A stretch of DNA of 64,000 bases from Eledone cirrhosa (GCA_964016885.1 OZ024743.1:258602001-258666000), one strand, 5' to 3'. Counted from the stretch's first letter, positions 1 to 64,000 are shown. The notes: generated from the sequence alone by a model not told the origin. Program-made: numbers and translations.

Positions 1-339
1 GGTGGTCGATTGGTGAAATCTTTACAGTGTCTGACAATTGCTTGGAAGTAATTGTTCTGTATCTCTGTTTTCTGAGTTCAAATCTTGCTACGGTCAATTT
101 CTATCTGGAGTTGATAAAGTACCAGCTCAATCCATACCAATGCAGTCCCCTCGCCTACACATGCATCTGATCCTTCTTATGACCAGTTTTTCTCTCAGCT
201 CATATATAGACTATTACAGATCCATATATATATGTATATATATGTGTGTGTGTGTAAAAAGTAAATGGAAACAAAGCAAACAACACAGTACAATGAAGAA
301 ATATATATTAGCTTAACACCTAATATAGTAAGTAAAGAG

Positions 340-375
340 TCTTAACATTTCAGACACTAGTCCCTCATTAGAAGA
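340..375 (-). ncRNA. Decayed minimal type I hammerhead motif in a Penelope-type terminal repeat
   Basis: Minus strand reads UCUU-CUAAUGA-GGGAC UAGU GUCU-GAAA-UG-UU-AAGA (core G5>A). A paralogous copy at 56730-56765 has an intact CUGAAGA. Confidence 0.5.
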
Positions 376-499
376 TAGAATGAGAAATAAAAGATGAAAT
401 AAAAAGATAGAGGGTGAGAAGAAGAATGAACAAAAAAGTTTTCTTTGAGAAAAGACAGTGTGCATTCAGTCAACCATTTTAGAGACTACATGAGGTTTA

Positions 500-725
500 T
501 CAACAGGTGACCATTGTTGCCATGGGCACAAGAATGGGCCCCATCAACGCCAACTTATTTGTCAGCTTTGTTGAGGCTCAAATCTTTGCCTAATACACGG
601 ATCCTACCCTGTGATGATACAGTCATTACATGGATGACAGTATTAGTGCCACCTCACTCCCCAAGAGCTCAACTGCTTCCTCTCCTTCTTCTGCTCTTTT
701 CACCCTACTCTTGACTTCATCACTT
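500..725 (+). pseudogene. Degenerate Penelope-like RT fragment
   Basis: Frameshifted translation gives VAMGTRMGP..ANLFVSFVE and YMDD, matching PLE RT motifs 4-5. Confidence 0.55.
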
Positions 726-989
726 CAGTCCACTTCCTCTACATCTCTATTTCTATCAATCACTTGCATTGTTCCATCATCAACTGCACCTTTTTCAAAC
801 TCACTGACTCCCACTTCTACCTTGATTTCCCATCCGCATACACCACCCACACTAAATATATATATATTGATTGTGTTACACAACAAAGAAAGCTCAATGA
901 ACATTAAACTCAAAGCATGAATTATACAAATTTAAACGACATATAAAAAAATCTTTTTCATATAAACTTCTAGAATTATGTACATATCT

Positions 990-2100
990 AGTGTGGGTGA
1001 AATTCCTTAAGATCCATGGACGAGTTCTCTCCAGTGGTCTCTGTCCTTCATCATTGCTGCTGTGTCCTGCACAGCCTAGAGACCAGAGTCTGTCCTTAGG
1101 GCATCAATATATGTCATCTTCGGTCTCCCTCTTCTAGTATATACAAATTTAATATGTCCGTTTAGGAGCTCCCACAGAACCACTGAGTACAGTGTCAACT
1201 CTGAATGTCGGTGAGCATGTCCAGCTAACCTCAGTCTCCTGTGTGTTTCTTTCGAGCTGACTTTTGGGGAGCTCCCAATACAGCTCTGTGTTCTTCATCC
1301 TCAGTGTATACTGATTAATGTTCAGTGCCATCCTCAGCATTTTCATGTAGCACCCATCCACCCTCTGAGTGAGTCTTTTGGTCAGTGTCCAAGTCTCAGA
1401 CCTGTACAGCAGCACAGATTCCACTGTAGTGACGAAGAAACAGATCTTTAGGTCTTTACGAAGGTCTGATTTCTACACCAACTTCAAACTGTGACATGCT
1501 GCTCAGGCTTTGCTCTTCCTCTCCTCCACATCATCCTCTATGTTCCCAATCTTTGCTTCCAGATATAGGAAGCGGCTTCCCACCTACTTCCATAATCTTC
1601 TCTGGCTTCTTAATGTTCTCTACCAGATACTCCATCTTACTCTCATTCATTCTCAGCCCCACACTCATTGACACTGTCTTCACCTCCTGCATCAAATCCT
1701 CTACCTTCTTCACTGTGTTTGTCACCAGAACTATGTCGTCAGCAAATTCAGCATCTGATTTCTTTTTAGCCTTAACTCTCCTGCTCTGAGCCAGTGCTAC
1801 AGTAAAGCCCGAGTCCTGGTGTTTCTCCAGTGCAAGGTGCATACAATAGTCGACTGTGATGATAAAAAAATAGGTAGCCAGTGTATCTCCCTGGAGCACT
1901 CCAGCAAATATCTCAAAGGACTCCATCATCCCGTCAGGAGTAATGACTTGGGCTCTGGTGTGGTGTAGAGCGGTGTTATCAGGTCCACTATGTTCTTGGG
2001 GATTCCATATGCCTGTAAGATCTTCATCAAGCCGTGACAGTTCACAAAATCAAAGGCATTCCTGAAGTCAATGAAAATCATGACAGCAGGAAGGCTCTTA
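990..2100 (-). mobile_element. Degenerate non-LTR retrotransposon RT/C-terminal region (RTE-like, distinct from the two main families)
   Basis: ORF pieces FIDFRNAFD, GVLQGDTLATYFFII, FADDIVL and ESVLLYRSETWTL. Confidence 0.8.
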
Positions 2101-2273
2101 ATTGATATGAAAGTAATAAATGATATAAAGGTAATACACGCACATACATAAATATATAAACACACAAATATATATATGTATATATAGAAAGATATATATA
2201 AACACCCAGATATATACATATACACACAAATGAGTATGTATATATACTAATACAAAAGTATATATGCAAAGAT

Positions 2274-2343
<70 letters not shown>

Positions 2344-2345
<2 letters not shown>

Positions 2346-2482
2346 CGAAGGAAATGTGGTAAGGAACCAGGTGGACCATAACGCACCAAAGTACTCAATA
2401 CTTAGGGTAGTAGAGTGGGTAATAGGAACCAGTAAGACCCCGTCGAAACGGCTTGAGCTCAGCCGTCGGGGTCTTACTGGTT

Positions 2483-2487
<5 letters not shown>
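2344..2487. repeat. Short hairpin element with hammerhead 3' half, between (TA)n tracts
   Basis: IR 2422-2442/2467-2487. The loop contains GAAA-CGGCU..AGCCG-UC. The 3' extension is paralogous to 24863-24945. Confidence 0.6.
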
Positions 2488-2530
<43 letters not shown>

Positions 2531-2626
2531 TATATAGATAAACAAATATACTCACTTAAAGATAGAATCAAGCCAATATTGCCTAAAGCAAAATTATAGG
2601 GACCTTTTCATGAATTCCAGAAGATT

Positions 2627-5600
2627 ATCATCATCATCATCACCGTTTTACGTCCGTTCTTCCACGCTAGCATGGGTTAGACGGGTTGTCCTGTTGTGGG
2701 CAGTGTCTGGTCGGCTGACCATGCATTGCTCATACAGGAACTGATCTGGCTTGATTTCTACAGCTGGATGCCCTTCCTAACACCAACCTCATTTACAGTG
2801 AGTGCTGGGTGCTTTTTCGTGGCGCCTACACGTCCACTTTACAGTGTGGGCTGGGTGCTTTTTTGCCGTGGCACCTCCACGACCACCTTGCGGTGGGGGG
2901 GGGGGGCATATTGTTTATATGCTTCAGCATGTACCCATGGGAGGTCGGGTACCCTGTATTACTGCGTGACGCCAGAAGTCACGGTCGTGTGTCATTGACT
3001 TTGAGAGGTGTAGTTGGGTAAGGTCGGCTTTTATCACCTCATCCCAAGTCATCTTGGGTCTCCCCACTCCGCGGTTTCCATCAACTTCTAGTGCTCTGCA
3101 CCTTTTTATGCAGCTGTCATCCTTCATACGCATCACATGTCCATACCAGCGTAACCGCCTCTCCTGCACGCAGCATTTGATTCCTCTTATGCTCAGTCTC
3201 TCTCTCAATTCCTTTATGCTTTGTCGTTCACGTATATTACTGTTACACATCCATCGGAGCATGCAGGCTTCGTTTCTCTCTAATCTACGTAAGTCTTCCA
3301 CCTTCAGCGCCCAGGTCTCACTACCATGCAACATCGCTGTTCGGATACACGCATCATACAGTCTGCCTTTCATTCTGAGGGAGAAGCCTTTTGCAGCTAG
3401 CAGTGGTAGTAGTTCTCTAAACTTCTTCCATCCCGTTCTTACCCTAGTTATTGTACTTTCTGAGCACCCACCTCCGTTGCTAATTCGGTCACCTAGGTAG
3501 CAGAAGCTGTCTACTGTTTCTACAGGGCCCTCCCAGAGATTGGTGGTACTTGTTTCCTGTGGCTGTTTGCTTGCTGTTTCAGCACAGCTGCTGCATGTGA
3601 ATCCTACATTCTTAATTAAGCTTCCTGAGATCCCGCTACATCTCTTGTGTACCCATTGTTTGCATTTGGGGCAGAGAATGGAGTTCCTACCTACACCTTT
3701 CCTACATACTGAGCAAGGCCATTTCCCTGAGGGGATCTGGGTTCTGTTTTCTCGTCTACTTATAAAGACCTTAGTCTTTGTCATGTTGACTTTGAGGCCC
3801 TTTCTCTCTAGTCCCTGCTTCCAGGTTTGGAATTTATTCTCTAGTTCTACCATAGATTCAGCTATGAGTGCGAGGTCATCAGCATACAGGAGTTCCCATG
3901 GGCATCCGGTCTTAAACTCCTCCGTTATTGCCTGCAGGACTATGATGAACAGGAGAGGGCTAAGAACAGAGCCCTGGTGGACCCCAACCTGTACGCTAAA
4001 TTCCTCGCTATACTCATTGCCAATCCTAACTTTGCTGACTGCTCCCCTATACATGGCTTGTACCGCTTTCACAAGCCATTCATCTACTCCTAGTTTTCTA
4101 AGAGCCCACCAGATTACTGCACGTGGAACTCTGTCAAAGGCTTTCTCAAGGTCGACAAATGCCAAGTAGAGTGGCTTACTTTTAGCTAGGTACTTTTCCT
4201 GTAATTGCCTCACAAGGAAGAGGGCATCAGTGGTGCCTTTCCCTGGTACAAACCCAAATTGCATCTCGTCTATATTCACCCGGTCCCTAATCAGCTGTGC
4301 TATAACTCTTTCTGTTACTTTCATGACCTGGTCCATCAACTTTATACCTCTATAGTTTCCTCTATCTAGTGCATCGCCTTTACCTTTGTAGCAGTTGACA
4401 ATGATGCTACTGCACCAATCTTTTGGTATGGCCCCCTCTAGTATTACCTGGTTAATGATACGTGTGGTTATAGTGTGACCTACAGACCCAGATGCCTTCA
4501 GCATCTCGGCAGCTATACCCGATGGACCGGTTGCCTTCCCTATCTTCATATCTCTGATTGCCTTACTTACTACGCTGCCGCTGACTTGTACTGCTGGTCC
4601 CTCTATAGGGTCTACGTGGGGTAGGGTCTCTTCTTCCCATGCATTCTCCTCATTTAGTAATCTATCATAATGACTCTTCCATGCATCTTTCTTCTCAGCA
4701 CTTGTGAGGGCAAGCTCACCTTTATCATTCCGGATACACTTCTCTCCAATGACATCACAACTATCTCTGACACACTGCCTCGCAATCTTGAATACCTCCT
4801 GTTTCTGGTCCTCACGTTGTAAAACATGCTTGAATTTTCTATCCTCTGCTTCCCTCCTAGCTAAGTATACTTGTCGCCTAGCTTCCCTCTTGGTCTCTAT
4901 GTAATGTACCCTGCTCCCCCCGTTCTTCCATTCTTTCCATGCCTGTCTCTTGGCCTTGACTGCTTCATCTACCTTATTGTTCCACCACCAAGTCACTCTC
5001 CTCCTGCTTGAGGTCTTACTCCAGCCACAAACCTCATCCGTCGCCTCTAGTAAGTTATTTTTTAGGAACTCCCAGTTCTCTTCTACGTTAAATGTCTTTA
5101 TCTGTTCTTCTTTACTGTCGTAGGCGTTGAGTAAAATATCTTTAAATCTGTTACTGGTTGAGGGGACTTTCAGCTTCCAGATCTTTCTTCTCCAGGTTGG
5201 CCTCTGTTTCAGGGCTCGTCTAGTTCTGACCGTGAGGTCGCTGACAACTAAGCTATGTTGGGATGTACATTCCTCACTAGGGAAGGCTTTTGTGTTTACG
5301 ACCGTCCATCTGTCACGTCCTCTGATGAGGATAAAATCTAACTGACTAGAGTGCTCCCCTGATCTATAGGTGATCAGGTGGTTGTCGGGTTTTTTAAAGT
5401 TTGTGTTACATATCGACATGTCATTGGCGTCGCAGAATTCTAGAAGTCTGAATCCTTCCTCATTCCTTGTGCCAACTCCATGGCCTCCATGTACTCTATT
5501 GAAGCCGTCGCAGTGTTTACCTACGTGTCCGTTAAAATCTCCTGCAATGATTAGGAAGTCCTTGTCGTCTGTTAGAGCAGTAGTGTGTATTAGGGACTCG

Positions 5601-5844
5601 TAAAACCTATCCTTAAGTTCGTCTGGCAGCCCCGATTGGGGTGCGTAAGCTGATATTATTGTGGTAATTGTCTTATTCAGGACTAGTCTGAGTTTAATGA
5701 TTCTTGCATTTACCCTGTACACTGAGATTACTTTATCTACCCACTTGTCAGCTAATAGTATACCTACACCACCCATCCCATCGTCATTTCCCACCCAGAA
5801 AAATTTGTAGCACTGGCTTTTTCCTACAAGGACTCTAGCAGACC
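2627..5844 (-). mobile_element. RTE-clade LINE family A, 5'-truncated, with 3'UTR and (GAT)n tail
   Basis: Long APE-RT ORF, 3'UTR shared with 31435-31714 and 43346-43679, and (CAT)n at 2627-2643. Confidence 0.95.
2924..5794 (-). CDS. RTE APE endonuclease-reverse transcriptase with PHD-like insert (956 aa, N-terminally truncated)
   Basis: APE motifs SAYAPQ, GDFNGH, LDFIL and SQH. RT motifs YRGIKL, FVDLEKAFD, GVHQGSVLSPLLF and YADD. C4HC3 finger CSVC..CPKC..H..C..CSSC. Confidence 0.95.
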   Translation of the reverse strand: MGNDDGMGGVGILLADKWVDKVISVYRVNARIIKLRLVLNKTITTIISAYAPQSGLPDELKDRFYESLIHTTALTDDKDFLIIAGDFNGHVGKHCDGFNRVHGGHGVGTRNEEGFRLLEFCDANDMSICNTNFKKPDNHLITYRSGEHSSQLDFILIRGRDRWTVVNTKAFPSEECTSQHSLVVSDLTVRTRRALKQRPTWRRKIWKLKVPSTSNRFKDILLNAYDSKEEQIKTFNVEENWEFLKNNLLEATDEVCGWSKTSSRRRVTWWWNNKVDEAVKAKRQAWKEWKNGGSRVHYIETKREARRQVYLARREAEDRKFKHVLQREDQKQEVFKIARQCVRDSCDVIGEKCIRNDKGELALTSAEKKDAWKSHYDRLLNEENAWEEETLPHVDPIEGPAVQVSGSVVSKAIRDMKIGKATGPSGIAAEMLKASGSVGHTITTRIINQVILEGAIPKDWCSSIIVNCYKGKGDALDRGNYRGIKLMDQVMKVTERVIAQLIRDRVNIDEMQFGFVPGKGTTDALFLVRQLQEKYLAKSKPLYLAFVDLEKAFDRVPRAVIWWALRKLGVDEWLVKAVQAMYRGAVSKVRIGNEYSEEFSVQVGVHQGSVLSPLLFIIVLQAITEEFKTGCPWELLYADDLALIAESMVELENKFQTWKQGLERKGLKVNMTKTKVFISRRENRTQIPSGKWPCSVCRKGVGRNSILCPKCKQWVHKRCSGISGSLIKNVGFTCSSCAETASKQPQETSTTNLWEGPVETVDSFCYLGDRISNGGGCSESTITRVRTGWKKFRELLPLLAAKGFSLRMKGRLYDACIRTAMLHGSETWALKVEDLRRLERNEACMLRWMCNSNIRERQSIKELRERLSIRGIKCCVQERRLRWYGHVMRMKDDSCIKRCRALEVDGNRGVGRPKMTWDEVIKADLTQLHLSKSMTHDRDFWRHAVIQGTRPPMGTC

Positions 5845-6961
5845 AAGATGATGCCTATAATCGGTTTTTAATAATTAGTATCAATTACCATTTATCAACT
5901 TTGGTAATAAGAATCATTACAACTATGTAATTTCAATCTTCAGTAAGTTTGTTGGTCTTTTCTATATATACCTCACTCTATACACTTACTAGTTACCTAC
6001 CCAAGGAAGACACATGAATTAACTCCACCTGGTGTCAAAATAACATCTAACAGAAGGGCAGATATAACAGGACAAGCCGTAATAAGTCCCATTATAGCAG
6101 CTCTACAAGTTGGAGTTGTTATATACTATAACTAAGTTTAATCTATACATATAAAATATATATTGGTTGTGTTGCTAAACAAAGAAAGCTCAATGAACAT
6201 TAAGCTCAGAGCATCAATTATACAAATTTAAACAACATAAAAAATCTTGATATATGAAAAAGATATTTTTTTATATCATTTAAATTTGTATATGTATATA
6301 TATATATATATATTTAAATTTAAATTATATAAAAAAAAATATATATATATATATATATAAACCCATGCTAGCTTGGAAGATAGACGTTAAACATTGATGA
6401 TGATGATGTATGTGAAATTTGTATATATATGTATGTGTGTGTATCTTTGTATATATACAGTTATATTTGTATTTATACATACACATTTGTGCATATATGT
6501 ATATATCTGTATATTTATGTATATCTTTGTATATCTTTGAATATATATATATGTATGTATGTACTTGTATATTTGTGTGTTTAAACATATGTGTGTGTAC
6601 TACCTTTATATATTGTGTATGTGAAAGGGAATTATATTCAGAAATATTTCTGCATGACCATGCATATGCCTGCCGATACCCAGGAGATGAAGAATGAAGC
6701 GAACAATGTTAAAAAATAAATATATAAAAATATGTGCATCAACAAAGACATTTTTTTAAATGACGAAAAAAAGACGCAGAAACAACAAACAACTAAAACA
6801 ACAATCACTTTATTATTATTTTCTTTTTCTTTATTTTGTTTCACTCATAAATTACTCTTTTTGTTTTTTCATCAAATACCTTCTCTAATTTATTTATATG
6901 GTGATGTTGATAATGATGATAACAACAACAGCAGCAATAATAATAATGATAAATAATATTA

Positions 6962-7002
<41 letters not shown>

Positions 7003-8039
7003 TTTGTAATGAATTCTTACTGTAACCTCTAATTAAACAATGGCATTATTTGGGCAATTTATAGTTTCCTGCCAGACTTAGTCAAAAGGTAACCATTTTT
7101 TCCATTTCTTTACTTTTATATTTTTTGGCAACCAAATTCCAATTAAAATCCTACCTTTCTAATGAGATTAATTCCTTTGTCTTCATTTAAATTTTTGTTA
7201 TATTTTATTCATGATTTTTAGGTTTGTTATTGCTGTTTTAAAATATATTCTTCATTTTTTTTATCTTCCTATTATCTTCTTATATTTGCTTTCCTGGCTG
7301 GCTGATTGGTTGTTTGATATTGACTTTCAGGAAACAGATGGGAATAATTCTTCTTTCAGACCTACTGTTGTGTCAGTACCTTGGTCCAGTCTCTTACAAT
7401 TTGTCAATTCCTCAAAGAGTTAACCTGAATATACTGCTTTATAAATGTCTCCCACTGACCATCTTCATTCATTAAATAGTAGACTTTACAGTCTTCACAC
7501 CAAATTGTCTGAAACGACCTCGGGTTCTATGATACAAAACTGTTATTTTAACTCCTAATATCTGGTAATCATTTAGCAGAAAAATAAAATATATGTTTGC
7601 TAAATCATATGTTTCTATTATCTTTACTGTGGGACATATAGTTGGGAAAATTTGAAGTTTTAGAGTAAAGATTTTAAGTTTTGATATGAAGCAGTTATAG
7701 TGTTTAATGTAGTTTCATGTGGTTTGTTATTTCAAATGTTTATAGTATCTTTATCAGTGGACATATAGCTTTGAAAATTTGTAGTTTTAGAGTAAAGATT
7801 TCATTGGTTTATATGATGTTCTCATAGTGTTGTTTTGTATTTTTTTTAAACAGTCTTGCTAATGTTGATTCATGTGCTACAGGACGTTAATAGTTAAAGA
7901 ATTTGAAATGAATGAAAGGCCTCCTCTGGTCATGACTCACAAAGGCCTGTGCCTCACTGAGCTATGAAAGACCAGCAGTTTCCTATGCATGCCAGTCTCT
8001 CCCCTTCTGTCCAAGTTAGGCAGCTCTATAGAAATAATT

Positions 8040-8235
8040 GTTTCTACTTTTGGCACAAGGCCAGCAATTACCCAGTGTATTACTGGTACTTTATTTTATC
8101 GACCCCATAAGGATGAAAGGCGAAGCTAACCTTGGCAGGATTTGAACTCGGAACGTAAAGGTCCATAACTTTATGCTGCAAAGCATAGAGTTATGGCCCT
8201 TATGTCTGATGCTCTACCAATACTGCCAATCCAGA
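8040..8235 (-). mobile_element. Degenerate tRNA-derived SINE (family with GCCTTTCATCCTT..GGGGTCGATAAAATAAAGTACCAG core)
   Basis: B-box-like GAGTTCAAATCC and the core motif on the minus strand. Related remnants at about 20040-20400, 44870-45230, 53210-53320 and 59730-59930. Confidence 0.6.
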
Positions 8236-8728
8236 CAACAATAATAATTTTGACAACATCAATAATAACAATTATGATGACAACAACAAAAACAACAACA
8301 GCAACAATAATGACAACAACAATAATGATTACAACAACAACAATAATGATGATGACAACAACAAGCTGTGTTCCACCAAAACATATTCTTTAATTTGAAA
8401 GTATTCTCTATATTGATGACAGAACAATGGACATTAGTGAATTGTATTTATTGAGGGACTGTCTGTGACAGTAACTATCGCTAGTTGGTTACATTAATGG
8501 TGGTGGAGATGGTGACGTTGTTGATGATGGTGATGGGAATGTTTTTAGTGATGGTGGTGTTGTTGGTAGTGTTTGTGGTGTTGGCGGAGGCAAGATGTTG
8601 TTGGTGGTGGTGGTGGTGGTGGGTGTGAGGATATTATGGTTGATTTAAAGACAAACAAAATATTTCAAAGGTTTCTTCAGAGATTTATTAAGTTTCAGGA
8701 AAATAATAATTAGAAATGTATACACATG

Positions 8729-9056
8729 GAGGCACATGGCTTAGTGGTTAGAGCATTGGCCTTGCAATCGAAAAGTTGTGAGTTCAATTCTCAGACTGGG
8801 TGATGTGTTGTTTCCTTGAGCAAGGCACTTTATTTCACATTGCTCCAGTTTACTCAGCTGTAGAAATGAGGTGATAGGGACAGGGGTCATATCATTCCAC
8901 TGCAAAGTGGTCGTGGAGGTGCCACGGCAAAAAAGCACCCAGCACTCACTGTAAATGAGGTTGGTGTTAGGAAGGACAGCTGTAGAAATCAAGCCAGAAT
9001 CAGTTCCCGTCCCACCCTTGCAAGCAGGGAAAAGTGGACGTAAAATGAAATGATGA
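8729..9056 (+). mobile_element. tRNA-derived SINE with RTE-A-derived 3' end
   Basis: A box TGGCTTAGTGG, B box GAGTTCAATTCT, CCTTGAGCAAGGCACTT core, then sequence matching the RTE-A 3'UTR and a (TGA)n tail. Confidence 0.85.
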
Positions 9057-9637
9057 CACATACACACAAGCACAGACACATACATACACATTCATATAAA
9101 CACACAGACATATATTTGTATAAAGATATAGATATATATATATGATTTTTTAATGTAATCTATGCTTAATGATAACAGCATCAACACAAGACTATGAAAA
9201 GTAGTCTAACAACTTAAGCATTTAAGCTCCTGGGGGATGGAAAACATGGACAGCATCATGTGACATATGTGTGTGTGTGTGTGTGTGTAAAGTGGCCACC
9301 TTGGTGCCACGGTAACAAGCATTCAGTACACACTGTAAATGTGGTATCCAGCCATAGAAACCAAGCCAGAAACAATTCTGTATGGCAAGACATAGTCATC
9401 TGATCTGTCTCACAACAGGACAACTGCTTTCATCTATCTTTCTATTTAGTCTCCTCTCACTTTTTCTATCTTCCAATGAAGGAGCAACATCTGAAACATT
9501 CAGACATTTTCCCTACTATATGAAATGATAAACTAATATATATCCTCACTGTAGTGTATTGTTCATGTATGTTGTTTTTCCCTGTTGACTTTTCTCATAT
9601 ATATATATTTATATATACATGCACAAACATATGTTTG

Positions 9638-9687
<50 letters not shown>

Positions 9688-9699
9688 CATATATATATG

Positions 9700-10104
9700 T
9701 GTTTGATGGTAGCTAAGATGCTTCCATAGATGGTATGCCGGTTGAGCACTTTATGCTCTTACAGAGCAGAGTATGATAGAATAGAAAACGAAAAATCATT
9801 GATGCATCTGAACTCAATTTATTGTGTGTTACAATTGTTTCATCGGCGGACAGCTCAAGACGCGATCATTGTGTGGATCTGTCTGATTCTGGATCCGCAG
9901 GTTCAACGGACACGTCTAATGATTTTGGAGCATATTCTCTCACTCTATGCTCCGAAATCATTAGACGTATCCGTCGAACCTGCGGGTCCAGAATCAGACA
10001 GATCCACACAATGATCGCGTCTCGAGCTGTCCACCAGCGAAACAATTGTAACACACAATAAATTGAGTTCAGATGCATCACTGATTTTTCGTTTTCTATT
10101 CTAT
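9700..10104. repeat. Inverted-repeat element with decayed hammerhead
   Basis: Arms 9776-9934/9946-10104 with a left extension. GCUG-UCCAC-CAGC-GAAA-CAAUUG-UA at 10026-10050. Confidence 0.75.
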
Positions 10105-10128
10105 ATATACATATATATATATACATAC

Positions 10129-10159
<31 letters not shown>

Positions 10160-10160
10160 T

Positions 10161-10709
10161 ATAAAATATTAAACAAATAATGAATAAACAATTCCTTATA
10201 TTAAACAAAAGAAGTTCATTATTTAACGATCGTTTCTAGGGTATATATGTGTTATAATTGGTATGCATATTCAACAGATCTATGTACAAAATTATACAAA
10301 ATTATACAAATTATCAAGATTAAATATACATACCTAACACATATATACGCCGTCTTCAGAAATAATCATTATTTCTGAAGACGGCGTATATATGTGTTAG
10401 GTATGTATATTTAATCTTGATAATTTGTATAATTTTGTATAATTTTGTACATAGATCTGTTGAATATGCATACCAATTATAACACATATATACCCTAGAA
10501 ACGATCGTTAAATAATGAACTTCTTTTGTTTAATATAAGGAATTGTTTATTCATTATTTGTTTAATATTTTATCTTGACTCTGTATACCGTTTATCTTTC
10601 ACCGAAAGTGGTTTTTCATTACATCTCTTCTTTCCATGATATCCGGAATACATTGAGTTCTTCATACGGATTGGACACTACCGTAAACTCTTGGTAGATT
10701 TATCTACAT
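10161..10709. repeat. Near-perfect 413-bp palindrome (10161-10573) plus a unique 3' extension, flanked by (TA)n
   Basis: Arms are reverse complements around position 10367. Confidence 0.95.
10366..10518 (+). ncRNA. Type I hammerhead ribozyme with long stem II (mirror copy on minus strand about 10217-10366)
   Basis: Stem I UCAUUAUUU/AAAUAAUGA, core CUGAAGA 10375-81, GAAA 10498-501, palindromic CGAUCG stem III, GUU site. Confidence 0.75.
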
Positions 10710-10845
10710 ATATATACATATATATATATACATATATATACATATATATATACATATTTATATACATATATATATACATATATATATATACATATATATA
10801 TATACATATATATATACATATATATATATACATATATATATATAC

Positions 10846-10934
<89 letters not shown>

Positions 10935-11310
10935 CAAACAAATGAGATCGTGTAGGTGTCATGACAAAAAAAAACACAGTCCACGCTGTAATGTGACCGT
11001 GTAGGCAACACGGTAAAAACCTCCCAGTCCCACACTGTAAATGTGGTTGGTGTTAGGAAGGGCATCCAGCTGTAGAAAACCCGCCAGACAGTCCACGCTG
11101 TAATGTGGCCGTGTAGGCAACACGGTAAAAACCTCCCAGCCCCACACTGTAAATGTGGTTGGTGTTAGGAAGGGCATCCAACTGTAGAAAACCCGCCAGA
11201 CAGTCCTATGCGAGCAAGACAACCACTCTTGCCTCAAGTGGGAAAACTCCCGTCCAAACCCATGCAAGCGTGGAACATGGACGTTAAATGATGATGATGA
11301 TGATGATGAT
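10935..11310 (+). mobile_element. RTE family B 3'UTR fragment with internal tandem duplication and (GAT)n tail
   Basis: Matches 23430-23699. A block of about 110 bp (CAGTCCACGCTGTAATGTG...CCGCCAGA) occurs twice. Confidence 0.85.
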
Positions 11311-11554
11311 GAAGTATTTCCGTAGGAAAGGTAAAGGAAAAGAGAGTGCTCTATGTAGGCTAGAGTGCTTTTTAGTTATGTAATAAACAACATAAGATAA
11401 TTATTTCATTTACCAGTGGTTTCTGGAAGACATATATTTATGTTTATCTTCATTTATCTTATTTTTCTGGTGAATGAAGACAGACATAAATATATATCTT
11501 CAAGAAACCACTATTAAATGAAATAATTATCTTATGTTGTTTATTACATAACTA
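11311..11554. repeat. Inverted-repeat element with decayed hammerhead, same family as 58409-58676
   Basis: Arms about 11374-11454/11472-11554. CUGGUGA 11467-73 and GAAA-CCACUAU-UA 11504-16. Confidence 0.75.
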
Positions 11555-11635
11555 TATATATATATATCGATATAGATGTATATACACACGTATATATATA
11601 TATTATGATGATGATGATGATGATGATGATTATTT

Positions 11636-11721
11636 ATTATTAATATTCGAAAAACTCAGATTACATTTATTGTATCCAGCCATGTAGAGCGATAAACTAT
11701 TTGTTACTTTATATATATATA

Positions 11722-11759
<38 letters not shown>

Positions 11760-12301
11760 TATATATATATAAAGTAACAAATAGTTTATCGCTCTACATG
11801 GCTGAATACAATAAATGTAATCTGAGTTTTTCGAATATTAATAATAATGTTTGATTTGTTTGCAATTATGCAAACAGCCTCTTTAAGCCATGTCAGTAGA
11901 ATAACCCTATCATTCTTGTTCTTGTGTTGGCATATAAACAGAATGGCAGGCACTAATGTTTCTGGGTGATTACCTTTCATCAGTACTGTATACTGCTTAC
12001 CTGCCAACTGTCAGAGCTAGTGAAAATATAGGATATTTTCCTAAATATACAGTGACTGATTGGATTGATTTGCATATTAACAGACTGCCTGATCAACAGA
12101 TCTGCATATTAGCAGACCCACTGATCAGCCAGATTTACATATCAACAGATAGGCCAGTCAGATTCATGTATACAAGTGATTAATGGCCGGCTTTGCCATA
12201 TTCTAACAAATAGTTTTATCGCCCTACATGGCTGAATACAATAAATGTAATCTGAAGTTTTCGAATATTAATAATAATATTTGATTCGTTTGCAATTATG
12301 C

Positions 12302-12304
<3 letters not shown>
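11636..12304 (-). repeat. Partial tandem (pLTR/retrozyme-like) repeat with hammerhead motif, plus an inverted terminal copy
   Basis: Direct repeats about 11776-11870 and 12204-12304. Inverted copy 11636-11712. CUGAUGA..GAAA on the minus strand at 11946-11986. Confidence 0.7.
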
Positions 12305-12343
<39 letters not shown>

Positions 12344-12517
12344 GTATATAAACAATTATATATACATATATGTATATATACATATGTATATATACAAATA
12401 TATATATGTATATACACACATGTATATATACAAATATATATATATACAATTATATATACACACATGTATATATACAATTATATATACATATATACACACA
12501 CATATGTATATATATAC

Positions 12518-12560
<43 letters not shown>

Positions 12561-13089
12561 TATACAATTATATATATATATATAAGAATATAAAAAACAA
12601 CAACGCAGGCGTACAAGTTACAAATGGTATTAGGTTCACGCTTAGTGAGAGTGGGTGGGGGTCACCAGATATATACACATTCAAAAATATAGAGACACTC
12701 ATATATATATATCTATGCATTTATATACATATTTGCATGTGTATGTTAGTATGTGTACATAAGAAAATGCAATTAATTTCCATTAATAACACACTCAACT
12801 CATTATAATTCAATAAATGCTGTTGTTTCAGAAAATAACATTACATATATATATATACATATATATATATATTTCTTCTGGTTCAAGAAAAAATAGTCTC
12901 TCACTCCATAATCTCTTGTTTATAAATCTAAATATAATTATTGTTAACTTCTACATATAACATATTGCCACAAATCACAACACACCTCTTTCTTCATCAT
13001 CTGAATTGACACAGATTCAAATAAATAAAGATGCATGATGCATTTACTTTTGCCATTCTAGTTCACTTATCAATGTCTTTGGCATTTTT

Positions 13090-13335
13090 ACATTGTCTCC
13101 AGCTCAGCCTCCCCCCAGGTGTCATTTTCTTTCAGCAACTCCTCTCTAAGGTTCAGCATTTTTAAGCCAGCTCTCATCACTTCTGCTCAAGTTTTCCTTG
13201 GTCTTCCACTACCACAGCTTCCTTCTATTAGGATCTCTTGCCATTTCTTTCTCCAATGATCATCACCCTTACACATCACATATCCATACCAACACAATCT
13301 TCTTTCTTTGCACACTACATCTGATTCCACTTACA
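13090..13335 (-). pseudogene. Old RTE C-terminal remnant
   Basis: Minus strand encodes QERRLCWYGYVM and GRPRKT-like motifs. Confidence 0.6.
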
Positions 13336-14497
13336 AATATATCATCATCATCATTTAATTACTACTTCCCATGCTAGGAAGAGCTGGATGGGTCTACATT
13401 GACCAAGTCATAAGTCAGTACTGAAGCAGGGCTTCTGACCTCCAAGACAATCCAGGGAGGAACTGCATCTCATTTACATGTGGTGTCATATACTATCAAA
13501 TGCACGGGTGAGGTTGCCATGTCAACCCTTTTTTTCTTAGCATAGTTTCTACAGCATGGTGTTCTTCCTATTGCCAACCGCCTTCCATAGTGTACTAGAC
13601 TTGTCCTTGTCTCAATGGAAGAGTCCTCTCTGCTCTGTGTGGAAGGGGATGATTGAAGGGAGATAAGCATGAAGGTGTGGCAAGTGTGGTGTGATTTTCC
13701 AGGCTGATGAGTGGGGAAAGAGATGCAATGGTGAGAACATTAAGTGATGTAGGTGGGAGGCTTGGATGGTTTGATCATTAGTACTGGGGTGAGGTTGGTG
13801 CTCACCAGTGCTGGATGGGGAGGTATAGTCATGGAGAGAATAGCTAAGGGGTGATAGTGGAGAGGACATTGTTAGGAGTGCATTGAGATGAAGAGAGTAT
13901 CATCTAGGGTGCAACAGTGAGTGTATCTAAGGGCTTTTAAAGAGGCAGCAACTAAGGAGTGAATCCTGGATGGGGCATGAGTGGGGTGGGGTGTATTGAT
14001 GGTGGGGAGGGTTACTAGGAAGTGCTAGTGGAAGGGGGCATGGGGCTAAGTCAATTTCTGTGCATTTGATTTTGGGGATTGTCATGAGCAATTCTATAGA
14101 CTTGACTACTTAACACACCAAAGCAGACAGAATTTGGGTTTGCCATGTTCACTAAACCATGACACTCCCAATTTTTTGGCACAAAAACTACATCAAAATT
14201 CTATTCCAATCCACATGATCATCCACAACCAATCAAATTGTACTTTAAATAAATAGCAATCTGAGCCACTTTTTTGGTGTAAAATGGAAAGAAATTTTCC
14301 AATCTATCTGATGCTAGACACATCTCTCCATCTCACTTAACTTTTGAAAATCATTAAACTATGAAACCAGGAAAGGTATTGTGAATAAATCTTCTTAAAG
14401 ACTCCAATTGCATTTTCAATTTTTTCATATCTTTTACCCATGTAGAGCATAAAAAAACTTACTTTCCTATATATAAATATATATATATGTGTGTTTG

Positions 14498-14644
14498 TGT
14501 AAGTCCCAAGTTTAATTGGAGATAACCATAGTTAGTAAGGTACTCAATACATTCGTAGAGTGTAAACATCAAGTTTGATATAGAAATCACTTCTGAATGA
14601 AACAGTTCTAGTCCTGTAGAAGCCATTTCTATATTAAACTTGAT
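14498..14644. repeat. Short hairpin element with hammerhead 3' half
   Basis: IR 14568-14594/14618-14644. The loop has GAAA-CAG..CUG-UA. GTACTCAATAC motif at 14540. Confidence 0.55.
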
Positions 14645-14698
14645 ATAAATATATATATATCATCATCATCATCGTTTAACATTCATTTTCCATGCTAG

Positions 14699-14730
<32 letters not shown>

Positions 14731-14735
<5 letters not shown>

Positions 14736-16642
14736 TAGTAAAAAGGAAAAGAAAATGCTGACAAATTTTTCCCAGTGAAAAATAGTTTAATTAGGAATAA
14801 ATATAAATTAGTAATAAGTATTGGTTAGTATTCAGTTTTAGTTTTAAGTTTTTACCGATTGCGCATTTCTAATGCTTTTCAAAAATAATTTTGAGATAGA
14901 GCGCTCGTGATGTCTGCTCTAATCTGATCAGTTTTGGAAATTCTTCCTGTTTTATGTGAAAAAAGTGGCTCCAGAGGTATTAAGATTTGGTTGGTTGTCA
15001 CGTGAATAAGTACTATAAATTTCGCACCAATTCGTGTTGCAAAAATTCTTGTAGTCAAAACAATTTTGATTGGTCGATAGAGGTCACGTGAATGTTAAAA
15101 ATTGATTTTAGCACGAACTGGTTTGGCGCCAAATGTAGGTTTGTCGAAGAGTGTCCTTTTTCGCTTGATTGAGTTGCAGTCATGTTGAGAAGTCACTGAA
15201 AAACATGTCTATTAAGACAAATATGTGTGTGTGTGTGTGTGTAGTAAAGAGGTTCATTGTTGTGATAATGGTCAGTGGGGATGTGTGTGTGAGTTGCAGT
15301 CATGTTGAAAGGTCAACAGTTCAGGTGTCTATTAAGACAAATATGTATGTGTGTGTGTAGCAGAGTGGTTCATGGTAGAGGGGATGTGTGTGTACGTGTA
15401 TTTTAACATGTTGAAACGTATTTTTCAGCACTTGTCTTATACGGAGAAATGTATGTGTGTGTATATATGTGTGTGTGTGTGTGGATGGACCAGTATTTTT
15501 GTGATACTGGTAAAAATGGTGTACATTATTCGATATTTTCAGTCATTTGCAAAAACGATTCTCTCAAAAGAACATCAAAAACATCAATAATAAAAGAGGT
15601 GAAATGATGTATAGTATTGACATAACACCAAGGTGTGTGTGAGTGTCCAGATTTGTACACAAGTATCCCATATGGCAGGGCCTAATGGATTCCCCTTGCA
15701 GTACGTACAATCTGGACACTCACACGCCTTGGTGTTATGACAATACTATACATCATTTCACCTCTTTTATTATTGATGTTTTTGATGTTCTTTTGAGAGA
15801 ATCGTTTTTGCAAATGACTGAAAATATCGAATAATGTACACCAGTATCACAAAAATACTGGTCCATCCACACACACACATACATACACACACATACATAC
15901 ACACGTGTACACTAATATACACACGCGTACACTAACATACAAACAGACACACACACACACTTCTCCGTATAATACAAGAGCTGAAAAATATGTTTCAACA
16001 TGTTAAAATACCCCCACCTGAACTGTTGACCTTTCAACATGACAGCAACTCACACACACATCCCCACTGACCATTATCACAACAACGAACCTCTTTACTA
16101 CACACACACACACACACATATTTGTCTTAATAGACATGTTTTTCAGTGACTTCTCAACATGACTGCAACTCAATCAAGCGAAAAAGGACACTCTTCGACA
16201 AACCTACATTTAGCGTCAAACCACTTCGCGCTAAAATCAATTTTTAACATTCACGTGACCTCTACCGACCAATCAAAATTGTTTTGACTACAAGAATTTT
16301 TGCAATACGAACTGGTGCGGAATTTATAGTACTTATTCACGTGACAACCAACCAAATCTTAATACCTCTGGAGCCACTTTTTTTACATAAAACAGGAAGA
16401 ATTTCCAAAACTGATCAGATTAGAGCAAACATCACGAACGCTCGATCTCAAAATTATTTTTGAAAAGCATTAGAAATGCGCAACCGGTGAAAACTTAAAA
16501 CTAAAACTGAATACTAACCAATACTTATTACTAATTTATACTTTTTCCTAATTAAACTTTTTTCACTGGGAAAAATTTGTCAGCATTTTCTTTTCCTTTT
16601 TACTAATATATCACAACTCGTGTGTCACACCTCTATTTTTTT

Positions 16643-16645
<3 letters not shown>
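14731..16645. repeat. Large inverted repeat with arms of about 0.9 kb, between (TA)n tracts
   Basis: 14731-15658 is the reverse complement of 15705-16610 with scattered substitutions and indels. Short right extension. Confidence 0.95.
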
Positions 16646-16683
<38 letters not shown>

Positions 16684-17996
16684 GTGAATACATATTATAC
16701 AATGGGCTTCTACATAGTTTCTGTCTACGAAATTTCACTAACAAAGCAATGGTCAACATCGAGGCTATAGTTGAAGACATTTTCCAAATATGTCAGACAC
16801 CAAAACCACATAGTTCAAAGCAAACTACTTAACTATTCAACAATACCTGCAAATACATATATTTTAACATTGAAATTATTGTAAGAATGACAAATGAGGG
16901 GGGAAAATATTATCACATCACCAAGTAAGATAATAACTAAGCTCCTTTTTATTTTATTCATTATTTGATGTTGAATTTAAACAAATAGGTATGTTTGTCT
17001 ATTTAGTAAACCATACATGGTTTATGAGTGGCACTGATAAAGCTGAAGGCTGCCTTTCTGCAGCTGAAAGCTGGATCGTCTTTGCAATTTTATTTTTTTT
17101 GTTTGTTTTTTGTTTTGTTTTTCAAGGGGGGGGGGGGGGGGGGGGCATAAAATAAACAAGAGAGTTCAAAGAAAATCATTGTGAATTAATTTTTTTTTAA
17201 ATAGTTATCTTTTGTGACATTTCTGTCAGAGTGAATCCTAATAAAAAAACTGTTCATGACAAATGCAAAATACATCCCTCTCTCTCTCTCTCAATAATTT
17301 GTAAACATCTTCAGTGCTTATGGGTTCATTTGTTGGAGTTAGTTTTTTTTTGTATTGCCAGTAGCAATAGTTAGTTTGCCTTGTCATATTGACAGAGAAC
17401 ACTGACACCACAAAAATTCTGGAAATGAATTCTGGTAGAAAATCACTGATTTAGTTGGGGAAAAAATATATAAAGGTAGCAATCACAAAAGTTTTTTTTA
17501 AAAAACACCAAAAACATGTTCTAATGTTTAATGAAAGACACTGCCTATGACACAAGATAAGGTTGAGTAGCCATGTTTTGTTCATATGTTGTAAATTTTG
17601 ACAAAGTTTCTATTGCATGATGCCCTCCATAACATTGACTATTTTAAAGAGTTTGCTGGGTGCAGTTTATTAGAACCCCACCACTAGAACATTTGTCACA
17701 TCTTTGACATAATAGAAGAGTCCTCACAACAATCTTTGGCATAGCTTCTATAGCTGGATGCTATTCTTAATGTTGACCACTTTACAGAGTGTACTGAATC
17801 TCTTCTTCCTATTATTATTGCATTCTTTTACTGGTCTCTGTCATTAAACTGTGTCCATACTGGGACGCTGCCATGATTTAGTCAATCATATCGACCCCAG
17901 TACTTATTTATATCAAGTCTGATGCTTATTTTGTCAATATCTCTTTTGTCAAACTGCTAAACAGTAAAATGCAAACACAGATACAGACTAATATAT

Positions 17997-18047
<51 letters not shown>

Positions 18048-18052
18048 TACAT

Positions 18053-18156
<104 letters not shown>

Positions 18157-20479
18157 AAAACAGGCTTCAACATAGTTTCAGTTTACCAAATTTCTTTCAC
18201 AAGATATCAGTCAACTTGTGGCAATAGAAGCAACTTACAGAAAGTCCTATGTAGTGTGACTGAACCTGAAACCATGTAGTTACAAAGTGTACGCTTTAAC
18301 CACACAGTTATGCTTATGCCTCTTAGAATAATACATTCTAAAATTTAAAAAATTAAAAGAACTGTTGGATTGTTGGAAGGTTTGGGGTAATAAAGAAGAT
18401 AGTTATCTCTTCTTAAATCTTAAATGAGATTAAAAGACTTATAAGTAGCAGACTTTATTACAATTCATATGATGCAATTTAAAAACTGCACCAAATCTAT
18501 ATATAATCAAGAATCACAATCAAGATTGTTCAATGTACACACCAAGATGGACACAAAAAAACCCATATGCACTACCACCAGAGGTACCATGATCATCACC
18601 GTGGCTATCATCGTAGTCATTGTCATCATAATCATCATCATCCTCATCATCATGGTCATTGTAGTTATTGTCATCAATGTTGTCATCGTCATCATTATTT
18701 TCATGGAGGGACTGAAAAAATGACAACTTTCAAACATAAGAACAACACTTGGCACTCTCCTCTGAATTTGTTTCTTCAATTGTTCTTTTGATTTAGGGAT
18801 TTTATCCCACAATATTAAGGGTTATTAAACAATTCCAGGGTAACATTCCAACATTTTCATTGTAATTATTTTTAACACTTAATGTCCTATTGGCATTGCT
18901 GTAACCATCTAACAAAACACAGGATTTGCTACACTTTGCACAATACTTCAAGCAAGCTACAACACCCTCTGATGATGATAATGATTAAACACTTAAAAAC
19001 AAACAATTCTGTATTACCAAGGACAGTTTCAGATGGTTCAGTATCAAAAAGGTTTAAAAAGCCCAAATATTAATATTGCAGAAAAAAATGATGTTGAAAT
19101 ATTTTTGTATTAATTTGTTCATTTTTGTTTTTGATTTGTTTATTTACTTGGTATGTATTAATTTGGCAGATACTAATGATGATCCTAATTTTCACAAAAT
19201 ATATCTGACCATACTAATAAAAATCTTTTAATCTCATTTAAGATTTAATAAGGGATGAATATTTTTATTACAAGTAACTAACCAAACAACCAGCCAACCA
19301 ACTAACAACCAACCAACCAACAGCTCATATTTAAAAAAGAAAATGTATTATAGCAGGTGGCAGAAATTCCAAAATCTATAGTGGAACAAATTTCAAAATT
19401 AATAAAATAAAAAAAGAATTCCATTTAAAAGTTTGAAATACTAAAATATTAAACAACCCCCAAAGTTAATAATTTTGAGTAAAAAAGACTTTCAGAATAA
19501 TTTGTAAGTGCTTAAAGTTTTTCAACAAAGTTTTTTTTATTTTTATTTTCTCTATTTTTTATGTCGTATATTTTAATTTCACAAAGAAATATCCTACTTT
19601 TCTCAGAATGTAGGTGACCACACTGTAGTTAATTATAAATAGACACAATGTGGTGCCAGAGTTAGTATTATAAGTTACCAAAATTGTTTAATTTGATGAG
19701 AAACTAATAACATTCAAAAATTCCTTCACCATTCATTCTTAACCAATTTCTTGGGAGAAATTAATCAGACTTGAAGACTTTTCTAATTCTATAACTTGAC
19801 AATTTTCTGCTTAAAACTATAATTTGGTTTCATTTCATTTTGTTTCTGTTCAGTACATATGATAAAGAAGATTATCATTTAACTCTAAAAAAAAATGGTT
19901 GATAATGATGTTGTCTATTATTATTACTACATACAATATTATTATTATTATTATCTGGCTAACTGTAAATTAATATAGAAATACTGCGAGAAATTGTTAT
20001 CCTTATGTTTGTTATTTTACAGACATGTTGGTAACATAGTGATAATGTAGCAGAGGTGTTAGAGAGGTGGATAAAATTATTTTAGATATTTATTTTTTTA
20101 GATATCTGCTATCTAAGTCTCAGTTCAAATCCTGTCATAGCTAATTTTGCCTTCCATCTTTCTGAGGCTGATAAATACAAAACCAGTCATGCACCAGGGT
20201 GGACATTCCTATCCCTCTAAATCTTGTGCCTGAATTAGAAAACATTGTTATTCTTATAATAGTCTCAGTAACATAACTGACAAAATATTTTGGGGTATTT
20301 AGTTTGGAATTTCTATGTCCTTGTTCAAATCCTGTTGTGTTCAACTTTACTTTTCATACTTCTACAGAGTGGTGCAGATAAATCCACAAAAAGTTAATGG
20401 ATAATAAAAACAGCGTTTTTTAAATAACAAATTAATATATTTCAATGAAACTTTATACATAGTTAGGCACATATAAAAG

Positions 20480-20960
20480 GTACAAAAATCACTGTGTGGT
20501 CCTGGCTTTGTGGGCAGAGGTGGAGTCCTGTTGAAAGGCGTAGGGGCTCCCATTAGCCACCCTGTCCATCTAGCATTTGACGTGATCATCCAGGAGCCTT
20601 ATGTAGCCATTGGCATCAAGGCAGATGCCGCTGGGGATGAACTTGGGTGTCTGGTAGCACCAGAGTGCTTTGTATGAGTTTTGCATTCTAGCCTGAAATT
20701 GTCCTTGTCGACTGAGGCCCCATATACCTTTGCAAGGCCGTAGACATGGTTTTAGGGTATTTAAACCATTCAATGATTTCCTTGGCTTTGAGGCTAGTGC
20801 AAAGGCTCTCCACAACAGCAGCTCAATAATTGTATTCTGAAGGCATGTTGATTACTAAGCACCATGTGCATCAATGGCTAGATACCTACTGAGGTGCAGT
20901 ACTTTCTAATGGTGCTCTTGAAACTTCACTATGCTGTGACGTCATGATGCTGTTGTCATG
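20480..20960 (-). pseudogene. Degenerate Tc1/mariner (maT-like) transposase remnant
   Basis: Pieces PKFIPSGICLDANGYIRLL and PYAFQQDSTSAHKARTTQ parallel the 37.4-38.5 kb transposase. Confidence 0.6.
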
Positions 20961-21338
20961 TATAAATTTTAGATTTATCGGCACCACACTGTAGAATTAA
21001 TAAAATTAAATAGCAGTTAAATATGGGAATAAATATAATTGATTTTTCCCTGCCTTCAAAATTGCTGGTCTTATGCCTATGTTAGAAACAATTCTTATTA
21101 TAAACCATTAGAAAATTGAACAGAATGTGTTGTGGTATTCAGATACATCTCTTTACATTCTGAAATAAATAAAAACCTGTTACACTCTGCTCAAAAGAAG
21201 TAAACACAAATTTAAGAAACATGTTGAAACTTTTGTATAACAGATGAAACGCTTGCCTTAAATATCTTGGAAACCATTTAATTTGTTACAAGTAGTTCCA
21301 TTTTTGAGGAAAATAATAATGGGAAAAACTAACTTTAA

Positions 21339-21571
21339 TCCTTTAGCATTTACATTACTCTATATTTTTTATTATATTTTCATGTTAAAGGCTTTACCTC
21401 ACATAATTATTACACATAATATCTCACATAATATCGAATCTATGAGATTTTGATATTATTTATTTCGAAAACAATACCTTAACATCAGTATGAATGACCA
21501 GTTACAGCCAGTTTGAGCAGAAAGAGGTGAGAGAAATCTGGTCGGATACAGCTGGTTTAAATGCTAAAGGG
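21339..21571. mobile_element. piggyBac-type MITE
   Basis: TTAA on both sides (21335-38, 21572-75). 14-bp TIR (T/C)CCTTTAGCATTTA / TAAATGCTAAAGGG. No ORF. Confidence 0.7.
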
Positions 21572-22288
21572 TTAATATATAAAATTCTTAGAATAATTAA
21601 AAACACAACTGTTTACTTCACATTAATCTCAATAAATATGTATACAATATATATCCAATATATATGCATGTGTCGTCATCATCATCATCATAATTCAATG
21701 CCTACTTTCCCTGCTAGCAAGGTTTGGACAGGTCTTCACAGACCTAGTCTGTATTGAAGTAGTGCCACTGACCTCCCAGTCTGTTTACATATAGGTGACT
21801 GTAAGTGTATATATGTTGCTGTCTATGCATTTTTCTAAATTCATGTGAGCACTTGTGTGTGTCTGTTTGTGTGCCAGTGTTTCAGTGTGTTTGTAATGTT
21901 TTTAATGAACAAGTTGTCTTCTATAAATAAATTAATTTTGGTAATACTTTATTTTCAGATCACAAAGTAGTTTTAGTATGTTCTATGATTGAAGATAACA
22001 TGTTTTTTTTTTGTTTTTTTTTTCAGTTGTATCAATATAATTCTCATTTATATCAACGAAAATTGGTATCTTTACCAAAGTTATAAAGAAACAAAGTCAG
22101 GAGCAGTACAGTGTATTTATATTGTCTTATATATGTATGTGTTGATCAACCTGTGGTACAATGCTGTGGGACTGAATATGAAACCACTTATTCCAAAGGT
22201 AACACCTTAACAACGAAGCCAGGCCTGAATCTATGAATATATGTGAGTGAGTTTGCATCTATCTCTCTCTCTCTCTATATATATATAT

Positions 22289-23699
22289 ATTGCTCTTCAG
22301 GCTATAACAGAGGAGGTCAAGACCGGCTGCCCATGGGAACTCCTATACGCATATGACCTAACGCTCATAGCTGAATCAATGGCCGAGCTAGAGAAGAAAT
22401 TCCAAACATGGCAGCACGGCCTAGAATCAAAAGGCCTTAAAATTAACCTGGCTAAGACTAAAGTACTAGTTTGTAGGAAAGAAAATAAGGCGCCGGCCCC
22501 TTCCGGGAAATGGCCATGCTCAGTGTGTAGGAAAGGCGTAGGTAGAAACTCCATTTTATGTCCCAAATGCAAAGTATGGGTGCATAAAAGATGTAGTGGA
22601 ATCACAGGTAAGCTAACTAAGAACACAGATTTTACATGTGGCCGGTGCTCTGGTGCAATAAGTAGCAGCAAGTGCCCACAAAATACTAGCTCTTTCAACT
22701 GCGCAGAGGGTTCTATAGAAATAGTGGACAGCTTCCGTTACCTGGGTGACAAAATCAGCAGTGGGGGAGGGTGCTCTGAAAGTACAGTAGCTAGAGTCAG
22801 AACTGGATGGAAAAAGTTCAGAGAGCTTATACCACTATTAGCCACTAAAGGGTTCTCCCTAAAAATGAGAGGCAGGTTGTATGATGCCTGCATACGAACA
22901 GCAATGTTGCATGGCAGTGAGACCTGGGCATTGTGTGCAGAGGATATACGCAGACTAGAGAGGAACGAAGCTTGCATGCTCCGCTGGATGTGTAATAGTA
23001 ATTTACGTGAACGGCAAAGCATAAACGAACTAAGGAAAAAATTAGAAATAAGAGGGATCAGATGTTGTTTACTCGAGAGAAGGCTACGTTGGTATGGTCA
23101 CGTGATGCGCATGAAAGACGACAGCTGTATAGCAAAGTGCAGGGCAATAAAGATAGACGGTAGCCACGGAGTAGGCAGACCCAGAGAAACCTGGGACGAG
23201 CTGATAAATTCCGACCTCACACACTTACACCTCTCCAAGACAATGTCACTGGACCGAGACCTTTGGTGGTACTCAGTAATAGAGAAGACCTGCCTTACCT
23301 AAATACAAAGTAAAACCTACTACAGTCAGTAGGCATCTCTAACAAAATACACCCCGTCTCACCACCCCCACCCCATCCACACCGCCCCTTTCAATGTAAA
23401 GTTATGTTGGTGCCACAAAATCCAGGCCGAAACAAATGAGATCGTGTAGGTGTCACGACAAAAAAACACACAGTCCACGCTGTAATGTGACCGTGTAGGC
23501 AACACGGTAAAAACCTCCCAGCCCCACACTGTAAATGTGGTTGGTGTTAGGAAGGGCATCCAACTGTAGAAAACCCGCCAGACAGTCCTATGCGAGCAAG
23601 ACAACCACTCTTGCCTCAAGTGGGAAAACTCCCGTCCAAACCCATGCAAGCGTGGAACATGGACGTTAAACGATGATGATGATGATGATGATGATGATG
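22289..23699 (+). mobile_element. RTE family B, 5'-truncated copy with 3'UTR and (GAT)n tail
   Basis: ORF to 23302 with YAYD (mutated YADD), PHD-like finger and RRLRWYGHVMR. Confidence 0.95.
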
Positions 23700-23731
23700 T
23701 ATATATACACACACACACACATATATATATA

Positions 23732-24630
23732 TATCATCATCATCATCATCATCATCGTTTAACGTCCATTTTATGGGTTTGGACGGGAGTTTTTCCCACT
23801 TTGATAAATTTAAAAGCATATTACTTGGTGCTTTCAACAGTAAGGAAGAGCAATTAGAGTCGTACAATATAGAGGAACAGTGGGAATTCCTGAAAGCTAA
23901 CCTGCTGAAGGCGGCAGATGAAGTCTGTGGCTGAAGCAGGCCTATAGGCAGGAGGAGAGTAATGTGGTGGTGGAACAGTAAGGTGGAGGAGTCAATTAAG
24001 GCCAAAAAGCAGGCTTGGAAAGTATGGCGGGATGGGGAAGTAGAGAAGACTATCAAGTGGCCAGGAGGGAAGCTAGGAGACAAGTGTACTTTGCAAGAAG
24101 GGAAGCAGAGGAAAGAAAGTTCAATCATGTTCTACAATGCGAGGACCAAAAACGTGAGGTGTTCAGGATTGCTAGGCAATGTGTCAAGGAAAACCGTGAT
24201 ATTGTCGGGGAGAAGTGTGTCCTTAATGATGATGGTGTACTTGCCATCACTGACGCTGATAAGAAGGTAGCTTGAAAGTGTCACTACGAAAGGCTACTAA
24301 ATGAGGAGAATAAATGTACTTGCCTAAGTACAAAGCGAAACCTACAGTCAGTAGGCACCTCTAACAAAATACACCCCCGTCCCACTACCGCCACCCCATC
24401 CATACCACCCCCTTAAATGTGAAGTTATGTTGGTACCACAACATCCAGTCCGAAACAAATGAGGTCGTGTAGGTGTCACGACAAAAATACACACAGTCCA
24501 TGCTGTAATGTGGCCGTGTAGGTAACACGGTAAAAACCTCCCAGTCCACACTGTAAACGTGGTTGGTGTTAGGAAGGGCATCCAGCCGTAGAAAACCTGC
24601 CAGACAGTCCTATACGAGCAGGACAACCAA
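23732..24630 (+). mobile_element. Rearranged RTE-B: inverted 3' stub, internal ORF fragment, then a direct jump to the 3'UTR
   Basis: 23732-23802 is a minus-strand 3' end. 23803-24315 encodes the WWWNSKV..KCHYERLL region. 24317 onward matches the 3'UTR. Confidence 0.8.
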
Positions 24631-24677
24631 TCTATATATAGATATATATGAATAAAAATAGACAAGGGGTAAAATGT

Positions 24678-24722
<45 letters not shown>

Positions 24723-24992
24723 GGACATCCTGTTTTAAGGGCCATTATTATTCCTGTCATAAATTCCAGTTGCATTTTCTATAATGAGCGTTATATCTCT
24801 GTTATTACATATTATGTTAAATTAAAGAAATATATATATATGTGTGTGTGAGTATATATATATAACGAAGGAATTGTGGTAAGGAACCAGATGGACCATA
24901 ATGCACCAGAGTACTCAATTCTGCCGCGGGGTCATACTTTTTCCTATATATGCATATATGATGATGATGATATATATATATATATATATATA

Positions 24993-25538
<546 letters not shown>

Positions 25539-26584
25539 ATGATAAAGGTCAGCTTGCCCTCACAAGTGCTGAGAAGAAAGATGTGTGGAAGAGCCATTAT
25601 GATAGATTACTAAATGAGGAGAATGCATGGGAAGAAGAGACCCTACCCCAAGTAGACCCTATAGAGGGGCCAGCAATACAAGTCAGCAGCAACGTAGTAA
25701 GTAAGGCAATCAAAGATATGAAGATGGGGAAGGCAACCGGTCCATCAGGTATAGCTGCTGAGATGCTGAAGGCATCTGGGTCGGTAGGTCACACTATTAC
25801 CACACGTATTGTTAACCAGGTAGTACTAGAAGGTGTCATACCAAAGGATTGGTGCAGTAGCATCATTGTCAACCGCTACAAAGGTAAAGGTGATGCACTA
25901 GATAAAGGAAACTATAGAGGTATAAAGCTGATGGACCAGGTCATGAAAGTAACAGAAAGAGTTATAGCACAGTTGATTAGGGACCGGGTGAAACTAGATG
26001 AGATGCAATTTGGGTTTGTACCAGGAAGAGGTACCACTGATGCCCTCTTCCTTGTGAGGCAGTTACAGAAAAAGTACCTAGCTAAAAGTAAGCCACTCTA
26101 CCTGGCATTCGTCGATCTCGAGAAAGCTTTTGACAGAGTTCCACGTGCTATAATCTGATGGGCTCTTAGAAAACTAGGAGTAGATGAATGGCTTGTGAAA
26201 GCTGTACAAGCCATGTATAGGTGAGCAGTCAGTAATGTTAGGATTTGCAATGAGTATAGCGAGGAATTTAGCGTAGAGGTTGGTGTCCACCAGGGCTCTG
26301 TTCTTAGCCCTCTCCTGTTCATCATAGTCCTGCAGGCAATAACAGAGGAGTTTAAGACCGGATGCCCATGGGAACTCCTGTATGCAGATGACCTCACACT
26401 TATAGCTGAATCTATGGTAGAACTAGAGAAGAAATTCCAAACTTGGAAGCAGGGACTAGAAAGAGAGGATCTCAAAGTCAACCTGACAAAGACTAAGGTC
26501 CTTGTAAGTAAACGAGAAAACAGAACCCAGATTCCCTCAGGGAAATGGCCTTGCTCAGTATGTAGGAAAGGTGTAGGTAGGAAC

Positions 26585-26855
26585 TGTGGGTATGGTGCGG
26601 TGTGCGGTGGCCTGAAGCTGGGGAGTGTTCGACCGGAAGAGTGCTTGACCGGAAGGGTGCTTGGCCGGAAGGGTGCTCAACCGGAAGGGCCAGCAGATCA
26701 GTCTCTCTCTAGTGGTGACCAGGAAGGGGTGTGGACGCGAGCTTGGCAGCTCCCGGGTGTTAATGAGTTGGACGCACGTGGAAGAGGAGAAACCAGCCTT
26801 GGGATTTAGCGGTGCCTATGAAAAGCGGTAAGTGAGATAGCTTTTTCTAACCACA
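26585..26855 (+). repeat. 5' LTR
   Basis: TGTGG...CCACA termini and four copies of a GTGCTCGACCGGAAGG-like repeat of about 16 bp. Confidence 0.95.
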
Positions 26856-26988
26856 AGCTATTTCGACACTAGAAACTGAGATCTGATTGATAAAAAAAAA
26901 AAAAAACTTTCTCGAAAACAAAGCTACTGGAAAAACAGAGAGGAGTCTGTTGTTTTTTTTTATTGCGTACCGCAAGACAAATTAGGAT

Positions 26989-27670
26989 ATGGCGACGAGA
27001 CTACGAACGAGTGAAGAGATTAGGGCATTTACCGGTGCACTGTACCTCGAGGGGGATGCGTTGGTACTCTTCCTTGAGTTAGATGAACACAGCCAAAGGG
27101 ATGCGCAAAAGATTGAGAGGCGCATGATGGAAGCGTTCACAGAGGGACCGTTAGCCGCTTTTGCTAAGCTGGCAAGAATTAGATGGAACGGTGAACGCGT
27201 TGACATTTTCGCAGCGGAAATGCGGCGATTGGCCATGTTGGCTGGATATCAGGTGGAATGCGAACGCACGGTGCGGTTGGCGTTCATAAATGGATTTCCA
27301 GACGACATAGCGGTGAAACTGCAGCAAGTCCCGGGTTACAAAGAAATGGAGACGTGTTCACTGGTGGAACAAGCCCGGATCATAGCAGAAGATGCCAAGA
27401 AGAGTGTCGCGGCGATAGCAACTACAGAGGCTCAAGACAGCTGGCAGCGAAATGGTGAAAGGGAGGCAACCACGACACGCGGTCGCCCGTGAACGTTTAG
27501 AGGTCGCTGTTTTAGGTGCCAGGGCCCGAACATGGCGAGAGACTGTAGAGAGTCAAGGCCAGAAATAATATGATACCGGTGTAAGCGACCAGGTCACATC
27601 GCTACTAACTGCAACCAGGGAAACGATCCAAGAGGAACTACTGCGCCGGTAGTTGCCCCTTACGAGTAGA
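26989..27670 (+). pseudogene. gag (with stop codons)
   Basis: LYLEGDA motif. After the stop, CFRCQGP.M.RDC and a second decayed knuckle. Confidence 0.8.
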
Positions 27671-27679
27671 GGGACTGCC

Positions 27680-29515
27680 CGTGGTGGAAGTCTTCGTGAA
27701 GGGAAAGCCACAGTGAGCCCTCGTGGACACGGGCTGTACGACGACACTGGTGACCGCGGGGTTAGAGCAGAGGTGGAGAGGGAAGAGCAACGTAAGAGCA
27801 GTCGACGGCAGGAAAATTGAATGCCGAGGTCGCAGCGAGGTGGAGATAGCGGTACGGGGAAGGAAAATAAGGCTTTCTGCCATCGTAGTTGACAACGTGG
27901 TGGATGGGATCGGCGTGGTTATGGGCATGGACGCAATTGGCCGTCTAGGAGGCGTCACAGTGAACAACGTCGGTGTGTCGTTTGGCGGCGCTGCATCGGT
28001 ATGCGCTGTGAGTACGCGACAGGAGAACCAGAAGGCCCACGAGGAGAAATACCCCGCTTACACTGTGCAGGACAAAGACTTCAAGGCCGTGTTCGATGGG
28101 CAGCGATGGGTTGTTGTGTGGTACTGGAAGGGAGAACCACCAACACTGAAGACCAAAGTGGGCTGCTATCAACACACATTGAAGGGAGACATTAGGAGCG
28201 AGAAGTAGAGAGATGGATTGAGGAGGGCATACTGCTTCCCTGGAAAGAGGAGGTGAAGTGCGGAGTATTGCCGTTAATGGCGGTGGCGCAACCCACGAAG
28301 AACAAGGTGAGGCCGGTGCTGGACTTTCGGGAGCTGAACGAGCATGTGTCATGCCACACGGGTGGCGAGGTCACGGATGTCTGTGGGGAAACCCTGCGTG
28401 AGTGGAGATGCATGACGGGGGGTTCAGCAATCATAGATCTAAAGTCGACATACTTGCAATTGCATATAGATGAGAAGCTCTGGCAGTATCAGCTGGTCAG
28501 GTATAAGGGCCGGGCATATTGCCTGACCACGCTCGGTTTCGGGCTGAGCTCCGCACCGAAGATCATGGCGGCGGTCCTCAAGACCATTCTGGGAAAGGCC
28601 GACAAGATGAAGAGGGCCACTAACTCCTACTTTGACGACATCCTAGTGGACGATTCTGTAGTGTCGGTGGCGGAGGTCACGAGCCATTTACAGGGCTATG
28701 GACTGGCTGCGAAGCCGTCAGAAGCGTTGGAGGGAGGAGCCGCGCTGCGACTTAGGCTACGGCGAGACAGGACGGGCGTCTTGGTATTCCAGAGGAGAAA
28801 TGAAGTTCCAGAACTGGGCCCAAGTATGAGTAGGCGGGAGCTTTTCTCGGTGTGTGGAAAGTTGGTGGGTCACTACCCGATTGCTGGGTGGCTTCGGACG
28901 GCATGCAGCTGTCAAGAGACGAGCGGGAGGGGTGACTTGGAGTGACAGAGTGGGAGAGAGGACAGTGGCCATGATGCAGAAGATCGTGGGGAGGGTGAAG
29001 GCCGACGACCCAGTGCGGGGACACTGTTATGTTCCCAAATCGCATAGCGCTGAGTGTCACGTTGGAGATAGGAGGTGTTGAGGTCGAGGATGCAGCCTGG
29101 CTTAGGAAGAAGGACGACTGCAACCACATCAATGTGGCCGAACTGGACGCAGTGTTGAAAGGGGTGAACCTCGCCCTGAGGTGGGGACTGCGCACCATCG
29201 AGATACGCACCGACTCGGCTACTGGACTCGGATGGGTGAGATTAGTGCTCACCAGTGAGAAGAGAGTGCGAACGAGAGGCGCGGCGAAGATGGTGATAAA
29301 GCGCCGCCTGGGAATTTTAGGAGAGCTGGCCACCGAGTTCGACCTGAGGCTGAGCGTTTTTTTTCGTGCCCTCAGAGAAAAATAGGGCGGACGTCTTAAC
29401 CAGGGTGAAGAAAGCTTGGATGGAAGCGCCGGAGGAGGTAGAAGATGAGATAGCTGCCGTGTGTCGGCTGACCGAGTCGGATCTGAAAGGGTTGCATGAC
29501 ATGCACCACATATGA
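27680..29515 (+). pseudogene. Protease-RT-RNase H (frameshifted)
   Basis: VDTGCTTTLV, RPVLDFRELN, IDLKSTYLQ, FGLSSAP, YFDDILV and HINVAELDAV..IRTDS. Confidence 0.9.
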
Positions 29516-30430
29516 GTGGATAGGACCCTGTTCCTAGCCAGGAGAATCGACTCGGACGTTAACAGACACAGTGTTCAAAGGGTGGTTAGAGGCTGCGTCC
29601 GATGTCAGTCCATTGATCCCGCCCCGGGTGTAGACGAAACGGGAAGCCTCCCGGTGGATCGCGACTGGAAGCGATTGGCGGTGGATGTAACGCACTACCG
29701 ACAGGGAACGTACCTCTCGATGGTCGACTGTGGACCAGGACGGATGGCGATATGGAAGGAGATGAAGACTGGAACGGCCGAGGAAATCATGCGGACGTTG
29801 AGAGAGGTGTTCTTGGAGCGGGGCCCTGTGGACAAACTGCTGATGGACAACAGCGCAGCGTTCCGCTCGGAGGCGCTGAGGGAGATGCTCGATGGATGGA
29901 AGGTGGACCGTTTCTTCAGAGCAGCGCTCAGGCCGAGCGGGAATGGAGTTGTGGAGCGACACCACCGGACGATCAAGACAATGGCGGAGCGGGGCCATAT
30001 ATCACCAATGGAGGCAGTGTTCTGGTACATGTCCCCTCGGGTGGGACAGGTTGAGGAATTGGTGCCACACCGAGCAGTATTCAGATACGAGTGGCGGCAC
30101 CCGTGCACGCCACCACAACAGCCAGTGAGGAGAGAGAATGCATTCGTGCAGGTGGGCGAAGAAGTCTGGGTTAAGCCCCCAGATGCACGTTGCACATCTC
30201 AATGGGGAAGGGGAACGGTGACGGCCGTAAATTCCCAGAACAACGTGTCCGTGGACGGAGTACCACGTCATGTCCTGGATGTCCGTAGAATCACTGTGTC
30301 AACGGACTCCGAGGAAGAGGAAACTCAAAGTGCCGCCCCAACACTGCGGAGATCGCAAAGAAGTCGCAAACCACCAACCTGGACAGCAGACTTTCATATG
30401 CAGAAGGACGAGGGGGAAATTGATCCTTGA
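29516..30430 (+). CDS. Integrase (HHCC remnant, DDE core, C-terminal domain)
   Basis: CVRC, LAVDVTHY, MDN and NGVVERHHRTIK. Confidence 0.9.
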   Translation: MDRTLFLARRIDSDVNRHSVQRVVRGCVRCQSIDPAPGVDETGSLPVDRDWKRLAVDVTHYRQGTYLSMVDCGPGRMAIWKEMKTGTAEEIMRTLREVFLERGPVDKLLMDNSAAFRSEALREMLDGWKVDRFFRAALRPSGNGVVERHHRTIKTMAERGHISPMEAVFWYMSPRVGQVEELVPHRAVFRYEWRHPCTPPQQPVRRENAFVQVGEEVWVKPPDARCTSQWGRGTVTAVNSQNNVSVDGVPRHVLDVRRITVSTDSEEEETQSAAPTLRRSQRSRKPPTWTADFHMQKDEGEIDP

Positions 30431-30443
30431 GATCAGGGGGGCG

Positions 30444-30687
30444 TGTGGGTATGGTTCGGTGGCCGGAAGCTGGGGAGTGCTCGACCGGAAGGGTGCTTGG
30501 CCGGAAGGGTGCTCGACCGGAAGGGCCAGCAGATCGGTCTCTCTCTAGTGGTGACCAGGAACGGTGTGGACGCGAGCTTGGCAGCTCCCCGGTGTTAATA
30601 AAGTTGGACGCACGTGGAAGAGGAGAAACCAGCCTTGGGATTTAGCGGCGCCTATGAAAAGCGGTGAGATAGCTTTTTCTAACCACA
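30444..30687 (+). repeat. 3' LTR
   Basis: Direct repeat of 26585-26855 with three internal repeat units, preceded by a polypurine tract. Confidence 0.95.
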
Positions 30688-31711
30688 GGAATTCCATTCT
30701 CTTCCCCAAATGCAAACAATGGGTACACAGGAAGCTTAATTAAGAATGTAGGTTTCACATGTAGCAGCTGTTCTGGGACAGCAAGCAGCAAACAGCCACA
30801 GGAAACAAGTACCACCAATCTATGGGAGGGCTCTGTAGAAACAGTAGACAACTTCTGCTACCTAGGTGACCGAATAAGCAGCGGAGGTGGGTATTCAGAA
30901 AGTACAATAACTACGGTAAGAATGGGATGGATGAAGTTCAAGGAGCTACTGCCACTGCTAGCTTCAAAAAGCTTTTCCCTCAAAATGAAAGGCAGACTGT
31001 ATGATGCGTGTATACGAACAGCAATGTTACATGGTAGCGAGACCTGGGCGCTGAATGTGGAAGACTGGCGTAGATTAGAAAGAAACGAAGCCTGCATGCT
31101 AAAATGGATGTGTAATAGTACTATACGCGAACGGCAAATCATAAATGAATTGAGAGAGATACTGAGCATAAGAGGAATCAAACGCTCTGTGCAGGAGAGG
31201 CGGTTGCGTTGGTATGAACATGTGATGCGTATGACGGATGACAGCTGCATAAAAAGGAGCAGAGCACTAGAAGTCAATGGAAACCGCGGAGTGGGGAGAC
31301 CGAAGAAGGCCTGGGATGAGGTGATAAAAGCCGACCTTACCCAATTACACCTCTCAAAGGCGATGACACACGACCGTGACCTCTGGCGTCATGCAGTAAT
31401 ACAGAGTACCCGATCTCCCATGGGTACAAGCTGAAGCATATAGACAATATGGCCCCACACCCTCCCACTGCAAAGTGGTCGTGTAGGAGCCACGGCAAAA
31501 AAGCAACCAGCCCACACTCTAAAGTGGACGTGTAGGCGCCACAGAAAAAAAGCACCCAGCACTCACTGTAAATGAGGTTGGTGTTAGGAAGGGCATCCAG
31601 CTGTAGAAATAAGGCCAGAATCAGTTCCAGCCGGCCAGACACTGCCCACAACAGGACAACCCGTCTAACCCATGCTAGCGTGGAAGAATGGACGTAAAAC
31701 GGTGATGATGA

Positions 31712-31775
<64 letters not shown>

Positions 31776-32872
31776 GTGTGTACATGCATATATCTATAAA
31801 TATATGTATACATATATACATATATATATATATATAAAGATCAATAAAATATTTAGTTTTAAACAGTAACTTACTGACTGCTGTGTGTATTTTTGTTTGT
31901 TTTTATATTTATATATGTTTATACGTGATTGTGTGAGCATATGCTTACAAATAAATATTCATATTTATATGTTTTATGTATGTATATGTATGTGTATACA
32001 GGAATATATATATATCCTATATATATATATATGTATTATATTGGCAACATGACCCTCCCAAAGTATAACAATATCGGTTTCAACACACGATTTCAGATAA
32101 AGAATCTTGCTAAACAAATTCAGAAACGAAATATTATATATATATTGTATATATATATATTTATATATATATATATTATATGTTGTATATATATATTTAT
32201 ATATACAAATAAAGATTCAGCAAGAATCGCATTTTGGCGGGCAGGAAAGGCGAAGCGAAATGCAAAAATCAGAAATTATACTGCAAAGTGGTCAATAGTT
32301 AAAAACCAGAGCTAAACAATGTGTCAAGAAGCTATACAAAACTGAAAAGGTGGTCAAGAAGGCATTAACCACCCAAGCCAAAAACCAAATCAAGCTAAAC
32401 AAGTCAAAACAAAATAAATGATAACCAAACCTGGACTCCCGGAATTGCTGTTAAAATCCGATGTAGAGTTTCTGTGACACCTAAATCAAAATACAGTCTG
32501 CTTAAAAATATAAGCTTTGGGTATAATGATCGAACAAGGAATATCACGTTATCAACAGGTATTTCGCTCTGTACCAAATAAGTGAATGACACGGTGGTAA
32601 GTTAAACCAAGTGTGGAAATCACAAGGGGAATAACCCCAGATTTTGGCAAAGTAATTCAGTAAGTGTATATCATGCAAAAAATAGCATAAATAGCACAAA
32701 TCGAATAAGTTCTCAACCGGGTGGTTTTAAAATAAACTTATGCAATTAACCTGTCAATAGAAATTATTAACAAGTTAATTGTAAGACACGGGAGATTAAT
32801 ACAAATATTGTATATATATTGTATATATATATTTATATATATATTGTATATATATAGAGTATATATATATTT

Positions 32873-33436
32873 ATATTATAATTGAATATAAAAGAAAAAC
32901 GAACACAGATATAGACATATATGTTTTCAAATCGCAAGGGACCAGATTCGCTAAGGAGAAAATGTTGAATAAACCTGGCTGCTATTTTTAGTGGTGTAAA
33001 TTTGTGAGACACGCTAAGATACCATGTGCGTTATCATATATAGCACACTATTCAGTTTCTTAATATACTTAGATGTGTCTAGGATACTAATTCTTCACCC
33101 ACTGATGAGCAAGAATTGGTATTTCTATTCACAATTAATATTGCGAAACAGCACCAAGAGCTGTCTGGGTGATTAGTAGTTACCACAATTACGGTTTGTA
33201 TTTATTTTCTTGATTTTTTTCTTAAATTTAGACAGGCAAACCCTATTGTCTATAGTTAGTATTCTTTTTACCTTAGCGAATCTGGGCCCTTGCGATTTGA
33301 ACACATATATGTATATATCTGTGTTCGTTTTTCTTTTATATTCAATTATAATATACGGCTCGGAAAAATCTTTTTCTTAGAGCTATTTTATTGTAAGAGA
33401 CTATTTTGAGTTTCTACCTCAATATATACCTTTGAT
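32873..33436. repeat. Inverted-repeat element enclosing an intact hammerhead
   Basis: Arms about 32873-32970/33265-33355, right extension, flanked by (TA)n. Confidence 0.85.
33095..33172 (+). ncRNA. Canonical type I hammerhead ribozyme
   Basis: Stem I UCACCCA/UGGGUGA, CUGAUGA 33102-08, stem II GCAA..UUGC, GAAA 33145-48, stem III CAGC/GCUG, GUC site ending at 33165. Confidence 0.9.
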
Positions 33437-33461
33437 ATATATTTATGTATATATTTGTATA

Positions 33462-33509
<48 letters not shown>

Positions 33510-33549
33510 GTCTAACCCATGCTAGCGTGGAAAATGGACGTTAAACGAA

Positions 33550-33580
<31 letters not shown>

Positions 33581-33658
33581 TTATATATATATTTATATAT
33601 ATATATATTTATATATACGATATTAAATAAATGGAAACTATATTTATAAAACCATATT

Positions 33659-33724
33659 TATTTCATTATATATATTTCAGGGATATCATATTAAAAATAT
33701 GGTATGCCTTCTTCAGACAAAATA
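33659..33724 (-). ncRNA. Type I hammerhead in the PLE 3' terminal repeat
   Basis: Reverse complement of 37095-37160. Confidence 0.75.
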
Positions 33725-33982
33725 CAATATAAACAGTCTTATAAATAGATAGATTTGACATACCTTACAACTTCAACTTCCATTTAAAAAGTTGATTTGG
33801 TAGTGAAAAATGTTAGGGACAGTTATAAAAAGAAAGAAAGAAAAAAAGCGAAGAAAAAGAAGAAATGCATGCAACTAAACAGAGAGAGATAGATATAGAG
33901 AAATAGATAGAGAGAAGAAATTCGTGTAAAGAAACAGAGAGAGAGAGATAGAGAGAGAAAAAACACAGAGGGAGATAGATAG

Positions 33983-34034
<52 letters not shown>

Positions 34035-35149
34035 AAATAGAGAGAGATAGATATAGATAGAGATAGAGAGAAAGAAAATAGGTAGTTGGGCACCAGTTGA
34101 ATGACGTATCAATGATATATTTATTTATTTATTTATTTATTTAGTTCTAGTATTAAGGTAGAGAGAGATATATGTGGTTAGGAGAGAAAACAGCCGTTAC
34201 ATAGAGAGAAAAGAAAAATGTCCAGAGATAAACGAGGCAGATTTAAAACATTATGTTTCATCAATGTAAAAATATCAATTCGTATTAATTAGGTATTATA
34301 ATGTAAATATCAGTATTCATGAATGAGACACGTATCAATAATGTGTGAAAAATAATGATCATATGTCTAGTTTAAAATTCCTAGGTTTATATCAGAACTG
34401 AGATAAAAAAAAAACTGAGATAAAAAAAAACTGAGATAAAAAACTGAGATAAAAAACATCAAAAAAAATTGAAATACATAAGTATATATGCACTTTCATG
34501 AAAAAAGAAAAAGAAAAAGAAAATAGAAGGTTATCCCAGATTCGATACTATAGACTTCCATGTGGATTTACGTGATCAACTCTGCAAATTCCTATTTCAC
34601 ATGAAAACATTCTCATTGTGCTATAAAAATTCTAGTATACATATATGTGTACATACACACAAATATATATAGAATCTACATTAATTTTAACAATACTATT
34701 CTTGTCTTTACTCTACATGATTATCGTTCAAGCATAAATAGACAACAGATATCAATATATCAATAAAATTATCAAAAAATTAAAAAATATTAAAAATAAA
34801 ACACAGTATGCCCCGCAAATCAACCACAGAGATCAACCCTTCAAAATTAATTGACAATATATTGCCAAGTTCATTATAAGCATCAGAATCAAAAGCAAAC
34901 AAAACCAAAATTATTTACCAAATCCTGTCTAGCAGAAATCATTCCAAAAGTTTAGGATACCCATTTGATCTACAGATGGTCTTATATTTATTATAGAAGT
35001 TTATCTAGTGTAAAATTTATTCGATATATTTGGAGCATCAGCTTTTAGGGTAGTTTAATTATTCATGAAGAATGTTTAAAAAAAAAAAAAAGAAATCGAA
35101 AGATTTATCGGCGAGTTTCATAAATAATTATAAATCATAAGTAAATATA

Positions 35150-36790
35150 CTACATTTTAAATTCATATTTATATTTAAAAGTTGAGTTCAATCTATGTCT
35201 GCAGCAACTGAATAAATTTGTCCGTAAATTAAGGGAATTTTTAGATTTTAGTATAAAGAATATCTCCTCCGCGCAGAGGTCACATGTCTCAGAGGATGAA
35301 TTAAAAGGAATCCCTCTTGAGACTATATTCCAAGCCGTCGAATATCCAACGTTATCATGCTTAAGTTGCCAGAGTAAGCCTGATAGTGATGTTGAAGATT
35401 TTTTGCTTGGATCTGTGAAAGAATTCTTGTGGTTATTATAGCGAAGTTTAAATTCTGTCGAGGTGGAACCAACATAGTTAAAAGAATTTAAGTCCGTTTT
35501 AACATTACAGTTGTATATTATATTTTTAACTAAGCAATTGTTATTTAACGGACATTTAGATCTATCTCTACAGTTACATTTGTTTACTTGGATATTATTT
35601 ATGCTATTATCGGTATTTTGGCTAGGTTTTAAATTCCTATTATTTATTCTATTAATATTTTGTGCTAAATTTTTGGTGGATGAGTAAGTTAATTTTATAG
35701 TATGTCTATTGAAAATTGAGTGATACCTATGTGTTCTAGGGAAGCGATTATCAAGAGCATTAAAAAATAGTTTAGCGATGTGGGTTTTAATGTTTAGTGA
35801 GAAAGGGGGGGCAAACCATATTATATTCCTAGTTCTATTTCTTTTTTGGCTTTTGGAATTATTGTAATGCTTTCTATTATAGTTGTTAAAGTTGTTGCCG
35901 TAATTAAAATTGTTGTTATTTTGGTTAGTTTGTCTATTATTATCTATGTACATAATTGTATCACTATATCCTGCTCTAGCTAACGCCTCATTGTAATACT
36001 GGGCTTTTTCGTCGAAAATCTTTTTATTAGATGAGATTCTAGAGATACGTTTTTGAACAGAGTTCACTATAGTATTTTTAACAGATCTGGGGTGGTTAGA
36101 GTTAAAACTGACATAGTTTAAGTTTTCATTCAACTTGTGAAATGGATAGTGAAGAAATGTGTTGAGATTTAATGTTACATCTAGGAAATTGACTATTCTA
36201 TGGTTATTCTCAATTTCTATTTTTAGATTAAAGTAATTAAAAAATTGTGTAATTTGTTTTCTTTTTCTATTTAGTTCAGAATTATTATTTTCAATAAGTA
36301 AAGCATGTCATCTCTATATAAACCTCCGGTAGCACCGGGTATTTTCCTATGCAGCGAATTGATTATAAATAAGCCCACAAGGTCAGTTACCTGAGCTGAG
36401 TCGGATGATCCCATAGTAATGTCGAAATTGTTATCTCTATCTGCTCTGGTCCATAGTTGGTCATTAAATTCTATCAATGTTTTCCTAGCCGATAATATAA
36501 TGTGTATTTCATTGCTAGTTAGGTCTGTATGTTTGAATGCGTAATTTAGTGCCTTATTTAGTAGATTAGGGGTAATAGATGAATAATAGTTAGCAATATC
36601 TAGTTGAATAAATTTATTATTATTGTTATATTTAATTTCTTTAAACCACTCAATAACCTCTCCAGTTCCCTTCCACAAGCTCAAGTTAGGTAAACAATTC
36701 AAGTTTTTAATTTGCTGTATCACCCTGTCTAGAATGTTTTTGCTTAGTTTACCCAGGTCAGATTTTGATGGTGCAATCAATCTGACTGGC
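35150..36790 (-). pseudogene. PLE RT-GIY-YIG endonuclease ORF (broken near 36270 and 36135)
   Basis: QLDIANYYSSI, ITMGS, LYRDD, SNHP, WFAPPFS, CNCRDRSKCPLNNNC, IIYNC..YVGST..FKLRYNNH, CDLCAEE and CRH. Confidence 0.92.
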
Positions 36791-36800
36791 AGGTCATTTT

Positions 36801-36838
<38 letters not shown>

Positions 36839-37094
36839 ATCTATCTCCCTCTGTGTTTTTTCTCTCTCTATCTATCTCTCTCTGTTTCTTTACATGAATT
36901 TCTTCTCTCTATCTATCTCTCTATATCTATCTCTCTCTGTTTAGTTGCATGCATTTCTTCTTTTTCTTCGCTTTTTTTCTTTCTTTCTTTTTATAACTGT
37001 CCCTAACATTTTTCACTACCAAATCAACTTTTTAAATGGAAGTTGAAGTTGTAAGGTATGTCAAATCTATCTATTTATAAGACTGTTTATATTG

Positions 37095-37160
37095 TATTTT
37101 GTCTGAAGAAGGCATACCATATTTTTAATATGATATCCCTGAAATATATATAATGAAATA
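37095..37160 (+). ncRNA. Type I hammerhead in the inverted PLE terminal copy
   Basis: Stem I UAUUUUGU/AUGAAAUA, CUGAAGA 37103-09, stem II AGG..CCU, GAAA 37141-44, palindromic UAUAUA, AUA site. Confidence 0.75.
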
Positions 37161-37324
37161 AATATGGTTTTATAAATATACTTTCCATTTATTTAATATC
37201 GTAAATATACTCCAAATACTTGTTGAGTGCTTTTATATCAGTTATAAATATTTACTCGTTGTAACCCAACAATTTAAATAAAACTTTGCATATATTTATA
37301 TATATATATTTATATATATATATT

Positions 37325-37357
<33 letters not shown>

Positions 37358-37386
37358 TTATATATATATTTATATATATATATATT

Positions 37387-37417
<31 letters not shown>

Positions 37418-37428
37418 TTATATATATA

Positions 37429-38492
37429 CAGGGTGCGGACGATATTTGTTCGCAAGATTACTGTCTAGGAAAATGTAGCACAGTAGTTTTATTTTTTAAG
37501 ATGTATTTTTCAAACTTGGGTCAGTTTGTCTTCATCACTTGTTCTTTCGATCTCACTCGATAAACCCGCCATTGGCTTTGATGACAGCCTCAAGGCGGCC
37601 TTGGAACCGGCTACAGGCCTTCGTCACTGTCCCCCAAATTAGGCCCCTAAAGGCACTTGTGATCCTGACCTTCAGATCGTCTTTCATATTGCAGCTAGAT
37701 CTGTTGGTGTCTCGTTCCAATGCACACCACACAAAGAAGTCGAGGGGTTTGCAGTCAGGCGAGCTGGGAGGCCAGATGTCAGGTGAAGTGTGGTCGACAA
37801 AGTTCTCTGACAGCCAGGTTTGGGTCTTTCGGCTGGTATGGCAGGACGCTGAGTCTTATTGCTACACGTACGGCCTACCTGCAGCTACCTGGTCGATCCA
37901 GGGCTTTACTACTTCGCTCAGAATGCGGATGTAGCCATCGGTGTTCAGCTTGAGGCCCTCAGGGAAGAAGTGAGGTGGCATGATGTCACCTTGACTGCTG
38001 ACGACACCTAAGACCAATGTTGTCGCTGGAAACTTTGTCTGCATGACTCTGGGCACGTCTTTGGATGAGACAGCAAGCCACCTGTTGTTCTGGGAGTTGA
38101 TCTTCTGGTCTTGGCAGAAGTTTTTCTCGTCGGAGAAAAACCACAGCATGTCTGGCCCCAGTGGGTGTTTCAATTTGTTGATCAGCTTCTTTGCGTGCTT
38201 CAGTCGCTTTTCTTGCATCTCCTTCGAGCGAAATTGTCATTTCCTCATCTTGTATGAAACGTAGCGAATGTCTTCATGTACCACCAGCCTAATGAGCTTT
38301 TCATCCATGCCTTTCTCCCTTGCAATGGCACTCATTGACTTGCTAGGTTCATTGTTGATGATATCCTGAACTTCAGCAACTAACTCAGGCGTTCTGAAGG
38401 CATCAGATCGTCGATCATGTGTTTTCCTCTCTGATGTTGCTTCGTAGTCGAATCCTGAATCTTCCAATTCCTTTCTTACCTTTTCCACCATT
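37429..38492 (-). mobile_element. DD37D (maT) Tc1/mariner transposon, 5'-truncated pseudogene
   Basis: TA-CAGGGTG terminus. WFFSDEKNF, then Q*DSASCH...WPPSSPDCKPLD with 37 residues between the last two Asp. Two in-frame stops near 37860. Confidence 0.9.
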
Positions 38493-39146
38493 CTAGTTTC
38501 AAGCTTATTAGCTATCGTCAGCAACGTATACCTTCCTGCCAGATGGTTGAACGTCTGCAAGTATATACTTTTCTTATGCATATTAACGGCTGAGCAGCCT
38601 AATTTGCATATCGAGTGAGTTAATCGGCCGGGGTACTGAAAACGATAAACGGAAAAAATGAAACGAAATTTCATTTCTCACTCTTAGTACGGCTGTTACT
38701 TAAATATAAGTATGTATACGTACATACATATATGTATACAGACGTACAGTAGTATATATATATATACATACATGCACACATATATATATATGTACGTATC
38801 TATATATCGGTATCTATGTATCGGTACCCCGGCCGATTAACTCACTCAATATGCAAATTAGGCTGCTCAGCCGTTAATATGCATAAGGAAAGTATATACT
38901 TTCAGACGTTCAACCATCTGGCAGGAAGGTATACGTTGCTGACGATAGCTAATAAGCTTGAAACAAGTACAGCGTTCCTTTGCCAGTGTTGAACAAATGA
39001 GCAACGATGGCTGTTCGGGATGTTTGTTTACAAACACACCGAGCATATAATAAATGTTCTGTGAATCCATAGGTACATATATATATATGTGTGCATGTAT
39101 GTATATATATATACATACTACTGTACGTCTGTATACATATATGTAT
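38493..39146. repeat. Double inverted-repeat element with hammerhead
   Basis: IR 38493-38639/38821-38967 and IR 38705-38800/39069-39146. Confidence 0.85.
38933..38975 (+). ncRNA. Minimal type I hammerhead
   Basis: Stem I ACGUUG/CAGCGU, CUGACGA 38939-45, stem II AGCU-AAUA-AGCU, GAAA, CAAG (CUAG in the mirror arm), GUA site. Confidence 0.8.
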
Positions 39147-39177
39147 GTACGTATACATACTTATATATATATATATT

Positions 39178-39232
<55 letters not shown>

Positions 39233-39237
<5 letters not shown>

Positions 39238-39637
39238 TGTAGGAGGTGAGTTTTATTGTACCACAATAAAGCAATGCAAATATCGGATAAGTAGCACTCT
39301 ACAGTTTGTAGGACTGGAGTATAAATAATATAAGATCAAAAGATGGTTAAAAGAGTTCCAAGTATTTTATTATGCGCATTTCAAAAACAAATGTCATCAT
39401 GAGATGATATCTGCGTTTTCATCAGATAAAATAGGGATACATGATATGAAGGTTAAAAAACACTTGTGAATAGTGAATATGTTGATTTAAAACTTCACTA
39501 TTCACAAGTGTTTTTTTTAACCTTCAGATCATGTATCCCAATTTTATCTGATGAAAACGCAGATATCATTTATGATGATATTTGTTTTTGAAATGCGCAT
39601 AATAAAATACTTGGAACTCTTTTAACCATCTTTTGAT

Positions 39638-39643
<6 letters not shown>
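39233..39643. repeat. Inverted-repeat element with hammerheads in both arms
   Basis: Arms about 39328-39477/39494-39643 and a left extension, flanked by (TA)n. Confidence 0.9.
39541..39608 (+). ncRNA. Type I hammerhead (mirror on minus strand 39364-39432)
   Basis: Stem I AUUUUAU/AUAAAAU, CUGAUGA 39548-54, long stem II, GAAA 39590-93, palindromic UGCGCA, AUA site. Confidence 0.8.
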
Positions 39644-39692
<49 letters not shown>

Positions 39693-39696
<4 letters not shown>

Positions 39697-42600
39697 TCAT
39701 CATCATCGTTTAACGTCCATCTTCCACACTAGCATGGGTCTGGACTAGAATTGTCCCACTTGAGGCAAGATTGGTTGTCTTGCTCAGGACTGTCTGGCGG
39801 GTTTGCTACGGCTGGATGCCCTTCCTAACACCAACTGCGTTTATAGTGTGGACTGGGAGGTTTTTGCCATGTTACCTATACGGCCACATTACAGCGTGGA
39901 CTGTGTTTTTTTTTGTCGTGACACCTACACGACCTCATTTGTTTCGGACTGGATGTTGTGGTACCAACATAACTTTACATTAAAAGGGGTGGTGTGGATG
40001 GGGTGGGGGTAGTGGGACGGGGGTGTATTTTTGTTAGAGGTGCCTACTGACTGTAGTAGGTTTCACTTTGTACTTAGGTAAGGCGAGTCTTCTGTATTAC
40101 TGTGTAGCGCCAAACATCTCGGTCCAGTGACATTGTCTTGGAGAGGTGTAGGTGTGTGAAGTCGGAATTTATCAGGTCGTCCCAGGTTTTTCTGGGTCTG
40201 CCTACTCCGTGGCTACTGTCTATTTTTATTGCCCTGCACTTTTTTATACAGCTGTCGTCTTTCATGCGCATCACGTGACCGTACCAACGTAGTCTTCTCT
40301 CGAGTAAACAACATCTGATCCCTCTTATTTCTAATTTTTTCCTTAGTTCGTTTATGCTTTGCCGTTCACGTATATTACTATTACACATCCAGCGGAACAT
40401 GCAAGCTTCGTTCCTCTCCAGTCTGCGTATATCCTCTGCACACAATGCCCAGGTCTCACTGCCATGTAACATTGCTGTTCGTATGCAGGCATCATACAGC
40501 CTGCCTTTCATGTTTAGAGAGAGCCCTTTAGCGGCTAATAGTGGTATAAGCTCTCTGAACTTTTTCCATCCAGTTCTGACACTAGCTACTGTACTTTCAG
40601 AGCACCCTCCATCACTGCTGATTTGTCACCCAGGTAACAGAAGGTGTCCACTTTTTCTATAGAACCATCTGGGCAATGGAATGAGCTAGTATTATGTGGG
40701 CATTTGCTGCTATTTATTGCACCTGAGCACCGGCCACATATAAAATCTATATTCTTAGTTAGCTTACCTGTGATCCCACTACATCTTTTATGCACCCATA
40801 CTTTGCATTTGGGACATAAAATGGAGTTTCTGCCTACTCCTTTCCTACACACTGAACATGGCCATTTCCCAGATGGGACCAGTGCCCTATTTTCCTTCCT
40901 ACAAACTAGAACTTTAGTCTTAGACAGGTTAATTTTAAGGCCTTTTGATTCTAGGCCATGCTTCTATGTTTGGAATTTCTTCTCTAGTTCAGCCATTGAT
41001 TCAGCTATGAGCGTTAGATCATCTGCGTATAGAAGTTCCCATGGGCAGCCGGTCTTGACCTCCTCTGTTATAGCCTGAAGGGCAATAATAAATAGTAGGG
41101 GGCTAAGGACGGAGCCCTGATGAACACCAACTTTTACGCTAAACTCTTCACTATATTCGTTGTTAATTCTAACCTTGCTGACTGTTTCTTTATACATGGC
41201 TTGTATAGCTCTTACAAGCCATTCATCAACACCTAGTTTTCTAAGGGCCCAACAGATAATCGAGCGGGGTACTCTGTCAAAGGCTTTCTCAAAGTCAACA
41301 AAAGCTAAGTATAGGGGTTTACTTTTAGCTACTCCTGTAGTTGTCGTACAATGAAAAGAGTGTCTGTTGTACTTTTACCTGACACAAACCCGAACTGCAT
41401 TCCGTCTAGATCAATTCGCTCTCTGATTAGTTGCGCTATTACTTTTTCTATGACCTTCATGACCTGGTCAATTAATTTAATGCCTCTATAGTTTCCCCTA
41501 TCTAGGGCATCTCCTTTACCCTTGTAGCAGTTAATGATGATGCTGCTGCGCCAGTCCTTCGGAACGACCCCATTCTGTATGACTTGGTTTACTATCCGGG
41601 TGACCATAGTGTGTCCCACCGTTCCAGATGCTTTCAGCATTTCAGCAACTATTTCCAAAGGTCCAGCCGCCTTACCCGTCTTCATATCGTTGATCGCCTT
41701 ACTTATTATACTACCTTCAACTTGCACTGCTGGTTCCTCTATTGGATCGATGTGGGGGAGACTGTCTTTCTCCCAATTATTCTCCTCATTTAGTAGCCTT
41801 TCATAGTGACACTTCCAAGCTACCTTCTTATCAGCGTCAGTGATGGCAAGTATACCATCATCAATAAGGACACACTTCTCCCCGACAATATCACGGTTTT
41901 CCTTGACACATTGCCTAGCAATCCTGAACACCTCACGTTTTTGGTCCTCGCGTTGTAGAACATGCTTGAACTTTCTTTCCTCTGCTTCCCTTCTTGCAAA
42001 GTACACTTGTCTCCTAGCTTCCCTCCTGGCCACTTGATAGTCTTCTACTTCCTCCATCCTGCCATGCTTTCCAAGCCTGCTTTTTGGCCTTGATTGACGC
42101 CTCCACCTTACTGTTCCACCACCAAGTTACTCTCCTCCTGCCTATAGGTCTGCTCCAGCCACACGTTTCATCTGTCACCTTCAGCAGGTTAGCTTTCAGG
42201 AATTCCCACTGTTCTTCTATATTGTATGTCTCTAATTGCTCTTCCTTACTATCAAAAGCATCAAGTAATATGCTTTTAAATTTATTACTGGCTGTGGGGT
42301 CCTTTAACTTCCATATTTTTCTCCTGAGGATAGTCCTCTTCTGTTGTCGAGTACGTCTCATCCTGACTATGAGGTCGCTAATTATGAGTCTATGTTGAGA
42401 GGTGCATTCTTCATGGGGGAGGGATTTAATGTTTACAACAGACACTCTGTCACGTCTTCTGGTAAGGATATAAGCTACCTGGCTGGTGTGTTACCCTGAT
42501 CTATAGGTGATCAAGTGATTGTCTCGTTTTTTGAAGTTAGTGTTACAGATAGTTAGGTTATTTGCGTCACAGAATTCCAGGATTCTGGAGTCTTCCTCAT

Positions 42601-43115
42601 TTCTAGTACCAAACCCTTAGCCTGCATGGATTCCGTCATTAGCCGTCACAATGTTGTCCAACGTGACCATTTAGGTCACCAGCGATAACTATGTAGTCAC
42701 TGTCGGTTATTTGGGAGGTAGTGAGCATTAACGTCTCATAGAATCTGTCTTTTATAACGCCAGGCAGTCCGGATTGTGGTGCATATGCAGATATTATTGT
42801 CACAGTAGTTCTATTGAGGACAAGTCTTATTTTAATTATTCTGTCGTTCACTCTATTTACATCTATTATCTTATCTGCCCACTTTTCTGCTACCATGATT
42901 CCTACTCCACCCAGCCCATTGTCATTTCCCACCCAGAAAAGCTTATAGCATCGTTCTTTACCCACAATGAATCTAGCAGACCCACCCCTCCACCTGGTCT
43001 CTTGAATACAGCAAACATCGACCTCCTGACATTCAAGCATTTATACAACCTCGTTAGAGTGACCTTTTAAGGTACCTACATTCATGGTACCAACTCTGAA
43101 GTTTTGGATTGCGTT
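39693..43115 (-). mobile_element. RTE family B, near-complete ORF region, pseudogenised
   Basis: From RVGTMNVGTL and CIQETRW through YADD to RRLRWYGH with several stops and frameshifts, then 3'UTR and (GAT)n. Confidence 0.95.
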
Positions 43116-43345
43116 TATATATAATATATATATATATATGTATATATATGTATATTATATATATATAATATATATATATATCATATATATATATATTATA
43201 TATATATATAAATATATATCATATATTTATATATATATTATATATATATATATTATATATAGTAACAATAATAAAATTGAAGACTAAAATCCAAAGAGGG
43301 CTCGATAAGGAAAATATATATCAAATATATAAGAACCGTAGAGCA

Positions 43346-43679
43346 AATACAGAGTACCCGACCTCCCATGGGTACAAGCTGAAGCATATAGACAATATGC
43401 CCCACACCTCCCACCGCAAGGTGGTCGTGGAGGTGCCACAGCCAAAAAGAACCCAGCCCACACTGTAAAGTGGATGTGTAGGCGCCACAAAAAGCACCCA
43501 GCACTCACTGTAAATGAGGTTGGTGTTAGGAAGGGCATCCAGCTGTAGAAATCAAGCCAAATCAGTTCCTGTATGAGCAAGGCATGGTCAGCCGACCAAA
43601 TACTGCCCACAGCAGGACAACCCGTCTAACCCATGCTAGCGTGGAAGAACGGACGTAAAACGGTGATGATGATGATGAT
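43346..43679 (+). mobile_element. RTE-A 3' end fragment
   Basis: Matches 31400-31714. Confidence 0.9.
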
Positions 43680-43745
43680 AATATATATATATATATTATA
43701 TATATATATATATTATATATATATATATATTATATATATATGTAT

Positions 43746-44060
43746 TCATCATTTTACGTCCACTTTTCCATGCTTGCAAGGGTGGGACGGGAACTGATTC
43801 TGGCTTGATTTCTACAGCTGGATGCCCTTCCTAACACCAACCTCATTTACAGTGAACGCTTTTTTACCTCCACAACCACTTTGCAGTGGAATGATATGGA
43901 CCCCAGTCCCTATTATCTCATTTCTACAGCTGAGTAAACTGGAGCAATGTGAAAAAATAAAGTGTCATGCTCAAGGAAACAACACATCATCCAGTCTGAG
44001 AATTGAACTCACAACCTTCCGATTACAATGCCAATGCTTTAACCACTAAGCCATGTGCCT
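43746..44060 (-). mobile_element. tRNA-derived SINE with RTE 3' end
   Basis: Reverse-complement paralog of 8729-9056. Confidence 0.85.
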
Positions 44061-46489
44061 CAACATATTATATATATATATATAATATATATATATCATA
44101 TATATATTATATATTTAATATATATATCATATATATTAAAGTATATATTAGAGTTGATGGAGGTTACACACAATCATATATACAAATATAAATATATATA
44201 TATATATATATATATCTCCATATATATAAATATATATATGTATATATACATATACACCCCACCACTCAAAATTATACCTTTAAATATTACTTGGCGTGTT
44301 GGGCATGGGGAATGGAAGCAGCCATCTTTGCTTCTGTTTCTTGACTTTTAATTTCCTTTCAATTTTGTTTCCTGAAAGAAAAATTCTCATTTTCTTCAGC
44401 TTTACATTTAATATTAACTTTAGAAATTAAAAATCTGTTATACTCCTTTCCCACACCGTATCCTTATATTTACATTACCATTTATTTTATTTCATTCTTG
44501 CCTTCTTTTTTTTTGCCAATTTTACATATATTGCAGTGCTGTTTCTTTGTTCTTTTCTTCTTTCATATTTGGACATCTTTTCATTATTCTTCAACATGGA
44601 ATTCTGCTTGAGATTTTTCTACGAAATGTTATAATAATAAGCCTCCCTGTTATCCAATTTCCAACTAAAATAAAGTGACTTTTATTTATATTACATATTT
44701 ATGTACAACCCTTGTTAGCCAGGAAAAGGGCTTATGATGATGATGATCATGTAGATATATATATATCCAGTACTGTATTAAAATCCATGTTTGTTTTAGT
44801 TTTGGTTATGTGTTTGCACAACAAAAGATGCTATTTTTGGTAATTATTGTAACTTTAAAGTTCAATAAACATGCTGTGGCAGCAACTTGGCATAGTCATT
44901 AGAACAGCAGATAGAATGTCTTGCAATATGCATTCTAGCTTTCTGGTCCTAGCATTCAATTCTTACTGAAGTTAACTTTGCCTCTCATCCTTTTGGGGTC
45001 AATGAAATAAAACACTTGTCCAGGGCAATGGATTAGTAGATTTGTTAGAGAGTTGGGGAAAATGTCTTCCAGTATTTATTCTAACTCTCTGTTCACTGAG
45101 TTCAAATCCCATCAAAGTCAACTTTACTTTTCATCGTTTTGGAAAGGTGGGGGCTGGAAAATAAAACACCAGTCCAGGGAAGATGCCTTGTGGTAGAAGT
45201 TCCAACCAGTTACATTCTGAATTCAAAGTCCATGCTGTCCTATGTTTGACCTGAACTTTGGTGAGCATGAACAGGTAAGCCTAAACCCAGCATTATTGAA
45301 AGAGGCATAGCTAGGGGGCTGCAATTAGGGACAGCTATGGAGAGGCACAAACTTCTTCTGCTCTATCATGACTTATAATTATGGTGAGGGCACCAAAAAT
45401 GTCTTTGTTCTTAGCAATAAAAATCCATGTTGCTATTGACTTGGCTGACTGCTTCCATTTCATGAAGCTTGCCATCAAGACCTCTGGTGTGTCCTGTGAG
45501 GTGGAGTGGCTGATGCAGCAAGTGTCACTGCTTGTTCTCTATGACATGCCTTCACCATTTTGTCCATGGGGCACAGCTGAGATATACCATCTAGACTGGA
45601 ATGAAGAGTGTGCCACTCTCTGCCCCTTTCACTTACTTTTGTTATTTAACTTTTACTCTTTTTTTCCATTCAATAAAATGCCACTTATTGTTGCTGAGGC
45701 TTCATCAGCAGTGAATCATAAAGGGCTGAATAGGAAACTATGCTTTTTTTTTTTTTCATTTTACCATATTTTGAGACCAGGACAAGAAAAGAAAAACTTG
45801 CCCAGATGCCTATTCTTAAATTTTCAACTTTTGAAATAGTAAATGTTGTTTTTGTTTTAAATGTACTTGAACTAATATCATATGTACCACTAATACACTG
45901 TGGTGAATTCAGTCAACTAATGTTAGTTTAGTTTTATTGGTTCTAGAACTAGTATCACATGTACCAGTAATATATTGACTTCTAATTTAGGCACAAAGCA
46001 TGATGGTTGGATAACATTCATGAGCTTGGCTCACAGAACCCACATCAAACAGCTATATTAGGATGCTGATTCCAATCTGGTGGACCTGCCATGAGCAATG
46101 GATGACCAAAGCAGATGGCGAGAGAGAGTATTGGGAATCCATGCAACCAGCATGCTAAGATAAGATGATGATACCAAACCATTTGAAACTACCTCTCGTT
46201 TTACAATTCAAGGCTGTTAGTTTTAGAATATTTAGATCTGTCTAAAAACCTTCCATCATAATTTTATGTAAGATTCTTTGTTAGGGTATGTTATGAACTT
46301 TTGAAAAACAAAAATATCGGTCAGTGTACACAGGAGAGATATCACCTGGTATGGTCATATAATGTGACTGAGAAGCTATAATGGGTGATAAGTCTCCATA
46401 AAACAATGGACATGGCATTTTTTATAAGAAGTCAAGATAAAAAGAACTGCTGTGATGATGAAGTAGCTTTCTTAGATGAAATACTATGA

Positions 46490-46740
46490 AGAAATCACAG
46501 ATTAGTTGATATAGGGTCAATAATAACGACAACAAAGATGGGTTAAGATAGACATCAGAAAGGTGTTGATACAGAATCAATAACAACTTTGCAGACAGGG
46601 ATTCATATAGAATCAACAAAGCTATAACAGATGAAATTGTTACAGGATCAAGAAATATATTACAACAGGTGGGTTGATACAGAATCAGCAGAGACATTAC
46701 CGAAGGTTTGATACAGGATCAACAACAACATCGAACATGG
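46490..46740. repeat. Degenerate minisatellite of about 45 bp
   Basis: Recurring GTTGATACAGAATCAACAACAAC-like unit. Confidence 0.55.
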
Positions 46741-47164
46741 GTAAAAACAAGGATATACAATCATGTTGCTACAGTGATTAATAGCAAACAAGAAATAGTA
46801 AGTTAAGATAATGGAGTTAAGAGAGAGGGGGAGAGAAAGGGAAAGAAATTGATAGAGAGGGAGAATGACAGGCAAATGGAAAGAGAAAGGTAGATAGAGA
46901 GAGGGGCAGACAGAAATTATAGTACAGTTAATATTAGTTTTATATTCAGTTTACCTCCAGAACAACATCAATAACGAAAAGAATGAGAATGAATAAAAGA
47001 CGAAGACATATGTCATTTTGTTTTCCATTAAAGACTAATGGGGGTTTGATTTTAATCAAGAACCGATTAGGGACATATCAGTATAGCAGCAAATACATAT
47101 GTGTGTGTTTGCATGTGCATAGTGGGTTTTGCAGTTGTAGATGTGCACAGTTCAAAGCATGGGC

Positions 47165-47219
<55 letters not shown>

Positions 47220-47319
47220 CTACATACACACGTTTTCCCATGCATTAAATTTATTTTATATATATATCATCCATCATCATCATCATTTAACACCCATTTT
47301 CCCTGCTAACAAGGGTTGG

Positions 47320-47370
<51 letters not shown>

Positions 47371-47400
47371 ATGATGATTATATATATATATATATATACA

Positions 47401-47781
47401 GCCAGTAGGCATCTCTAACAAAATACACCCCGTCCCACCACCACCACCCCCACCCGATCCACACCACCCCGTTCTATGTAAAGTTATGTTGGTGCCGCGC
47501 CATCCAGGCCGAAACAAATGAGATCATGTAGGTGTCACGACAAAAAAAAACACACAGTCCACGCTGTAATGTGGCCGTGTAGGCAACACGGTAAAAACCT
47601 CCCAGACCCACACTGTAAATGTGGTTGGTGTTAGGAAGGGCATCCAGCTGTAGAAAACCTGCCAGACAGTCCTATGCGAGCAAGACAATCACTCTTGCCT
47701 CAAGTGGGACTACCCCCGTCCAAACCCATGCAAGCGTGGAACACGGACGTTAAACGTTGATGATGATGATGATGATGATGA
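47401..47781 (+). mobile_element. RTE-B 3'UTR fragment
   Basis: Matches 23325-23699, with a (GAT)n tail. Confidence 0.9.
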
Positions 47782-48174
47782 TATACATTTCAATTACTCC
47801 TACATTTCTGTAGTAACATTGTTGATAGCCCAAATACCAGACATAAGCCTATGCAATCAATCTTCAGCCAATAAGTTTTAAGTACTTACCATTTCAATGG
47901 AAGACTGTCTCTCAGTTAACAACAGATTGGTAGTGATGATGTTGAAGAGGGTGGTGGTGCAATTGTTAATAACAGATCATAACCAGCTGTACATCAAAGT
48001 TCTCTATACTGGATAGACATGGACATCAAATCTAGTTTCATTTTTTATTTTGAGTTTCAGTTTTATGTGATTGATTTATTCGTCAACTTTTTTCATTTAA
48101 ATATGCACACACATATGTGTGTTTGTTATGTATGCGTGTGTGTATATATATATATGTATGTATGTGTGTATATA

Positions 48175-48229
<55 letters not shown>

Positions 48230-48382
48230 GTGTGTGTGTGTGTGAACCCACGCTAGCGCGGAAAATGGACGTTAAACGAAGATGATGATGATGATATATA
48301 TATATATGTGTATATATATATATATATGTATGTATATATATATATGTATGTATATATATTTGTATATATATATATATGTATG

Positions 48383-48416
<34 letters not shown>

Positions 48417-48467
48417 TACATATATATATGTATGCATGTATGTGTGTATATATATATATATATGTAT

Positions 48468-48508
<41 letters not shown>

Positions 48509-48555
48509 TATATATATGTATATATATATATGTGTATGTATATATATGTATGTAG

Positions 48556-48588
<33 letters not shown>

Positions 48589-48609
48589 CATATTTGTACA
48601 TATATGTGC

Positions 48610-48662
<53 letters not shown>

Positions 48663-49085
48663 TATACACACACACATATTTGATTTGAGTTTAAGATTGA
48701 AAAACCACGCACAATTTTTTCATGTTCTTCATTACAAAAGCTCCATTTTTTTCATTATTTTCTCCCTTTGTAAACTCATCAATCATGGTCAAACACTGGT
48801 GATACAATGTTGAAAAAAAAAACAATTTTTAAGACAGTCTTTCCTCAACTATTTTCTTCACTACTAATAAAATTAATATTCTCCCAACACTAATGCTACC
48901 TAATACTATCGTTTAGACTGTCACTTAAGCCACCGAACTAACAACAACACATAATTCCTCTAAACTTAAAATAATAATAATAGTGATAATTTCTTTATTT
49001 AATAATAATAATCTTTATTTAATATTTGTATGTGTTTTTCCAATTTCTCTCATCAATTTTTCTTCATTTAAATACACACACAAGC

Positions 49086-49135
<50 letters not shown>

Positions 49136-49400
49136 ATTAAAAGTTTAAGCAAACATTTTCCACTTTCAACCTTATGCAGGATTGATCCTGCATAAGGTTG
49201 AAAGCAGAAATTGTTTCCTAAGAAAACAATTTCTGCTTTCATCCTTATGCAGGATCGATCTGTGCTACTAATAAATATTTGTTCTACGGGTTTATATATA
49301 ATATATATATATATAACCCTTATTGAGTTGTCTCTGGTTTTTGGCCTCTATTATTCCTATTATATAAACACATTGAGCTTTGTATTAAACTATTGGGCAC

Positions 49401-49733
49401 TCATCATCATCATGATTATCATTTTATGTCCGCTTTTCCCTGCTTGCAAGGGTGGGATGGGAACTGATTCTGGCTTGATTTCTACAGCTGGATGCCCTTC
49501 CTAACACCAACCTCATTTACAGTGAGTGCTGGGTGCTTTTTTGCCGTGGCACCTACACGACCACTTTGCAGTGGAATGAACACTTTGCATCTCATTTCTA
49601 CAGCTGAGTAAACTGGAGCAATGTGAAATAAAGTGTCTTGCTCAAGGAAACAACACATCACCCGGTCTGAGAATTGAACTCACAACCTTTTGATTGCAAG
49701 CTCAATGCTCTAACCACTAAGCCATGTGCCTCC
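49401..49733 (-). mobile_element. tRNA-derived SINE with RTE 3' end
   Basis: Paralog of 8729-9056. Confidence 0.85.
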
Positions 49734-49759
49734 TATATATAAACTATACTATATAGTTC

Positions 49760-50090
49760 TCATCATCATCACTGTTTAACGTCCATTTTTCCATGTTAGC
49801 ATGGGTTAGACAAGTTGCCCTGTTGTGATCAATGCTAGATCAGGTGAAAATGTCTTGCTCATACAGAACTGATTCTGGCTTGGTTTCTACAGCTGGATGC
49901 CTTTCCTAATGCCAACATCATTTACAGTGAGTACTGGGTGTTTTTTGCCATGACACCTACATAACCACTTTACAGTGTGGAATGGGTGCTTTTTGTCATG
50001 TCACCTACACGACCACTTCACAGTTTGGGCTGAGTGCTTTTTGCCATGTCACCATCATGACTACTTTACAGTGTGGGCTGTAGCCTTCAC
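49760..50090 (-). mobile_element. Older RTE-type 3'UTR fragment
   Basis: Diverged match to the RTE-A 3'UTR with an internal repeat of about 42 bp. Confidence 0.7.
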
Positions 50091-50134
50091 TGGATGTATA
50101 CTTCAGCCCGTCGTCATGGCATATATATATATAT

Positions 50135-50200
<66 letters not shown>

Positions 50201-50232
<32 letters not shown>

Positions 50233-51234
50233 ATCATTGTTCCATGCTAGTATGGGTTAGACGGGAGTTAGATGGGTTAGACGGGAGTTGTCCCACTTGA
50301 GGCAAGATTGGTCGGGTGACCGTGTCTCGCTCGTATAGGACTATCTGGCAGATTTTCTATGCATGATGCTCTTCCTAACACCAACCATATTTACAGTGTG
50401 GACTGGGAGCTTTTTCCCATGTTACCTATATGACCACATTACAGCTGGACTGTGTTTTTTTGTTGTGACACCTACACGATCTCATTAGTTTGAACTGGGA
50501 TGTTGTGGTACCAACATAACTTTATAGAGAAAGGGTGGTGTTGGCGGGAGTGGGAGGATGGAGTAGAGGGAGTGGGTTAGGGTGTGTATTAGGTTTGGAG
50601 GGGCCTACTGACTGTAGGTTAACTTTGCATGTAGGGAAGGCAGATCTTCTGTATTACTACATGGCGCCAAAGATCTCGATCCAGTGACATTGTCTTAGAG
50701 AGGTGCAAGTGTGTAAGGTTAGAATTTATCATGTCATCCCAGGTTTTTCTGGGTCTACCTACTCCGTAACTTCCATCAATTTTGATCGCCCTGCACTTTT
50801 TTTATACAGCTGGCGTCTTTCATGCACATCATGTGACCGTACCAACGTAATCTTCTCTCAAGTATACACCATCTGATCCCTTTTATTCCTAATTTCTCAT
50901 TTAGTTCATTTATGTTTTGCCGTTCACATATATTACAACTACACATCCAACGGAGCATGCATGCTTTGTTCCTTTCAGTCTGTGCAGGTCCTCTGCAAAC
51001 AATGCCCATGTATCACTGCCATGTAACATTGCTGTTCGTATACAATCATCATACAATCTGCCGTTCATTTTCAAAGAGAAACCTTTTGTGGCCAACAGTG
51101 GTATAAGCTCTCTGAACTTTTTCCATCCTGTTCTAACTCTGGCTACTGTGTTTTCAGAGCACGCTCCACCACTGCTGATTTTGTCACCCAGGTAACAGAA
51201 AGTGTCCACTATTTCTATAGAACCATCTGGGCAG
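50201..51234 (-). mobile_element. RTE family B-like 3' fragment
   Basis: DTFCYLGD..GWKKFREL..RRLRWYGH, then 3'UTR and (GAT)n. Confidence 0.9.
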
Positions 51235-51326
51235 TATATATATATATATACAAGTTAATATAAATTAATATATGATAAACACTAATAAAAAGACTGTTTG
51301 AGTTTATAACTCTATATATAATATAT

Positions 51327-51359
<33 letters not shown>

Positions 51360-52337
51360 CATACATACATACATACATATACACATAGATATCCCAGCAT
51401 GACTGCAATTGAAGAACTGAAACCAGTAAAAGAACAAAAGAAATGTCTATACACGCACAAACATAAGTTGCTGGACTGGCAATTTTTGGTGTCTCTGTTT
51501 TTCCTGCTTTAATATATATCAAGGATCTGGGTTTTTCTTGTTCCTTTAGTCTTGTCTTTAATAAATTAGTTTTGTTTTCTTGTCTTCGATCATTGGCAAT
51601 TGTTATTTCTCATATATTTATTTCAAACCCAAAATCTGATCCTTTGTCCATTTTGTATTGTGTTGCTCAGGATTTTTGTTTTTGTTTTTCTGTGTCATAT
51701 TATGTTATTTACAATTAATATTTTTTATATTAACTTCAAACCCCTAAATTTGTTGATTTGCTTCTTCCATTGTCTTGTTTTATTTTTTATAGAATTATTT
51801 ATTTTGTTGTATTTTTATTCTTATAACGATATTCACAGTTGATATATTTATATTAACTTCAAACCCACAGATATGTTGATTTTTTTTTTGTTTGTTTGTT
51901 TTATCTTGTCTTACATAGCTTTGGGATTTTTTTTTTTTTCTTATTTCATTATTTGCAATTGTTTTTTGTTTTTTTTAAATTTAACTTCAAACTCCAAACT
52001 TGTTACATTTCTTTCTTTGCCTTGTCTTGTATAGGATTTTTTTATTTAGTTAATTTTGTTTTTATATAATTTCTTCTTCTGTTATTTCTTCAAACCTCAT
52101 CTAAGAAAAATCTCATACCACTGGTACAAGTTTGCCAAACAGAATAAAGCCTTATTGTAGCCAACCATATTGCATTGTGTTAATAATGACAGTGAAAGTA
52201 GAAATAATAAAGAAATAAAGAAATAAGTTAACAGGACCAGGAAAGTGATTAAACCAGGTGTGTTCCAGGTGTTTCATAGTGGTTAATATGTTTACTCATT
52301 ATAACTGTCTTTGTGTGTGTTCTCTTTATTTCTTCGC

Positions 52338-52524
<187 letters not shown>

Positions 52525-52991
52525 TTGGGGTTTGTTTGATGGGGGTGCTGGGGTTGGATTGGGTTCAATTGAGAAGGGAGGCAATATAACAGCAGAAATG
52601 GGCAGAGGAGTAATGGTGGCTTCAGGCTAAGTTAATAATATAAACTGCCCACTATCACTGTCAGATAAATTGAAATGTAAGCATTTTAATCCTCCCCCAT
52701 CGCCACCCGCCATCCCCACTCCACCCTGCCACCTTTTTTGGAAAGATTTGGTTAGGATGACAGGAATGATATTAAAATATTCTCTCTGCTGATTGCAAGA
52801 AGAAAACATGCTTGGTTTTACTCTTTAATCTAACCTTTTTTATCATTATTTCATTCTCTTTCTTTCCTTTTCTTCTGTTTTTCTTTTATATTTTTTCTTT
52901 GTTTTTATTTTGAAGTGGGGGGGTAAGGCAAATCTGCAAAAGTTAATGATGATGGAATGAACCAATATTTATATGAATGCAACAAGTGGGT

Positions 52992-53028
<37 letters not shown>

Positions 53029-54543
53029 CTACAACCATCACTCACAACCAACTGACTATGACGTGGTAGTATGTTTCATGCGTTTGCAATAGATTTTAGG
53101 TGGCCATGCTGTCGTGAGCTGGCACATATACACTCATGACCCTCTTTCTTTTTATCCATTAGAGCATCCAGGATAAGACAACTGGAAAGAAAGACAGCTT
53201 CACCAGTACTAGGCTGGTGGTTTCTTTATTAACCCTGAATTGTTGAAAGTCAAAGGGCCTCAGCTGGATTAGAACTCAGAACAGAGAGACCCAGAACAAA
53301 TATCCAATGCTTTAATCATTCACTAAGAAGGAAAGTGGCAATGACTTGATAGTTTCATTTTTCTCGAAGTGACCAAGTTGAAACTTTGACATCACTGCCT
53401 CTTTTCTACTTAGAAAATATATTTCTTCATTGTACCACTGAGTGCTCATTCACTTAATGTTTGAATATTTTGAACACTACCGTATTCTAAATATGCATTC
53501 TAATATGCATACATATACGTGTGTGAGTGTTGTCCTTTCCAACCAGATACAGTTTCTCATTTCAGTCATTAATGTTGTTTTTGTTGTTGTTTTACCGCAA
53601 TCTATCCCCCTCCTCTATTTGCTACAGAAGAAAGACAACATTAGTATCTAAAGAATAAAACTATATAACTCTTATACAGAGTAGATGGTTACTGTTTTAG
53701 TTTATTTTCTACTTGTATGGCTTTTTTTTTATATTGTATTGCTCAATAGTTTTTGATTCATCGTTGGAACTGTTAAATATGATTCAACATTTTATATTCA
53801 GCTGTGAGCTGCTTATATATGAAAAGATCTAAAAGTGTTGTTGATATTACTTTGCAATTAATTGATCGATACAGCATCTCCTATCAGATTAATTTTGGGT
53901 TCAATACAGTTTGCAAACATCAAGATAGATTTATATATGTTAGAGTAAATTTTGACAAGAAATTATCTAATCTAACATTACACTGAAGTATTTCAGTTTC
54001 CTTATACGGGAAATATTTATAAGAGCAGAGCAAACAAACGCTGATAGAAATATCTTTTTGATCTTTCTCCTTGCCTTTCTTTCCCGCCGTTTTCACTGAT
54101 ATTCTAACAACTTGTAAGCAGCTCACGAAGACACATAGATCAACAGAGTTAGTGAGTGAGAGTGATAGAGAAGGAGGGAATAGTTGAATGATAGAGAATG
54201 AGGGGGGGGGGGTTATCTATTGACAGTGATATCTATTGGCTGTGATCTGATCTGATCACCAACAGCATAGTTTTAACTAAGACAATATGCTATGTTCCAG
54301 TTCTCTCTTTCACATATGAAAATTGAATTATTTCCTTGACAGAAATATGGCTCAAAGAAATTTATATCAATTATAAATGTTAAAGTTCAATTATTCAATA
54401 AATTTGCTGATAATTCTTAATGATTGAAAACATCAAATTTGCCTTTCGATTGAGGCTCTTATCTGATACCTAAAACTAGGTGAGCACTTTCAATTATTCA
54501 ACTTAATGTTGTGTGTGTGTGTATTTATGTATGTATATGTATT

Positions 54544-54880
54544 CATCATCATCATCATCATCATTTTACGTCCGCATTTCCCTGCTTGCAAGGGTGGGAC
54601 GGGAACTGAATCTGGCTTGATTTCTACAGCTGGATGCCCTTCCTAACGCCAACCTCATTTACAGTGCTGGGTGTTTTTTTCCGTGGCACCTCCACGACCA
54701 CTTTGCAGTGGAATGATAGGGACCCCAATCCTATCATCTCATTTCTACAGCTGAGTAAACTGGAGCAATGTGAAATAAAGTGTCTTGCTCAAGGAAACAA
54801 CACATCACCCGGTCTGAGAATTGAACTCACAACCTTTCGATTGCAAGGCCAATGCTCTAACCACTAAGCTATGTGCCTCC
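54544..54880 (-). mobile_element. tRNA-derived SINE with RTE 3' end
   Basis: Paralog of 8729-9056. Confidence 0.85.
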
Positions 54881-54899
54881 AGTATTATATATGTATATG

Positions 54900-54930
<31 letters not shown>

Positions 54931-55369
54931 GTTTGTGTGTGTGTGTGTATGTGTATGTATAGTTTTTGCTTCATTTTAATTACAAGTAGAACTCAATCAG
55001 AGTTTATTGCGAAATATGATACCTTTGAATATGAAAAGACTAAGAATAAACTCTTGGAAGTCCTGAAAAAAGAACCACAGCTGTTACTGTCTAAAAACAA
55101 GATCCCTTCTTCCTTTACTCACCAGTATTGGATGCCCTAAAAAATCATTTATAATCATTGACGACCCTCTTCCCCTTGCATCATCTTCCTATAACTACCA
55201 CTACTCTCTTTAAGCCAGTTAAAACAATATATCAAAAATACTCTACAGATCTGTTTATATGCTTACAAAATCGACCAAATCATTTTGCATTTACTTTCCA
55301 TGCTGGGTTGGGTTGATGAAACAAGTCATGATCCAATTACCATGTCTCATTCATATACTCCATATTTTG

Positions 55370-55960
55370 TGATTTTTTTCTACAGCTGAATGACTTTGTT
55401 ATTGCCATCCACTTCACAGAATGTACTGGGTGTATCATTTTATCACTGCACAAGCACTGACACAACTGAAAAGTCTTTTCAACCAAGTTTTTGGCATGGT
55501 TTCTATGGCTGGGTGCCCTTCCTAATCATAACCACTTTACATCGTATACTGGGTGTATTTTATCATGGCACCAGCACTAAACCTTTACATAGTGTATTGT
55601 ATGTATTTTATCATGACATCAATACTACCCCTCAAGAGGGTGTATTTATTGCAATTTATCACTGCACCAACACTAGCAAGGTTGTCATGTACTCAGCAAG
55701 ACTGAAGAGATGTGTCAACCTCATATTGTCTCTATTTTGTTTCCACCCACTTTACAGAGTCTACCAATACTACCAGTTTATAGAATGTAAAGGGTGCATT
55801 TTACCACAGTACCATCACCAGCACTATGGAAGTTGTCCTGTCTTTGACACAACTGCTGAGTATACTCAACCTTTTTCTCACATAGTTTCTACAGCTGGAT
55901 GCCCTTCTTAATGCCAGCTACTTTACAGAGTATACTGGGTACATATAATCGTAACACCAG
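55370..55960 (-). repeat. Degenerate tandem array of the RTE/SINE 3'UTR repeat unit
   Basis: Recurring CTTTACAGAGTGTACTGGGTG..CACCAGCACT and CTACAGCTGGATGCCCTTC motifs. Confidence 0.55.
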
Positions 55961-56567
55961 GTCTGTTTATGCATTAGAAAATCCACCCAGTCACTTGATA
56001 TATTTATAAAATCCAAACTGCTTGTTGTTGGCAATTATTAGCAAAAGATGATTTTGGTGTGGCAGTTTTCTCTGACATGCTCATAAAGAAGAATTAATTT
56101 ATGGTAAGGTATCTGAAGAAGAAGAATGTGATAATCATAGACTCTGTTCAATTAGAGGTTTGTTTTTATCTTTTACTCTTACCAAGAAAGAAAAACAAAG
56201 AGAAAAGCTGAAGATCTTCAACAATAATTGGATAGCAACACTCCTACATGGTGCCAATTCCACACACTAATCACAAGAGATGATAGATCTGTCTATATAT
56301 ATGTGTGTCGATTTGTTTGTGTATATATATGTAGGCATATATGTATATGTATGTGTGTAAATTTATATATATGCATAAATATATATATATATGTGTGTGT
56401 GTGTAAGTGTATATATATATATATATATATATATATGCATATATATCCCAACAAATTAAATATAACCTCTACATATATATATCTATATATGCTAGCAGAG
56501 AAAGCAGACATTAAAATGATGATGATGGTGATGATATATATGCATGTATGTGTATATATGAATATGA

Positions 56568-56603
<36 letters not shown>

Positions 56604-56729
56604 ATACGCATATATATATGTATGTAATATATGTATATGTATGCAAAAAGTAAATGAAAACAATAAAGCAAACAACACAGTATAATGAAGAAATATATTA
56701 GTTTAACGCTTGATAGAGTAGAAAATGAT

Positions 56730-56765
56730 TCTTTACATTTTGGACACTAGTCCTTCTTCAGAAGA
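56730..56765 (-). ncRNA. Decayed minimal hammerhead, paralog of 340-375
   Basis: UCUU-CUGAAGA-AGGAC UAGU GUCC-AAAA-UG-UA-AAGA (G12>A). Confidence 0.5.
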
Positions 56766-58309
56766 TAGAATGAGACATAAAAGTTGAAATAGAAAGATAG
56801 AGAGTGGGATGTGGAAGGAACAGGGAAAAAATATATATAGTATGATATAATGAAGTTTCATTTTAAAACATTTTTATTGTGTATCGACCTTTCTATATAT
56901 TTCACAGATGATTGCTTCATGATCTTCATCAATGTGATAGACATGAATCCAGCATTGATCTGCCCATCAGATGTGTGAACCCAATCAAAACATTTCCATC
57001 TCTAACATCCATAACATTACTGTGCATGTTTGTGAAGTGGCTGGTAAGTGCAAAATGTGGCCTGCCAAGTGAAACCAATGCAGTGCCATGGTGTTTTGCA
57101 GTGGCAGGGACATGCTTTACAAAGGAATTTCTTCATTTTTTAGTTAGACTTTTTTTAAATGCTATATCTGGCAAAGGAGAGATGGAGCATGAGGCTAGCA
57201 AACTTACCTCCATTAATCAAAATTGATAAAAATTGCTTCAGAAACAATGAAGAGATACCTGGCTTATGAGCTGTACATGACAAGGCTTGCAACCATGCAG
57301 AGTGATCTTTCATCGTACAGGGCTCCATAAGGAGCAAAAAGAACTAAAGGAGAGTACTGTATAGCTGGTAGCTAGAACGTAAACAAACTTATGATTTTTA
57401 CAATAATGTGCCAGCTTCAGCACTCAATCATCAGAAGAAGGGATGTCAGTATGAAAGCCAAACTCCCTATCTTCATTTTAGTGTTCCTGTCTAACTTTAC
57501 TTATGGTCATAAAACTTGGGTAATGACAAAAAGAACATGATTACAAATACATGTGACCAAAATAGGGTTTACCTGAATGGTCTTTGGAATTGCATTACTC
57601 AGTAGAATGTGTAGCTTGAAGATCATAGAAATGCTTCCGATTAAGCTGCTATTTTCCTAAATTCGAAAAATCAGAGCTCATGTGATCAGAATATCTATGA
57701 AGAGAGTCACTGGACAGATTTTATGGGCAAAGCCGACCAGCAGGAGACTCAAAAGTTGATTATGAGCAAGATGGTTGGATGATAGCCGTAAGCTTGCTTG
57801 GTCTTGCTTGTGTGACAGCCAGATTATTTGGAGATGTTTTTTTTCCGAAGCTCCAATGACACTCACAAGAATACATAGGTAAAGAAAGAAAACACAAACA
57901 TTCAGTAAGATGCAGGTACCTGGTACTGGTAGTATGTTAAATCTGGAGGTGGCAATAAAATTCAGTAAATGAAATGACAATAAAAAGCTAATAAAATGAG
58001 AAGTTAATAAAACAACTGATAGAAATATAAAAATGAAGGAAACCAACAATATTAGGCAAACTACATGTTGGTATATTAGATCTAGCCATCAACACCATAT
58101 GTAGAAATGAAATAACAGATTATAGGACTACAGGGATCAGATATTTAGTTTGTTGTACATTTCAGCAGAATCAGAAACGACCGTTATGGTGCTCTCTCTT
58201 GGTTGCTAAAGATCAGTGGTGAAATCCACCACTTTTAAAATTTATAGCAAAGCTATGAAAATGTTTATTTACATGAACATTTCACATATGATTCAATATA
58301 CAACCCCAG

Positions 58310-58368
<59 letters not shown>

Positions 58369-58408
58369 TATATGTGATGATAATGATATATATATATATA
58401 TATATATG

Positions 58409-58670
58409 TGAAGTAATTCCATCGGAAAAGTCCAGGAAAAAAGAGTGCTCTATGTAGGCAACAGAGCTTAATTATTATTATTATGTAATAAACAACATAA
58501 GGCAATTATTCCATTTACCAGTGGTTTCTTAAAAGCAAAAGGTTTTGCTTTCAATCCTCAGAATGAAAAAATCCAGGATTTTTTCATTCTGAGGATTGAA
58601 AGCAAAACCTTTTGCTTTTAAGAAACCACTGGTAAATGGAATAATTGCCTTATGTTGTTTATTACATAAT

Positions 58671-58676
<6 letters not shown>
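58409..58676. repeat. Perfect 203-bp palindrome (58474-58676) plus a left extension, in (TA)n
   Basis: Centre at 58575 (ATCC-A-GGAT). Confidence 0.95.
58582..58641 (+). ncRNA. Type I hammerhead (identical mirror on minus strand 58509-58568)
   Basis: Stem I UUUCAUU/AAUGGAA, CUGAGGA 58589-95, stem II UUGAAAGCAAAA/UUUUGCUUUUAA, GAAA, CCACUGG, GUA site. Confidence 0.85.
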
Positions 58677-58767
<91 letters not shown>

Positions 58768-59089
58768 TATGTGGGGAGTGGAGGTATTTGTATGTTTTTA
58801 TGTTTGTTTTATCATTACATTATTTTATTATATTTCATATGTCTAAAACAGCCTTTCATTTCCAATAACATTTCTATATCAACCCAATTTCAGTTGTTGA
58901 TATGTCAAACATGATATTTAGCGATATGAAAAAAAAATGTTTTGTAATATTTTGTCCCCACCACAACTGCTGCATTCTTCATCTTATTATTATTATTGTT
59001 ATTATCAGTGTTGTTGTTTCTTTGTTCAGCTTCTAATGCTGGAGATATGTTAGTTTAGCTGTTCACTACCAATCAACTGAAGTAACACC

Positions 59090-59720
59090 CTTTATTTTTC
59101 AACTACCCTCTGGAGTATTTGAGCTGCTCCGAGTAATGCTCTTTTTTTTGTAAATGTTCCATCCATATTGTAATCCCTATTTGTTTAATGTACTTCTTAA
59201 GATTTTTACTCACTTTCCCCAAGACTTCAATTATTATTGGTATTACCATCCCATTTTTCAGTGAGCACAAGTGCTTAACCTCCCAAGCTAACCTGTCATA
59301 TCTATCAATATTTTTCCTTCTTTATCACATACTTTGTTATCATCTGGTTAGGCTATATCTATGATCCAACACTGCTTGCTTTCATTCTCAATTAATACAA
59401 TATCTGGTCTCCCATACTCAATCTCATAGTCACACTGTATCACAAAGTCTTACAGGATCTTTGCATTATCATTTTCGACAAAGCCCTCAGAGTTATGCTC
59501 GTACCACTTTTCTGCTCTGTCAACAGCATATTTGCCACAAAGTGCCCAATGGACTATCCTTGCTATGTTGCCATGACGTCTTGTATATTCTTTCTAAGCT
59601 AGTGGTGTACATTGACTGGTAATATGCAATACAGTTTCTCAATTCATGCCACAAATTCTACACTTATCAATTTCTGCTCTGTGGCCTACTCTATGCTTGA
59701 TGTAGTTAGTTCTTAGTGCT
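59090..59720 (-). pseudogene. Restriction-like-endonuclease LINE (R4/Dong/NeSL-type) C-terminal remnant
   Basis: Minus strand gives KCRIC..ETVLHITSQC..YTRRH..IVHW and RPDIVL..WIIDIA. Confidence 0.75.
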
Positions 59721-59929
59721 TGTATTGGTAATATTGGTAGAGTGTTGGACACTCTGCTTCATGGTATAGAGTTTCGGTCTTTTATGCTCTGAGTTCAATG
59801 CCCGCTGAGGTTAGCTTTGCCTTTCATCCTTACAGGGTTGTTAAAATAAAGTACCAGTCACATACTGAGATCGATTTAATTGACTTTCTCATACCCCAAA
59901 ATTGCTGGCCTTGTGCCTAAATCAGAAAC

Positions 59930-59981
<52 letters not shown>

Positions 59982-60189
59982 GGTGACCTACGTAGTAAAT
60001 CGTATCATCGTGAGCTCCGCAAAGGTTTGTTATTTCCGTTTGTTAAAAATTGCCATTTATGGAAAATTTTATTGTTAACTGTTTATAAGCACACATACAT
60101 TGTTTTCCGAAAAGGACACCCAAAAAGATTGGGGCCTTGTGCCCAAAATTTTAACTTTTATTATTATCCAAAAATTTCTTTGAAAAACA

Positions 60190-62182
60190 ATGGCTAATTC
60201 CCCTCTGCACGAAGCAGCTGAAAGCCTTCCTCACAAAATAACACCTCACACCGACACCACCATTGTAAATGTTACTACGTTTGCCAACACAAAAAAAAAT
60301 ATAAGCAGTAGCAATATTTTAAATTTGTCTCAGGCAGACATTCATTTCCCGCCATTACCAATGACTGCAGGTGTTAAACCCTCCACCACCACCACCACCG
60401 CGACAACCACCACCACCACCACCACCGCGACAACAGAAACAAAAGAAGAAAAAAATAAATTAACTTGTGACGTCGAAATGAAATCAAGCAAAATGGACTC
60501 TTCCCCACCAAAGACGACTGACGTCACCACCACCACAACTGAAAATAAAATTAATATTAACGATAGCAACAACAACAACAATGACATTATAAAACCGACC
60601 CTCAGTTTCGCCATCGTAGCAAAACAATTCGAAGCGTTCACGGTAACTCAAGAAGATTTAGAAAATGCCAAACAAATGGTAAAGAAAGATGGGTACAGGG
60701 TCAGCCCCCCCCCCCCCCCCCCCACCTAATAAAATGGAGCATCGACGCCTGTGCACCGTGTCGTATAGAACAATAAATGTAAAATCGCGCCGAGTGGAAC
60801 GGGCATCCGAGTCCCAAATCCAAAAAGGTTTGGGACATGTGTGGGCAAGAAAAACCCACATCAGACGTGGGCAAAAGTATGGAACCGTGGATGTGTTCTT
60901 TGAAACACCAGAGGAGGCTAGAGAACACTCCATGGCCCCATTAAAAAGTGACGACCTCACACTCGTCCCAACCTATTGTGGCCACAGACTCGTAAAGATC
61001 AGGGTGACCCACGTTCCACCGGCCATCGAATTCCCTGGCTAATAGCGGCTGTCCTCGCCGGCATCGAAGCCAACACGAAAGTAATAGCAGTAGCAAAAGA
61101 AAAGCAGGAAAACTGGTCCGGATCTGGGATGGAGCTCCTGATCCAAGCGGACCAAAAAAGCATTGAGGAGATCCCAGAGGTAATAGACCTCACTGACGGC
61201 AGCCACCTCACGGTAATTGTCGAGGGCAGAAGACCTAGGTGTGTCGTTTGTGGTGAAGGAACCCACCTAAGGGCTTTCTGCCCTCAGGCTAAAAGGTTGA
61301 GGCCACCTCTCCTACCCACCCCAGTGACACAACCATCAACACCACCAGTAGCAGAGAAGGCAGCAACAACTGTAGCAGCAACAACAGAAGCAACTATAAC
61401 AGCAACAACCCCAGCAACAGTAGCAAAACCAACACCACTACCACCACCAGCAAAACCAACACCACCACCACCCAACGCTTCAGAACTAGCACCAGCGCCT
61501 ACACCATCCACCACACCACAACCAAAACTAACGGCTGTGGAGGATTTTCCACTCCCCGGCCTATCATAACTGGAGACAGATTGTGACGACGAGGAGTGGG
61601 AAACGATATCCGGAAAAAAAAAAAGAAACCAAAAAAAGAAAAAATTCTCTTCCTTCCCCCTCCAAAAACAAAATACAGAGGGAAACAAATAAACTAAGAA
61701 ACAAAAAAGTTAGGACAGATATGCCACCATCCACACCAGCATCACCAACCCCATCAACCCAAACACCAACACCATCACCATCATTATCCCCAGCACCACC
61801 ATCACCTACACCACAAAAGTCACCAAAATGCGAAACAGAAACAAACCCACAACAAACGCAAACAAAACAAAACAACCAAAACGATACACACTACACAGCA
61901 TTAAATTTGAACAACAAGCAATTATTACACTACATCCAACACAACACCAGCATCACAGAAAAAGACTACACAACAACCCCAAAATTCACACCACCTCCAC
62001 ACATACAAATCACTCGCATCACACAGAAAACGTACATGACACTAAAACAAAAATTCCCCAAAGACATCGGAGACTTCCGACAAGCACTCTCCAGGAGGAT
62101 TTATAAGGACATCCTTCCTGAGGAGGCCACAAGCAGTGAAAAGGATGGAAAAGCCGTCCTTCCCCTACGAGAAGTAAGGTAA
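60190..62182 (+). CDS. LINE ORF1 (RRM-like region, CCHC knuckle, Pro/Thr-rich), frame breaks in homopolymers
   Basis: Consecutive ORFs 60190, 60689, 60976 and 61583 join at the C-run (about 60705-23), near 61035 and at the A-run (about 61614-24). CVVCGEGTHLRAFC knuckle. Confidence 0.75.
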
Positions 62183-62216
62183 GTGGTCTTTCCCATCTTT
62201 TCCACTCCTTTTCAAC

Positions 62217-64000
62217 ATGACCTCACTCAGAATAGGCAGCATAAATGCGCGTGGCTTGGGGTCGTCATGGAAGCAGGGCCACCTGCTCAACGACCTCAGG
62301 TCACTAAACATAGATGTAGTGGCCATCAGCGAGACCAGAATCTCCGAAGCACAGGCTTTCGCACCGATCTTCGGCGGCTACGATGTGTACGCATCTCCCA
62401 GCCGTCCGGGATCGGGGGGAGGAGTTGCTGTGCTTTTTCGGAGAGGTTTGGATCTTGCCATACGGGCCATCTTCCTGCACCCAGAAGGTAAGTTGGTGGT
62501 GCTGGACGTGACCAGCGGAGACGGCGAAGCTTTCAGGTTAGTGGCCGTCTATGCCCCGACAGGAGCAGGGCGGCCTGATTTCTTCCGGCGTCTGGAGACC
62601 TTTCTTGGAACGTCCCGCTCTTTAGTGTTAGTGGGCGACTGGAACGGGATCTTAGATGCACGCTGGGATTGTGTGGGATTATTGGATAGGGAAGGAGGGT
62701 GCAAGAGTCTCACCAACCTGCTCAGACGTTTTGAACTGTCTGACAGGTACCGAATGGATTTCCCGAATGTACCAATGTGGACTTGGACAAATCGCATAGG
62801 GTCATCCAGATCATATCTAGATAGAGTATTTTGTAGGGAAATAGATAGGTCTAGCATAGGCTGTCCACAATTCAAGATAGTCAGCTACACGGACCACAAA
62901 TTCGTGATCTGTGTGCTTGACTTAGATAGGCTTCATAGACGAGGACCCGGCTACTGGAAGTTAAACGCGTCCTTACCAGCGCGCAAGGCCTACAGAGACC
63001 GGATTTGCGAACTAGTTAAGCGGGCGTTGACGGGGGCCATCGTCAACAACAAGTGGTGGTTTGCTCTGAAAAGAGCAATTAGAATAGAGTCCATTAGGTT
63101 TAGTAAGACTTTAGCAATAGAGAAAAATAGAGCAGAGGGAGAATTAGTTAGAAAATTAGATGAGGCGCTTAGTAAAGGCATCGCGACCGACGTACTTGCG
63201 GCGAAATTGGCCCTTGACCAATTCTTCAATGCAAAGCACGAAGGCTGCGTTGTCAGAGCTAGGGTGCGTGCTCTCAGACACGAGGGGACGAAAGCCGTTC
63301 AATGGGCCCGAGTGGCGGAGGCGCGTCGTGGCAACAAAGCCACGATCCGGTCTTTGGTGGACCACGACGGGCGCATGCTACTCGATCCCGGGCAAATGTG
63401 TGAAGCTTTTCAGCGACACTTCGCTCAACTGTTCGGGGGCAGTGGCGGGCCGGATCGAGGGATGGACTTTAGTGTCTACCTCGACGGACTGCCGCGGCTT
63501 TCGGCCACTGAGGCGGAGTGTTGCGAAAAGCCGATAACAACTGCTGAAGTACGAGATGCAATGACTAGTTGCACAAGGGGTAAATCGCCTGGTTTGGATG
63601 GTCTGCCCTATGAACTTTACGTACAAATGCCAAACTTGTTCGGAGGCCTCTTGGCGGACGTCTACTGCAACTGGCAACAGAACGGGAGAATTCCCAGCTC
63701 TGTGATCCGAGGAGCGGTGGCGCTGCTGAGAAAGGATCCGAACAAGGGGGATAACATAGATAATTTTAGGCCCATAACTCTGCTAAACACAGAGTTCAAG
63801 ATTTTGGCCAAGGTGCTAGCAAAGAGGTTGGCGCTTGTCGTTGGTGGTCTGGTGGGAGAGGCACAGACATGCGCCATTCCCGACAGATCCATCCACGACA
63901 ACCTCCACCTCATGCGATACATCGTAGAGAGGGTAGCTAGGGAACCTGGCACGGGTGGGTCTTTGATCAATTTAGATCAGTCGAAAGTCTTCGATAGGGT
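62217..64000 (+). CDS. LINE ORF2 APE endonuclease-RT (open to the window end)
   Basis: MTSLRIGSINARGL, SET, VYAP, GDWN, YLDRVF, TDH, GPGYWKLN, KSPGLDGLP, FRPITLLN and LDQSKVFDR. No stop seen. Confidence 0.92.
   Translation, partial: MTSLRIGSINARGLGSSWKQGHLLNDLRSLNIDVVAISETRISEAQAFAPIFGGYDVYASPSRPGSGGGVAVLFRRGLDLAIRAIFLHPEGKLVVLDVTSGDGEAFRLVAVYAPTGAGRPDFFRRLETFLGTSRSLVLVGDWNGILDARWDCVGLLDREGGCKSLTNLLRRFELSDRYRMDFPNVPMWTWTNRIGSSRSYLDRVFCREIDRSSIGCPQFKIVSYTDHKFVICVLDLDRLHRRGPGYWKLNASLPARKAYRDRICELVKRALTGAIVNNKWWFALKRAIRIESIRFSKTLAIEKNRAEGELVRKLDEALSKGIATDVLAAKLALDQFFNAKHEGCVVRARVRALRHEGTKAVQWARVAEARRGNKATIRSLVDHDGRMLLDPGQMCEAFQRHFAQLFGGSGGPDRGMDFSVYLDGLPRLSATEAECCEKPITTAEVRDAMTSCTRGKSPGLDGLPYELYVQMPNLFGGLLADVYCNWQQNGRIPSSVIRGAVALLRKDPNKGDNIDNFRPITLLNTEFKILAKVLAKRLALVVGGLVGEAQTCAIPDRSIHDNLHLMRYIVERVAREPGTGGSLINLDQSKVFDR

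Follow-up and report, generated by a model that had tools for sequence, protein, structure and literature searches.

A dead Hydra-type Penelope-like element in Eledone cirrhosa and the one-tailed, head-to-head insertions of its family

The element at positions 33618-37289 of the 64,000-nucleotide stretch of Eledone cirrhosa DNA analyzed here (the window, whose numbering is used below) is a dead, frameshifted, 5'-truncated Hydra-type Penelope-like element (PLE) that consists of two head-to-head arms inserted into (TA)n. It belongs to a young family whose thousands of copies permit rules of insertion to be counted: there is one tail per insertion, the two arms are coupled in length and nearly identical in sequence, and the 3' ends are fixed just ahead of a duplicated hairpin whose stem covaries among families. 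Such inserts probably arise when a staggered cut supplies two primers, one per strand, and both initiate reverse transcription on a single RNA, at two sites that are each marked by a predicted hairpin. PLEs are the sister group of telomerase, and their mode of insertion is described as unsettled in the excerpts of the literature on which our comparisons with published elements draw (Craig et al., 2021, PMC8557442; Frangieh et al., 2024, PMC11167929). Should the proposal be correct, RNA would serve as the template for both DNA strands in this route of retrotransposition; the support for this specific and testable model of the insertion step comes from genomic counts.

The features of the locus are compiled in Table 1. 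TA tracts border the insert on both flanks, and the recurrence of the same 15-mer on either side of it fits one insertion event. The long arm terminates without a tail at 33616-33618, while the short arm on the right carries the tail, to which up to 6 nt held in common with the TA target can be added. A second hairpin lies outside the insert; in tandem copies of the element, it is found just beyond the end of the tail. Much of this anatomy had been recognized in a first-pass annotation prepared from the sequence alone: the inverted copy of the 3' end, fused to the 5' truncation point, is borne out by 98.3% reverse-complementary identity over 411 nt (33610-34020 versus 36801-37209), and the 3' region, which had been put at about 1.5 kb, runs from the stop codon at 35150 down to 33618.

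Table 1. Features of the head-to-head PLE insertion and its target site (window coordinates)
Feature	Position	Strand	Basis or remark
Target-site duplication, left copy, 15 nt, interrupted (TA)n tract	33603..33617	+	15-mer with internal TTT recurs at 37290-37304
Long arm, 5'-truncated Hydra-type PLE	33618..36800	-	about positions 709-3841 of the natural 3841-nt unit
3' region, 1.53 kb, with (CT)n microsatellite and pLTR	33618..35149	-	from ORF stop at 35150 down to 33618
Type I minimal hammerhead, long arm	33659..33724	-	motif scan; predicted cut between 33667 and 33666
Initiator-like TCA in 3' region of long arm	~33804	-	pile-up of arm ends
Downstream frame, 385 aa stop to stop: RT thumb, CxCx5C linker, GIY-YIG-type endonuclease with CxxC and CxH	35150..36307	-	
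Upstream frame, RT core from about codon 191 (of 740) to YRDD	36271..36800 (open frame 36271-36840)	-	translation, comparison with sister copies
Head-to-head junction, TTTT (4 nt) common to both arms	36797..36800	.	window compared with L038 and the 3' region
Short inverted arm, ~405 nt	36797..37203	+	starts inside (CT)n tract, upstream of putative start site
Putative transcription start, A or C of TCAC, 186-187 nt before pLTR end	37015..37016	+	inferred from arm-end pile-up
Type I minimal hammerhead, short arm	37095..37160	+	motif scan; predicted cut between 37152 and 37153
Tail, 86 nt	37204..37289	+	in tandem copies, the start of a unit, ahead of the ORF
Predicted bulged hairpin 1 (ACUC...UU-GAGU)	37209..37232	+	5 nt past tailless end
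Target-site duplication, right copy, 15 nt	37290..37304	+	matches left 15-mer

Our hammerhead calls derive from our own motif scan rather than from Rfam, which returned no hammerhead among its 142 matches at E ≤ 1 (mostly microRNA models on repeats), and ribozyme cleavage is a prediction. The scan places both hammerheads at exactly the coordinates given by the first-pass annotation. Across 215 arm matches from the sampled loci, the only core position that varies is the free N7, and 204 of the matches have a fully paired helix I; the letter at N7 agrees between the two arms in all 59 pairs compared. We rejected self-cleavage as the source of the 5' ends in this family, as none of 102 arms ends 44-54 nt from the pLTR end (the cut lies at 49).

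Both coding frames lie on the minus strand, as had been annotated, but they do not form the single open frame that had been envisaged and start only at about codon 191 of 740. Near 36302-36305, a T run is, as assembled, one base shorter than in four other copies, a difference that may be real or an assembly error. An intact ORF of 740 amino acids is present in two sister copies (L038 and L050). The protein model of the former (pLDDT 90) finds its best Foldseek/VIA matches in TERT (E 2e-9; Z 16.5, rmsd 6.4, 346 aligned), and the RT domain is telomerase-like by this modeled structure. Sequence searches against Pfam, PHROGs and PDB named no domain for either the RT or the endonuclease (EN), and the Atlas yielded no matches. 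For the EN region, the pattern IIY...YVG, R, E, N, a matching predicted secondary structure and a by-eye likeness to published Hydra ENs point to a GIY-YIG-type enzyme; Pfam gives this region no name, and a model of the EN alone reaches a pLDDT of 54.

The family displays the pLTR with hammerhead, the tandem and inverted copies and the tail that are found in EN+ PLEs. Within this group, its motifs indicate the Hydra clade, for which RWK, DKT, CxCx5C, CxxC and CxH are the published marks (PMC8557442). The 740-residue protein has RWR at 37-39 (a K to R variant of RWK), DKT at 118 with no DKG, YRDD at 352, a CxCx5C linker (C599-C601-C607), and EN motifs between residues 599 and 726, including CDLC at 697 and CRH at 724 around the conserved E and N, so that the EN is C-terminal. 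A single Cys stands between the GIY and YIG positions, CCHH was not seen, and no insertion in the fingers is present (63 amino acids separate D258 from G321). TA tracts border both ends in nearly all flanks examined, as expected for (TA)n insertion. The natural unit of 3841 nt exceeds the size of less than 3 kb that is typical of, but not diagnostic for, Hydra elements. Among 120 homologues, DK[TS] is present in 112 and CxCx5C in 93; the closest named match comes from Argonauta hians, and in a quick unrooted RT tree without clade labels (22 of the 120 homologues plus three of our families) our families group with two Argonauta proteins. The clades that the first-pass annotation had named for comparison in an RT phylogeny (Penelope/Poseidon, Neptune and Nematis) fit these motifs poorly. 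Penelope/Poseidon lacks a Cys linker and carries DKG and CCHH, whereas a Cys linker and DKT are found here; Neptune/Nematis has a CX2-5CxxC linker and CCHH. Naiad/Chlamys, with an N-terminal EN and no canonical hammerhead, was likewise rejected. We regard this as a new family of known layout within a known clade.

Several hairpin-forming palindromes occur in the window, and the first-pass annotation had regarded the present element as their link to a mobilizing enzyme. This role could not be upheld: the copy is dead, it has no DNA-level match to anything else in the window, and the families that the window's hairpins represent are different ones, two with Penelope ORFs of their own. The family of palindrome 10161-10706 (F4), a sister family with a unit of about 6.6 kb, has a tail that runs on into the ORF in 4 of 30 loci, and its intact ORF (813 aa) is 46% identical to that of the focal family in the first 450-476 residues. 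In the family of palindrome 39233-39642 (F2), two loci (L310 and L311) have a short tailed arm, an inverted ORF and a tailless end, the very layout of 33618-37289. For the family of 58388-58677 (F3), the sole association seen was with an RT fragment that lacks the endonuclease (L312), and this family may be non-autonomous. The more general expectation that small hairpin families would be attached to PLE ORFs somewhere in the genome is consequently borne out for two of the three families tested. One-sided-tail palindromes of other families, flanked by TA, are located at 2344-2490, 11314-11554, 11634-11847, 24992-25440 and 58388-58677. Roughly 150 nt to the left of the element, a further tailed palindrome (32870-33469) has a canonical-looking hammerhead between its arms (33095-33172; fold z -2.8) and the same bulged hairpin at the start of its tail. 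The TA tract that houses the element follows the 3' end of a SINE-like repeat (33508-33580) that ends in (GAT)n and recurs across the window. Broken transposase pieces on the minus strand, presumably Tc1/mariner-like to judge from their motifs, lie immediately to its right (37428-38700).

The 3.0-Gb genome holds many young copies of the focal family: 1492 and 5069 first-look candidates were obtained, the best of them at 97-100% identity. Exact patterns retrieved 2460 tailless ends running into TA, 38 tail-to-ORF junctions and 856 tailed ends running into TA, the last with a pattern that misses two subfamilies. The order of sequences in tandem copies (pLTR, tail, about 45 nt, ATG) identifies the tail as the start of the next unit. 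For the tailless ends we inspected 9 kb around matches 31-90, i.e., 60 consecutive ends on contig C1: 51 have a tailed partner, one has a tailless partner, one is interrupted and seven are single-armed. The 40 best tail matches comprise 25 with a tailless and none with a tailed partner, nine single arms, four unresolved cases, one contig start and one internal junction. With one insertion common to both samples, exactly one arm is tailed in 75 of 76 resolved two-armed insertions, each sample being able to show one kind of exception only. The first 30 pattern matches (L100-L129, with 1.5-kb flanks) stand outside these class counts, many of their far ends being unreachable; some of them contribute to the arm-identity and flank sets. 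While a tail of about 85 bp had correctly been assigned to the inverted copy at the locus, this assignment does not hold as a rule, since the long arm may be either the tailed or the tailless one. The exception among the 76 insertions has two tailless arms (L183). In F4, one copy (L315; G000:C3:264750543-264757684) is tailed on both arms; its flanks are near-identical and inverted over at least about 540 nt, and either an inverted duplication after insertion or an artefact of the assembly may be responsible.

Of 81 flank pairs, 7 show direct duplications of 13-16 nt (8 show an informative match of any kind), as compared with 26 among 6480 mismatched pairs. A duplication of 15 nt is compatible with only 4 of the 24 informative flanks, most of which fit no single length. 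Tailed ends of subfamily B in four loci (L115, L144, L156 and L182) keep the ATGTA of the element and not the ATATA of the target, which suggests that a small number of base pairs between primer and template suffice for priming and that the start can shift by several bases.

Both 3' ends, tailless and tailed, lie 3-5 nt before a predicted stem, RCUC/GAGY, that encloses an inner helix and bears a 2-nt bulge on its 3' side. This hairpin was detected in 64 of 69 palindromes of the focal family, and the pair is also present in F4 and F5. For F2, a second hairpin was predicted beforehand and then found, in imperfect form, in one copy (L342); altogether, a second hairpin past the end of the tail is seen in four families. 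Among 41 non-redundant families of tailed palindromes from the sampled loci, a set that misses the focal family because of a mis-trimmed end, sequence anchors of the motif occur in 19 as opposed to 8.6% of shuffled tails, the motif having been designed after five families had been seen; the remaining 22 have no anchor. The outer pair is Watson-Crick in 17 of the 19 anchored families, and inner bases pair in 45 of 57 cases against 29.8 ± 3.1 when 5' sides are combined with 3' sides from other families, a permutation test that related families inflate. On their own, the two hairpins fold weakly (z -1.2 and -1.1). By eye, the published consensus of Hydra-1_Ajap has two such stems ahead of the ORF, and Hydra-2_Ajap and Hydra-2_Amil each have one close to the 3' end.

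The two arms of an insertion resemble each other far more closely than arms of different insertions do: the arm-to-arm distance is 0.67% within and 4.7% across insertions (69 pairs). Sixteen alleles private to one insertion are present on both of its arms, and 51 alleles occur on a single arm. Of the sixteen, only 2 are A to G changes, which lends no support to ADAR-type marks. Arm lengths span less than 50 nt to 4.4 kb. In the 51 two-armed copies, of which ten had their arm pairs set by hand, the longer arm is tailless in 25 and tailed in 12, and in 14 the arms are within 15 nt of each other. The lengths are coupled when split at 190 nt (26/1/8/16, Fisher p 2e-6), a cut-off chosen post hoc after the pile-up described below had been seen. 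Collectively, arm identity, coupling and the one-tail rule favor one RNA that is read twice, although a single active source locus or later conversion could explain part of the pattern.

According to the model that we prefer, a staggered cut would be made in (TA)n, and both target strands would prime reverse transcription on a single RNA. Two enzyme molecules would bind the two hairpins, the tail would correspond to the spacing between these, each cDNA would halt separately, and the cDNAs would then be joined through 0-4 common bases or a short filler. In L1 twin priming, two primers stem from one target break and the second anneals within the RNA, which leads to non-overlapping segments; here, in contrast, a single 3' segment is represented in both arms, copied from two fixed sites. 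Applied to Hydra-type elements at large, our model would entail obligatory double priming on a single RNA, a hairpin pair that positions two RTs, cDNA starts 3-5 nt upstream of each hairpin, a tail that equals the spacing, and single-armed copies as failed or resolved events; toward this broader claim we lean by a narrow degree.

The best-surviving alternative, which we nevertheless judge unlikely, invokes two RNA molecules from the same source locus, one per strand, held in an asymmetric complex that forces site 1 on one strand and site 2 on the other. No strand displacement on a common template would be needed, and near-identical arms would follow if one locus were active per cell; the private alleles found on both arms, however, remain unexplained unless the sources are very many. 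An extra rule would also be required to obtain 75 mixed pairs in 76, and the short partner of 26 of the 27 tailless arms of at most 190 nt would have no explanation.

The 5' ends of the arms bear on how the small palindromes come about. In the focal family, 23 of 102 arm ends fall 179-189 nt upstream of the pLTR end, at a TCAC, versus 2 at 190-200 nt. Comparable pile-ups occur at TCAT in F2 (175-176 nt; 13 of 22 tailless arms) and F4 (205-208 nt; 6 of 11 arms), whose loci were picked by likeness to a query beginning near the site, a choice that biases the tailed arms but not the tailless arms counted. The YCA context is thus common to three families, and an initiator within the pLTR has been published for Penelope (PMC2377424; PMC3846280), with a TATA/Inr-like TCACT in the pLTR of Pen2a_Av (PMC3846280). 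We take it as likely, from the position and sequence of the pile-up, that the initiator-like TCA marks an RNA start rather than random truncation. The small palindromes would then be run-off products: the hairpin pair near the RNA 5' end would be used, and both cDNAs would run off at the start site. Full-length junction copies behave otherwise, as only 3 of 30 begin 179-194 nt from the pLTR end and 14 of 30 reach beyond 200 nt (one copy, L219, was dropped as a TA-run artefact). One start site can therefore not bound the long templates; as these pass it, long arms would need a template in which the hairpin pair lies downstream of the 3' region, i.e., a multi-unit RNA formed by tandem read-through or a circular RNA.

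The first-pass annotation had interpreted the small palindromes as the same insertion product with more extreme 5' truncation. That they form one head-to-head class with the larger inserts holds (both arms measure at most 200 nt in 26 of the 51 two-armed copies, and the ORF is reached in 13), but the palindromes mostly end at, or just short of, a site that is fixed for each family. Twin priming with extreme random truncation, in which the pile-up would reflect a pause at an RNA structure, strikes us as rather improbable. It would accommodate the broad range of lengths, the many arms that end short of the site and the 14 full-length copies that run past it. The sharp edge between 189 and 190 nt, the same YCA context in three families, the coupling of the arms and the finding that partners of site-passing long arms seldom end at the site run counter to it.

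Truncation points, junctions and the tailed arm were tabulated over genomic copies, as had been suggested on the basis of the locus. Among 41 junctions measured, 25 overlap by 0-4 nt, and 16 contain 1-81 nt of filler, which includes copied arm sequence. Each arm holds sequence absent from its partner at the locus and in 25 of the 51 copies, and two separately primed cDNAs joined head-to-head, as originally surmised, are favored for this reason. Fold-back of a single cDNA, or its template switch onto itself, with the inverted arm as a DNA copy, or a later homogenization of the arms, is very doubtful: near-identical arms, symmetric small palindromes and arm-derived fillers would follow from it readily, yet at the locus and in the same 25 copies the tail is missing from the longer arm and the upstream part from the tailed one, so that copying of one arm as DNA could not have produced its partner, and the second fixed end before hairpin 1 would be left without a cause. 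It is scarcely credible that the palindromes, abundant as they are (at the sampled rate of 26 in 60, they would account for about 1,070 of the 2,460 exact tailless ends), are MITE-like elements that were multiplied whole from a palindromic master and share no origin with the ORF-bearing inserts, as almost every center differs in arm lengths, overlap and filler, and palindromes are present in all three subfamilies.

Several elements of this picture are already in print, namely the inverted copy, the one-sided tail, opposite-strand hammerhead pairs and the use of two start sites. The closest relatives are the C-terminal EN+ elements of the Hydra clade (Craig et al., 2021, PMC8557442; Hydra-1_Obim and Hydra-1_Ajap), which share the order of an RT followed by a C-terminal endonuclease (a candidate GIY-YIG domain in our family), RW(K/R), DKT, CxCx5C, CxxC, CxH, a canonical hammerhead and the (TA)n target. 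At 3.84 kb with a 1.5-kb 3' region, our unit is larger than those of the clade, which are generally below 3 kb, and its 86-nt tail exceeds the 30-40 bp quoted for PLEs. Penelope-13_HM is listed with an inverted 5'-truncated copy. The excerpts of PMC8557442 mention neither a rule of one tail per insertion nor a hairpin in duplicate nor palindromes formed by run-off. EN+ PLEs share the head-to-head layout, the inverted 5'-truncated copy, the tail on one inverted pLTR and a short target-site duplication (PMC8557442; PMC3846280); their tail is called optional or often one-sided, whereas here it was counted, and the duplications of 13-16 nt, common bases included, are longer than the 8-10 bp in A. 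vaga. In Schistosoma, dual opposite-strand minimal hammerheads 100-700 bp apart, similar to our small palindromes in their short opposite-strand arrangement, were ascribed to truncated PLEs (Cervera and De la Pena, 2014, PMC4209133).

For the PAc element of Anolis carolinensis, a member of the Poseidon clade, in vitro experiments revealed that both strands are cut and extended, that two internal start sites bound the tail, and that the start site does not differ between the strands (Frangieh et al., 2024, PMC11167929). The first two findings support our model, and the third speaks against it. The two start sites bounding the tail, the AT-rich target and the dispensability of hammerhead cleavage are paralleled by our family. 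PAc belongs to a different clade, however, and its starts lie within the ORF in one AC-rich stem-loop, whereas both sites here are upstream of the ORF and each is followed by a hairpin of its own; the excerpts of the PAc paper assign no site to either arm. In the literature searched, subscription journals and Repbase notes aside, we found no published one-tail count, duplicated hairpin or run-off reading. With an intact ORF of 740 amino acids and a short, defined RNA signal at hand, the model of one RNA with two starts is testable in the published in vitro assay.

At the junction in F4 (L314 and L319), both hairpins carry long inserts in the inner helix (65 and about 105 nt) but retain the outer stem and the bulge, and the putative start in these copies falls exactly where hammerhead helix I begins. 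Another class of palindromes with tails has AC-rich tails of 35-60 nt without the RCUC/GAGY hairpin (L071:718-1409, L085:762-892, L081:2577-3141, L263:974-1221 and others) and probably represents another PLE clade with a different signal. Beside or inside sampled insertions, we also noted two intact-looking non-LTR RT ORFs of 1086 and 1259 aa, stop to stop (L090:3117-6377 and L095:5816-9595).
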